From contig NC_001880.1 in NCBI RefSeq assembly GCF_000008625.1, positions 1-32,000 of the forward strand: a stretch of DNA of 32,000 bases. The letters run 5' to 3'. Source of the stretch: Aquifex aeolicus VF5. GTDB taxonomy: Bacteria > Aquificota > Aquificia > Aquificales > Aquificaceae. The notes under the pieces are model-generated. The model was not told the origin of the DNA. It made no database searches and saw only the letters and a list, made by a program, of their open reading frames with translations. Position numbers and translations under genes: made by a program. This document shows, piece by piece, positions 1 to 32,000 of this stretch. Position 1 is the first letter of the stretch. Each line of letters begins with the position of its first letter.

Positions 1-182
1 TTTATATCGCTTTCCGGCAAAAGGTTTTTATTCTTTCCGAGAGTCATGCGAAATCCACTTCCCATAACCAGTTCAAAGTCGTCCCAGTTTTTAGCTCCTC
101 TCTCTAAAACGTCTACATACATCGTATATGCGTTTAGCGCTTCTCTTAAGTTCCTCGCTTGGACTTCCGCCGTAAGGCTCAT
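1..182 (-). CDS. hypothetical protein, N-terminal part (runs off left edge)
   Basis: ATG at 182-180 and open to position 1 ([39 protein letters not shown]...). An intact 68-aa paralog lies at 15894-16100. It overlaps the 3' end of the 91-432 ORF in another frame. Confidence 0.35.
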   Translation of the reverse strand, partial: MSLTAEVQARNLREALNAYTMYVDVLERGAKNWDDFELVMGSGFRMTLGKNKNLLPESDI

Positions 183-233
183 ACCCGAGTTTCTCCCTGT
201 AGAACTCTAATCTATCCTTGAACCAGTCCTTTT
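28..233. repeat. ~205-bp direct duplication, copy 1
   Basis: Aligns by eye with 15946-16150 at roughly nine positions in ten, with a 1-nt indel. Confidence 0.8.
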
Positions 234-432
234 CAACTCTAAAAGACGTTATTATCCCGCCTCTACCCAATATCACACACCACGAGAGATCTTCGAGATA
301 GTAAACCCTCGTCCAGCTTTTTTCACTTTTTGGCTTCATGATTATGACCCTTGAGCTTTGTGCTAACGCTTTAAAGGTTTTGAGTAGGTAATCAAGCTCG
401 TCAATTATCTGCTTGTATTTAAGCCTTGTCAA
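91..432 (-). CDS. hypothetical protein (start uncertain: TTG 432 or ATG 339)
   Basis: ORF track 91-492. The first ~20 codons are a translation of a CRISPR repeat, so I trimmed the start. No motif recognised. Confidence 0.4.
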   Translation of the reverse strand: MTRLKYKQIIDELDYLLKTFKALAQSSRVIIMKPKSEKSWTRVYYLEDLSWCVILGRGGIITSFRVEKDWFKDRLEFYREKLGYEPYGGSPSEELKRSAKRIYDVCRRFRERS

Positions 433-436
433 TAAG

Positions 437-663
437 CTTTCTATCCCATATATGGGAACTAAAACCTCAATAGCTTCTACTCCTTCAGGCACAGCTTCTT
501 TCTTTCTATCCCATATATGGGAACTAAAACCAAAGAAGTCCTTTATCTTAGAAACCTTCTTTTTGGACCTTTCTATCCCATATATGGGAACTAAAACGGG
601 AGTTCTAAAGAAGAGGTAATCGGGTATCTTTTCGCTTTCTATCCCATATATGGGAACTAAAAC
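437..663 (-). CRISPR. CRISPR-like mini-array, 4 identical 29-nt repeats and 3 spacers
   Basis: CTTTCTATCCCATATATGGGAACTAAAAC at 437-465, 502-530, 569-597 and 635-663. Spacers are 36, 38 and 37 nt and unique. The minus-strand reading GTTTTAGTTCCCATATATGGGATAGAAAG has GTTT and GAAAG ends, which suggests minus-strand transcription with a leader to the right. No cas genes in the window. Confidence 0.75.
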
Positions 664-901
664 CCGTTAATACCCTATTGGCTTTCAAGTAATATCTTAA
701 CAAACTTTTCAAATTGATAAGCCTCCCTTTTAGCACCCGCGTTCACCTGCACCGGAGAGCCAGGGGCACACCACCTGCTAAAGCATAATATCATCAATTT
801 TTAGAAATCCTTAACAAAAGGTTGTTTAAAGGAACCTAAAGCCCTGTTTTTCTGTACCTTAGCTGTTTGACACATTAAAAACCACGTATAATCTTATACA
901 T

Positions 902-1150
902 ATGAAAGTTCGCAAAAACATAACCCTTTCAAAAAAAGCTGAAGAATACCTCAGGATGCTTGCAAGAGAAAAGAAGAAATCCCAGAGCGAGGTTATAGAA
1001 GAGTTGATAGAAAAGGAAGCAAAAGAGTATGAAAAGAAAAAGAGACTTGAGGCGTTTGAAAGGCTTGTAAAAAATGCAAAATATTACAGCGGCAAGATAG
1101 GGAATAAAACTATTCAACAAATAAAAGAGGAAATGGGAAGTGAACTCTGA
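902..1150 (+). CDS. ribbon-helix-helix (CopG-like) antitoxin
   Basis: 82 aa. The N-terminal KNITLSKKAEEYLRMLAREKKKSQSEVIEELI fits a beta-strand plus two helices RHH pattern. It overlaps the downstream PIN gene by 11 nt. Confidence 0.7.
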   Translation: MKVRKNITLSKKAEEYLRMLAREKKKSQSEVIEELIEKEAKEYEKKKRLEAFERLVKNAKYYSGKIGNKTIQQIKEEMGSEL

Positions 1151-1574
1151 AAAAGTCTTCGTTGACGGAAATGTAATAGTAGACATTTTTGATGAAAGAA
1201 GGGTAAACCATAAATACTCGGTACAAGCAATTCGTATACTTTTAGCTAACAAGTTTGATCTTCTAACAAGTTCTGACCTTATTACCACCGTTTATTATGT
1301 ACTGTCTAAAATAGATAAAAAGAAAGCTTTATCGGATATAAAGGAAGTCGTAAACATTCTTGAGATTATACCTTTTGGTAAAGCAGAAGTAGAAAAAGCC
1401 ATAGAACTTATGGAAGGAGATAAAAATTTCAAAGATTTAGAGGATACACTCCAGTACGTTCTTGCAAAAAAGGAAGGTTGTAAGCTTATACTTTCAAACG
1501 ATAAAAGCTTTTACTCCCCCGATATTGAAGTGCTAACTACAGAGGAGTTTTGTGAGAGATGGAACACTTTATAG
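1140..1574 (+). CDS. vapC: PIN-domain toxin (VapC-like)
   Basis: 144 aa with a GTG start. Acidic PIN positions are visible: VFVDGNVIVD, DLEDTLQ, LSNDKSF. Coupled to the upstream RHH gene. Confidence 0.75.
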   Translation: MNSEKVFVDGNVIVDIFDERRVNHKYSVQAIRILLANKFDLLTSSDLITTVYYVLSKIDKKKALSDIKEVVNILEIIPFGKAEVEKAIELMEGDKNFKDLEDTLQYVLAKKEGCKLILSNDKSFYSPDIEVLTTEEFCERWNTL

Positions 1575-1710
1575 AGGTTATAAAAACATAGACAGAAATA
1601 GACACTTGACACAATAGGATAAAACGTGTGAATTTTAGACTAAGAAATAGGTAAAAAAACAGATATCGTCAGGGAAATAAAATAAAAACTTATTAAAGAA
1701 ATTCTGCAAG

Positions 1711-3174
1711 ATGAAAGTAATCAAGAAAACGGTTCTTCTTAAAGTTTACGAACCAAACAAAGGAAAAAAGGAATGTCTTGATAGAGTAATAGACCTTTAC
1801 GCTAAAACGCTTGATTTTTACCTTGACGTTATCAAAAAAGCGGGAATATACAGAATAGTAGCACTTGCGAGGAAAAAGAAAGAAAGAAAATCAGGAAGGA
1901 AAAGCAACTATGCACTCAATTTGCTTGAAAAGTTAACCGTTCCCACACAAGCGCATCCAAACCCCCTCTATCCCATACCCTTCAGCGTGAGAGTTGATAT
2001 AAGAAGGAGTGCAATAAATCAAGCGATAGGAATGGTATCAAGCTACGTGTCAAACTTAAAAAACTGGTATGAAGAAGGAAAAGAACTCGGACACTCAAAA
2101 CCCTCGTATCCTAATCCAAAAAGCTACTCTCCTCAGCTTTACAGCACTTTAGTAGAACTTGACGACTTGCTTGTAAGGGAAAACAAAGAGTTTCACTTTG
2201 TGAGGATAAAGGTTCTGAACGAAAAAGAAAGATAGGAATGGAAGAATTATCCCGTGAAGGTATACAAAAGGTTGTATGAACTCCTGGGCAGGGGATACAA
2301 ACCGTTAAAGAGTGCAAGGTTAATAAAACGTGGAAAAGATTACTACATAGGGATAACCTTGCAAAAAGCTGTCAAGGAAAAGAAGATAAAAAAACCGAGG
2401 TATGTAATAAACGTGGATTTAAACGTTCAGAGGAATTTAGCTTGCATAGGGATATTTGAAGTAGATTGGGAAAAAAGAGAAAGCAAGCTATACGGGATAA
2501 AGTTTGTAAACGGAAAGCTTTTGAGACTTGTATACAAAAGGGATTACTTGTTTGAGGAGATAAGGAAGAAACAGAGGCAGACAGGAAGGAGTCCACAGGT
2601 AGGAGATAATTCAAGACTGTGGAAAAAAGTAAACAATTTAAACAGAGACATAGCTTTAAAAGTAGCGAAAGAAATAAGCGATATAGCAAGGGAGTTTTCA
2701 GAGAAAGGAGAAGTTATAGTAGTATTTGAAAAACTAAAAGGACTCAGAGGTAGGAAAGGAAGAAGCAAGAAGCTAAACAGAAAGATAAACTTCTGGATGA
2801 GAAGGAAAATACAGGAGAGAGTAAAGGAACTCGGATTAGAAGAAGGATTTGGATTAGATTTTGTGTATCCGCATTATACGTCAAAGAAGTGTAGCAAATG
2901 CGGTTATGAGGGAGAGAGGTTCTCTCCCTCGGGTTCAAAAGCGTTGTTTTTGTGTAAGAAGTGTGGATATGTGGTAAATGCGGACGTGAATGCGGTATTC
3001 AATCAACACTTTCTTTACCTGTCCCATCTCCTAAATGGAGGTGGGAAAGCCCGCCCTGTGGTGCGGGTTGGGACTTCGCTGAAAAGTCCCTCACGTGAGG
3101 GACACAATCTAAGCGGAGTCCCTAAAGCAACAACTACCTTTTTCTATATTTCTTCACTTTTGTCTACATTTTAA
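1711..3174 (+). pseudogene. tnpB: TnpB (IS200/IS605 OrfB, IS1341-type RNA-guided nuclease) interrupted by one in-frame TAG at 2233-2235
   Basis: ORFs 1711-2235 and 2254-3174 are in the same frame and separated only by TAG. RuvC-like motifs are present: INVDLNV, VVVFEKLKGL, VVNADVNAVFN. Zinc finger CSKCGY...CKKCGY. No tnpA nearby. Confidence 0.8.
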
Positions 3175-3192
3175 GGTAGCTGTTGCAACCAC
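3017..3192 (+). ncRNA. candidate TnpB-associated omega-RNA / right-end scaffold
   Basis: GC-rich structured segment overlapping the tnpB 3' end. Hairpins: CCCGC...GCGGG, GGGACTT...AAGTCCC and the 18-nt palindrome GTCCCTCACGTGAGGGAC. A long-range stem GCAACAACTACC/GGTAGCTGTTGC is also present. Repeated at 15405-15570. Confidence 0.5.
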
Positions 3193-3447
3193 TCATCAAT
3201 AACTCTTCTAGTTTTCTAAGCATTCCTTTACAACCGAGCGGTTTATCCAAAATAAGGCAAACACCCTTCTATCAAGTTTCCCTTTATAGGTTATTCCCTT
3301 TTCAGAGAAATAGCTTTAGAGGGAAGTTTTCTTCCCTAAACATACGCTTCCATCTTCAGTTGTCCATTATCATGGACAACGAAATAGATAAATAGCTTAG
3401 AAGATAAATATTTGACAAAGTAAGCAGAAAAGTAGACATTTAGAATT

Positions 3448-3669
3448 ATGACGGTTAAACAAGAAGACAAGCTTCTCAGCACACCAGAACTTTTAGAGGA
3501 GCTTAAAAAAAGAGGAATAGATATAAGCAGAGTGACTTTATACTTCTGGATAAAAAAAGGGAAAATCCCTAAGAAATTCTATACCGTCAAAAAAAGACTT
3601 GAGAGGCAGTTCTATTACTTCAAACCCGAACTCGTAGAATTTCTAACCCAGAAACTCTCCTCCCGGTAA
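3448..3669 (+). CDS. small MerR/excisionase-like HTH protein (module 1)
   Basis: 73 aa. Paralogous to 8069-8290 and 29330-29548, sharing ELLEELKKRGI...YYFKPELVEFL. Confidence 0.65.
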   Translation: MTVKQEDKLLSTPELLEELKKRGIDISRVTLYFWIKKGKIPKKFYTVKKRLERQFYYFKPELVEFLTQKLSSR

Positions 3670-3706
3670 TTTTCAAAACTTCTATCCTAAGCCCTTTATC
3701 CCTTTA

Positions 3707-4044
3707 GTTCTCCCTATATAGGGAGAACCGATAGGCAATTACCTATTTTCTAATACATTCCTTGAAAGAAAAATTCCCCCTATTTAGGGAGAACTTGTTG
3801 TTTTGAGTATGATTTTTGAGGGGTTGAAAAGAAGTTCTCCCTAAGCACATTAACTTTATCTATACAGACAAGGAAAATTCTTGTTTTTAGAGTAATACCT
3901 AAAGTATTAGGGAGAACTTTTTAAAAGGTACTTGAAAATCAAAATATTACCCAAAGGTTCTCCCTAATTAGGGAGAATAAATTGTTTTTTTAAAATCTTT
4001 GCTCTTCAACTTTTCAGGATTTGTTCTCCCTATATAGGGAGAAC
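3707..4044. repeat. palindrome (iteron-like) array, module 1
   Basis: GTTCTCCCTATATAGGGAGAAC at 3707-3728 and 4023-4044. Degenerate full sites at 3773-3794 and 3957-3978. Left half at 3834-3843 and right half at 3908-3917, separated by a 64-nt AT-rich spacer. Confidence 0.85.
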
Positions 4045-4110
4045 TTAAACTTTTTATCTACTTTACTATTGCGACTATTTATCTACTTATCTAAATTTTG
4101 TAGGTAAGTT

Positions 4111-5064
4111 ATGGAGCATGAAAAAGCAATAAAAGAAATACTTGGAATAGACGACAGAATAAGGCTTTACGCAATAGAAAAATACGAGAAGAAGAAAAAG
4201 ACATTTTACAGATTTACGGGCTGGGATACTTACAAAAAGAAAATGGTGAAAGTACACATTCCCCGTAAGTTAGAAAAGGAAATCTTCTCCCTTTGGAAGG
4301 AACATCAGAAGGAGAAGCAACAACTAAAAGCTTTAGAACAAGAAGTCAAAGCACTCCTTGAAAAGTATAAAGACGCCGAAAAGATAAAAGAAGTTCTGGA
4401 AAGAATTGCTCAAGAGAGTATTACCAAAACCGCTTCAAGCCATGCATTAAAGACCTACACAGACAAAGCTAAAGAACTTTTCAAAAAGTTCGAAAAAGAC
4501 CTCATAAATCTCTACAAAGAAGGAGTTTTAAAAAGACTCACAATCCTTCAAGTCCTCTATCTCCTTGCCAATCTGAAAGAAATGTCAGAAGAACAGAAAA
4601 ATCCCCAGTTCCTCTTCAAGAAGGGAATAAGCACGATAATAAAGGTAGCAAAGAACGAAAGAATTCCGAATCCCTTCGGAACGCTAAAAAATGACTTTTT
4701 CCTTTCCGGGACACAAACTCCCTACGACTTTCTACTTTCAAGTTTCCTGGAAGAAGTCCTCGAAGAAACCTTGAGAGAGCTTCTTGAAAAAGAAATAGAA
4801 AAAATAGAAGCAGAAAGACGGGCAAAGGAATACGAAGAAAAAATGGAAAAGATAAAAGAAATAGTGGAGTGGTTCGAAAGCTTGCCCCACAAAATAAAGC
4901 AAACTGCAAAAGAAGTGATTTCTCAAAACACCGTGGAAGTAGCGGAAAAAATTTTGAAAGACATGGAAGATGGAAACTTCAGCTTGAAGGAAGTTCAGGA
5001 CTACCTTGAAAAGTCTACAAGAGAAAACCTTGTTGACTACTTCAGGTATCTCAAAAACCTTTAG
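4111..5064 (+). CDS. 317-aa conserved protein of module 1, putative initiator or array-binding protein (function inferred)
   Basis: Paralogs at 8785-9741 and 30009-30965. Shared blocks are LQVLYLLANLKE and NPFGTLKNDFFLSG.QTPYDFLLS. No Walker or HUH motifs seen. Confidence 0.8.
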   Translation: MEHEKAIKEILGIDDRIRLYAIEKYEKKKKTFYRFTGWDTYKKKMVKVHIPRKLEKEIFSLWKEHQKEKQQLKALEQEVKALLEKYKDAEKIKEVLERIAQESITKTASSHALKTYTDKAKELFKKFEKDLINLYKEGVLKRLTILQVLYLLANLKEMSEEQKNPQFLFKKGISTIIKVAKNERIPNPFGTLKNDFFLSGTQTPYDFLLSSFLEEVLEETLRELLEKEIEKIEAERRAKEYEEKMEKIKEIVEWFESLPHKIKQTAKEVISQNTVEVAEKILKDMEDGNFSLKEVQDYLEKSTRENLVDYFRYLKNL

Positions 5065-5114
5065 TACAGAGGAACGGAAGCCCCTCTCAAAAAAAAATCA
5101 AGGGAGGTAAGGAA

Positions 5115-5387
5115 ATGAAAGCAAAAGACGACTTTGAAAAAATACTTTTTGAAGAAGCGGAAGCTTTAGAAAAGATTCTTGAACTTCTCCAGAAAGTAAG
5201 GCAAAAGGAAATCCCTACGGAAAAATTGTGTAATCTGTTGGAAGGAGTCCCGAAAATCAAAATTTCTCCTCTTTCCGTTGACACAAAAAGAGCAACGATA
5301 GTAATCCAGATTGAAGGAGAGGGAAGAAAATTGGTTGCAGAAAAATGGAATAGAATCGTAAGGTGGGAAGAAGATGACACTCTCTAA
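5115..5387 (+). CDS. hypothetical protein
   Basis: 90 aa. Strong SD (GGGAGGTAAGGAA) before the ATG. Confidence 0.6.
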   Translation: MKAKDDFEKILFEEAEALEKILELLQKVRQKEIPTEKLCNLLEGVPKIKISPLSVDTKRATIVIQIEGEGRKLVAEKWNRIVRWEEDDTL

Positions 5388-5459
5388 AATTTTGGGAGAA
5401 CTCACTTATTTATTTATAGACGAAGAAGAACGGTGTTTAAAATTTAAAAAAAGGAAAAC

Positions 5460-5702
5460 ATGGAAGATAGAAAAATAGAGGCTATAAAGGAAAGGATAAG
5501 ATTTTACACAGAAGCTTTTAAAACTCTTTTAATAATTTCAGCTACACTTACTGGTGGAATTGCAGGTTTACTTTTCAAACTAAACAGTCCCACAAGTGTA
5601 TTCCTTATAGTGGTTGGATTGATAATAGATGTGATTCTAATTTCCGTAGCTATAAAGTTATATTTAAACATTGAGGAATTATTTAGGAGGATAGAAAAAT
5701 GA
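5460..5702 (+). CDS. small 2-TM membrane protein (family copy 1)
   Basis: 80 aa with two hydrophobic segments. Paralog at 20296-20565; truncated copies at 14022-14231 and 23457-23627. Confidence 0.65.
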   Translation: MEDRKIEAIKERIRFYTEAFKTLLIISATLTGGIAGLLFKLNSPTSVFLIVVGLIIDVILISVAIKLYLNIEELFRRIEK

Positions 5703-5821
5703 CGGAGACTTTGGGAATATTAGCTTTTCTTCTTGCAGCGACTGTATTCTCATTAGCCATACTATATATTGGTATTAAATCAACGAAAGAGACCAATAGA
5801 ATTATCAAAGAAGGAAAGTGA
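5699..5821 (+). CDS. 40-aa single-TM peptide
   Basis: ATGA overlap with the upstream gene. MTETLGILAFLLAATVFSLAILYIGIKSTKETNRIIKEGK. Same gene order as 20195-20299, 14224-14340 and 23312-23428. Confidence 0.5.
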   Translation: MTETLGILAFLLAATVFSLAILYIGIKSTKETNRIIKEGK

Positions 5822-5876
5822 GCGGAGATATACTTCCCAGAAAAACCTTTTCTGAACTCTTCAAAAGGGAAAAATA

Positions 5877-6824
5877 ATGGAACATTTCATAGACACCTAT
5901 CTTTACGAACTCAGGAAAGTAAGGGACGAAAAGACGATAAAGAAAAAGGAGTATCTTCTCAAGCACCTTCAGGATTATTCCGAGGACCTTCCCGCATTTG
6001 ACCAGTCCGAAATCTTCTCCTTCTATGAATACCTCAAAAACAAGAACCTCAAAGAAACTACCATAAGAGACATTCTCAAAGAAGTAAGGCTCTTCTACGA
6101 ATGGTTGCAGGAGCAAGGACTTAATTTGAAGTTTGACGAAAAGGCACTCAAAAAGCTATTTCAGTCTAAAAAGTCCCAAGAAGCCCTAAAGTCAAAGAAG
6201 AAGTATTACTCGGACGATGAGATAAACCTTATCTTGAATGCCATAAGGGGAGCTGTGGAGGGAATTTCTACAAAACACCCGATTTACTACATTCTTACGA
6301 TATTCCTGCTTTGTTCGGGACTGAGAATTTCCGAAGCGGTAAAGGTAAGAAAGAAAGACTTTGAAGTAAAGAGAATTTTGACGGAAGAAGGAGAAGAAAA
6401 GGAAGTGTGGTTTGTAAAAGTAAGGGAAGGAAAGTTCGGAAAGGAGAGAAAGGCACTTATCTACTTTTTCCGTCCTGAATGGAAGAGGATTTTTGAGGAA
6501 AGACTTAAAAAACTAAAGCCCGAGGACTTTTTCTTTACCTATGCGGTCAAATACCCAAAAAGCGTTAAAGTGTTCACACTTACGGATAAAACCGCCAAGT
6601 GGTTTTACTGGAAACTGGAAAAAGAATTAAGGGAAAAGGGATATGAGATTGAAGTAAACGCTCACAGGTTTAGAAATACATACATAACGAAGCTGGCAAC
6701 CAAAGGATTTCCTGTGAACCTGATAGCGGACTGGGTAGGACACTCAAAGATTTCCACTACTATGGACGTCTACATGGAAGCGGAGAGGGAAAAGCAATTA
6801 GAGGCTATTTTGGAGAGGATTTGA
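5877..6824 (+). CDS. tyrosine recombinase / phage-integrase family
   Basis: 315 aa. SGLRISEAV (box I Arg), HRFRNTYITKL, VGHSKISTTMDVY (His and catalytic Tyr region). Confidence 0.85.
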   Translation: MEHFIDTYLYELRKVRDEKTIKKKEYLLKHLQDYSEDLPAFDQSEIFSFYEYLKNKNLKETTIRDILKEVRLFYEWLQEQGLNLKFDEKALKKLFQSKKSQEALKSKKKYYSDDEINLILNAIRGAVEGISTKHPIYYILTIFLLCSGLRISEAVKVRKKDFEVKRILTEEGEEKEVWFVKVREGKFGKERKALIYFFRPEWKRIFEERLKKLKPEDFFFTYAVKYPKSVKVFTLTDKTAKWFYWKLEKELREKGYEIEVNAHRFRNTYITKLATKGFPVNLIADWVGHSKISTTMDVYMEAEREKQLEAILERI

Positions 6825-6831
6825 AACTACT

Positions 6832-7101
6832 TCATTTATAAGCCTCTCCCCTCGGAGCTATATTTACTACAGCTATGATTTTTTCTTCAGGTATTAATGC
6901 AAATATTACTCTGTAATCTCCTACCCTTAAGCGATAAAAACCCTTAAGCTTTCCTACCAAGGGTCTTACGTGTTTGTGCATTAGAGGGTCTTCACATTCG
7001 CTTAATTCTTCAAGAGCTTTCGTTATCCTCTTCCTTGTATTCCTATCCAGTTTCTTATACTTCCTTTCAGCGGTAGAGGATAGCTTAATCGTCCAGCTCA
7101 T
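6832..7101 (-). CDS. relE: RelE/ParE-family toxin
   Basis: 89 aa. GFYRLRVGDYRVIFALIPEEKIIAVVNIAPRGEAY is typical of RelE/StbE. Overlaps the upstream antitoxin gene. Confidence 0.75.
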   Translation of the reverse strand: MSWTIKLSSTAERKYKKLDRNTRKRITKALEELSECEDPLMHKHVRPLVGKLKGFYRLRVGDYRVIFALIPEEKIIAVVNIAPRGEAYK

Positions 7102-7327
7102 CTAATTTCTTTCCACCGCCCCTCTTTATCTCTTCCAGTCCTTTCTGACACTCTTCAAGGAAGTTAGGAATAGAAAGAAGCTCAAGCGTTTCTTTATGCC
7201 TCTTTATGTATTCGTCAATCAGCTCGTTCAATATGTCGTTAATCTTTCTTCCTTCATACCCTGCTAAAGCCCTAAGAAGCCGTGCTTTCTCTTCGTCAAT
7301 CCTGATAGTGGTTGTTACTCTCTTCAT
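7085..7327 (-). CDS. RHH-type antitoxin for RelE
   Basis: 80 aa. TTTIRIDEEKARLLRALAGYEGRKINDILNELIDEYI. Overlaps the relE-like gene by 17 nt. Confidence 0.65.
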   Translation of the reverse strand: MKRVTTTIRIDEEKARLLRALAGYEGRKINDILNELIDEYIKRHKETLELLSIPNFLEECQKGLEEIKRGGGKKLDELDD

Positions 7328-7394
7328 AAAAGATTAAAATAGAATATTGAATTGTTGATTTCAATAAGTCATGAAATCAAATTAAAGGGAAGCT

Positions 7395-7979
7395 ATGAAC
7401 AAGCTCTTAGAGAGTCCCTACGACATAGTTCTTGAAGAGGTAAGGGAGGGAAAGGTAAATCCCTTTGACGTGGACCTTGACCATTTAATAGCGCTTTTTC
7501 GGAAGAAAGCAAAAGAACTTAAGGGCTCCGAATACATGCTCGAAGCGGGAAAATTTCTGGAGGCTTCTTCAAAACTCCTTTTGCTAAAGCTTGAATACTT
7601 CTTTCCCAAGTCCCAAAAAGAAAGGAAGAAGGTAAGTCTGAAGGAAGTTCAAGAAGTATTGATAGAAGAGGGTGAGGAAGACCTTTCCCGTTTTGACACT
7701 TCTTTCTTGTGGGAGTATTCTCCTGAAGTCGGGAGACCTAAAAGCTCTAAAGGGGAAAAGCCGAAAATCCTGGAGTGGAGAGAGTTCTGGAAACTCTCAA
7801 AAGAGCGCGTTCCACTTCACAGGGAACCGAACTGGCAGGAAGAGGCAAAAAGAGTTTATGAGGAGATAAAGAGGGGAGTGTTCAGGATAAGGAACTTGAG
7901 GGACTTCATAGCTTTTCTGTTTGCCTACATGGAGTATGAGGAAGTCCAGAAGGAAGAGCTATTAAGGAGATTACTTTAG
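7395..7979 (+). CDS. ScpA-like (kleisin, segregation/condensation protein A) short homolog
   Basis: The N-terminus NPFDVDLDHLIALF...MLEAGKFLEASSKLLLLKLEYFFP resembles the ScpA N-terminal pattern. Recognised by eye only. Confidence 0.45.
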   Translation: MNKLLESPYDIVLEEVREGKVNPFDVDLDHLIALFRKKAKELKGSEYMLEAGKFLEASSKLLLLKLEYFFPKSQKERKKVSLKEVQEVLIEEGEEDLSRFDTSFLWEYSPEVGRPKSSKGEKPKILEWREFWKLSKERVPLHREPNWQEEAKRVYEEIKRGVFRIRNLRDFIAFLFAYMEYEEVQKEELLRRLL

Positions 7980-8068
7980 AGTAAAACTTGAGCGGCTACC
8001 GAAGGAAGGCTTTTCCGTTTTCGAGAAGGATTGTAATTATTTTCCCAAAAGTCTTTCAACATAGTTTC

Positions 8069-8290
8069 TTATTCGGAAAGTTTCTCCAAAAGATAATCCA
8101 CAACTTCGGGTTTGAAGTAGTAGAGCCTTTTTCTTCCGCCCAATCTTTTGATGTGCATGTATTCTTGAGGTATAAAGCCTCTCAAAATCCAGTAGTATAT
8201 GCCAGACCGTGTTATAGGAATTCCTTTCTTATTTAGTTCCTCTAAAAGTTCGCTCAGGCTTATTAGCTTTTCTTCCGTCATCTGAACCAT
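8069..8290 (-). CDS. small MerR/excisionase-like HTH protein (module 2)
   Basis: 73 aa, paralog of 3448-3669. Divergent from 8785-9741 across the array. Confidence 0.65.
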   Translation of the reverse strand: MVQMTEEKLISLSELLEELNKKGIPITRSGIYYWILRGFIPQEYMHIKRLGGRKRLYYFKPEVVDYLLEKLSE

Positions 8291-8343
8291 ACTATTAATT
8301 TTTCTTCAGTTTTTTAGATTGTCAAAATTTTTGCGATTCAGTG

Positions 8344-8721
8344 GTTCCGCTAAATTTTGGCGGAACTTACAAATTCCCTTGAAAAATAAAAACTTGACGA
8401 AAGCCTTTTCCTGTTCAGTTCTGCTAAAACTTAGCGGAACTATTATCAAGTTCCCCAAAATCAACGCCTTCATAAGTGGAAGATTTCGGTTCCGCTAAAT
8501 ATATATTGTTGTTGAAATTCCCTTAAAGTTTTGAATTTTTCTACAACAGATTTTCTTTTAGCGGAACTCACACGTACGCTTATAAGCTCTTTGAAAATCA
8601 AAGTCTTGAAATGGGTTATGCGTAGTTCCGCTAACTTTTAGCGGAACTTTAGTCTTTTACACTTTTCGGAGAAAATTGGAAATCAAGAGTTTGACGTTGT
8701 TCCGCTAATATTTGGCGGAAC
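8344..8721. repeat. palindrome (iteron-like) array, module 2
   Basis: 23-bp GTTCCGCTAA-N3-TTAGCGGAAC-type sites at 8344-8366, 8418-8440, 8628-8650 and 8699-8721. Left half at 8489-8498 and right half at 8558-8567, separated by a 59-nt AT-rich spacer. Confidence 0.85.
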
Positions 8722-8784
8722 TCTAAATTTTTGATTTACTGAAAATCTGTAATCGGCTAAATTATTAACGAGAAGGTAATTACC

Positions 8785-9741
8785 GTGAGGGAGGAAGTTG
8801 AAAGGAAAATAAAGGAAGTTCTCGGAGTAAAAGAGGAGACTTTAAAGTATGAGGGAGTTTTCAGACGAAGAAAGAGGAAGGGGGCAAAGGAATACGAATA
8901 TCTGGAAGCAAAGTTCTATGACATTGAAGAGAAGAAAATTGTAAACGTCCACGTCCCTGTAAAGAAAGAAAATCTTGTTCTTGAGCTGGACAGGCATTGG
9001 AAAGAAAGCAAGAAAAGGGAAAAAGAACTTGAAAAAAGGTTGAAAGAAATAATATCCGAATACAAAAATCCGGACCTAATAAGAGAAATCCTTGAAAGAC
9101 TCCTTGAGGAAGGCATTCGGCGAGAAGCAAAAGATTACGCTTATGAAAAATACAAAAAGGAAGCTCTTGAGCTTTTTGAGAGGTTCAAGCCCTATCTTAT
9201 CAAGCTAAGAAGGGAAAGACTGAAAAGAATAAACCTTTTGCAAGCACTATACCTTCTTGCGAATGTAAAGGAAATGTTCCAGGAAAAGGAAGAAGAACTT
9301 GAAAAGGTCATGGAAAGAGCGGTAAAAACAATCCTCTTTAGAGACCAAAACCAGAAACTTCAGAGTCCTTTGGGAGTCTTGAAAAATGACTTTTTCCTTC
9401 CAAAAGAAACTCCTTACGATTTTTTGCTTTCTCGTTTCCTTCAAGCGGAACTCGAACCTGTGCTTGAAAAGCTTCTGAAAGCGGAAATAGAAAAAGAAGA
9501 GACACAAGAGGCTATGGGAGAAATTGCAGAGTTTCTGACAGAACTTTCTGAAGAAGCAAAAAGTAGGGTTCTCAAAGTATTTCCATCCTTTTCGCAGTTT
9601 TCTAAAGTTTTGTACCGTGAGTGGAAGAAATCCGGACAATCTCTCAAGGATTTTCTTGTAGATTGGAAAAGCTTTCTCGAGTTCAAAGGAAAAGAAGCTG
9701 AAAAGGAAGTTTTGAACGTATTGTCTAAATTGAATTTATAA
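8785..9741 (+). CDS. 318-aa conserved protein of module 2 (putative initiator-like)
   Basis: GTG start. Shares LQALYLLANVKE and PLGVLKNDFFLPKETPYDFLLS with the other two paralogs. Confidence 0.8.
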   Translation: MREEVERKIKEVLGVKEETLKYEGVFRRRKRKGAKEYEYLEAKFYDIEEKKIVNVHVPVKKENLVLELDRHWKESKKREKELEKRLKEIISEYKNPDLIREILERLLEEGIRREAKDYAYEKYKKEALELFERFKPYLIKLRRERLKRINLLQALYLLANVKEMFQEKEEELEKVMERAVKTILFRDQNQKLQSPLGVLKNDFFLPKETPYDFLLSRFLQAELEPVLEKLLKAEIEKEETQEAMGEIAEFLTELSEEAKSRVLKVFPSFSQFSKVLYREWKKSGQSLKDFLVDWKSFLEFKGKEAEKEVLNVLSKLNL

Positions 9742-10130
9742 GGTAAGTTATTTAATTAACCTTACTTAGTTAACTAAGCTAATTTATTGCCGGTTAAGTA
9801 ATTTTCGAAAATGTTCTGAAGCTTGTACTCAGAAATCAAATTCCCCTTCAAGTTTTCCCGGAAACTCCTTAGAGCCTACTATTTATCCAGAGACAGGTAA
9901 AGAACCTGACAGAGAAGGGAAAGAGGGTAGATTCTTGCTTTGAGCTTGAAAGCCCTGCTTTACTCCTTAATCACTAAACGGGAAATGGAAATACCTGATA
10001 CCACGGTCAAATGATGTAAACTATTGTCAGCAAAGAAGAAAAGGTTGATTATTCAGAACTGGCTTCCGAGGCTTTCATTTTAAGGGAAAAGTTGAAAGTG
10101 ATAAAGTAGTTGACAATAAAGGAGTTTGTC

Positions 10131-10436
10131 ATGATATAGCCGAGCAATATAAAAACCGAGGAGGACGTAAAGGAAGCAATTAAGGAGATTTTCAAAGATA
10201 AGAAGGTTAAGGTTTACCTTTTTGGCTCGAGGGCAAGGGGTGAGAACACACCCAGAAGCGACCTTAATCTGGGCTTTCTGTCGGATGAGGATATAGGTTA
10301 TGAGCTTTCTCTTTTGAGGGAAATACTTGAGGAGTCAAACCTTCCCTTCTCGGTTGATGTTGTTGACTTATCAAAGGCGGGAAGGGAGTTCAGGGAAATG
10401 GTTTTAAAGGAGGGTAAACTTTGGATAAGTTTATAA
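10131..10436 (+). pseudogene. minimal nucleotidyltransferase (MNT-type) with in-frame TAG at codon 3
   Basis: SD AAAGGAG then ATG ATA TAG, then an open frame ...VKVYLFGSRARGENTPRSDLNLGF... This is the GS-x9-D-x-D-type motif, here DLN. No alternative start downstream. Confidence 0.65.
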
Positions 10437-10501
10437 AGCAATTAGAAGACTTTGAGAAATCCGTAAGGGAGAACGCCAAGTTAAGGATTAGAGGAGTGTA
10501 G
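10421..10501 (+). pseudogene. remnant of the partner HEPN-type gene, truncated by an IS end
   Basis: SD plus TTG, then DKFIKQLEDFEKSVRE (start of an HI0074-like HEPN). The reading frame then runs into the IS terminal sequence at ~10469. Confidence 0.4.
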
Positions 10502-10540
10502 TGATCTAACGAGAATAAAAGAAGCAAGATGAGATTTGTT
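10469..10540 (+). mobile_element. solo IS6-family terminal sequence (copy A)
   Basis: GAGAACGCCAAGTTAAGGATTAGAGGAGTG...TCTAACGAGAATAAAAGA matches the ends at 19699, 20049 and 21584. Confidence 0.5.
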
Positions 10541-10545
10541 GCATT

Positions 10546-10893
10546 TTGGCCAAGTTGGCAATTTTGCAACGAATTTGCGAGGTTAAAATCATTTTTATGT
10601 GGGAGCTTTTGAAGCTTCTTGAGAGCTACTTTTCTTATCTTGATTACTGGGTAGGAAAGCAGGAAAGTGAAATCGGGAAAGTACTTGTTTTGCTGGTATT
10701 TCTTTTTACGCCTGTTGCGGTATGGAGGGTGTTGGGGAAGAAGTACAGGTTTCTTGAGAGGTACTTGAGGCTTGTAGCTTTTGTAATGTTTATTGCGACG
10801 GGGGCTTACGTTTTTCATCGGTATTTTGAGGTAGGTTTGCTTTGGGGACTCGTGCTTTCGTCTAAAGTTTACGAGTTTTTATGGAGTGACTAG
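10546..10893 (+). CDS. hypothetical membrane protein (start uncertain)
   Basis: ORF track entry with hydrophobic segments. No motif and no clear RBS. Confidence 0.3.
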   Translation: MAKLAILQRICEVKIIFMWELLKLLESYFSYLDYWVGKQESEIGKVLVLLVFLFTPVAVWRVLGKKYRFLERYLRLVAFVMFIATGAYVFHRYFEVGLLWGLVLSSKVYEFLWSD

Positions 10894-10934
10894 AAGTCTA
10901 TTTTAAATCCCTTGATTTTCGAGGAAAATCTTAA

Positions 10935-11081
10935 TGGAAGTTTACCCCTAAACTTGGAAAGCTTGAAATACAAGCATTTCCCGAAGAAAGAGGTCTCAAA
11001 ACTTATTACTACCTGAAACCGCAAGTTGTGGACTACCTTGTAGAAAAGCTTTCCAATACTATCAACCGCCTGTATATTTAG
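10935..11081 (+). pseudogene. C-terminal remnant of a fourth module-type HTH gene
   Basis: Translates to ...FPEERGLKTYYYLKPQVVDYLVEKLSN. Compare RLYYFKPEVVDYLLEKLSE at 8069-8290. No start codon and no N-terminal HTH part. Confidence 0.5.
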
Positions 11082-11410
11082 ATTTGGAGTATAGGGAAAT
11101 TATATCCTTTCCATGTTTTTCTATATAGAGAAAGGTAGAGGTCTTTACCGGAAAGTTCAAGGAGTTCCTTTTCAAACTCCGAGATGTGATATATGCCGTG
11201 CTTGAGGTGGAGGAGTTCGTGGGCTATGAGATATCCGAGTTCTTCATCGCTCAGCTTTGGGATAAGTTCCCTGTTGATGTATATGACCCTCTTCGTCAGG
11301 GAAACAGGGGCGAGCTTTCTTTTAAATCTTTTGAGTTCTATCTTGACCTCCCTCTCTATTCCCAACCTTTCCTTGAGTTCTTTGAGTAAGTTCTCAACCC
11401 TCTCCTTCAT
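11078..11410 (-). CDS. small HExxH metallopeptidase-like protein (DUF45/SprT-like)
   Basis: 110 aa with the motif LIAHELLHLKHG. Confidence 0.55.
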   Translation of the reverse strand: MKERVENLLKELKERLGIEREVKIELKRFKRKLAPVSLTKRVIYINRELIPKLSDEELGYLIAHELLHLKHGIYHISEFEKELLELSGKDLYLSLYRKTWKGYNFPILQI

Positions 11411-11666
11411 TTCTCAGCTCTTTTACCATAAGAAGAATTACCTCCTCAACTGCGAAGTTCACAAGCTCAGCAAGTCGGGATGGCTCCATCTCAAGGGTCA
11501 GAATAAGCTCTTCTTTGAGTTTTGCCTTCATTTCCTCCGTTATGAGATTCCTCGAAAGAAGTTCACCGATAACCTTCTTAAGTCCTTCCGTCTCCCTCAA
11601 ATTACCTCCTTTACTCTTTACGTACATATAAGTTCCTGAGTATAAGCCAACAGGTAAGAAATTCAT
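11394..11666 (-). CDS. hypothetical protein
   Basis: 90-aa ORF overlapping the downstream HExxH gene by 17 nt. Start uncertain. Confidence 0.45.
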   Translation of the reverse strand: MNFLPVGLYSGTYMYVKSKGGNLRETEGLKKVIGELLSRNLITEEMKAKLKEELILTLEMEPSRLAELVNFAVEEVILLMVKELRNEGEG

Positions 11667-11813
11667 TCAAGGAGTTTGGGAAAAATTCGGACAACTGCCC
11701 GTGTAGTAACAGTCAGGACAAAATTTGTGAGGGGAAAGAGAGGTTTATATGTGAGATCCTAATTGAATATGTGAAAAAATTAAAAAGTAAGAATCTTAGG
11801 GGAGGTTAAAGTC

Positions 11814-12860
11814 ATGAGAAGGGAAATACTTTCAAGAACTCTCCTTCTTTCAAGCCTATTTGTAGCCGGAGGGTTTCTGACTGCCTGCGGAGGCGGCGGT
11901 GGAGGAACAGGAGGAGGAGAGCAGGGTAAGATCACAAACGAGCTACAGGCTAAAGCCGCTTTAGGTAATTCATTAAGTGCAATACGAAGCAGTGCAGGGT
12001 TAACCGAAGATACTCAAACAGGAGTAGGAGCTGCATCTGTAGGGAATAAGGGAGGTTGGCTTAGGGACGCCTTGAAGCTCTACAAGTCCGCTGCTCCTCA
12101 AACGGGAACGCTTGCCTCTCAGCAACAGTATACGTGTGATAACGGAGGTACTGCAACCATAGATTACTCTTACGATTCAAATACCAGAACCGCCAGTGCA
12201 ACTATTACTTTTGATAATTGTGGAAACACTTGCAGTCTAAACAAGTATGTCATATTCAACGGAACTATGCGTTTCTCCGGGAAAGATATCAATCAAAACT
12301 ATATCTTGGAAAGCGGCAGCATATCTGTAGATTCCGGATTCTCTTATACCGACCAGTGTGAGAATGAGGGTGTTTACTTCGAGGGCAACTTCTCAATATC
12401 TGTGAAGGGGTATATCCCAAATACTGGGGATATTGAAGACGGAAATAATAACTATAAAGCCGACCTGACACTCGATGGAGGACCCGTTAAGGTTACAGAT
12501 GGTTCAAAGTGGGAAAGGGGCTCTTTCGATAACTTGACTTTCTATATTAACGAATATTATCCCGCAAGCGCTGATTACGAGTGGAAAGTCAACGGGGGTT
12601 TCAGGTATCAAGACAGTTACTGCGTAACAGATCCAGTATACCTCAGCTTCAACACAACAAACATCTTCAAGGGCTACAACACGGTTGAGTGTGAATACAC
12701 AGGAAGACTCTCCGTTAATAACGACCTTATAGTTGCAGAATCCTACGATCCCGATAGTAAGCCTTCCGAAACGGAAAACTACCTTAAAATCCTCTTTAAC
12801 GGAAATGTGGTATTCGACAACCTCTGTACCAACTTCAATCCTCCGGATACGTGCAGCTGA
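11814..12860 (+). CDS. secreted lipoprotein, Cys/Gly/Asn/Thr-rich
   Basis: SD GGGGAGG. Signal peptide with lipobox LTAC followed by a Gly run. Amino-acid composition differs from the K/E-rich neighbours. Confidence 0.8.
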   Translation: MRREILSRTLLLSSLFVAGGFLTACGGGGGGTGGGEQGKITNELQAKAALGNSLSAIRSSAGLTEDTQTGVGAASVGNKGGWLRDALKLYKSAAPQTGTLASQQQYTCDNGGTATIDYSYDSNTRTASATITFDNCGNTCSLNKYVIFNGTMRFSGKDINQNYILESGSISVDSGFSYTDQCENEGVYFEGNFSISVKGYIPNTGDIEDGNNNYKADLTLDGGPVKVTDGSKWERGSFDNLTFYINEYYPASADYEWKVNGGFRYQDSYCVTDPVYLSFNTTNIFKGYNTVECEYTGRLSVNNDLIVAESYDPDSKPSETENYLKILFNGNVVFDNLCTNFNPPDTCS

Positions 12861-12950
12861 TAATTGAGAGCCTCAGCCCCTTTTCTAATAAAGAACCTGA
12901 GGAACATAAGAACGGAAAGAACTAAAAGAAGCCAAGAAGGAGCGAAGGAG

Positions 12951-13985
12951 TTACAGCCCCATCTCCGCCAACCTGTATGAAAAAGTAACCCTTCTCAACT
13001 TCTGTTCTGAAGTCTTCCCTGAACCTTTAAATCTTGTTTCGAGCACGTAAACAGCCTTTTCAGAGCAGTAAACTACATTCGGATAAAGGAAGTTATCATC
13101 CTCTACTGCATTTGAGCTGAACCACTCTTTGACTTCTTCAGGTATTGCAAAAGAGTGATCCTGTAAATAAAGGGCTACGAGTCCCATAACAACGGCCGTA
13201 GCCATTGATGTTCCTGCAAAGGGAACATAGTAATGACCTTCGGCACAAATGTAGGGATCGGAGTGAGATGAGAATTCTGAATTTGTGCTGCAGATAAAAT
13301 ACCCTCCTGCCACAATGTTTGGTTTTATCCTTCCGTTCCTTGTTGGTCCCCTTGAGGAAAAGTATGCTATCCTTCCTGCGTTGTAAAATGATTGCGTATC
13401 AAGTGGTCTGCTTGCAAAGGCTCCTACCGTTATAACCCTCTTGGAAGTTCCCGGATTCGTTACTGTAAAGGTTATCCCTCCTGTAGGATCCCTTTCGTAA
13501 TGGTCGCTGAAGGAACCGCTACCTGAGATTACCCACATTATCAACCCTGAGTTCATTGCACCGCAATTTGTTTCCCAGACCCTCTCATATCCGTTCGTAT
13601 CCTTTCCCGAATCCACTCCTACGCAGTAATCCGATCCAGGAGCACAGACATCAATTCTGTATTCGGATCCCTGAATGTACCAGCCCTCTACAAGAAGTAA
13701 CTCCGTAGTTCACGGATATACGAACTCTATCTTCAACTTCAGTATTACTGGCATGGATTCTTTTGCTTCTGTTGTTCCCTAGGGCAGCCACTACAACAAA
13801 CCCAGACCAGAAACGTTATCTATCTCCTTCTCTAGAAGGGAAGTTCCATCGTGAGATCCTGCAAGTGTTTCTACAGCGAGATTTGTAACTGAAGGCATTC
13901 CGAGAAGCTCTACATTTTCCTTTATCCATCTCAGCCCTATTATTACATCAGAATTCGTACATTCCGTAAGTTTATAAACTATCAG
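12951..13985 (-). pseudogene. subtilisin-family serine protease, frameshifted and 5'-truncated
   Basis: GTSMATAVVMG (catalytic Ser motif) lies in ORF 12951-13616. Upstream in other frames are GSHDGTS and FVVVAALGNN. No N-terminal Asp/His region before the junction at ~14000. Confidence 0.75.
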
Positions 13986-14021
13986 GGAAGATGTAATCTT
14001 TGATTTTCAATAAGTTATTAA

Positions 14022-14231
14022 CCTATTTTAAAGCTATCATTAACTCTCGGCAGTGGAAGTATAGGGCTGTTGTTCAAGCTTGATAGCTTCCTAAAAGTCA
14101 TTTTGCTTATAGTTGGAGTAGCTTTAACCACAGCTTTTGCAGGGCTTACGATAATCTTTTACCGAAAAGCTATTGACCTTCTTGAAGAGCTTGAGAAATT
14201 AGAAAAGAATAATGAGGCGAAAAATGTATGA
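14022..14231 (+). pseudogene. 5'-truncated copy of the 2-TM membrane protein family
   Basis: Open frame without a start: LTLGSGSIGLLFKLDSFLKVILLIVGVALTTAFAGLTIIFYRKAIDLLEELEKLEK. Homologous to the C-terminal two-thirds of 5460-5702. Confidence 0.5.
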
Positions 14232-14340
14232 TGTAATTGCTTACTTTGGAGCTATTGCTATTGGGATTATCTTACTGACTATGGCAATTGTGATGCTCAA
14301 ACTCGCCTTAGAAGAAGGTAAAAAGCCAAAAGCTAAGTAA
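14224..14340 (+). CDS. 38-aa single-TM peptide
   Basis: MYDVIAYFGAIAIGIILLTMAIVMLKLALEEGKKPKAK. Paralogs at 23312-23428 and 14683-14799. Confidence 0.5.
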   Translation: MYDVIAYFGAIAIGIILLTMAIVMLKLALEEGKKPKAK

Positions 14341-14359
14341 AAGAAGGAGAGGAAGTCTT

Positions 14360-14563
14360 TTGAGACTAAAAAGGGAGACTCTTAAAGAAACAGGAAAGCT
14401 TTTCTATGACCTCAGTAAAATTTCCGCAGGTTTGGGGTTGTTGCTTCCTTTCCTTAAAGGAGAGAACGTAAGCATATTTTCCGCTTTAATTGCACTTTTT
14501 TCTTCTCTTGTGTTTTTCGTAATAGGGCTAATTTTAATCAATAAAGGAGCTGAAAATGACTGA
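14360..14563 (+). CDS. 67-aa 2-TM membrane protein
   Basis: TTG start after an AAGGAGAGG SD. Paralog at 23084-23287 with the identical N-terminus MRLKRETLKE. Confidence 0.6.
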   Translation: MRLKRETLKETGKLFYDLSKISAGLGLLLPFLKGENVSIFSALIALFSSLVFFVIGLILINKGAEND

Positions 14564-14663
14564 CCTAATACTCTACTACCTTATACTTGTCGGAGGGCTG
14601 GCTTTAGCAGGATTGGTAGTTTACTTCCTTGCAAACAAGCAGGAAGCTAAAAAGCAGGGATAA
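14556..14663 (+). CDS. 35-aa single-TM peptide
   Basis: ATGACTGA overlap with the upstream stop. MTDLILYYLILVGGLALAGLVVYFLANKQEAKKQG. Paralog at 22984-23091. Confidence 0.5.
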   Translation: MTDLILYYLILVGGLALAGLVVYFLANKQEAKKQG

Positions 14664-14682
14664 GTACCGAAAGATATATGAT

Positions 14683-14799
14683 GTGATAGTCTACTTCGGG
14701 GCTATAACTTTAGCGGTCATATTTCTCGTTATGGGCATAGTAATGACAAAATTGATGATAGAGGAAAGGAAGAAAAGACAAAAACCCGAAACCAAGTAA
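14683..14799 (+). CDS. second copy of the 38-aa TM peptide, canonical ATG replaced by ATA (GTG 14683 possible)
   Basis: (I)YDVIVYFGAITLAVIFLVMGIVMTKLMIEERKKRQKPETK aligns with 14224-14340. Confidence 0.3.
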   Translation: MIVYFGAITLAVIFLVMGIVMTKLMIEERKKRQKPETK

Positions 14800-14802
14800 G
14801 CC

Positions 14803-15148
14803 TTACCTTCTCCAGAACTCCCACCACCTCTTTTGAGGCTTGGCTTCCAGCTTCTTTATCCTCTCCTGGAGCTCCCTGATGAGTTCGTCTTTCTCCTTTA
14901 GCCGTCCTTCAAGTTCCCCTAGTTTGTAGATGGCTTTCTGGAGTTGTTCCTGGGTCTTTTGATACTCGGAAAATGGAACGATTGCCCCGCTTACAGTTTT
15001 TCTCTCTTCGCCTTTGAGTTGTAGATACAGCATTTGTATGGTTCGGCTTACCGCTTCGGTCTTCAGAAATCCCAAGTGTTCTTGCTATCTCCTGAAGTTC
15101 TTGGGTTATCTCTCCCGAAAGTCTAAAGGTCTTTTTAACTCGCTCCAT
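14803..15148 (-). pseudogene. RHH-like plus coiled-coil protein split by a frameshift
   Basis: 14909-15148 starts MERVKKTFRLSGEITQELQEIARTLGIS. Near 15060-15075 the sensible sequence continues in the frame of 14803-15075 (TEAVSRTIQMLY... then a coiled coil). Confidence 0.45.
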
Positions 15149-15257
15149 AAATCCATCTTTAAGGGCGTATGGCTTTTGTATGACTTTTGTCGGGCCTTAA
15201 AGCCATACAGGAGGAGCTTGAAATTTCATAGCCATACATAGACGCTTGACTATTAAG

Positions 15258-15585
15258 TCCAGGGTTGCATTACGGAAAAGTCAGGTTAAATTATAAATCC
15301 GCTACTGTATGAGGGAAGGAACGGGATATCCCAACGAAGGGGAGGTTCCCCGATGATGTGGGATGGAAAGTCCCGTTCCTGAAATGAGGTTGGAGTGTTA
15401 AGTAACCTGTCCCATCTCCTACATGGAGGTGGGAAAGCCCGCCCTGTGGTGCGGGTTGGGGTTTCGCTGAAAGGTCCCTCACGTGAGGGACACAATCTAA
15501 GCGGAGCCCCTAAAGCAACAGCTACTAATGTCTACTTAATGTCTATGTTTTAGAGTAGCTGTTGCAACCACGAGTGTATAGTAAA
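15258..15585 (+). mobile_element. tnpB-less miniature derivative of the IS1341-type element
   Basis: Contains the 166-bp copy of the tnpB 3' structured end. Flanked by the 14-bp direct repeat GCTTGACTAT(T/C)AAG at 15244-15257 and 15586-15599. Confidence 0.45.
15405..15570 (+). ncRNA. stand-alone omega-RNA-like scaffold copy
   Basis: Near-identical to 3017-3192. Substitutions in one stem become G-T pairs on the + strand only. Homology ends at GTTGCAACCAC in both copies. Confidence 0.5.
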
Positions 15586-15619
15586 TGCTTGACTATCAAG
15601 GTAGAAAGGAAGCTTGTGC

Positions 15620-15943
15620 TTAGATAGGCTCAGTTTTGATTAGTTCAACAAGGGCTTTCAAAACCTTTATTGCTACCTGGATGTGAGGGTTCTTGGTTTT
15701 CAAATCCTTGACTTGTTCATATAGGTCGAGATATCTCTTATCCGCTTGTCTTATCTCATCCAGTAGCTGTTGCGGTATGTTCTCCTTATTCTTAGCTAAG
15801 TCTTCTCTTATTAAAAGGACCTGTGTTAGTTCAAAATCAAGAGCTGTGGGATAATCAACCTTAAAGTCTTCTATATCCGTGTAAAGTGCTTCGCTAACGT
15901 AAATCTTCAAGGAGTCTTCTAAGCTCTTTTCTAAAGTTTTCAT
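15620..15943 (-). CDS. hypothetical protein
   Basis: ATG at 15943 ([16 protein letters not shown]...). Overlaps the upstream 68-aa ORF. Confidence 0.5.
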
Positions 15944-16100
15944 TCTTATTCTTTCCAAGAATCATGCGAAATCCGCTTCCCGTAACCAGTTCAAAATCGT
16001 CCCAGTTTTTAGCTCCTCTCTCTAAAACGTCTACATACATCGTATATGCGTTTAGCACTTTTCTTAAGTTCTTCGTTTGGGTTTCTGCTGTAAGGCTCAT
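15894..16100 (-). CDS. hypothetical 68-aa protein, paralog of the ORF at 1-182
   Basis: [39 protein letters not shown]... Lies in the duplicated segment 15946-16150. Confidence 0.4.
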
Positions 16101-16150
16101 ACCGAGTTCCTCCCTGTAGAACTTTTATTTATCCTTAAACCGGTCCTTTA
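15946..16150. repeat. ~205-bp direct duplication, copy 2
   Basis: See 28-233. Confidence 0.8.
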
Positions 16151-16327
16151 GGGCTAAAAAACAGGCTTTTTATATGGCTTTTGTAAGGCCTTTTAGCCGT
16201 ATAAAATGACAAGCGCGGACGGACGGGATTAACAAGAAGACATTCAATTTTCAAAAACTGAAACTGCTGAAATTGCTTGGTTTTGGCTCGCTTCTTTCAG
16301 TTCCCTCGCTTAGTATACTAACTAAGA

Positions 16328-16397
16328 TTAGTAAGCTTTGTAATAAAAGCTATAATTATTAGCTAAATAATATAAGTTAGATGAGTAAAGATAGAAA
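16328..16397. repeat. ~70-bp segment, inverted copy of the parA-upstream region
   Basis: TTAGTAAGCTTTGTAATAAAAGCTATAATTATTAGCTAAATAATATAAGTTAGATGAGTAAAGATAGAAA closely matches the reverse complement of 31930-31999, with about 8 mismatches. Confidence 0.75.
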
Positions 16398-16474
16398 TTG
16401 GTTTAGAAAACATGCCTTTTACGGAAGTACTGAAAGCTCTTAAAAATATTTACGAGTAGTTTAAATACACTCTT

Positions 16475-17431
16475 TTACTCCCTCTTAAATTTGTTGTTTC
16501 TTTTCAGGATAAATTTAAACCTTTTGCTTATGGACACGCGTGAAACTTTGGAACCTTTATGATGCCACTCTATTATTCCCATTTCTTCCAGTTTATTTAA
16601 ATGAGCGTAGAAAGTTCTCTTCTTAAGACCTGAGAGATTCAGCAACTCGTCCGTCTTCATTCCGTACTCTCTGTCCTTCAAATGTTTAAGGATTGGTTCA
16701 AACTTGTGTAAAATTTCTTCATACTTTGCTTTCTCATTAATATACCAAGTAATTGCTCCATTTTTGTTTATGTAATAGTATATTTTTTCAAAAGGATAAG
16801 CAAAATTATGCTTTTCTATTGTCAATACCCGAAAGCTTTTCCCTTCTGTGTAGGCCTGCATAAAGGGAGTTGTTAAAAACTTAATTGTAGATACGCCCTG
16901 ATACCTGTCCGTTTTATTTTTTCCTGAACTTTTAATCGTGTGATGAATAAACATTATGTGACTTTCAGAATTTCTTGCTAACTTTCTTGTTTTTTTAATA
17001 AATTCCTTAACTTCTACAGGATCATAAATAGACTTTCCTTCATAAAAGGCAACAAAACTATCAACCACAACAAAATCGTAGCGTTTTTGTTCCAGTATCT
17101 TTTCAAAACTCCTGTAATCCGAAATGTCGTCCAGATCCATTATTTCCATTTCTGAAGTGCTTATTCTGTATCTTTTTCTTATTGGTTCTAACTTTTCTAA
17201 GATATCTTCCTTATAAAGTTCCAGAGATATATAGGCTACTTTCTTCGGTTCCTTAACTTTGAGTAAATTGTGAAATAAGTTCTTACCTGCACCTGCCAGT
17301 AGACACAAGTAAAGGCTTATGGTAGTTTTCCCTACACCTGAATCACCGTAAAGTATGGAAACGTATCCCTTCCTGAAAAACTCGTCAAAATTTTGCGCAC
17401 TGTTGCTCCTTTTGTATTCACTTAACCTCAT
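16475..17431 (-). CDS. RecA/KaiC-like (RepA, AAA_25-type) P-loop ATPase with C-terminal winged-helix
   Basis: Walker A GDSGVGKT and Walker B DFVVVDSF. The C-terminus [32 protein letters not shown] is wHTH-like. Confidence 0.7.
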
Positions 17432-17611
17432 ACTATTTTCATTTTAATTTAAAAGTTATGCATTACTATGCAATTTATCTTTTATAAGCCTAGTTAATCA
17501 ATGATTGCATAAGCTTTCTTAAATAAATAAAAAATAAAAGAAAGACAGGAAAAAAGAACTAATTAAGTGAAGGAGCTTACGCTCCTTAAAAAAATTAAAG
17601 GAGGTAAAGAA

Positions 17612-18208
17612 ATGAATGAATACTATGAAAGAATGGAAGAGCTATTTAAGCGTGAATTTGCAAAAGAATACCTTGAATTAGCAGAGCAGTATTATGGTAT
17701 TGAAGAATCCTATTATGAAGAAGAACAGAAATTAGATGAAGAAGAAAGAGAAATTACAGATTGGACCGGGCAAATAGATGAAGTTTACAGCAATATAACA
17801 ATAGACGAAGATTGGCTTTTTGAAAAACTCATTAAAAGAATAGAACTTGGAGGCAAAGTTTATACACTTTTTGTAGAACCGTATAACTCTTTACTACACA
17901 GAAAACCGATCGTAGTCGTACTTAAACCTTTAAAGGGAAGTAAAAAACTTGAAGAAATAGTGGCAAAAGCTTATTACAGCAGGTTTTACTGGATGGAAGA
18001 TCCTTTTTATAGAGATATACTCCTTTCAAGAGCGTATGAAGCGGAAAACACGATTAAAGAAGACCCGGAGAAATTTGAAGAATTCGTAAAAATGGCGGAA
18101 GTATTGAAAGAACATGAAGACAGGTTTCTGAATATAGAAAACATAGGAATAAAGTTTGTAGAAAAAAATTTAAGTGAGTTTACTCTTGGATTTGATTTAG
18201 AAGAATAA
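17612..18208 (+). CDS. hypothetical acidic protein
   Basis: I prefer the ATG at 17612, preceded by AAAGGAGGT, over the track's GTG at 17567. Confidence 0.6.
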   Translation: MNEYYERMEELFKREFAKEYLELAEQYYGIEESYYEEEQKLDEEEREITDWTGQIDEVYSNITIDEDWLFEKLIKRIELGGKVYTLFVEPYNSLLHRKPIVVVLKPLKGSKKLEEIVAKAYYSRFYWMEDPFYRDILLSRAYEAENTIKEDPEKFEEFVKMAEVLKEHEDRFLNIENIGIKFVEKNLSEFTLGFDLEE

Positions 18209-18281
18209 CAATCAAAACAAACCTTTTCTTTCAAGTGAAGGGGCTTTCGCCCCTCAAAAAACTTTAAAAGGAGGTAGAGAT

Positions 18282-18800
18282 ATGGATATCAAACTCGACA
18301 AAAACGTAGTAAAGATGGTGATGAGCTCAAAAGAAGAAGAGCTAATGCCTTCAATAGGATGGGAAGGTAAAAAAGAAATACCCGTCTTAATTACCAACGT
18401 AGAAACCAAAATTCCCAAGGGACATCCTGTCATATTCAAAATGGTCCCAATTGATGAAGGTAAAGTAACTGCAGTGTTCATCTTCCTGACAGTAGGAGAA
18501 CAGCTCTGGACTGTGTTCAATCCTGCGAACACTTACTACAGATTGTTCCTAAAAGCAATGACCGAAGCAGACAAACTGGCAATTTGCTTTCCGAATAAAA
18601 AGGCCATATCAATTAAGACAACAGAAGAAATGAAGAAAGCGGCAAGAATACTTCTCGACACAATAGAGGAATTTCAGTGGGATTCGGAAGAATTCGCAGA
18701 GGCACTGGAAAAAATAGCCGAAAATTATACGCTGGAAGACATAGAAATGATCGCAGTCCAAGAATGGAAAAAAAGAACAGGACAGGAAAAAGAAAACTGA
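18282..18800 (+). CDS. hypothetical protein
   Basis: 172 aa. SD AAAGGAGGT before the ATG. Confidence 0.7.
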   Translation: MDIKLDKNVVKMVMSSKEEELMPSIGWEGKKEIPVLITNVETKIPKGHPVIFKMVPIDEGKVTAVFIFLTVGEQLWTVFNPANTYYRLFLKAMTEADKLAICFPNKKAISIKTTEEMKKAARILLDTIEEFQWDSEEFAEALEKIAENYTLEDIEMIAVQEWKKRTGQEKEN

Positions 18801-18854
18801 GTCAGTTTCTTCTTCATTTTTCTGTTTATTCTCTTCTGAGGGAGGAAAAGAAAA

Positions 18855-19670
18855 ATGAATTCAAAGGAACTGACCAAAGAAGTATTAAACCTCTTTCAGA
18901 CTTTGCCAGAATTTTATTTTGAACACTTCCACGAATACGGAATATGGTTTCCTATAGTAGTAGGAATAATAGCATCAGCGGTAGGAATGTTCGGAATGCT
19001 TCTCTTTTACGCAGCAGAGCCCGATACAGAATTTGAAAAACTTCCCTTTTTTGTCAGAAAGATCGCATCAAGAGAGGGAGACGAAGACACTTATTTTGCA
19101 CTCGGAATTTACCCGATAATTATCCTTCCCGCAGAAGGAAAAATTATCAAAGCAGCAGCAATCCACGAGTTCTTCCACGTTCTCTTCAAGTTCCCATGGG
19201 TAATATTCCAGCCAGTTACAGGAATATTCATGACACAGCTCCCGTACAGATTCTTTAACATGCTTACCCAGTTCCTGTATACTGTCCTTCCTAAGCACAT
19301 CGTCCTAATGCTCATTCTCCTTTCCATGCCAATTCTCAAAAAATTCGGAATGGAGAAATCTCAAGTATACGAGCTTCTTTCTTTAGCTTCGAAATACATT
19401 ACGTTTGTTTACATCTGTGCACTTGCAGCAGTAATTGAAGAACTGCTCGTGAACATCGCAACAGCAATCTACTTCCTTATTACCTTCAAGTTCAACGAAA
19501 ACACCTTTCTCGTTACAGTAGGCTCTTCACTTACGTATCTTTCAAACATCCCGATGATCTTCGCATGTATGTGGATGGATTTTCACTACGCAGATGGACA
19601 GGGAGTAGAAATGGCAAAGAAATTCATTGAGCTCGTTTTCAAAACAGAACTTTCTTCCCTTTTCTTTTAA
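18855..19670 (+). CDS. polytopic membrane protein with an HExxH motif
   Basis: 271 aa with several hydrophobic segments. AAAIHEFFHVLF suggests a possible membrane metalloprotease. Confidence 0.65.
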   Translation: MNSKELTKEVLNLFQTLPEFYFEHFHEYGIWFPIVVGIIASAVGMFGMLLFYAAEPDTEFEKLPFFVRKIASREGDEDTYFALGIYPIIILPAEGKIIKAAAIHEFFHVLFKFPWVIFQPVTGIFMTQLPYRFFNMLTQFLYTVLPKHIVLMLILLSMPILKKFGMEKSQVYELLSLASKYITFVYICALAAVIEELLVNIATAIYFLITFKFNENTFLVTVGSSLTYLSNIPMIFACMWMDFHYADGQGVEMAKKFIELVFKTELSSLFF

Positions 19671-19682
19671 CGGAGAGCCGCT

Positions 19683-20048
19683 CTATTTCCAGAATTTCGA
19701 GATTGCCAAGTTAAGGGTTAGAGGAGTGGAATGATCTAACGAGAATAAAAGAGGCAAATCAAGACCAACAGTTTCATATTTGGCATTGTGGGGAAATCGC
19801 TTGTGAAAACCCTTCATCCTTTGCTTTATGTGCTTGAACCACCTCTCCACTACATTCCTACCTCCGAAAGTTTCATGTATCCATCCGCAGTTTAGTTCCC
19901 TACATGCTTTCCTATACCATGGCCCCTTATCCGTTACAAACACGTATCCTTTTGAGTTGTAAAGCACAAGTTTTGCCACATGGGAGCTTTTTTTAGCACT
20001 TAACCACACAAAAGTAGGCACTCCCTTCAAGTTACAAGCTATCCACAA
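19683..20048 (-). pseudogene. IS6-family DDE transposase, C-terminal fragment with its terminal repeat (copy B)
   Basis: TDKGPWYRKACRELNCGWIHETFGGRNVVERWFKHIKQRMKGFHKRF matches the GPWY...FG.RN.VERFF..LK.R pattern of archaeal and thermophile IS6 elements. The N-terminal half is missing. The IS end starts at 19699. Confidence 0.7.
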
Positions 20049-20130
20049 GAGACCGCCAAGTTAAGGATTAGGGGAAAGGAGAGATTTAATGAGAATAAAA
20101 GGAAGCGAGCCAAGACCAGACAGTTTCATG
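20049..20130 (+). mobile_element. second IS6-type end (copy C) abutting the truncated transposase
   Basis: GAGACCGCCAAGTTAAGGATTAGGGG...AATGAGAATAAAAGGAAGC...CAGTTTCAT aligns with 19699-19780. Confidence 0.4.
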
Positions 20131-20194
20131 GTTTTTAACGAAATAGATGATAGATAGAAAATAGAGCAAGAGCATAGTTTTATTGAAAATCTTC

Positions 20195-20299
20195 TTACTT
20201 TTCCCCAGTAGCTATTTTCACACTTTTATAAACAAAGTAAATAAATGCACTTGCGATTATAATTGCCCCTAAAACTGCCAAAATGTCGTAAATGTTCAT
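20195..20299 (-). CDS. 34-aa single-TM peptide
   Basis: ATGA overlap with the upstream gene. MNIYDILAVLGAIIIASAFIYFVYKSVKIATGEK. Confidence 0.5.
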   Translation of the reverse strand: MNIYDILAVLGAIIIASAFIYFVYKSVKIATGEK

Positions 20300-20565
20300 T
20301 TATCTGCCTCCTTATTATTTAATTTAGACAAAAGTTCAATGTAGTCTTCTATTTTGATTAGCAATCGCAAGGTTAGACTAATAAGAATTATTTCCGTAAA
20401 AGCACCCACGAATAATAGAAAAACCTTTATTTTATTATCAAGGTTTAAAAGCAGGCTTATTGTCCCACCACCTATAGCTATAATAGTAATCCAGAATAGT
20501 TTAAGAAGCTCAGTTAAAAACTTTATCTTTTCCTTTACGTATTCTTCCTTGTTCACATTTATCAT
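20296..20565 (-). CDS. small 2-TM membrane protein (family copy 2)
   Basis: 89 aa, paralog of 5460-5702. Confidence 0.65.
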   Translation of the reverse strand: MINVNKEEYVKEKIKFLTELLKLFWITIIAIGGGTISLLLNLDNKIKVFLLFVGAFTEIILISLTLRLLIKIEDYIELLSKLNNKEADK

Positions 20566-20689
20566 TTTATCATTCTCCTAAAGACTGAGAATTCCCAAAC
20601 TTCATCACCAAAGAAGTTTGATATTTGAAAATCAATAGATTGGTAAATATACCTTTATAAACATATTGAAAATCAAAGGCTTAAAGCAA

Positions 20690-21104
20690 TCATTCTATAG
20701 TTAAGGCATTTGTACACTTCTTTACTCCCTTATCAAAGGACACAACTTTGTATTTCTTAGAATACGCACAAAGAAGGCAATCTACAAAGTCTAAGTTCTT
20801 ATTAGAGTATATCTTTAGAGCCTCTATAAGGAGCTCATTATCTTCAATTTTCACATTCCTAAGTTCCAGTATGTCTATAAGTACCTGTGATATAGTAGGT
20901 CTATCAACTTTATATACTTTCTTGAAGAACATAAACAATTTCGGCTATCACTACCTGTGGGATAAAAACTTTTAGTTCTCCGGAGAGTATCTTATTAAAT
21001 AACTCCTCAGCCTCTTTATACAGCTTCCTGTGGTCTTTAAGTAGATATCGCAGGATTACATTAGCATTAACAATTATCTCTTTTTCCCCTTTCCGCGAGG
21101 CCAT
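20690..21104 (-). pseudogene. vapC: PIN-domain toxin split by a frameshift near 20910-20940
   Basis: 20910-21104 gives ...IIVNANVILRYL...VVIAEIVYVLQ. 20690-20938 gives KVYKVDRPTISQVL...LDFVDCLLCAY...VVSFDKG. Together they form one PIN domain. Confidence 0.6.
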
Positions 21105-21315
21105 CGCCTATTGCCTCTTTTTCAGTTTTCATTATCTCTTCTATGGACCTGTCACGGGTAGCGTATTTGTGTAGAATTCCTCCCAATTTCTTAACAGGTT
21201 TAATTATTACTTTTCCCTTCTCATAGGTTATCTCAACTATATCAGTTCCTAATAATTTCCTGTACTCAGCAGGTATGGTAATTTGTCCTTTCTTAGTAAG
21301 CTTAGCTATTTTCAT
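21067..21315 (-). CDS. AbrB/SpoVT/MazE-fold antitoxin
   Basis: MKIAKLTKKGQITIPAEYRKLLG is the swapped-hairpin motif. Overlaps the PIN gene start. Confidence 0.7.
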   Translation of the reverse strand: MKIAKLTKKGQITIPAEYRKLLGTDIVEITYEKGKVIIKPVKKLGGILHKYATRDRSIEEIMKTEKEAIGDGLAERGKRDNC

Positions 21316-21416
21316 TCTTACCTACCTCAATAGGTACTACTTATTGTATAAAGTATTACTTACATTATATAGTGTTACTTTTCACAAAAATGATTACATA
21401 GTATAGGTAGTTGTGA

Positions 21417-21566
21417 TTAGCTATGCTGTTTGTTAGAGACTGCCAAGATAAGGGTGTAAGAAAATAGGTATATGGGTGTGCCTGCATACGCGTTTATCTT
21501 CATCCTTTCTTCATTCTTAAAGGCTTTTATGATTTCTTTCTGTTCTTCCGTTAGTTTTATACCCAT
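21417..21566 (-). pseudogene. possible N-terminal fragment of a UvrD/RecD-type helicase
   Basis: MGIKLTEEQKEIIKAFKNEERMKINAYAGT resembles L.eeQ..a......i.AgAGTGKT, but the Walker A is cut off. Next to an IS end at 21584. Confidence 0.25.
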
Positions 21567-21583
21567 TAGTTTTAATATAATTT

Positions 21584-21603
21584 GAGACCGCCAAGTTAAG
21601 GGA
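21584..21603 (+). mobile_element. short IS6-type end fragment (copy D)
   Basis: GAGACCGCCAAGTTAAGGGA matches the first ~18 nt of copies A-C. Confidence 0.35.
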
Positions 21604-21712
21604 AATAGGTTGAAAATCAAGGGAACTGTTAATAACAGAACTTTACTGGAGTTTTAGAATCTCTTGAATATGCTTTGGCAATTATTTTATATGACATAAA
21701 CTGTAAACTTCT

Positions 21713-22333
21713 CTAGTTTTCTAGGTACTCTTTTACTTTTCTTTTAAAGAATTCTTCAACTTCCTCCCAGTAAGGTTCTATATCTTCATAAACTTCTTCC
21801 CTTGCATCTTCGAAATATACGAGACTTTTTACAATAATTGAAAAGTCAATATTCCTGTACTTTTTTTTAACCAATTTTTCAAGCTCTTTTAAATCCCATC
21901 CGTGTTTTCTCATCAAAAACCACAGGTCGTAAAAATCCTTCTTTGACCCCCTTTGAGCTATTGCTACTGCCTTCATACAGGCAATATCCTTGTCCCCCGC
22001 TATGAAAATCCCAAGATCATTATTTTTTTCAGGGTTCTCTAACAGCGGGTATCGGTATTCAAAAAAAGAGAATTTAATTCCATCAAGCAAGAATATTAGA
22101 GTATCTTTACTCTGATAAAGCCACCTTACTCTGCTTAGTTTATCAATTTGCCTTGATATAGAGAAACTGTCAAAGGGTTTTTCAGGAAAAGTAAAAAAGT
22201 CAAAATCATCTGAAAATCTGTGCCCATATCTTATAAGCAAAGCGGTTCCTCCTGCAAGATAAAAATCGTTACAGATCCCTAAAGAAACTACTTTTTCTAA
22301 AGCCTCTCTCTGTTCTTTCTTTAACTTCCTCAT
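21713..22333 (-). CDS. AbiEii/DUF1814-family nucleotidyltransferase toxin
   Basis: GGTALLIRYGHRFSDDFDFF motif. 206 aa. Confidence 0.7.
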   Translation of the reverse strand: MRKLKKEQREALEKVVSLGICNDFYLAGGTALLIRYGHRFSDDFDFFTFPEKPFDSFSISRQIDKLSRVRWLYQSKDTLIFLLDGIKFSFFEYRYPLLENPEKNNDLGIFIAGDKDIACMKAVAIAQRGSKKDFYDLWFLMRKHGWDLKELEKLVKKKYRNIDFSIIVKSLVYFEDAREEVYEDIEPYWEEVEEFFKRKVKEYLEN

Positions 22334-22517
22334 CGCTTATATTTAAAGCTAACTTCCAGAAAGCTCTATTTTTAGCGTCAAACCTATGCAGGTTTTTCAA
22401 AAATGCCTCTCTCAGTTTTTTCCTAGGATATTTTTTGAGAACTTCTTTTACGTTTCCGTAAAGCATTTCTCTTATCAAAAGTTCCCTTTCACTTTTTACC
22501 TTGTCCCAGTTAAACAT
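22269..22517 (-). CDS. hypothetical protein upstream of the AbiEii-like gene (possible cognate partner)
   Basis: 82-aa ORF overlapping the downstream gene by 65 nt. No motif recognised. Confidence 0.4.
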   Translation of the reverse strand: MFNWDKVKSERELLIREMLYGNVKEVLKKYPRKKLREAFLKNLHRFDAKNRAFWKLALNISDEEVKERTERGFRKSSFFRDL

Positions 22518-22679
22518 TTCTATCTAAAACAATTTTAAAATTTTCTAAAGCTTTCTTAGGTGTGGAGCCTACACTAAAAATCGGAGCTCCCACTACCTCA
22601 GCTCCCCAATTACTCTCTTTGTCCTTACGTAGAATTACAAGAAATTTATATTCGTAACATATCATATATATTCAATATT

Positions 22680-22904
22680 ATGAAAAGAACGACCATTTTT
22701 ATAAACGAAGAAACCAAACAAAAAATCAAACTAATAGCCAAGAAAAAGCAAAAAAGCATGGCAGAAATTATAAGAGAAGCTATAAATGAGTACATTGTAA
22801 AACACAAAAAGAATAAGAAGTATTCCTTTATAGGACTTGGTAAAAGCAAAAGATCTGATATCTCGGAAATTCATGAGGAAAAACTTTGGAAATACTCACA
22901 GTAG
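22680..22904 (+). CDS. orphan RHH (CopG/VapB-like) antitoxin
   Basis: RTTIFINEETKQKIKLIAKKKQKSMAEIIREAINEYI. No toxin gene follows; the duplicated block starts at 22984. Confidence 0.65.
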   Translation: MKRTTIFINEETKQKIKLIAKKKQKSMAEIIREAINEYIVKHKKNKKYSFIGLGKSKRSDISEIHEEKLWKYSQ

Positions 22905-22983
22905 ATAGGAGAGGTTTTTTGGGAATTAAAATTGGAAGAAGAAATCTGATGCTTTTACCATAACAACTCAATTTCTTCGTTAT

Positions 22984-23091
22984 TTATCCTTGCTTTTCAG
23001 TTTCCTGCTTATTAACAAGCCAAACTATTACGAGACCAACTGTCAATATCCCAAGACCTATAAGAATAAAACCTACGGTGTAGCTATCCAT
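22984..23091 (-). CDS. 35-aa single-TM peptide
   Basis: MDSYTVGFILIGLGILTVGLVIVWLVNKQETEKQG. Paralog of 14556-14663. Overlaps the upstream stop. Confidence 0.5.
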   Translation of the reverse strand: MDSYTVGFILIGLGILTVGLVIVWLVNKQETEKQG

Positions 23092-23287
23092 CTTCACTTC
23101 CCTTATTAACAAAGTAAACTCCCAGCAAAAAGAAGGCGAGCCAAAATCCAAAAACAAGCAATAAGTAAAATAAGTTCGCCTTATGCTTTTGAAATAATGG
23201 AGCAACCAAGCCAACTGAAAGGAAAACTGTGGCAACTGTGAGAAAGCGCTTTCCTATTTCCTTAAGTGTTTCCCTTTTCAACCTCAA
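23084..23287 (-). CDS. 67-aa 2-TM membrane protein
   Basis: Paralog of 14360-14563. TTG start. Confidence 0.6.
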   Translation of the reverse strand: MRLKRETLKEIGKRFLTVATVFLSVGLVAPLFQKHKANLFYLLLVFGFWLAFFLLGVYFVNKGSEDG

Positions 23288-23311
23288 AAGATTTCCTCTC
23301 CTTCTTTTACT

Positions 23312-23428
23312 TCACTTAGCTTTTGGCTTTTTACCCTCTTCCAAAGTCATCTTAAGCATCATAACCACTATAAAGAGAAGAATTCCCCATAGGGCGACAG
23401 CTCCCAAGAAGGCAATCACATCATACAT
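23312..23428 (-). CDS. 38-aa single-TM peptide
   Basis: MYDVIAFLGAVALWGILLFIVVMMLKMTLEEGKKPKAK. SD GGAGGAG upstream. Confidence 0.5.
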   Translation of the reverse strand: MYDVIAFLGAVALWGILLFIVVMMLKMTLEEGKKPKAK

Positions 23429-23456
23429 TTTTCTCCTCCTTGCTCTTTTCTAATCT

Positions 23457-23627
23457 CTAAAGTTCCTCAAGAAGATCAAGTATTTTCCTGTAAGTAACAA
23501 TCGTAAAAAGGACAAATCCGAGTGTTAGCGATGAGCCCGCAAAAAGCAAGAAAACCTTTAGCAAGCTATCAAGCTTTAACAACAGCCCTATATTTCCACC
23601 GCCGAAAGTTAATGATAGCTTTAAAAT
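23457..23627 (-). pseudogene. 5'-truncated copy of the 2-TM membrane protein family
   Basis: LTFGGGNIGLLLKLDSLLKVFLLFAGSSLTLGFVLFTIVTYRKILDLLEEL. Fused in frame to the end of the exonuclease pseudogene. Confidence 0.45.
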
Positions 23628-24209
23628 TGGTGAAGGAATTCCAAACTTACGACATACAAATTCAAGTTTATATTTCTTTTTGTATCTCCTTCTGAAAGGA
23701 ATTGTAGTAAATCTATGTGGAAAGTTCTATCCTTTAAAAACTTCATTGGAATGTCTATGTCGTGAAGTATAGATCTTATTTTCATTATGTATCCATCAAA
23801 TTTATATCCGTTGTAGCTAACAATTCTATCAGCTTTTATTATTTCTTCCCAGAATTTTTGTATGAGGATTTTTCCTTTTCTTCAAGCTCTTCATAAATAA
23901 AGTCGGAACTTATCGGTTCAAAGAAAACTTCTACAGTCTTATTCTTACCACATGGGATTAGTTTTTTTGTCGTTCTGGTTTGTTTGATCGGAAAGATATA
24001 CTACTTTTCCTTCTTTTATTATCACTATCTTCTATAAGTACCGTTGAGAAAGATACTAAAATAAGCGTGAAGGGATTAAAAGAAAATTCTCGTTCAATAT
24101 CTTCCTGTGTTTTTTCCCTTTTGCCCCGCTTCTGAATGTATAAATAGTCATCGTAAGTAATATTCCTTTTATCAGGAACTGTTTCTATATCAAAAACTAT
24201 AACTTTCAC
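23628..24209 (-). pseudogene. PolB-exonuclease-like 3'-5' exonuclease, multiply frameshifted and 3'-truncated
   Basis: Starts MKVIVFDIETVPD (Exo I-like). Later frames give FWEEIIKADRIVSYNGYKFDGYIM and KYKLEFVCRKFGIPSP. Confidence 0.6.
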
Positions 24210-24246
24210 CTTCTTCCTCCTTCTTTTATTATATTTTTAACCAGTT

Positions 24247-24795
24247 TCAGCGTTTACTTATTCTTATAACGGAAAACAGAGAGGTGAAAATATTTCTCTT
24301 TTCACTTACCCCTATAGTTTTTAAAAACTCCTCTTTTAGAATGAGATAACTGTCCTGTAAAAATCCATTATCAAATTCTTCAAGCGGTGTGAGATAACCC
24401 GCATCTTTTATCTGGACTTTATAACAAGGGACAAGTTTCTTTTGATCCTGTTTGTGATAATAACGGACCTCTTCAAATTTTTCGGGAGAGGTAAGGTAGA
24501 GTTTCTTCCATCCTTTGAGCATAGCCCTTTCAAAGTTCCCGTAATAATTTTCGGGAACGGGAATTCCCTCGTTAAGTAGAAAGTCTCTTGAAAAGTAAAG
24601 AGGATCTTCTTCTTTTAACTCAATCTTTTCAGGATTAACACATTTTAAAAACTTCAGAAAGAGAGAATTGTTTGCTTTTCCTAAAAGTTTATTTACGCTC
24701 TTTTTTGAAGAAATCTGAACCTCAAAAGGCAAGAAACACGCTCTCCTGAAAATCTGCCTTTCTCCCGTAAGATCAAAAAGATTACTGGTTAACAT
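24247..24795 (-). CDS. hypothetical protein, possibly the C-terminal continuation of the upstream P-loop NTPase
   Basis: ATG at 24795 overlaps the upstream stop by 14 nt. The frame is open up to 24828. IFRRACFLPFEV resembles the RR...iPF segment after Walker B in D5/P4-type NTPases (weak). Confidence 0.5.
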   Translation of the reverse strand: MLTSNLFDLTGERQIFRRACFLPFEVQISSKKSVNKLLGKANNSLFLKFLKCVNPEKIELKEEDPLYFSRDFLLNEGIPVPENYYGNFERAMLKGWKKLYLTSPEKFEEVRYYHKQDQKKLVPCYKVQIKDAGYLTPLEEFDNGFLQDSYLILKEEFLKTIGVSEKRNIFTSLFSVIRISKR

Positions 24796-25561
24796 AGCTC
24801 CTCTTTTTACTCCCGAGTCTCCACTCAATTCCTTTAGCTTTTAGCTTTGAACCAAGTGCTCTTTTATCCCTGAGATGTTCTGGTGGAACTTCGTCAATAA
24901 GAACAGGCATTCTGTTATCTATGTAAAGAATTGCCTCAAAAGTATTTGCCTTGCTGTTTCTGGTTTCCTTTAATTTTCCGTAGTAAATTTTTTCTGTCCC
25001 CAGAAGTTTTGCTATGAAATTAAGAAGCGTAGTTTTTCCGGCCTTAGGAGTACCTATTAAAAGGGAAAATACGGGAAATTTATTTATATCCTTCATTAAC
25101 TCAGTTGCTTTTTCCCTGACTTCCTTGAGAAATACAGAATAAAAAGAAAATATAATAGCCTCTCCGGTTAAAAATCTGTGTTCCTCACTCGTTTCTGTGG
25201 AAAGTTCTATATAATCCTTTATCGCAATTACAGTTTTCTTTACAGATTCCTCGGGAATAGAAATCTCAACAACGGATTTTCCATTATAAAAAATTTCTCC
25301 ATCGCAAACCGCTACGTTTACTTTTTCATCTTTATCTTCCCTTTTATTCTTCAAGATTTCCTGAATCTTTTGAGGAGATATTAGTATTTCCTTCTTCTTT
25401 TCCGCAAGCTTCTGAAACATTTCTGCGCTTTCTTCAACCGCTTTTTTTCTGACAAGAGACTTCTGAGCTTCGTTAAAAATGGGACTGTTAATCACTTTAG
25501 TATAGTAGTAATTGAGAACAACATTTTTTACTTTTTCGTTTTTCTCAAATTCCTTTATCAC
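24782..25561 (-). CDS. P-loop NTPase (Walker A GTPKAGKT, Walker B VLIDEV)
   Basis: ORF track entry. Its frame stays open upstream, without a start codon, to 25789 and overlaps the PLD-domain ORF. Confidence 0.65.
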   Translation of the reverse strand: MIKEFEKNEKVKNVVLNYYYTKVINSPIFNEAQKSLVRKKAVEESAEMFQKLAEKKKEILISPQKIQEILKNKREDKDEKVNVAVCDGEIFYNGKSVVEISIPEESVKKTVIAIKDYIELSTETSEEHRFLTGEAIIFSFYSVFLKEVREKATELMKDINKFPVFSLLIGTPKAGKTTLLNFIAKLLGTEKIYYGKLKETRNSKANTFEAILYIDNRMPVLIDEVPPEHLRDKRALGSKLKAKGIEWRLGSKKRSYVNQ

Positions 25562-25740
25562 TTCCCTTACTACTTCCGGTTCCTGAGTTTCTATAAACAG
25601 ATTTAAGTGTTTTTCAATTTTCTTACTATTTTCAGATGCCTTTTTTCTTAAATCGGTGGAGCTTATTATTTTCCTTGCCCTACTTTTTACATAATTGTAA
25701 TACCTTTCACATTCTTCAATTACGTTATCCTTTTCAATTA

Positions 25741-26184
25741 TTACAAAAAAAACTCTTCCTGAGGTCCCCTCCAGGCTAAAGAGGATAAATTACCACTCCC
25801 TGCTACGACAATTTTCCTTTCTTCGGATTCAAGTATGTATAACTTTGTATGACAGTTTGGAATGTAGTAAACGGAGAAATCTTTAAACATGGCTTGTTTA
25901 CTTATTTCTTCTCCTTCTTTGAGGAACTTTTCCACTATAACTTCCAGGTTATAAAGTTCCCTTCCTTGTTCTTCTAACCCTATCAGGATTTCCACTTCCC
26001 TGTAATCCTTTAAAAGATCAAGGATACTCTTCAGAGAGGAGAAAGTTATAGCTTTTATCCTGTTGAATTGCCTAAGGTATTTCCCTGGAATATCGTACAG
26101 GAGTTTAATTTCCTCTTCGCCTATACTAAGAATAGGCTTTTTAGTATCTTTTTCAGGTTCCTCTGAAAAAAGTTGTTTGTTCAT
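25741..26184 (-). CDS. PLD/HKD-domain protein
   Basis: ATG at 26184 after a GGGAGG SD. The motif CHTKLYILESEERKIVVAGSGNLS fits H-x-K...G-S-x-N. It ends in a T8 run followed by TAATAA. Confidence 0.65.
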   Translation of the reverse strand: MNKQLFSEEPEKDTKKPILSIGEEEIKLLYDIPGKYLRQFNRIKAITFSSLKSILDLLKDYREVEILIGLEEQGRELYNLEVIVEKFLKEGEEISKQAMFKDFSVYYIPNCHTKLYILESEERKIVVAGSGNLSSLAWRGPQEEFFL

Positions 26185-26334
26185 TATACCTCCCAAACTA
26201 CTTAAAATTTCGCATCAGATAGTGCCTATTTCAAGCTAAGTCCTATCTTTTACTAAACTTACTTTTCTAACTTATATAAGTTATATTACTTATAAAACTA
26301 AACTTTATTTAAAGAATAAAATTCATTAGCACCC

Positions 26335-27954
26335 TTATACGACTTCTACCAGTAAAGGAAAAGGTACGCCGGTTCCGCTCACAATACCTTTACCGGTAGG
26401 TAGTTTCGGAAGAATGTTCGCTATATCACTTCCAGCAAATTCTACAAAAGTGGAAACTGTATCAATGTCAGATGCATTTATAGTTCTAAACATAACCTGA
26501 GTGTTTAATTGAGAAAGGATATATTTGCTAACCTGTGCTGGTCTTTGCGTTATTACCATAAGTCCTAAATTGAATTTCCTTCCCTCGGATGCTATCTTTC
26601 TGGCAAAAGTGAGAGAAAGGTTTTCTTTTCCTGCGGAGACATCCCCGAATCCCTTTTCTGGAGCAAAATTGTGCGCCTCTTCCAGAACTAAAAATCTTTT
26701 GGAAGGTTGTTTCTTATTCCTTGTAAAAAGCTCTTCCATTATCAGTCCTGCTATGTTTATTCTCGTTTGTGGATGCGTAATATTCCGGAAGTTAAAAATA
26801 ATTACTCTCTTTTCACTTTCTAGTCCAGAATTTATTGCATCAAATACAGTTGTTTGGTTAGATAAACTATTTTCACCGTAAGTTTCTTTAAGGTAAGTGG
26901 TTATTTCTTGTATTTCCTTAGAACCCGCATTTAAACTTTCTATCAAATTAACAAGTGTTTTCTTAGATAAAGAAGTAAGTCTAAGAGAGGGTTTTATGTT
27001 CTGTGAAAGTTTTGATCTATTTTCCCTGGCCTGGTGTGAATTACCGCTTACCAGTGAAGGGTATCCTGCTTCTTTTATAAGTTCTTCCACTTCCTCTGGA
27101 AACACAGGGAAAATTGTATCTTCAAGTTCGATATGTTCTATCTAGTTTTCATCTATATAACTCTTTAAATCGTTGAAGTATTCTCCGTGAGGATCAAGTA
27201 CATAAACTTCAACTTCTTTATCGGATTCAAGTAAACTGGAAATAAACCTTTTTGTAAAATAGCTTTTTCCTGAACCGGTAGTACCTAGTACGAGCATGTG
27301 TTTACTTATCACCTCGTTTGCATCTACAAACACATCTATGTCAGAATTCTCAATCACGCCAACTTTTACAGGAACTTCCATATCTCTCCCGGAAAAATTC
27401 TTCTTGAGTATTTTCCCCAGTGTTTTTTCTGATATTTTATAAACAGGTTCTCCTACATGGAAGGGATTTCTTAATATATCTAATTTTCCATCCTTTAGTA
27501 TACCTATTACGTCCGCGGTTGCTATTTTCAGTTTATTTCCATTATTGTTGAGGTAAGCGTAAATAGCCGCCTTTTTCCATTCGTCATCTTTTCCTTTAGA
27601 AAAAATGGTTTTAAAGTCCTCTACGGGAGCAAAAACACTGGATTCCTGTGAAGTGAAGGGATTCGCAAAAAATCCCATATCGTAAGCAAAAATACTTGTT
27701 ATCTTTCCGAGCACAATACCTTCCTGTAATTTCACTTCAACGTAAGAATGTAAACCTATATCATCATTGCCTACCAGAATAAACTCAAAGGATTGAGGTT
27801 TTACAGGATTTACAGTAAATCCTAAAAGATCATCTCCAAAACTTTCGGAATACTCTTCCTTAATTTTTTCAAAGTATTCACGTAGTTTTTTAATATGTTC
27901 ATCACTGCCGTCCGATTCGTAATAAACTCCCGCTTCTATATTGCCCGTTGACAT
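26335..27954 (-). pseudogene. herA: HerA/FtsK-superfamily (DUF87) ATPase interrupted by one in-frame TAG (27144-27142)
   Basis: Walker A LGTTGSGKS, VLDPHGEY, Walker B FLVLEEAHNF and ITQRPAQVSKYILSQLNTQVMFR. ORFs 27142-27954 and 26335-27105 share one frame. Confidence 0.8.
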
Positions 27955-27955
27955 A

Positions 27956-28291
27956 TCAGATAATCCTGCATCCGGTAAAGTTCGCCGAACCTACGACTGC
28001 CCTTTTATTATCAACGATTATGAATTTTGCATGTAGCCTGTTACACAGGTAAATTTTTCCATTTATATCTTTAATATTTCTAAATACTCTGTCATTAGTT
28101 ATGAGAAAATCCCTAAGTTCTGATGCTCTCAATATTATTTCAGGAGAAATATTTTTACTCTTTGCTATATTCAGGATTTCTTCAAATATACTCCCTTTTA
28201 TCCATGCGGATGCGATTTTTATGCTTTCCTTAGCTTCTTTTGTTATTTCTAAGATTTTCTTATATATTTCCTAGCTCGTCAGGATTTCCAT
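27956..28291 (-). pseudogene. small Nuc-like PLD/HKD nuclease with in-frame TAG at codon 7 (28273-28271)
   Basis: SD GGAGGG then ATG at 28291. The motif LHAKFIIVDNKRAVVGSANFT is present. Its stop lies 1 nt before the herA ATG. No alternative start after the TAG. Confidence 0.65.
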
Positions 28292-28404
28292 ATATTCTCC
28301 CTCCACTTCGGCTAATATAATATTTAATCTTATTCAGCATTGTATCAACAGGCTATCAATGAAGTAATAAAATCTAAAGGAAATTTTCAGAGAACAAGCA
28401 AAAT

Positions 28405-28995
28405 TTATATCTTAAAAAGATAATAGTAATAAGTGAGTTGAAAGTTCTGCACTCCATGCCTACTTCTGTAAAGTAATCCATGACAAAGGATACTTAAACT
28501 GTTATTTTTGTCATTTTCCATAAATTTGCTGAGTCGTTTAATTGTCTGAGTGTATGCTGATCTTGAAATGTATAAATTAATTGATAATAAAAATTTGTTT
28601 TGGACTTCGTCAAGTTCTCTTAGTTTGCATACATCTTCCCTCAACCACGAAAAATTATTATCAATAATAGTTTTCACTTCCATAACTTCAATCACAGTTC
28701 CATCGTCTTTTTTTACAAGTGAAAAATCCGGTTGCTTGTTTGATTCTAATTTTGTTTTTGTCAGAGTTTCAGCTATACCGAGTTCTAAATTATTTGGTAA
28801 ATTTCTTATATTTCTTATAAATTTTTCTGCCAAATACGTTACCATCGCCTGTTCAAATCCGTAATCGTTCTTACGAAAATGTTTCCGATTTTCTTTCATT
28901 TTGTACAGATTTATTTGTGCAACTTCATCCAATATATGCTTAAAATAGTCAGGCAGATTTTCAAGCGCTTCACAAGTCCAACTATCAAAATACAT
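28405..28995 (-). CDS. hypothetical protein, possible PD-(D/E)xK nuclease fold
   Basis: 196 aa. QPDFSLVKKDDGTVIEVMEVKT fits PD...ExK. Motif-level guess only. Confidence 0.5.
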   Translation of the reverse strand: MYFDSWTCEALENLPDYFKHILDEVAQINLYKMKENRKHFRKNDYGFEQAMVTYLAEKFIRNIRNLPNNLELGIAETLTKTKLESNKQPDFSLVKKDDGTVIEVMEVKTIIDNNFSWLREDVCKLRELDEVQNKFLLSINLYISRSAYTQTIKRLSKFMENDKNNSLSILCHGLLYRSRHGVQNFQLTYYYYLFKI

Positions 28996-29078
28996 AATTC
29001 ATATAAAGATTATACGTATGAGCATCAAAAAAATATCGCTTTCAAAAAGCTGAAGCTGCGAAGGATAGAAACTAAACG

Positions 29079-29318
29079 TTAGATAACATAGTTCTGTAAA
29101 GTATTTTTCAATATCGTAAGAACTTTTTTCTCTTCCTTTGAAAGCCCTTCTAAAAATTTTTTGCCTTCGAGGAATTCCTTTATAGGAAGAAAGTAAGTTC
29201 CATCTCTTCTTTCAATTCTAATTGCTCTAACAGGTTGATCTACGATAGAAATAATTGAATTTTTTAGCTTAATCTCCTTAAAAAGAAAAGGAGTTATGCA
29301 TTTTCTACTTGACCTCAT
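29079..29318 (-). CDS. hypothetical protein
   Basis: 79 aa, 11 nt downstream of the module 3 HTH gene. Confidence 0.5.
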   Translation of the reverse strand: MRSSRKCITPFLFKEIKLKNSIISIVDQPVRAIRIERRDGTYFLPIKEFLEGKKFLEGLSKEEKKVLTILKNTLQNYVI

Positions 29319-29329
29319 AGCTATTAAGT

Positions 29330-29548
29330 TTAGACGGAGAGCTCCTGAACAAGAAAATCTACCACTTCCGGTTTGAAGTAGTAGTAATTAACAAGTCCTC
29401 TTCTCTTTATCCTTACCAATTCACCGGGAATGAAGCCTCTCTTTACATAACGGATTAAAGTTCTATCGCTTATCTCTATACCTCTTTCTTTAAGTTCTCT
29501 TAGAACCTGCGTACTCGTAAGATATCCCTGAATTCTTATTGCCGGCAT
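29330..29548 (-). CDS. small MerR/excisionase-like HTH protein (module 3)
   Basis: 72 aa, paralog of 3448-3669 and 8069-8290 (YYYFKPEVVDFLVQELS). Confidence 0.65.
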   Translation of the reverse strand: MPAIRIQGYLTSTQVLRELKERGIEISDRTLIRYVKRGFIPGELVRIKRRGLVNYYYFKPEVVDFLVQELSV

Positions 29549-29605
29549 TTACATTAAGATAATAAGCTCTAAAGCCTTCCTTTTCAAGGAAAAAATAGAA
29601 TTAGA

Positions 29606-29949
29606 GTTCTCCTATATATAGGAGAACTACTTTGAGCTCGCTAAAAATCAAGTCTCAGACACACCACTTGAACTCCGGAAGTTCTCCTAGCTATAGGAGA
29701 ACCGCTACTTAACTTATTGATTTTCAAGCACTTTCTGTTTAGTTCTCCTAGAAACATTTATATCTTTTTCCATATACAAAAGCTTTTTGTTATTGGAGAA
29801 GTAATAAGTTATATAGGAGAACTCTCCTTTCAAGTTTTTGATTTTCAATATAGTTCTCCTATATATAGGAGAACTTTTGTGATTTTTTCTATTCTGTAAT
29901 GCCCGATTTTTAGTTTGGTCATAAGTGGTTCTCCTAGAACTAGGAGAAC
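29606..29949. repeat. palindrome (iteron-like) array, module 3
   Basis: GTTCTCCTATATATAGGAGAAC at 29606-29627 and 29853-29874. Variants at 29681-29702 and 29928-29949. Left half at 29742-29750 and right half at 29814-29822, separated by a 63-nt AT-rich spacer. Confidence 0.85.
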
Positions 29950-30008
29950 CGACAAAGCAAAAAAATAGATAAAATCGAGGAATGCGACACTAAAATAGTT
30001 TTTAGGAC

Positions 30009-30965
30009 ATGCTTGAAGTTGAAAAAAAGATAAAACAAAAGCTGGGGATAGATGAAACAGAGGTCCTGAGCTCCCTAACGAGCTACCGGAAAAAAGGCAA
30101 AACCTACTATAAAATTGTAACATACGATTCAAAAACGAAACAATCTAGGAGATACCATGTGCCCAGAATGTTCGAAGAGGAGATTTTAGCTCTCTGGAAG
30201 CAGCGGCAGAAGTACATTGAAGAAGAAAGGGAACTTGAAAGGGAAGTAAAAAGCCTCTTAAAAAAATACGGGGATGCAGAAAAGATAAAGGAAATTCTGG
30301 AAAAAGTAGCAGGAGAAAGTTTTGATAAAGCTGTTTCCTCTTACGCAATTAAGACTTACACGAATAAGGCAAAGGAACTCTTTAAGAGTTTTAAAGAAGA
30401 CCTTATAAAGCTTTACAGGGAGGGAGTTTTAAAAAGGCTTTCAGTTTTGCAGGTCCTTTACCTTCTTGCAAATTTGAAGGAGATTTCCGAAGATACGGAA
30501 AGAGGAAGTTACTTTTTCAAGAAAGGACTGAACACGATAATAAAAGTAGCAAAAAACGAACGTATCCCAAATCCTTTCGGAACACTTAAAAACGACTTTT
30601 TCCTTTCGGGAAAGCAGACCCCTTATGACTTTCTCCTTTCGAATTTTCTTGAAGAGCTTATAGGAGAAACTCTAGGAGAACTCCTTGAAAAGGAAATTGA
30701 GAAATTAGTAGCGGAAGAAAAAGCAAAAGAAATCGAGGGAAAAGTAAAGAAGTTAAAGGAAATTGTTTCATGGTTTGAAACCCTTCCCTACGAAATAAAA
30801 CAGATTGCAAAAGAAGTAATTTCTGACAATGTTCTGGATATTGCAGAAAAGTTCTACAAGGATATGAAAGAATGCAATTACTCTCTTGATGAAGCAAAAG
30901 CATTTTTAACAAGTTCTCCTAGAGATAACCTGGTGAATTACATGCAATACCTTAAGTCTATATGA
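30009..30965 (+). CDS. 318-aa conserved protein of module 3 (putative initiator-like)
   Basis: Closest paralog of 4111-5064, with long identical blocks such as KNERIPNPFGTLKNDFFLSG. Confidence 0.8.
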   Translation: MLEVEKKIKQKLGIDETEVLSSLTSYRKKGKTYYKIVTYDSKTKQSRRYHVPRMFEEEILALWKQRQKYIEEERELEREVKSLLKKYGDAEKIKEILEKVAGESFDKAVSSYAIKTYTNKAKELFKSFKEDLIKLYREGVLKRLSVLQVLYLLANLKEISEDTERGSYFFKKGLNTIIKVAKNERIPNPFGTLKNDFFLSGKQTPYDFLLSNFLEELIGETLGELLEKEIEKLVAEEKAKEIEGKVKKLKEIVSWFETLPYEIKQIAKEVISDNVLDIAEKFYKDMKECNYSLDEAKAFLTSSPRDNLVNYMQYLKSI

Positions 30966-30970
30966 AAGTC

Positions 30971-31174
30971 TTACGCATTCTCTGAGAGTATTTCCGTTAT
31001 AAGATCCTTCAACGTTTTCCCTTCCTTTAATGCCCTCATTTTAAGAGAAAACCACACATCATAAGGAAGCTCTATCAGAAGTTTCTTAACCTGTGGTTTT
31101 TCTTCCCCTTCTTTTATCTTTGCAGAAGCTATAAATTCCTCGGGTTTTTTTGAAGGTTTCTTCGGTATAGCCAT
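30971..31174 (-). CDS. RHH centromere-binding protein (ParG-like)
   Basis: 67 aa with a basic N-tail. The C-terminal KKLLIELPYDVWFSLKMRALKEGKTLKDLITEIL is RHH-like. Immediately downstream of parA. Confidence 0.6.
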   Translation of the reverse strand: MAIPKKPSKKPEEFIASAKIKEGEEKPQVKKLLIELPYDVWFSLKMRALKEGKTLKDLITEILSENA

Positions 31175-31204
31175 TATGTAACCTCCTTTATTTAAATTAC
31201 TAAG

Positions 31205-31846
31205 TTAAGCAATATTAATTATATTACTAATTTCATTTATTAAGCTTTCAAGCTCCTCTATTGCTTTTTTATCGTTCATTTCAAGCACTCCCTTTCCTTC
31301 TTTTACAGAGTTTCTGTAAACTACTCTTGAGTGCAATCTTGAATTTAATACTCCTACGGAGTACTGCTGTGCTAATTCTCTCAGGGTTTCCTCAGCTTCT
31401 TTCACGATGTTAGACTTTATTACTTGATTAAACAGTATATAAGCCGGGATATCTGCAAAGGTCCTTGCTTCTTGCAGAACCTTCAGGGTATCTTCTGTTG
31501 CCCATACATCGTAAACACTTGGGAGAACAGGTATTATCAAAGCTCCGTTTGATGCTGCAAGAATCGCGCTTCTGAAAACTGCACTATCTCTTCCCCCTAC
31601 GTCGATAACTACAACATCAAAATTTTCAAAACCCTTAATGTCTTTGTGAATTGTGGGCTTTGTAATACCTATTGCTTTAATGTCGTCTTTTTCCCTGAGT
31701 GCCCTGAAGTTCAAACTACTTTCCTGGATATCCGCATCAATAAGTAGAACACTTTTTCCTCTGAGAGAATATCCTACGGCTAAATTACACGCAACAGTAC
31801 TTTTCCCTACTCCTCCCTTCTGATTACCTACCACGATTACTTTCAT
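31205..31846 (-). CDS. parA: ParA/Soj-type partition ATPase
   Basis: Deviant Walker A GNQKGGVGKST, LLIDADIQ, VVIDVGG. 213 aa. Confidence 0.85.
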   Translation of the reverse strand: MKVIVVGNQKGGVGKSTVACNLAVGYSLRGKSVLLIDADIQESSLNFRALREKDDIKAIGITKPTIHKDIKGFENFDVVVIDVGGRDSAVFRSAILAASNGALIIPVLPSVYDVWATEDTLKVLQEARTFADIPAYILFNQVIKSNIVKEAEETLRELAQQYSVGVLNSRLHSRVVYRNSVKEGKGVLEMNDKKAIEELESLINEISNIINIA

Positions 31847-31929
31847 AATGTTATTTATTTTAGCAATATTTATTAGATAAGTTAGCTAACTAAAACTGAT
31901 TTCAATATTTGATTATATAGATATGCCGC

Positions 31930-31999
31930 TTTCTATCTTTGCTTATCTAACTTATGTTGTTTAACTAATAATGATAACTTTTATTACAAAGTTTACTAA
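31930..31999. repeat. parA-upstream segment, inverted partner of 16328-16397
   Basis: See 16328-16397. The match may continue past the window edge. Confidence 0.75.
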
Positions 32000-32000
32000 C

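Follow-up and report, generated by a model that had tools for sequence, protein, structure and literature searches.

Three winged-helix, palindrome-array and orphan-protein modules on plasmid ece1 of Aquifex aeolicus: a candidate new kind of plasmid replication or maintenance unit

Three modules with one conserved anatomy

Three copies of one module, each consisting of a small winged-helix (HTH) gene, an array of palindromic sites and a gene for a protein of about 318 amino acids (aa), lie on plasmid ece1 of Aquifex aeolicus, whose "Uncharacterized protein aq_aa07" is a 100% match to the 317-aa product of positions 4111–5064. The anatomy of the module is conserved and its proteins are orphans, and the ece1 cassette is most likely to be read as a candidate for a new kind of plasmid replication or maintenance unit. 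The window analysed here, positions 1–32,000 of the 39,456 bp of ece1, contains the modules at 3448–5064, 8069–9741 and 29330–30965, just where the initial annotation had placed them, as judged from the list of open reading frames and their translations (Table 1). The large proteins share 61% identity between P1 and P3, 40% between P2 and P3 and 36% between P1 and P2, and the pairwise identity among the small proteins H1, H2 and H3 is 44–49%. P1 and H1 are read in the same direction, whereas H2 and H3 are transcribed away from P2 and P3, respectively. In the public annotation, P3 appears as a shorter, 265-aa version (P0007). A decayed fourth HTH gene, earlier claimed at 10935–11081, turned out to be merely a C-terminal remnant, with 15 of 24 codons identical to the end of H3. 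For comparison we used 13 modules, the three on ece1 and ten from hot-spring metagenomes, the relatives stemming from samples taken in Iceland and Yellowstone.

Table 1 Features of the three modules and of the HTH remnant on ece1 (> and <, direction of lone half-sites)
Feature	Position	Strand	Description
H1	3448–3669	+	73-aa winged-helix protein, module 1, HTH_17-like (ORF, Pfam)
Module 1 array	3707–4044		A 3707–3728, B 3773–3794, C 3957–3978, D 4023–4044; palindrome GTTCTCCCTA-TA-TAGGGAGAAC
Module 1 lone half-sites	3834–3843 (>), 3908–3917 (<)		Core between, 64 bp, 73% AT
Module 1 generic motif	3932–3942		
P1 promoter region	4054–4097	+	TTGCGA (4069–4074), 17 nt, TAAATT (4092–4097); 8-bp-period repeats TATTTATC TACTTATC lie across it, and TTTATCTACTT lies farther 5'
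P1 (aq_aa07)	4111–5064	+	317 aa
H2	8069–8290	-	73-aa winged-helix protein, module 2 (ORF, Pfam)
H2 promoter-like site	8325–8298	-	TTGACA, 16 nt, AAAAAT; abuts palindrome A
Module 2 array	8344–8721		A 8344–8366, B 8418–8440, C 8625–8647, D 8699–8721; palindrome GTTCCGCTAA-N3-TTAGCGGAAC
Module 2 lone half-sites	8489–8498 (>), 8558–8567 (<)		Core between, 59 bp, 78% AT
Module 2 generic motifs	8591–8601, 8676–8686		
P2 promoter-like site	8735–8763	+	TTTACT, 17 nt, TAAATT; directly 3' of palindrome D
P2	8785–9741	+	318 aa, GTG start; most diverged paralogue
Generic motif near HTH remnant	10912–10922		TTGATTTTCGA, one mismatch
Fourth HTH gene remnant	10983–11054	+	C-terminal 24 codons only
H3	29330–29548	-	72-aa winged-helix protein, module 3 (ORF, Pfam)
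H3 promoter-like site	29587–29559	-	TTGAAA, 17 nt, TATTAT
AAAAAATAGA copies	29590, 29960		Bracket the module 3 array
Module 3 array	29606–29949		A 29606–29627, B 29681–29702, C 29853–29874, D 29928–29949; palindrome GTTCTCCTATATATAGGAGAAC
Module 3 lone half-sites	29742–29751 (>), 29813–29822 (<)		Core between, 61 bp, AT-rich
Module 3 generic motifs	29717–29727, 29838–29848		
P3 promoter region	29950–29996	+	-10 box TAAAAT 29991–29996; CGACAA / GCGACAC repeats
P3	30009–30965	+	318 aa

Architecture of the arrays

Each module had been described as carrying a field of about 340–380 bp with six palindromes. The field of sites is there, but it consists of four full palindromes and two lone half-sites, the latter pointing inward and facing each other over an AT-rich core. 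The order A, B, half-site >, core, half-site <, C, D holds in all 13 modules, which comprise at least eight different half-sites, and the core is 59–66 bp long and 71–83% AT in every module compared. Among the three ece1 modules the palindrome does differ as claimed, no half-site type being found in the array of another of them. With at most one mismatch, the 10-nt half-site has 9–10 copies within its own array in each ece1 module, whereas the chance expectation per half-site is 1.5–3.4 for both strands of the whole window, and the observed totals were reached in none of 100 shuffles. Identity between module 1 and the relative L004a is 99/100 in the sites and 164/319 in the remaining array, and for module 3 and L001 the corresponding values are 96/110 and 143/328; this higher identity of the sites, as a pattern in aligned sequences, indicates that they are under selection. 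Within the palindromes the spacers are symmetric, 2–6 bp long and variable from copy to copy. The core melts easily but not exceptionally so: its stability lies in the 1.3–2.7 percentile of the least stable 60-bp windows, and other intergenic stretches melt more easily.

Tandem Repeats Finder reported nothing within the arrays, and Rfam found no match in the whole window. A CRISPR array, in which direct repeats of one orientation alternate with unique, equally long spacers, is rejected by the symmetric palindromes, the two opposed half-sites and the fixed four-plus-two dyad layout conserved between elements. Nor are the palindromes intrinsic terminators, as their T-runs are symmetric A/T-tract flanks (AAAA-GTTC...GAAC-TTTT) found on both strands.

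A further motif, TTGAAAATCAA, is common to the arrays irrespective of the module and is helically phased to the sites, starting 13–15 or 23–24 nt past a GAAC end in 19 of 22 copies. There are eight exact copies in the window, compared with 0.23 expected, and six of the eight ece1 copies extend to WATCAA-N4-TTR (binomial 4e-7). The IHF consensus WATCAANNNNTTR, which may not be that of Aquifex, fits six of the eight exact copies on ece1, but many copies in the relatives do not fit it.

Promoters at the array edges

In 10 of 11 modules, the interval from palindrome D to the start codon of the 318-aa gene holds the best sigma-70-like match for that gene's strand, and the putative promoters of H2 and H3 abut palindrome A. 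Since the promoter-like sites sit at its edges, the array is placed between the promoters and not on them, and on the same ground we rejected a promoter in the array centre such as that of parC of R1. Direct repeats with an 8-bp period cover the promoter of the 318-aa gene, the lag-8 autocorrelation being 0.50 compared with 0.325 ± 0.021 in shuffles (z = 8.6; 0/2000). The nGACAA repeats look like -35 hexamers, a point against the cassette model proposed below. In some modules the far edge of the array carries the same 8-bp repeats, and in L004a the HTH gene is preceded by an additional split site, located 5' of its promoter.

The module proteins

The initial annotation regarded the modules as being of an unrecognised type, and the database searches agree with this view. 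Of 1.8 billion representative proteins, about 27 belong to the 318-aa family, its spread being confined to a few dozen Aquifex-like sequences, and it has no match in Pfam, PHROGs, NCBIfam, PADLOC or the PDB sequences (nothing at E < 0.02 in the last of these). Foldseek found no relative in PDB or BFVD, with best E-values of 0.47 and, at a TM of only 0.13, 5.6e-3, respectively. The IMG/VR viral contigs held no relative, PLSDB (megablast, tblastn), from which ece1 itself seems to be missing, gave no match, and neither module protein matches the PADLOC defence models. In the literature on ece1, aq_aa07, aq_aa15 and aq_aa38 we found nothing relevant. The earlier failure to see an initiator motif in the large protein is also upheld: it shows no winged-helix Rep, AAA+, HUH or primase motif or fold, no Pfam, NCBIfam or PHROG match to the Rep families (Rep_3/RepA/TrfA, HUH Rep, primase-polymerase, AAA+), and no P-loop, actin or tubulin match.

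P1 begins with a basic alpha/beta domain at its N terminus, followed by a helical hairpin, the conserved core that bears the loop NPFGTLKNDFF, an acidic helix and, at the C terminus, a helical bundle, and the 318-aa protein has many long helices and no enzyme motif. Two blocks that had been singled out as conserved, LQVLYLLAN.KE and G.LKNDFFL..TPYDFLLS, are invariant or nearly so over 16 family members. In the family alignment, the N-terminal ~115 aa, the array and the HTH gene are swapped en bloc before a near-identical C-terminal part, as is expected where co-resident elements are harmed by cross-reaction. A derivation of the N-terminal domain from the HTH protein was rejected, the profile-profile probability being 5%.

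The small proteins form a tight, 28-member Aquifex-type subfamily. HTH_17 (PF12728) is the best Pfam match of H1, and H1, H2 and H3 score 26.0, 14.8 and 14.5 bits, all below the 27-bit gathering threshold, H1 narrowly so; a match to phrog_66 (E = 0.0025) would suit an excisionase-type reading. An AlphaFold2 model of the tandem homologue P0044 (pLDDT 82.9) has predicted helices at 11–20, 27–36 and 58–71 and strands at 42–47 and 50–55, and repeats this pattern in its second half; the modelled topology, a helix-turn-helix, a beta-hairpin wing and a C-terminal helix, is that of HTH_17. Tandem-fused double versions occur in L007 and L009, and Foldseek of the tandem model returned only dumbbell-shaped or generic winged-helix matches, which do not inform the orientation of the two domains. 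With respect to ParB-N/HTH or ribbon-helix-helix folds, the HTH proteins are winged helices instead, and the 318-aa protein matches neither.

Which protein reads which element

It had been proposed that protein and site co-diverged, with the implication that the 318-aa protein reads the palindromes. The co-divergence holds for the three ece1 copies but not across the ten modules compared, and the implied reading finds no support, the Spearman correlation between palindrome distance and N-domain distance being -0.02 (10 modules). The corresponding value for HTH distance is 0.41 (10 modules), in a Mantel-type comparison that is weak because the modules are non-independent, and in which an HTH identity of 44–49% does not separate same-site from different-site pairs. 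The relative L007 has the GTTCTCCC half-site in common with module 1, yet its 318-aa N-domain is unrelated. Among the HTH recognition helices, RV.[LI]Y pairs with GTTCTCCC,.R[ST][LI].RY with GTTCTC[CAT][TA]A and K[AS]TL..W with GTTCTAC, and the type of 8-bp repeat tracks the N-domain class of the 318-aa protein. From such sequence pairings, palindrome type seems to go with the recognition helix of the small HTH protein, and the type of 8-bp repeat with the N-terminal domain of the 318-aa protein. This matching of proteins with sites draws on few independent lineages, with adjacent DNA being co-inherited.

Plasmid context

No conserved gene lies 3' of the 318-aa gene in the ece1 modules and their relatives, and the DNA–protein complex itself is therefore probably the product. 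Partition on ece1 is served by a separate, complete system, made up of ParA and an Arc-like ribbon-helix-helix protein, the latter having palindromes of the TTAGCTAA type as its own sites; among the ece1 modules, ParA adjoins module 3 only, and both module 3 and the relative L004a lie directly beside ParA and a small ribbon-helix-helix gene. The 17.9-kb relative L014 has two modules, and on record no gene with a Pfam match to a known replication-initiator family; terminal overlaps, as a sign of circularity, were absent from the small relative contigs. Other replication candidates on ece1 are an AAA_25/DnaB-like ATPase with a winged helix (16475–17431), flanked by very AT-rich DNA, and a DUF927-like fragment (24782–25561). 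None of the 12 one-mismatch matches in the window to the DnaA box (TTATCCACA-like), which is of the E. coli type and may not be that of Aquifex, falls in any array. The cumulative GC-skew has its minimum near module 3, a position confounded by gene orientation, which dominates the skew. Toxin-antitoxin genes surround the modules, and a tyrosine recombinase gene (5877–6824) lies 0.8 kb 3' of module 1.

A model of the cassette and its alternatives

As an anatomical model, we consider it likely that every module forms a nucleoprotein cassette complete in itself; which protein occupies which element, and a role in replication, are what we infer. The winged-helix protein would bind the four palindromes as a dimer and each inward half-site as a single subunit, and the TTGAAAATCAA motifs would be taken by a factor common to all modules, perhaps a DNA-bending host protein similar to IHF or HU. 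Because the spacing between these motifs and the specific sites is one or two helical turns, the whole array of ~340 bp would fold about its AT-rich core of 59–66 bp. The 318-aa protein, via its basic, cassette-specific N-terminal domain, would bind the 8-bp repeats over its own promoter (autoregulation), which in module 1 are at 4054–4091, and its conserved core, which spans residues 128–210 with the flexible, invariant loop NPFGTLKNDFF and does not change between specificities, would be where a partner shared by all cassettes is contacted.

More tentatively, the array may be an origin, the 318-aa protein its initiator and the winged-helix protein its specificity regulator, which would make the cassette a candidate replicon. 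The AT-rich core would then be the place of opening, the 318-aa protein would be a non-enzymatic initiator recruiting host replication proteins, the winged-helix protein would set specificity and copy control, and the three ece1 copies would be replicons, or remnants of them, that are orthogonal to one another and have been brought together in one plasmid. The label "origin-like" given to the modules is plausible; in its favour are the length-conserved AT-rich core between inverted half-sites, the phased bending-type motifs, the lack of conserved cargo and the separate ParA system. Against it stand the lack of an initiator fold and of an E. coli-type DnaA box, a core stability that is not extreme and the other replication candidates on ece1. 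It would also be unusual for a plasmid of 39 kb to have two or three active origins. One could speculate further, with some doubt, that we see an unknown type of origin and initiator in a deep-branching hyperthermophile, with a fold-orphan non-enzymatic initiator on 8-bp repeats, a winged-helix protein on dyad palindromes that place its subunits so as to face the AT-rich core, and at least eight orthogonal specificities, three of them on ece1, that arose by the swapping of cassettes in nature.

An unlikely alternative to the replicon is a centromere-like unit, in which the array would be a partition site, the winged-helix protein its centromere-binding protein and the 318-aa coiled-coil protein an adaptor or motor-less factor, resembling the single-protein Par of pSK1 or coupling to the neighbouring ParA. 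Repeated sites arrayed beside a gene for a small DNA-binding protein are what parC, tubC and parH typically show. Against a centromere, the array centre is without a promoter, unlike that of parC of R1. The ParA and small ribbon-helix-helix genes adjoining module 3 and L004a would fit, but ParA already has a ribbon-helix-helix partner and different palindromes, and modules 1, 2 and most relatives lack an NTPase of their own. The long helices of the 318-aa protein, which has no enzyme motif, and the resemblance of the 8-bp-period boxes to the ParG sites of TP228 (PMC3130281) also favour partition, and partition systems likewise exchange specificity cassettes; however, three partition sites of three specificities have no obvious benefit for one plasmid.

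We similarly doubt that the modules are a purely transcriptional immunity or exclusion switch, with mutual regulation over a long operator field and an output in trans, e.g. the silencing or exclusion of related plasmids. The promoters of both genes at opposite array edges, the repeats overlapping the promoter of the 318-aa gene and the extra split site upstream of the L004a HTH promoter all point to regulation, yet a field of ~340 bp, with its six sites, phased bending motifs and AT-rich core of conserved length, far exceeds what a switch would need. The diversified specificity cassettes recall lambdoid immunity regions and toxin-antitoxin genes lie around the modules, but no output gene is conserved, and within the 32-kb window the specific sites occur nowhere else on the plasmid, so that there is no regulon. 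Quite improbable is a site-specific recombination field with an HTH_17-like directionality factor, the palindromes as core sites for the recombinase of 5877–6824 and the generic motif in the role that IHF sites have in attP, since the excisionase-type fold of HTH_17 with its phrog_66 match (E = 0.0025), the IHF-like motifs, the tyrosine recombinase gene 0.8 kb downstream of module 1 and the mosaic cassettes are outweighed by a recombinase near module 1 only and beside none of the relatives, symmetric palindrome spacers of merely 2–6 bp that vary between copies, a four-plus-two layout unlike any att site and a 318-aa protein without a recombinase fold.

Should the 318-aa protein prove to act in initiation or in segregation, a fold-orphan family would be added to the field of plasmid maintenance, in which, to our knowledge, nearly all proteins belong to few known folds, and its invariant flexible loop hints at an identifiable host contact. 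We know of no genetic system in the Aquificales, and a minimal replicon defined on ece1 would be the obvious basis on which to build a shuttle vector for use in hyperthermophilic bacteria. Synthetic regulation could also make use of the protein–site pairs, at least eight in number, which are natural, thermostable, apparently orthogonal and of simple geometry; the interest would be modest if the modules were regulatory only.

Comparison with known systems

Par of the Staphylococcus plasmid pSK1 is a single HTH and coiled-coil protein that acts on upstream repeats. The 318-aa protein is likewise a coiled-coil-rich plasmid protein without an NTPase and with repeats upstream of its own gene, but there is no sequence or fold similarity, its N-domain contains a beta-sheet and not an HTH, and it has a separate HTH partner (Par of pSK1 is mentioned in PMC11500499). 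The small proteins share the predicted order of helix, helix, beta-hairpin wing and helix with the HTH_17/excisionase/MerR-N proteins (PF12728), although their sites are palindromic and not head-to-tail direct repeats as for Xis or BldC.

Small-protein centromeres (parC/ParR of R1, parH/ParG of TP228 and the omega heptads of pSM19035) have arrays of short repeats on which small dimers act cooperatively, as they would in the modules, and these arrays double as operators; the 8-bp period is that of the ParG boxes, and parH/ParG has tetramer boxes with AT-rich spacers (PMC3130281). Unlike these centromeres, the module has no partner NTPase, its candidate reader is a winged helix and not a ribbon-helix-helix protein, and its array lies between promoters and not over them.

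In archaeal oriC, inverted origin recognition boxes flank an unwinding element beside orc1/cdc6, and Sulfolobus has three origins with separate initiators. The modules share with it polar half-sites that face each other across an AT-rich segment of fixed length, an adjacent cognate gene and the possibility of several origins with separate specificities on one replicon; they differ in lacking an AAA+ initiator, in their bacterial host and in adding four full palindromes and two more motif classes.

Iteron theta replicons (pSC101, R6K, RK2/TrfA, P1 RepA) combine an autorepressed rep gene and its adjacent, repeated Rep sites with an AT-rich unwinding element and with sites for IHF and DnaA. The 318-aa protein has neither their WH1-WH2 Rep fold nor a Rep Pfam family, and the modules lack DnaA boxes of the E. 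coli type, have dyad palindromes and not direct iterons as their main sites, and include a second, dedicated winged-helix protein. Like these replicons, however, they encode a non-enzymatic protein of ~300 aa beside a field of repeated sites that belongs to it, and they have an AT-rich segment, IHF-consensus-like motifs phased with the sites, repeats over the promoter of their own gene, and a diversified specificity, with several units joinable on one plasmid.

Identity of the plasmid and its three modules

The product of the large gene of module 1 (P1) matches "Uncharacterized protein aq_aa07" of Aquifex aeolicus (39,456-bp contig) at 100% identity, which identifies the window, with a G+C content of 36.8%, as 32 kb of plasmid ece1. 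PLSDB returned no match to the window, ece1 itself included, and the searchable literature contained nothing on ece1 maintenance or on the small (H1-H3) and large (P1-P3) proteins of the modules. The initial annotation had proposed three paralogous units, each with a small helix-turn-helix (HTH) gene, an array of palindromic sites and a gene for a protein of about 318 residues. All six genes are indeed present where they had been placed, and the large proteins are clearly paralogous, with identities of 61% (P1-P3), 36% (P1-P2) and 40% (P2-P3); H1-H3 share 44-49% pairwise. An alignment of 16 family members shows little or no variation in the blocks singled out as conserved in the large protein. 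The three modules are real, and their anatomy is more elaborate than the initial description. The supposed decayed fourth HTH gene is a remnant consisting of a 24-codon C-terminal piece only (see table).

A word-indexed search among 5.8 billion proteins yielded 19 relatives of P1, and exhaustive profile searching across 1.84 billion cluster representatives yielded 27; the HTH subfamily has 28 members. All named sources are Aquifex, except for one contig that was binned into a Nanobdellati archaeon MAG. Ten further modules could be recovered together with their DNA (L001, L002, L003, L004a, L004b, L007, L008, L009, L016 and L018). Public short-read assemblies of ece1 are interrupted roughly 360 bp upstream of H1 and within array 1. 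H1 runs in the same direction as P1, while H2 and P2, like H3 and P3, are divergently arranged. Orientation also varies among modules that share a site type and have closely related 318-residue proteins, L018 being divergent and L004 and module 1 co-directional, which indicates that the HTH gene was inverted during evolution.

Features of ece1 and of related contigs (ece1 unless a contig is named)
Feature	Position (strand)	Remarks
TnpB / Cas12f-like fragment	2254-3174	a short way upstream of module 1
P1 gene	4111-5064	317 aa
Tyrosine recombinase gene	5877-6824	0.8 kb downstream of module 1
MNT-type nucleotidyltransferase-like coding region	10120-10430 (+)	no long ORF call; probably a decayed toxin-antitoxin component, between module 2 and HTH remnant
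HTH remnant	10983-11054	
Region without ORF >112 aa	13620-16470	~2.8 kb; G+C 41-44%, above rest of plasmid; no Rfam match, no tandem repeat
TTGAAAATCAA outside arrays	14000-14010, 20625-20635, 20666-20676, 21610-21620	intergenic; exact match
AAA_25 / DnaB-C / RadB-like ATPase	16475-17431 (-)	318 aa; C-terminal winged helix; alternative replication candidate; flanks near 16310 and 17430 among least stable DNA of window
DUF927-like fragment	24782-25561	
PLD-like nuclease gene	25741-26196	adjoins split HerA
Least stable 60-100 bp stretch in window	26227-26335	between PLD-like nuclease gene and HerA fragment; 3.6 copies of 9-bp tandem repeat TAACTTATA (26268-26299)
HerA-type ATPase in two ORFs	26335-27105 and 27142-27954 (-)	N-terminal and C-terminal halves; likely a pseudogene with a frameshift; may be a genuine split
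Complete type Ib partition pair	30971-31846	upstream region 31847-32000
Arc-like ribbon-helix-helix protein	30971-31174	67 aa
ParA	31205-31846	212 aa; NCBIfam ParA_partition, 172 bits
Fused double winged-helix proteins, 130-150 aa	L007:1542-1994; L009:2914-3345 (P0044)	also P0059, P0071
Additional split pair of module-1-type half-sites	L004:1054-1063 + 1118-1127	~66 bp apart; upstream of promoter of co-directional HTH gene

Anatomy of the arrays

The arrays had been described as six palindromes each. They are site arrays, but the actual make-up is four full palindromes plus two facing lone half-sites, and in 13 of 13 modules the order is palindrome A, palindrome B, half-site, core, facing half-site, palindrome C, palindrome D, with 46-71 nt from palindrome D to the start codon of the 318-residue gene. 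The core between the facing half-sites measures 59-66 bp and is 71-83% AT, a range read directly in nine of 11 modules and requiring the outer of two candidate half-sites in the remaining two. Each 10-nt half-site occurs 9-10 times inside its own array of ~340-380 bp, compared to 1.5-3.4 copies expected in the whole window; as claimed, the palindrome differs per module, no half-site type being present in another module's array, and a scan of the window found no copies of the specific sites elsewhere on the plasmid. At least eight half-site types exist (GTTCTCCCTA, GTTCTCCTAT, GTTCCGCTAA, GTTCTCATAC, GTTCTCTAAG, TTCTACCAT, GTTCTAC[CG]C and GTTCCCTATG), in which the outer GTTC is near-constant. 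Close module pairs retain 99% and 87% identity in the sites, against 51% and 44% in the remainder of the array, which argues for selection on the sites and their spacing. A CRISPR-like or RNA reading of the arrays was excluded by the array layout and by Rfam. The additional split pair of L004 is missing from module 1 of ece1, where a transposase fragment takes its place.

A second, module-independent motif, TTGAAAATCAA (TTGA-N3-TCAA), has eight exact copies in the window against 0.23 expected, half of them within arrays. The other four, two of which lie 41 bp apart, suggest a DNA-binding factor that belongs to the host or acts plasmid-wide. 9-mers of the motif are present in 8 of 11 arrays, compared to at most 5 in shuffles, and 19 of 22 copies begin 13-15 or 23-24 nt past the terminal GAAC of a specific site, offsets that are one helical turn apart. 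Six of the eight ece1 copies extend to WATCAA-N4-TTR, the IHF consensus (binomial 4e-7), although Aquifex may have no protein of this specificity, and the fit is poorer in relatives.

Two to five direct repeats with an 8-bp period separate palindrome D from the -10 box of the 318-residue gene, for instance TCGGACAA GTGGACAA ACGGACAA TAGGGACA followed by TAAAAT in L016, and TATTTATC TACTTATC followed by TAAATT in module 1. The lag-8 autocorrelation reaches 0.50 (shuffles 0.325 +/- 0.021; z = 8.6), and harmonics appear at 16 and 24. Further copies lie next to palindrome A in L016, L003, L004b and L001, with a weak counterpart in module 3. A promoter search on the strand that carries the 318-residue gene placed the best sigma-70-like match between palindrome D and the start codon in 10 of 11 modules, its -10 box ending 9-21 nt upstream of the latter. 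In modules 2 and 3 the predicted HTH promoter adjoins palindrome A, so that the array sits between the two promoters rather than on top of them.

The two proteins and the sites they may read

The 318-residue protein has no match in Pfam, PHROGs, NCBIfam, PADLOC or PDB sequences, and Foldseek found no relative in PDB or BFVD, which supports the description of the system as an unrecognised type in both fold and sequence. In its AlphaFold2 model (pLDDT 84.5, pTM 0.48) residues 1-50 form a helix and a three-stranded sheet; a long helical hairpin leads into a compact core of helices, and beyond a low-confidence loop come a long acidic helix and, at the C-terminus, a helical bundle. The most conserved part is residues 128-210, and the most conserved motif, NPFGTLKNDFF, sits in the low-confidence loop. 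The least conserved part is the N-domain, which is basic (mean net charge +6, pI 9.6); it also occurs as stand-alone short proteins (among P0026-P0042) and once as a tandem duplication (P0028, 174 aa). Some of these short proteins may be contig-end fragments. Several family members carry near-identical C-terminal two-thirds behind unrelated N-terminal segments of ~115 residues. The small protein is a winged helix, nearest to HTH_17 but below the Pfam threshold, and is replaced in L007 and L009 by a fusion of two such domains.

The proposal that protein and site have co-diverged holds within ece1, but fails outside it for the 318-residue protein: pairwise distances between sites track those between HTH proteins (Spearman 0.41) and show no correlation with N-domain distances (-0.02). 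Palindrome type tracks the HTH recognition helix: RV.[LI]Y is paired with GTTCTCCC (module 1, L004a, L018, L007 domain 1),.R[ST][LI].RY with GTTCTC[CAT][TA]A (module 3, L001, L004b, L016) and K[AS]TL..W with GTTCTAC (L002, L008). L007 has the half-site core of module 1, but an N-domain only ~20% identical to that of P1, and the spacer of its palindromes has widened from N6 to N9, coinciding with the tandem HTH. The palindromes of L009 are perfectly symmetric although its two fused HTH domains differ. The 8-bp repeats, by contrast, seem to vary with the N-domain: four modules with class-B N-domains share nGACAA repeats, yet have three different palindromes, and the trio with class-A N-domains has TCTACTT-type repeats. 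In the simplest model, the winged helix would read the palindromes and the N-domain the 8-bp repeats, an assignment weakened by the small number of independent lineages, the co-inheritance of neighbouring DNA and the resemblance of nGACAA to a -35 box.

Possible functions of the modules

Neither ece1 nor its relatives have a conserved gene 3' of the 318-residue gene; its neighbours are variously toxin-antitoxin pairs, a recombinase, an AAA+ protein or ParA. Since there is no conserved downstream gene and the specific sites occur nowhere else, the functional product is probably the DNA-protein complex on the array itself, which would point to a cis-acting role in maintenance. ParA and the Arc-like protein already cover partition on ece1, and the same arrangement follows the module in L004.

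Our first choice, held tentatively, is that the module is a plasmid replicon unit, because of this functional context, the N-terminal mosaic, a pattern to be expected under selection against cross-reaction between co-resident elements, and the length-conserved, AT-rich core between facing half-sites. The 17.9-kb relative L014 carries two modules along with ParA, and none of its genes has a Pfam match on record to a known replication-initiator family. Against a replicon unit, the 318-residue protein lacks an initiator fold, the arrays lack DnaA boxes of the E. coli-type consensus (which may not be that of Aquifex), the cores are only among the least stable 1-3% of 60-bp windows, and ece1 offers other candidates, namely the AAA_25 ATPase and the DUF927-like fragment. 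GC skew was uninformative.

A motor-less or ParA-coupled centromere and a purely regulatory switch are, in our view, less likely alternatives of equal weight. A recombination field, despite the recombinase among the neighbours, is very improbable.

Judged from sequence, the modules are best described as candidate plasmid maintenance cassettes, combining putative site-specific DNA binders with repeated sites, and these sites differ from the palindromes upstream of the ParA pair, which are of the TTAGCTAA / TAAGCTTA type.

Follow-up and report, generated by a model that had tools for sequence, protein, structure and literature searches.

Palindrome arrays with a split central site on the Aquifex aeolicus plasmid ece1, probable core of an undescribed plasmid maintenance module

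Introduction

The plasmid ece1 of Aquifex aeolicus, a circle of 39,456 bp, contains three arrays of non-coding DNA (positions 3707-4044, 8344-8721, and 29606-29949), each of which has at its centre a palindrome split by an AT-rich spacer. What purpose do they serve? All three lie in the first 32,000 nucleotides of the plasmid, the stretch analyzed here and referred to as the window. To our knowledge, the replication and segregation of plasmids from hyperthermophilic bacteria are essentially unknown, and a literature search returned nothing on ece1 replication or on these arrays. No known Rep family was found near the arrays and their neighboring genes, and ece1 has no recognized Rep gene. A preliminary description of the window had proposed that the geometry of the arrays is under selection and that it resembles archaeal origins in which ORB elements flank a DNA unwinding element (DUE).

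Results

Each array forms a module with two genes, one for a small HTH_17 protein and the other for an orphan protein of 317-318 aa (Table 1). The HTH_17 gene of module 1 is paralogous to those of modules 2 and 3. No NTPase domain was detected by Pfam in the module genes. ParA/RHH and toxin-antitoxin genes are neighbors of the modules; ParA/RHH adjoins just one of the three, to which it is convergent, and parA is preceded by its own repeats, which differ from the array sites. Other candidate replication proteins on ece1 include an AAA_25 plus wHTH protein (16475-17431), and there is a weak DUF927 match at 24782-25561. Near module 1 there is a gene for a tyrosine recombinase (5877-6824); modules 2 and 3 lack an accompanying recombinase, as do the metagenomic loci L003, L004, L007, L010, and L011. 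No further iteron-like array occurs within 9.7-29.3 kb, the 32-kb window contains no Rfam RNA match, and the arrays are not singled out by GC skew, which is confounded by gene orientation.

Table 1. Coordinates of the genes, sites, and motifs of the three ece1 modules
Module	Feature	Position	Strand	Remarks
1	HTH_17 protein, 73 aa	3448-3669	+	Pfam HTH_17, E=1e-5; co-directional with array
1	Full palindrome P1	3707-3728		GTTCTCCCTATATAGGGAGAAC
1	Full palindrome P2	3773-3794		Left arm, away from centre, degenerate: ATTCCCCCTA
1	Left half-site	3834-3843	+	GTTCTCCCTA
1	Central spacer	3844-3907		64 bp, 27% G+C; dyad-symmetric composition around GGAAAATTC
1	Right half-site	3908-3917	-	TAGGGAGAAC
1	m	3932-3942	+	Exact; between right half-site and P3
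1	Full palindrome P3	3957-3978		
1	m-like	3999-4009	-	2 mismatches; between P3 and P4
1	Full palindrome P4	4023-4044		
1	Best promoter-like site	4069-4097	+	TTGCGA-17-TAAATT; in leader, outside array
1	Orphan protein aq_aa07, 317 aa	4111-5064	+	
2	HTH_17-like protein, 73 aa	8069-8290	-	Divergent from array
2	Promoter-like site, HTH_17-like gene	8325-8298	-	
2	Full palindrome P1	8344-8366		GTTCCGCTAAATTTTGGCGGAAC
2	m-like	8379-8389	+	2 mismatches
2	Full palindrome P2	8418-8440		
2	Left half-site	8489-8498	+	GTTCCGCTAA
2	Central spacer	8499-8557		59 bp, 22% G+C
2	Right half-site	8558-8567	-	TTAGCGGAAC
2	m	8591-8601	+	Exact
2	Full palindrome P3	8625-8647		
2	m	8676-8686	+	1 mismatch
2	Full palindrome P4	8699-8721		
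2	Orphan protein, 318 aa	8785-9741	+	
3	HTH_17-like protein, 72 aa	29330-29548	-	Divergent from array
3	Promoter-like site, HTH_17-like gene	29587-29559	-	
3	Full palindrome P1	29606-29627		GTTCTCCTATATATAGGAGAAC
3	m-like	29641-29651	+	2 mismatches
3	Full palindrome P2	29681-29702		
3	m	29717-29727	-	Exact; oriented away from centre
3	Left half-site	29742-29751	+	GTTCTCCTAG
3	Central spacer	29752-29812		61 bp, 21% G+C; centre CAAAAGCTTTTTG
3	Right half-site	29813-29822	-	ATAGGAGAAC
3	m	29838-29848	-	Exact
3	Full palindrome P3	29853-29874		
3	Full palindrome P4	29928-29949		
3	Orphan protein, 318 aa	30009-30965	+	

The three arrays share a single order (two full palindromes, a left half-site, a spacer of 59-64 bp, a right half-site, and two full palindromes), and the layout and coordinates reported in the preliminary description are borne out by the sequence in each of them. 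Deletion of the spacer would restore a normal palindrome, so the term split palindrome is apt. Within the 32-kb window, no 10-mer half-site has an exact copy outside its own array; when one mismatch is allowed, there are 15, 12, and 15 matches compared to 2.7, 1.5, and 3.4 expected, counts reached in none of 100 shuffles. Neighboring full sites in the window are 66-75 bp apart from centre to centre, within the 56-83 bp that had been claimed. Conservation of the half-sites equals or exceeds that of full-site arms, with ~0.25 and ~0.54 mismatches per 10 nt, respectively, in a count that leaves out one misregistered array.

Ten further arrays with the same order adjoin homologous genes in metagenomes and metagenome-assembled genomes (MAGs). 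Relatives from hot-spring metagenomes are among those that retain this layout. The total of 13 arrays comprises at least seven different site sequences, with palindromes of 22-25 bp whose centres are 66-85 bp apart. This retention of one order across so many site types strongly supports the proposal that the geometry is under selection, and the split site, the feature that homologous arrays had been expected to lack if the proposal were wrong, is present in all ten additional arrays. Conservation of the layout in relatives suggests that the arrays probably constitute the functional centre of a module for plasmid maintenance that has not been described before. One gene copy, L013, retains only the right part of an array, with P3-m-P4 next to the gene. 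A search for small circular plasmids consisting of the module alone found no terminal overlaps in any contig.

A second motif, m (TTGAAAATCAA), is present in 35 of the 44 inter-site spacers, and both its placement and the spacing of the sites are mirror-symmetric. The P1-P2 spacing equals the P3-P4 spacing, the inner m motifs are oriented outward from the array centre, and the degenerate arms of P2 and P3 are those that point away from the centre. The symmetry is retained where the HTH gene is co-directional, as for array 1, L004, and L010. A weak extension of m resembles the IHF consensus, WATCAANNNNTTR.

In the 13 arrays the insert is held at 56-65 bp (median 61) with a G+C content of 17-29%, and the inverted half-sites are 69-77 bp apart from start to start, with a separation of 59-67 bp. 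Spacer sequence diverges fast at constant length, even between close relatives. The preliminary description called the spacers unique, which is accurate with respect to their unconserved sequence but overlooks a mirror-symmetric base composition common to them: composition flips from A-rich to T-rich at the spacer centre, where an AnNTn element is often found (AAAAGCTTTT, CAAAGCTTTG, GAAAATTC). Insertion of a MITE was considered as the origin of the spacers and rejected because spacers of different arrays have no sequence in common.

In every array, A+T content is highest in the central spacer (G+C 0.23, compared to 0.295 in the remaining spacers; Wilcoxon p=0.0005), which is also less stable in 13 of 13 arrays, with an estimated polymer Tm ~3.4 C lower (~89 C versus ~92 C); the growth temperature of the host is close to the lower estimate. 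Relative to the flanking DNA the picture differs. When a nearest-neighbor profile was run over the array together with 150 bp of flank, the 40-bp window of lowest stability fell inside the spacer in just three of 11 arrays, and stress-induced destabilization (SIDD), calculated with an approximate single-bubble algorithm for negative supercoiling (sigma -0.045 to -0.065, 37 C), never peaks at the spacers (p never >0.05), with the caveat that the host has reverse gyrase. SIDD peaks instead fall in other intergenic tracts, at 1629-1729, 7319-7387, 9715-9788, 31181-31250, and 31839-31923. The idea of an unwinding element thus finds partial support, in that the spacer is estimated to be the least stable segment of its array; neither calculation, however, favors the spacer as an intrinsic melting hot spot, as it is the local minimum in a minority of arrays and never a SIDD peak. 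No DnaA box (TTATCCACA, up to one mismatch, assuming that the standard box applies to Aquifex) occurs in any array.

A strict sigma-70 scan detected no promoter in the three ece1 spacers, and a PWM scan placed the best sites in leaders and left flanks, with a score of at least 7 in only two of 11 spacers. On the basis of these scans a central promoter was rejected, except as a weak rival. Since the best promoter-like sites fall outside the arrays, transcription of the flanking genes does not require the centre. The site in the leader of module 1 is overlapped by a direct repeat, TTTATCTACTT, present twice.

The 317-318-aa proteins have no match in Pfam, NCBIfam, or PHROGs. A profile search of 1.8 billion representatives with the 318-aa protein yielded 27 matches, none of them annotated, and both tblastn against PLSDB and phages and a homologue search in IMG/VR were negative. 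The protein contains no NTPase motif. Its AF2 model consists of an N-terminal helix and three strands followed by long helices, for which Foldseek found no match in PDB or BFVD at E<0.001; this mostly helical model appears nearer to structural or segregation proteins than to a classical Rep.

Two protein segments covary with site type, namely the recognition helix of HTH_17 and the N-terminus of the 318-aa protein, so covariation does not assign the palindrome reader. In the 318-aa protein, it is the swappable N-terminus that palindrome type tracks and not the C-terminus (P0005/L017 versus P0011/L016). In L007 and L011 tandem HTH proteins of unlike domains adjoin symmetric palindromes, which mildly favors the 318-aa protein as the reader. 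The HTH_17 protein has a weak PHROG match to 'excisionase and transcriptional regulator'.

Discussion

Our preferred, though tentative, reading, to which we assign a probability of about 0.4, is that the array is the cis-acting core of a self-contained maintenance module and functions as a two-fold-symmetric, initiator-organized replication origin. We infer a mechanism in which dimers of a module-encoded DNA-binding protein would occupy the four full palindromes, the preferred candidate binder being the 318-aa protein through its N-terminal beta-sheet domain, which is variable and basic. The m motifs would be bound by an accessory factor that is conserved and may be an architectural protein of the host, and this factor would shape the ~350-bp region into a single symmetric complex. 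At the two edges of the ~60-bp, 77% A+T spacer, the perfectly kept inner half-sites would each position one DNA-binding domain, the two being inverted relative to each other. Both half-sites could be satisfied by one dimer only if the spacer were looped out or melted, so binding energy would be coupled to duplex opening at the dyad axis, and replication could run bidirectionally from this point. The gene promoters would lie outside the array, and the outermost palindromes and the leader repeats would provide autoregulation.

The conserved layout, half-sites, and insert length, the AT-rich spacer, the mirror symmetry (also where the HTH gene is co-directional), and the promoter-like sites outside the arrays are consistent with such an origin, as are palindromes that track the N-terminus, the ParA/RHH and toxin-antitoxin neighbors, a parA with repeats of its own, and the lack of both a known Rep family and an iteron-like array elsewhere in 9.7-29.3 kb. 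Against it stand a 318-aa protein unlike any initiator or helicase, a spacer with no SIDD peak, arrays with no DnaA boxes, the AAA_25/wHTH and DUF927 alternatives on ece1, the persistence of L013 with a partial array, and an uninformative GC skew. Three active origins on one 39-kb plasmid would also be unusual. The A. aeolicus primase initiates at the trinucleotides 5'-CCC or CGC (PMC2532735). One or the other occurs in most half-site types, from which primers would run outward from the spacer, and a link to priming is possible. Somewhat less probable than the origin reading itself is the broader proposal that the modules represent a new replicon class of bacterial plasmids, restricted to hyperthermophilic Aquificales. 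In this class an orphan initiator with a swappable N-terminal beta-sheet DNA-binding domain would assemble on a two-fold-symmetric origin, whose plan is otherwise that of archaea and eukaryotic viruses, and would clamp a palindrome split by ~60 bp of near-melting AT-rich DNA and so open the duplex.

Comparison to known origins reveals likenesses of plan rather than of parts. The resemblance to archaeal ORB/DUE origins noted in the preliminary description is real for the layout: in archaeal oriC, inverted elements likewise face each other across an AT-rich segment, with extra copies outside and the gene for the presumed binder adjacent. It does not extend to the proteins, as neither Orc1/Cdc6, the archaeal initiator with AAA+ and winged-helix domains, nor any other known initiator or AAA+ protein is encoded in the modules. 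Archaeal origins also contain oriented ORBs in place of full palindromes and one split palindrome, and the arrays differ further in their m motif, their bacterial host, and the absence of a destabilization peak in the spacer. Herpes simplex virus oriS (UL9 Box I - AT-rich spacer - Box II) and the SV40/polyoma core are two-fold-symmetric, with inverted initiator sites around an AT-rich centre as in the arrays; their initiators, however, are helicases, whereas the 318-aa protein lacks an NTPase motif, and their spacers are ~18 bp compared to ~60 bp. Iteron plasmids (R6K pi, pPS10 RepA, F RepE) have a gene, that of Rep, next to a site array and an AT-rich segment beside the sites, and the binding of Rep dimers to inverted repeats and of monomers to single repeats parallels the full sites and half-sites of the arrays. 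Iterons, in contrast, are direct repeats of 17-22 bp in helical register, ~22 bp apart, instead of palindromes 66-75 bp apart, and the modules lack the Rep_3-type winged-helix initiator and one-sided layout of these replicons, the arrays being symmetric, as well as the DnaA box that many of them have.

Alternatively, though we consider this rather unlikely, the array could be a centromere-like, plasmid-pairing, or copy-control site served by an NTPase-independent protein, with the AT-rich spacer as a bendable hinge that would close the split site. The model for this is P1 parS, in which binding boxes lie on both sides of an AT-rich hinge and bending by IHF brings the ParB boxes together; the 318-aa protein, with its small DNA-binding head and long helices, would coat the palindromes, and m would take the architectural protein. 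The predicted helix and three strands followed by long helices could fit this role, and their general architecture resembles that of KfrA and pSK1 Par, which have a small N-terminal DNA-binding head, then long helices, and sites upstream of their own gene; NTPase-independent partition proteins of the pSK1 Par, StbA, and KfrA kind combine such a DNA-binding domain with a coiled coil. No homology to KfrA or pSK1 Par was detected (Pfam, PDB fold), and the modeled N-terminus is a helix plus three-stranded sheet, not an HTH. Here, as in parS and R1 parC, the sites lie upstream of the gene for the binding protein, which in the modules is a presumed one; the paralogues have distinct specificities, as incompatibility determinants should; AnNTn at the spacer centre is a sequence type known to bend; the extension of m is weakly IHF-like; and the spacer is no intrinsic melting hot spot. 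Yet no centromere-binding protein is homologous to the 318-aa protein, which matches none of the ParB, RHH, or TubR types (Pfam, PDB fold), and HTH_17 is not known as a family that binds centromeres. The modules encode no partner NTPase and share no sequence or fold homology with the parS and parC systems, and the only ParA/RHH is beside one of three modules with its own upstream repeats. Known centromeres contain contiguous repeats as opposed to sites 66-75 bp apart, and the insert length varies by 9 bp, almost one helical turn, which is awkward for a phased ~60-bp loop. In R1 parC, two blocks of five repeats flank a ~39-bp central core that is itself a promoter, in contrast to the arrays, whose best promoter-like sites are outside.

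Purely transcriptional control is another unlikely alternative. The array would then be a multi-operator repressosome for the HTH_17 and 318-aa genes, and the split site and spacer would be looped out or would hold two weak promoters that fire outward, back to back, with -10 elements overlapping the half-sites. The arrays do lie between both genes, with outer palindromes adjoining promoter-like sites, and L013 keeps P3-m-P4 alone beside its gene. By eye, TTG is found 25-28 nt upstream of the right half-site in seven of the 11 arrays examined, often with a mirror-image TTG on the left, and two back-to-back promoters would need ~58 bp. The promoter scans of the spacers argue against such a pair, however, and a region of ~350 bp that holds four accessory motifs besides its ten half-sites far exceeds the needs of autoregulation on a compact plasmid; the symmetric layout also occurs where both genes are co-directional. 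Finally, the HTH_17 protein could be an excisionase-like architectural factor at an attP/res-type recombination site, with strand exchange near the split site. HTH_17 is an excisionase/MerR-like family, to which the weak PHROG excisionase match and the tyrosine recombinase gene near module 1 can be added, but the other two modules and the metagenomic loci lack a recombinase, known core sites have 6-8 bp between inverted sites rather than 59-67 bp, and there are no direct-repeat junctions, all of which makes this role very improbable.

Whichever function applies, the module is a compact candidate of ~1.7 kb, consisting of two orphan proteins and a site array. The 13 natural examples define an array grammar of four palindromes, one split palindrome, four accessory motifs, and a spacer in which length and composition are fixed and sequence is free, and because N-terminal swaps track site changes, the modules supply natural protein-DNA specificity pairs. 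If the array is an origin, a deep-branching bacterium would turn out to use a symmetric plan like that of archaea or viruses, and the binding of sites would be coupled in a new way to the opening of DNA close to its melting temperature; a centromere or pairing site would instead amount to a new NTPase-independent system. On either reading, the module could become the missing replicon for Aquificales genetic tools.

Modules and array layout

An array of palindromes, with a small HTH ORF on one side and an orphan ORF of 317–318 codons on the other, occurs at three places on plasmid ece1 (arrays 1–3: 3707–4044, 8344–8721, and 29606–29949), and because the combination recurs at all three, we treat it as a module. 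The first of the three small ORFs encodes a product matching Pfam HTH_17. The product of the orphan ORF of module 1 is 100% identical to aq_aa07, an "uncharacterized protein" of Aquifex aeolicus on the 39,456-bp record of ece1, which identifies the window as a 32-kb part of this plasmid.

Features of the modules, their leaders, and the surrounding plasmid (window coordinates unless a locus is named)
Feature	Coordinates	Strand	Remarks
72–73-aa ORFs	3448–3669; 8069–8290; 29330–29548	+; −; −	paralogous, 44–49% identical; opposite array side from the 317–318-aa ORFs
317–318-aa ORFs	4111–5064; 8785–9741; 30009–30965		paralogous, 36–61% identical; each directly downstream of one array
Leader direct repeats	4053–4063 and 4078–4088; L003 994–1053; L010 1327–1385; L002 1876–1944		
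RHH (ribbon-helix-helix) gene	30971–31174	−	adjoins module 3; convergent with 318-aa gene
ParA gene	31205–31846	−	adjoins module 3; convergent with 318-aa gene
AAA_25 (RepA/DnaB-like) with C-terminal winged helix	16475–17431	−	possible replication protein of ece1
Weak DUF927/AAA_14 match	24782–25561	−	possible replication protein of ece1
HerA/FtsK-like ATPase, split in two ORFs	26335–27954	−	adjoins PLD-like nuclease ORF 25741–26196; possible DNA-transaction protein

Sequence reading, a palindrome search, and half-site mapping together bear out the order proposed in the preliminary description, at the positions it had proposed, in all three arrays: two full palindromes (P1, P2), a left half-site, a central spacer, a right half-site, and two further full palindromes (P3, P4). 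The central spacers of arrays 1, 2, and 3 are 64 bp (27% G+C), 59 bp (22%), and 61 bp (21%) long, and the left arm of P2 in array 1 is degenerate. Within the window, exact copies of each 10-mer half-site are confined to the array it belongs to; tolerating one mismatch gives 15, 12, and 15 matches against 2.7, 1.5, and 3.4 expected, counts reached by no shuffle. Half-site-like sequences with one mismatch also lie within the module 3 gene (30660–30681 and 30913–30922); the first pair is probably a coding coincidence, because it encodes the conserved peptide IGETLGELL (GGAGAA = Gly-Glu).

Conservation among relatives

The 317–318-aa proteins match no family in Pfam, NCBIfam, or PHROG, and relatives are absent from PLSDB, phage records, and IMG/VR. 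The family is tiny, comprising 19 clusters in a word-indexed search and 27 matches when 1.8 billion representatives were searched in full with a profile. In homologue-flanking DNA taken from MAGs and hot-spring and vent metagenomes, the identical order occurs in ten more upstream regions (L004, L014, L001, L017, L007, L002, L016, L010, L003, and L011), all of which keep the split site. Their site sequences vary, including GTTCTCCCTA, GTTCTCCTAT, GTTCCCTATG, GTTCTACCCT, GTTCTACGCC-like, TCTACCATA, and GTTCTCCC, whose centre is wider. Across the 13 arrays, left and right half-sites start 69–77 bp apart, equivalent to an insert of 56–65 bp (median 61) in a normal palindrome. This order, kept despite changed site sequences, clearly bears out the earlier claim that the geometry is selected.

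There are two exceptions. L018 starts at the left half-site; where the right half would be expected, it carries an almost complete full site. The copy in L013 (1–515) and L012, which adjoins xseA (exonuclease VII large-subunit gene), retains only the right part of the array (P3, accessory motif, P4), and 206 bp further upstream a right half-site stands alone; the copy may be domesticated or decaying.

A second motif and mirror symmetry

An accessory motif, TTGAAAATCAA (at most two mismatches), is found in 35 of 44 spacers between neighbouring sites, compared to 5% in shuffles, and in just one of 11 central spacers and one of 11 leaders, the DNA between P4 and the start codon of the 317–318-aa gene. 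Its logo, cTTGAAAATCAAaa..TT.A, weakly resembles the IHF consensus. With at most one mismatch there are 12 matches against 3.3 expected, and exact copies also occur outside the arrays in other intergenic regions, at 14000–14010 (−), 20625–20635, 20666–20676, and 21610–21620. Because of these four other plasmid locations, a conserved factor, perhaps encoded by the host, probably reads the motif, and its distribution points to a site that is used plasmid-wide by a global or host factor.

The arrays are also mirror-symmetric. Within an array the P1–P2 spacing equals the P3–P4 spacing (66–68 or 72–76 bp in most arrays), the inner motif copies are oriented away from the centre, and degeneracy is highest in the outward-facing arms of P2 and P3 (0.96 versus 0.35 mismatches). 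Half-sites carry about 0.25 mismatches per 10 nt, versus 0.54 for full-site arms (one misregistered array left out), and are therefore not decayed relics. The preliminary observation is confirmed and extended, to 13 arrays, a second motif, and mirror symmetry.

The central spacer

In close relatives the spacer diverges in sequence and holds its length; the palindromes, second motif, and leader are conserved. Spacer composition is dyad-symmetric: the sixth immediately left of the centre is rich in A (AT skew +0.43), the one immediately right is rich in T (−0.61), and next to each half-site lies a purine-rich strand. At the exact centre an AnNTn element is common, e.g., AAAAGCTTTT, CAAAGCTTTG, and GAAAATTC. 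The dyad symmetry beats shuffles individually at p<0.05 in six of 11 spacers, and Fisher combination of the eleven p values gives ~1e-4.

The spacer is the most AT-rich and least stable segment in every array. Its G+C fraction is 0.23, compared to 0.295 in other inter-site spacers (Wilcoxon p=0.0005) and 0.27 in leaders (p=0.008), p values that are optimistic because the arrays are phylogenetically non-independent. Nearest-neighbour free energy is less favourable for the spacer in 13 of 13 arrays, and the polymer Tm estimate is ~89 versus ~92 °C. However, the least stable 40-bp window of an array plus 150 bp of flank falls inside the spacer in only three of 11 profiled arrays, and under SIDD (Benham model, single-bubble approximation) opening is predicted for other intergenic tracts but never for the spacers (p<=0.05). 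Compared with the rest of the array the spacers melt more readily; compared with nearby promoter and intergenic DNA, by 40-bp windows and approximate SIDD, they do not. The earlier likening of the spacer to an ORB/DUE-type unwinding element is accordingly partly supported, and any opening would have to be protein-driven.

Promoters and leaders

A strict sigma-70 consensus scan found no site in the window's three central spacers. For the two divergent HTH genes it found good sites, each in the stretch that separates the gene from P1 (8325..8298 and 29587..29559). In a PWM scan of 11 arrays the best sites lie in the leader (8 of 11) and also left of P1; just two central spacers score comparably. 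By eye, a TTG lies 25–28 nt from the right half-site in seven of 11 arrays. The spacer could conceivably hold weak outward promoters, but the genes on either side do not depend on it. Leaders of several loci carry locus-specific direct repeats over the best promoter-like site (TTTATCTACTT twice in array 1, AAACATCGTAATAA twice in L003, CTTGAACA twice in L010), which are candidate operators for the HTH_17 protein.

Proteins and site recognition

An AlphaFold2 model (pLDDT 84.5) of the 317–318-aa protein comprises a helix and three strands at residues 1–50, followed by long helices, and has no significant match in PDB or BFVD. An invariant loop, NPFGTLKNDFFL...TPYDFLLS.FL (residues 181–213 of the 317-aa protein; window about 4651–4750), is modelled with low confidence. 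In a protein that varies elsewhere, this loop is conserved best, which makes it a candidate motif for docking with a host partner.

Two family members, P0005 (L017 744–1697) and P0011 (L016 789–1733), are nearly identical over the C-terminal 200 residues and have unrelated N-termini and different palindromes, a mosaic that amounts to natural domain swapping, in which the palindrome sequence changes with the N-terminus. Because C-termini are shared while N-termini and palindromes are not, site specificity maps either to the N-terminal region or to the HTH gene linked with it. In the HTH protein, too, the recognition helix varies with site type. In L007 (2914–3345, −) and L011 (1542–1994, −) the HTH_17 gene is tandemly duplicated, giving chains of 143 and 150 aa with two unlike modules, yet the palindromes stay symmetric, which speaks mildly for their being read by the 318-aa protein.

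Plasmid surroundings

The ParA and RHH pair adjoins the L004 module in the same arrangement as in module 3; the region upstream of parA (31847–31960) has repeats of its own, TTAGCTAAC and TTATCTAACTTA, different from the array sites. Module neighbours other than ParA and RHH include toxin-antitoxin genes, an AAA+ ATPase, and unknowns, with no known Rep family among them. We found no further iteron-like array in the 9.7–29.3 kb part of the window, no DnaA boxes in the arrays, no Rfam families in the window, and, in a literature search, no paper on ece1 replication.

Two further repeats lie apart from the arrays. The 18-bp palindrome GTCCCTCACGTGAGGGAC occurs twice, identically, at the end of a TnpB/Cas12f-like ORF (3086–3103 in ORF 2254–3174) and in a 52-aa fragment 77% identical to that ORF (15474–15491 in 15395–15553); these are remains of an IS200/IS605-type element. 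Direct repeats of 53 nt (19699–19751 and 20049–20101), 81% identical and 350 bp apart, flank ORF 19683–20048 (−).

Possible functions of the arrays

From its anatomy, the ~350-bp conserved, symmetric nucleoprotein site most plausibly acts in cis in some DNA transaction. With ten half-sites, four accessory motifs, and a centre whose length and composition are constrained while its sequence is free, an array is more elaborate than simple autoregulation would require. Of the two main alternatives to our preferred reading, both less likely than it, one is that the operators form a looped complex, perhaps with weak promoters in the centre; the symmetric layout also persists in array 1, L004, and L010, whose HTH gene is co-directional. 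The other, about equally likely, is a site for pairing or a centromere, with the spacer as a bendable hinge. The arrays recall the layout of P1 parS and R1 parC. That the arrays are recombination sites is very unlikely.

We tentatively prefer a symmetric replication origin (probability roughly 0.4), in which initiator binding at the split site would be coupled to looping or melting of the AT-rich centre, mechanistic steps that we infer beyond the sequence anatomy. Among the closest systems in working are archaeal ORB-DUE-ORB origins and HSV oriS, where inverted initiator sites likewise flank an AT-rich centre; the arrays also resemble iteron plasmids, where dimers and monomers read paired and single repeats. 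The modules belong to none of these families, nor to parS/parC, because the defining proteins are absent and the characteristic site type, spacing, and DnaA boxes are not found. Of template trinucleotides, A. aeolicus primase (DnaG) favours 5'-CCC, with a weaker preference for GCC and CGC (PMC2532735). Most half-site types contain 5'-CCC, CGC, or GCC, oriented for primers extending outward from the spacer, and those of the array-3 type, L003, and L013 do not; a link to primase initiation is speculative. Arrays of sites surrounding an AT-rich centre follow a familiar plan, built here from orphan parts in what is probably a module for plasmid maintenance.

Follow-up and report, generated by a model that had tools for sequence, protein, structure and literature searches.

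The minus-strand block between positions 26335 and 28995 of ece1, an extrachromosomal element of Aquifex aeolicus VF5, probably consists of one recently inactivated fusion gene and an unrelated orphan reading frame. The fusion gene joins a PLD (HKD) nuclease domain to a HAS-barrel and a HerA-type ATPase (PLD-HerA), and for its intact product a translocase-nuclease mechanism and a likely role in defence are proposed. HerA rings are known with three kinds of detachable effector, namely NurA, Sir2 and DUF4297, and the sequence comparisons presented here point to PLD-HerA as an uncharacterised family in which nuclease and translocase reside in a single polypeptide. An earlier reading of the DNA alone (the sequence-only reading) named no described system of this kind, which is borne out: no named system in PADLOC 2.0, no curated NCBIfam family and no PDB structure corresponds to the fusion, and no description of it was found in the searchable literature; an earlier mention of the architecture may exist elsewhere.

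The PLD-HerA gene of ece1 and its lesions

The window, the whole 32,000-nucleotide stretch of ece1 that was analysed, contains the recognisable genes aq_aa31 (by exact sequence), aq_aa32, aq_aa34 and aq_aa09. The three minus-strand reading frames of the block and their domains, as delimited in the sequence-only reading, were all recovered (Table 1). The frame at 27956-28291 had been taken for a small HKD nuclease gene. It does carry the HKD motif and matches Pfam PLDc_2 (E=2e-10) and PLDc (E=5e-9), but it is not a complete gene, as the C-terminal third of the PLD domain (GNIEAGVYY...YFEKIK) is encoded in the following frame. The latter, 540 codons long (26335-27954), is of the HerA type as proposed (DUF87/HerA, E=8e-25; HAS-barrel, E=5.5e-11). 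Deletion of one G at 27972/27973 yields a single frame of 651 codons whose product can be aligned along its whole length with homologues, which read GSANFT-DAGLSD at this point. Judged from this reconstruction, what had been read as a 111-aa HKD nuclease and a separate HerA are portions of a single gene of about 651 codons, split by the public annotation into fragments, aq_aa31 among them.

The TGA of the PLD frame indeed ends 1 nt before the ATG of the HerA frame, but the translational coupling deduced from this arrangement does not hold, as the homologues are fused and a 1-nt insertion has produced the junction. Since removal of the extra G gives one homologue-like frame, the abutment of stop and start is, on the alignment, a frameshift scar. 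The only good Shine-Dalgarno sequence of the gene precedes the ATG at 28291, and nothing comparable to this GGAGGG is found in front of the internal ATG at 27954.

Table 1. Features of the window, with the residue numbering of the reconstructed protein where residues are given
Feature	Position	Strand	Basis or remark
PLD(HKD), HAS-barrel and HerA ATPase fusion pseudogene	28291..26335	minus	reconstruction and homologue alignment
Shine-Dalgarno sequence GGAGGG	28299..28304	minus	sequence read; 8-13 nt upstream of true start ATG 28289-28291
Lesion 1, in-frame TAG at codon 7 (Asp in family consensus)	28271..28273	minus	alignment
HKD catalytic motif HAKFIIVDNKRAVVGSAN, intact	27980..28033	minus	H87, K89, D94, N104
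Lesion 2, 1-nt insertion (ACC-G[G]AT), frameshift inside PLD domain	27972..27973	minus	alignment
HAS-barrel, about residues 148-285	27435..27849	minus	Pfam PF09378, E=5.5e-11
Walker A, GTTGSGKS	27262..27285	minus	invariant columns
Lesion 3, in-frame TAG in variable linker of ATPase domain; end of annotated aq_aa31	27142..27144	minus	alignment
Walker B, FLVLEEAHNF	26665-26694	minus	invariant columns
Conserved QRPAQVSK segment	26524-26550	minus	invariant columns
aq_aa32, 196-aa orphan reading frame	28405..28995	minus	D90...E106-x-K108 motif
AbiEii	21713-22333		neighbour in window
Integrase	5877-6824		neighbour in window
TnpB pseudogene	1711-3174		neighbour in window

In addition to the frameshift, the gene is interrupted by two in-frame TAG codons. 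All three lesions are present in 6,813 bp of the independent run ERR15087784, which differ from the window by a single SNP. Sequencing error was therefore rejected as their source and, because an independent assembly carries the same lesions, the PLD-HerA gene on ece1 is a real pseudogene. Repairing the TAG codons alone, as had been suggested for expression experiments, would not restore the genes: the 1-nt insertion must be removed as well.

The window copy nevertheless retains 60 of 60 invariant and 59 of 60 near-invariant residues of the family, and its distance to outgroups (0.561) falls among those of intact relatives (0.557-0.570). On the strength of the fully kept invariant residues and the unremarkable outgroup distance, the inactivation looks recent. 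The single near-invariant change may predate the lesions. Three disruptive lesions against at most one change in 120 invariant or near-invariant residues exceed a simple neutral-decay prediction, under which, by a rough estimate, about five changes at conserved sites would be expected beside two nonsense substitutions.

A gene that is still expressed, through amber read-through at both TAG codons and +1 frameshifting by the ribosome or during transcription, would also agree with this otherwise perfect conservation and with the lack of any rate acceleration; the low output of full-length protein could, for example, serve to throttle a toxic nuclease. The window's three in-frame nonsense codons are, moreover, all TAG, and the lesions recur unchanged in the independent run. 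However, full-length protein from ece1 would, as the sequence reads, require three separate recoding events, TAG terminates several ordinary reading frames on the same replicon too, no suppressor tRNA is encoded in the window, and the frameshift site ACC GGA TGC has neither a slippery nor a stop-stimulated motif. The one SNP of the independent run, P395S, is a missense change in a conserved motif, and the adjacent aq_aa27-like and DnaQ-like genes of ece1 are frameshifted as well, which speaks for general decay. Continued expression by recoding is accordingly regarded as highly improbable. Reassignment of the stop codon was likewise rejected, given the ordinary reading frames that end in TAG and the missing suppressor tRNA; reading TAG as sense also extends reading frames less than reading TGA or TAA as sense. 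Several further decayed genes are present on ece1.

Domains and relatives of the intact protein

The pairing of an HKD/PLD nuclease with HerA, the central proposal of the sequence-only reading, is conserved in other genomes, where more than 100 homologues carry both domains fused in a single polypeptide. The 120 matches listed for the reconstructed protein are nearly all 635-690 aa long, with query coverages of 98-100% and both PLDc_2 and DUF87; the best of them shares 67% identity. Intact orthologues, about 650 aa in length, are found in Aquificota, Thermotogota, Acidobacteriota, WOR-3 and Thermococcales, and are encoded by stand-alone genes for which the 24 distinct loci compared reveal no conserved partner. 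The full-length fusion loci used for comparison comprise at least 10 from the scan of genome contigs and at least 7 from the metagenome scan, the other matches being generic HerAs.

The PLD domain of about 150 aa has one motif of the form HxK(x)4D(x)6GSxN per chain, as in Nuc and NucT, and its residues H87, K89, D94 and N104 are invariant in alignments of 17 and 58 sequences. Unlike Nuc and NucT, it forms part of a 650-aa ATPase and is accompanied by neither a signal peptide nor a secreted context. The nearest NCBIfam models are DrmC, NucT and DpdK, and the nearest PLD structure in the PDB is NucT (6ehi), with a weak match (E=5e-4).

The remainder of the protein has the traits of the HerA clade: a HAS-barrel ahead of the ATPase, and a RecA-like core that contains both Walker motifs, A and B, as well as a conserved segment with an Arg residue. 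The elements GTTGSGKS, LEEAHNF and QRPAQVSK are invariant in the same two alignments and are all kept in the window copy, in which an uninterrupted coding sequence, examined as a sign of a functional HerA member, is missing. An AlphaFold2 (AF2) monomer model of the homologue P0001 (pLDDT 89) shows a beta-barrel segment in the HAS-barrel region, and Foldseek aligned it with full HerA chains over about 600 columns. The best matches were HerA from the HerA-NurA complex of T. kodakarensis (9x1m, E=1e-33), HerA of S. solfataricus and the HerA proteins of Sir2-HerA and DUF4297-HerA; the HerA entry 4d2i was matched both in fold and in sequence (3e-40).

PLD-HerA thus resembles HerA-NurA, the end-resection complex of archaea and Deinococcus-Thermus, in its HAS-barrel and RecA-like HerA portion and, as the arrangement suggests, in a nuclease that would lie on the HAS-barrel side of a ring that translocates DNA. 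NurA is an RNase-H-like nuclease and forms a separate dimer, whereas the nuclease of PLD-HerA is a PLD/HKD domain fused at the N-terminus. The NCBIfam model helicase_HerA reaches only 109 bits, its cut-off being 970. A HerA with an effector at its N-terminal face is also found in Sir2-HerA (Nezha) and DUF4297-HerA (Hailibu), to which the fold is strongly similar (8wod, 8xau, 9c1m, 8zit), and PLD-HerA shares with these systems a frequent defence-island context. Nezha and Hailibu, however, are encoded by two genes and employ a Sir2 NADase and a PD-(D/E)xK DUF4297 protein, respectively, as effector in place of a PLD nuclease within one gene. The corresponding NCBIfam models remain far below their cut-offs (HerA_antiphage, 112 bits vs 800; HerA_antiphage_2, 94 vs 850), and the PADLOC HerA models match in two partial stretches only.

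An HKD/PLD nuclease together with a P-loop NTPase is furthermore shared with Mokosh, Azaca and DrmC of DISARM, in which DrmC, the PLD component, is partnered by a helicase. On the PLD part, PADLOC gives DrmC as best match (5.6e-10) and also MkoB (2.8e-8), both covering the HKD motif only, and the NCBIfam model DrmC_I reaches 50 bits, below its cut-off of 133. The combination of a PLD nuclease with an NTPase has been described as a general defence logic, with SF1 and SF2 helicases as the NTPases of Mokosh and Azaca (bioRxiv 10.1101/2025.07.10.664194). Unlike these helicases, the NTPase of PLD-HerA is an FtsK-HerA ring translocase. No Drm, Mko or Zac partner genes are present in the window.

aq_aa32 and the genomic neighbourhood

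The third reading frame of the block, aq_aa32, had been described as a PD-(D/E)xK-like gene and placed with the HKD and HerA frames in one three-gene system. Its D...ExK motif exists, and D90, E106 and K108 are invariant in the three available sequences, namely aq_aa32 and its only two homologues among 5.8 billion clusters. The predicted order of secondary structure fits the alpha-beta-beta-beta-alpha-beta core of this superfamily, in an AF2 model derived from these three sequences with a pLDDT of 45.5. Profile and fold support is absent, with no matches in Pfam, NCBIfam or PADLOC and no Foldseek match at E<=0.001 for the same poor model. Both homologues (loci L092 and L093) lie in a chromosomal housekeeping context with no HerA neighbour, and among 175 loci outside ece1 no others were found, including at the other PLD-HerA loci. 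Nor did hhalign comparison of the aq_aa32 profile with small unannotated neighbours of PLD-HerA in loci L098 and L085 reveal a relationship. The small neighbour in L098 bears a D...ExK-like motif of its own, as seen by eye.

A functional operon, in which a PD-(D/E)xK protein and a small HKD nuclease translationally coupled to HerA form one system, would explain the shared orientation of the three reading frames, the PLD-frame stop 1 nt ahead of the HerA-frame ATG and the conserved motif in aq_aa32. It is nevertheless extremely improbable: the homologues are single fused proteins, the corresponding junction on ece1 stems from a 1-nt insertion, both of the coupled reading frames contain a premature TAG, aq_aa32 is missing at all other PLD-HerA loci, its two homologues have no HerA neighbour, and no neighbouring gene is shared among the 25 PLD-HerA loci (24 distinct) in an all-vs-all comparison of neighbours. 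By this comparison of loci, aq_aa32 does not belong to the PLD-HerA unit.

The surroundings in terms of toxin-antitoxin and insertion-sequence genes were correctly recognised, with AbiEii, a TnpB pseudogene and an integrase in the window. The description of the block as more AT-rich than the backbone has less force, since its GC content (0.339 vs 0.367 for the window) lies at the 17th percentile of windows of the same size and is low only in aq_aa32 (0.303). A scan for promoters and terminators between 26000 and 29700 gave no more sites than shuffled sequence.

When the window neighbours were compared by tblastn with all loci examined, matches were confined to ece1 and a plasmid-like contig of A. 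pyrophilus. In both Aquifex elements PLD-HerA lies near ParA and adjoins a second PLD and P-loop gene, of the aq_aa27 family. Elsewhere many loci adjoin pAgo, Csm5, AbiEii, WYL regulators, methyltransferases or plasmid genes, while about one third of those examined lie among housekeeping genes. No NurA, Mre11 or Rad50 gene was detected by Pfam beside PLD-HerA in the window or in those 8 distinct loci of homologues for which genes had been called, a further difference from HerA-NurA, and no Sir2 or DUF4297 effector gene occurs among the neighbours in the window or the examined homologue loci. In PLSDB (72,556 plasmids) the region gave no megablast match, a 318-aa paralogue no tblastn match and homologue P0001 only distant HerA-only tblastn matches with no PLD-HerA among them, so that ece1 and the PLD-HerA family fall outside that collection. 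The scan of IMG/VR likewise returned just three distant HerA-only loci and no PLD-HerA, which indicates that the family is not viral.

Proposed mechanism and role of the intact protein

By analogy with its relatives, intact PLD-HerA would assemble into a HerA-like hexameric ring that pulls double-stranded DNA through its pore at the expense of ATP. NurA, Sir2 and DUF4297 dock at the HAS-barrel face of other HerAs, and in single-HKD nucleases such as Nuc, NucT and Zucchini two subunits together make up one active site. The six PLD domains, tethered through the N-terminus to the HAS-barrel face, would accordingly pair to create up to three metal-independent nuclease sites, which would cut the DNA being threaded through the ring. 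The hexamer, the pairing of its PLD domains, the cleavage of DNA and a defence phenotype are each an inference.

The most likely role of the intact protein is defence against foreign DNA, in view of the patchy distribution of the family and the frequency of pAgo, Csm5, AbiEii, WYL, methyltransferase and plasmid-backbone neighbours. In its fullest form, this proposal holds that PLD-HerA is an undescribed one-polypeptide defence system, mainly of thermophiles, whose hexamer feeds foreign DNA to three PLD dimers, and that the ece1 copy was lost recently, perhaps owing to the cost of its nuclease; so specific a reading is put forward tentatively, as quite possible.

A cellular function in DNA repair, with PLD-HerA acting as a one-polypeptide analogue of HerA-NurA in the resection of double-strand-break ends, would account for the concentration of the family in thermophiles and for its closest folds, which are end-resection HerAs of Thermococcus and Sulfolobus. 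Some loci also lie among housekeeping genes or near repair genes, such as an AddAB-like pair in Hippea and, by eye only, a RadA-like neighbour in locus L006. This role is considered unlikely, however, as the distribution is patchy, with Pyrococcus yayanosii and Thermococcus sp. 18S1 the only Thermococcales named among the matches listed; in Aquifex the gene resides on a plasmid and, being a pseudogene, is dispensable; the defence-type neighbours are frequent; and linkage to Mre11 or Rad50 is seen in no examined locus. Thermococcales, furthermore, possess the canonical HerA-NurA. The sequence-only reading had raised DNA end processing or DNA transfer for the plasmid as alternative roles; more broadly, the protein would serve the plasmid itself by processing or pumping DNA while ece1-like elements are transferred, replicated or partitioned. 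Nuc and ATPases of the FtsK/VirB4 type do act in this manner on conjugative plasmids, and both the position near ParA and the aq_aa27-family gene in the two Aquifex elements and the weak profile matches of the ATPase to the P-loops of TraG, TrwB and VirB4 agree with it. Most homologues are nevertheless chromosomal and have no plasmid or conjugation genes around them, none occurs in PLSDB or IMG/VR, ece1 persists despite the broken gene, and the fold is that of HerA proper with its HAS-barrel, not of a coupling protein. With no conjugation genes linked and a HerA-proper fold, plasmid transfer finds no support, and a service to the plasmid is very unlikely.

For ece1, the annotation is corrected in that aq_aa31 and the gene fragments next to it belong to a single pseudogene; this copy is itself functionless, which limits the value of the locus. 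The intact family members offer a tractable, thermostable model for the coupling of translocation and cleavage. If defence by the proposed mechanism is their function, a PLD nuclease fused to the entry face of the ring would represent the simplest version of the HerA-effector design, and a PLD/ring-translocase class would be added to a nuclease-NTPase defence repertoire that has so far combined PLD nucleases with SF1/SF2 helicases.

A single fused PLD-HerA gene

The window lies entirely within the 39,456-bp extrachromosomal element ece1 of Aquifex aeolicus VF5 (exact-sequence match), and all three minus-strand reading frames of the sequence-only reading are present where it placed them. The 540-codon frame matches DUF87/HerA (E=8e-25) and the HAS-barrel (5.5e-11) in Pfam, while the 111-aa frame matches PLDc_2 (2e-10) and PLDc (5e-9), each with one in-frame TAG. 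Only ~5 residues separate the GSxN of the HKD motif from the end of the PLD frame, and residues 1-40 of the "HerA" ORF (GNIEAGVYY...LREYFEKIK) resemble the absent C-terminal part of the PLD domain. When the two frames were joined into a 652-aa query and searched against 5.8 billion protein clusters, at least 120 matches were obtained (67% identity for the top match among those listed), almost all with lengths of 635-690 aa, both PLDc_2 and DUF87, and alignments spanning 98-100% of the query.

Where the aligned homologues have GSANFT-DAGLSD, the window sequence is ACC-GGA-TGC, and removal of one G at 27972/27973 yields a single 651-codon frame from the ATG at 28291 to the TAA at 26335. A strong Shine-Dalgarno sequence (GGAGGG) is found upstream of this ATG only. 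Because the homologues are fused, the one-G deletion restores the frame and the sole Shine-Dalgarno sequence belongs to 28291, the 1-nt spacing between PLD stop and HerA start is left over from a 1-nt insertion, and does not reflect the translational coupling of a separate small HKD nuclease gene to HerA that had been proposed. The coupling itself is real and conserved, as a single protein.

Features of ece1 and of loci carrying PLD-HerA homologues (L numbers; coordinates of each locus)
Feature	Coordinates	Strand	Description
aq_aa32 (O66422)			196-aa ORF; exact-sequence match
aq_aa31 (O66421)			270-aa N-terminal HerA fragment; exact-sequence match
aq_aa34	30009-30965	+	318-aa ORF; exact-sequence match
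aq_aa09	5877-6824		integrase; exact-sequence match
Lesion 1	28271-28273	-	TAG at codon 7
Lesion 2	27972/27973	-	frameshift, 1-nt insertion
Lesion 3	27142-27144	-	in-frame TAG
aq_aa27-family gene (Pfam PF27394)	24247-26196	-	PLD-type (NgoFVII-like) + P-loop NTPase; two frameshifts, first at T8 run near 25745-25755
DnaQ-like 3'-5' exonuclease gene	~23600-24209	-	FDIET ... YNGxxFD motifs; frameshift-split near A7 run
AbiEii-family toxin gene	21713-22517	-	E=1e-15; with small upstream ORF
TnpB-type gene	1711-3174	+	Cas12f1-like TNB domain, E=3e-13; in-frame TAG at 2233-2235
~318-aa ORFs	4111-5064, 8785-9741	+	
~318-aa ORF	16475-17431	-	
L083, Aquifex pyrophilus plasmid-like contig	7962-9914		intact 650-aa aq_aa27-family homologue beside PLD-HerA, convergent
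L001, Aquificaceae MAG contig	6313-7225		homologues of AbiEii gene and small ORF, just upstream of PLD-HerA
L098	5742-6287		181-aa protein directly downstream of PLD-HerA
L100	9989-13835		methyltransferase/specificity fusion and pAgo (Piwi) gene, directly beside PLD-HerA
L101	4110-6343		WYL regulator and IetA-like AAA ATPase, directly beside PLD-HerA
L103	6778-8001		type III Csm5 gene abutting PLD-HerA

Recent inactivation of the ece1 copy

The ece1 PLD-HerA gene is a recent pseudogene with three lesions; a working locus on ece1 is not supported. The Logan assembly ERR15087784, from an independent run, agrees with 6,813 bp of the window (30954->24142) at all positions but one; since the same lesions occur there, they are not errors of the deposited sequence, and sequencing error is ruled out as their source. 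The sole difference, C/T at 26772, alters a conserved segment of the HerA frame, TDPxTR (P395S), as drift would be expected to do once selection on the gene is gone. Inactivation is recent, as the ece1 copy retains 60/60 invariant and 59/60 near-invariant residues of a 58-member alignment, and its outgroup distance (0.561) equals that of intact relatives (0.557-0.570). Continued expression through recoding of the TAG codons and the frameshift is unlikely: several ordinary ORFs of the replicon end in TAG, the window contains no tRNA genes, a slippery motif is absent at the frameshift site, and the adjacent aq_aa27-like and DnaQ-like genes are frameshifted too.

The aq_aa27-family gene lies immediately downstream of PLD-HerA and is absent from PLD-HerA loci other than ece1 and the A. 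pyrophilus contig, and the DnaQ-like gene is another decayed ece1 gene. TAG accounts for the three in-frame nonsense codons seen in the window, and ordinary ORFs there also end with it. The four ~318-aa ORFs, one of them aq_aa34, have no Pfam match; their similar lengths suggest that they may form a paralogous family on ece1.

Gene neighbourhoods

Genome and metagenome scans together with exact-protein look-ups gave 25 loci with the full-length fusion, 24 of them distinct. An all-versus-all comparison of the neighbouring ORFs revealed no common cluster beyond pairs of related backbones; the fusion is a stand-alone unit. The proposed three-gene operon is not supported, since aq_aa32 was not found at any other fetched PLD-HerA locus, and its only two homologues (62% and 51% identity) have chromosomal housekeeping genes as neighbours and no HerA close by. 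It is not a partner of PLD-HerA. It may still be a nuclease: D90...E106-x-K108 is invariant in the three sequences and the predicted order of secondary-structure elements fits a PD-(D/E)xK core. The structural model is poor (pLDDT 45.5) and gave no Foldseek match at E<=0.001, and no profile library (Pfam, NCBIfam, PADLOC) recognizes the protein. The 181-aa protein of L098 has no family match and a D...ExK-like motif of its own (ADIVIF...LVVLETKY), and is unrelated to aq_aa32 by hhalign.

Locus contexts are mixed. Defence or mobile genes occur on the A. pyrophilus contig (ParA, PIN/MazE, integrase), in Hippea sp. KM1 (PARG, GIY-YIG, transposases), P. yayanosii (AbiEii, rve integrase, ScoMcrA_N) and Desulfurobacterium (AbiEii with antitoxin, DUF6036 nucleotidyltransferase), and at L091, with a 674-aa N6_N4 methyltransferase 13 nt downstream. 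The PLD-HerA genes of L100, L101 and L103, whose neighbours likewise count as defence or mobile genes, are intact and come from hot-environment metagenomes. Housekeeping contexts are found at L080 and L090 (precomputed Pfam) and, with neighbours judged by eye, seemingly at L005, L006, L007 and L009. No family member was found on PLSDB plasmids or in IMG/VR.

Proposed role and relation to known HerA systems

AlphaFold2 modelled the closest intact homologue with confidence (pLDDT 89.2). In the PDB, the model comes nearest to HerA from the T. kodakarensis HerA-NurA complex (E=1e-33), to S. solfataricus HerA and to the HerA subunits found in Sir2-HerA and DUF4297-HerA. The same HerAs are the nearest solved chains by sequence, with NucT nearest for the N-terminal domain; none of the solved structures searched contains a PLD-HerA fusion.

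To our knowledge, all HerA assemblies characterised so far have their effector docked at the HAS-barrel face; in PLD-HerA, the PLD domain immediately precedes the HAS-barrel as the N-terminal domain of the same chain. Single-HKD nucleases, such as Nuc and NucT, build one active site from two chains, so that a PLD-HerA hexamer could carry up to three PLD dimers round the pore entrance, to which dsDNA threaded by the ATP-driven motor would be presented as substrate. The catalytic centres of nuclease and motor are both invariant across the family, which argues that the two would work jointly. As to the role of such an enzyme, DNA-end processing in thermophiles is the main rival to defence against foreign DNA; defence is favoured by the patchy occurrence of the family across lineages, by its plasmid location in Aquifex and by its defence-island neighbours.

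No NCBIfam model reaches its cut-off for PLD-HerA (helicase_HerA, 109 versus 970; HerA_antiphage, 112 versus 800; DrmC, 50 versus 133), and PADLOC 2.0 has no model spanning the entire protein. In the literature, HerA is paired with NurA, Sir2, DUF4297 (Hailibu) and Dnd/BREX-related "capture" systems, and PLD nucleases with SF1/SF2 helicases (Mokosh, Azaca). The fusion is not described in the searchable literature, and the coupling is apparently undescribed; an earlier passing mention may exist elsewhere. PLD-HerA represents an uncharacterised variation on the known effector-plus-HerA and nuclease-NTPase theme.
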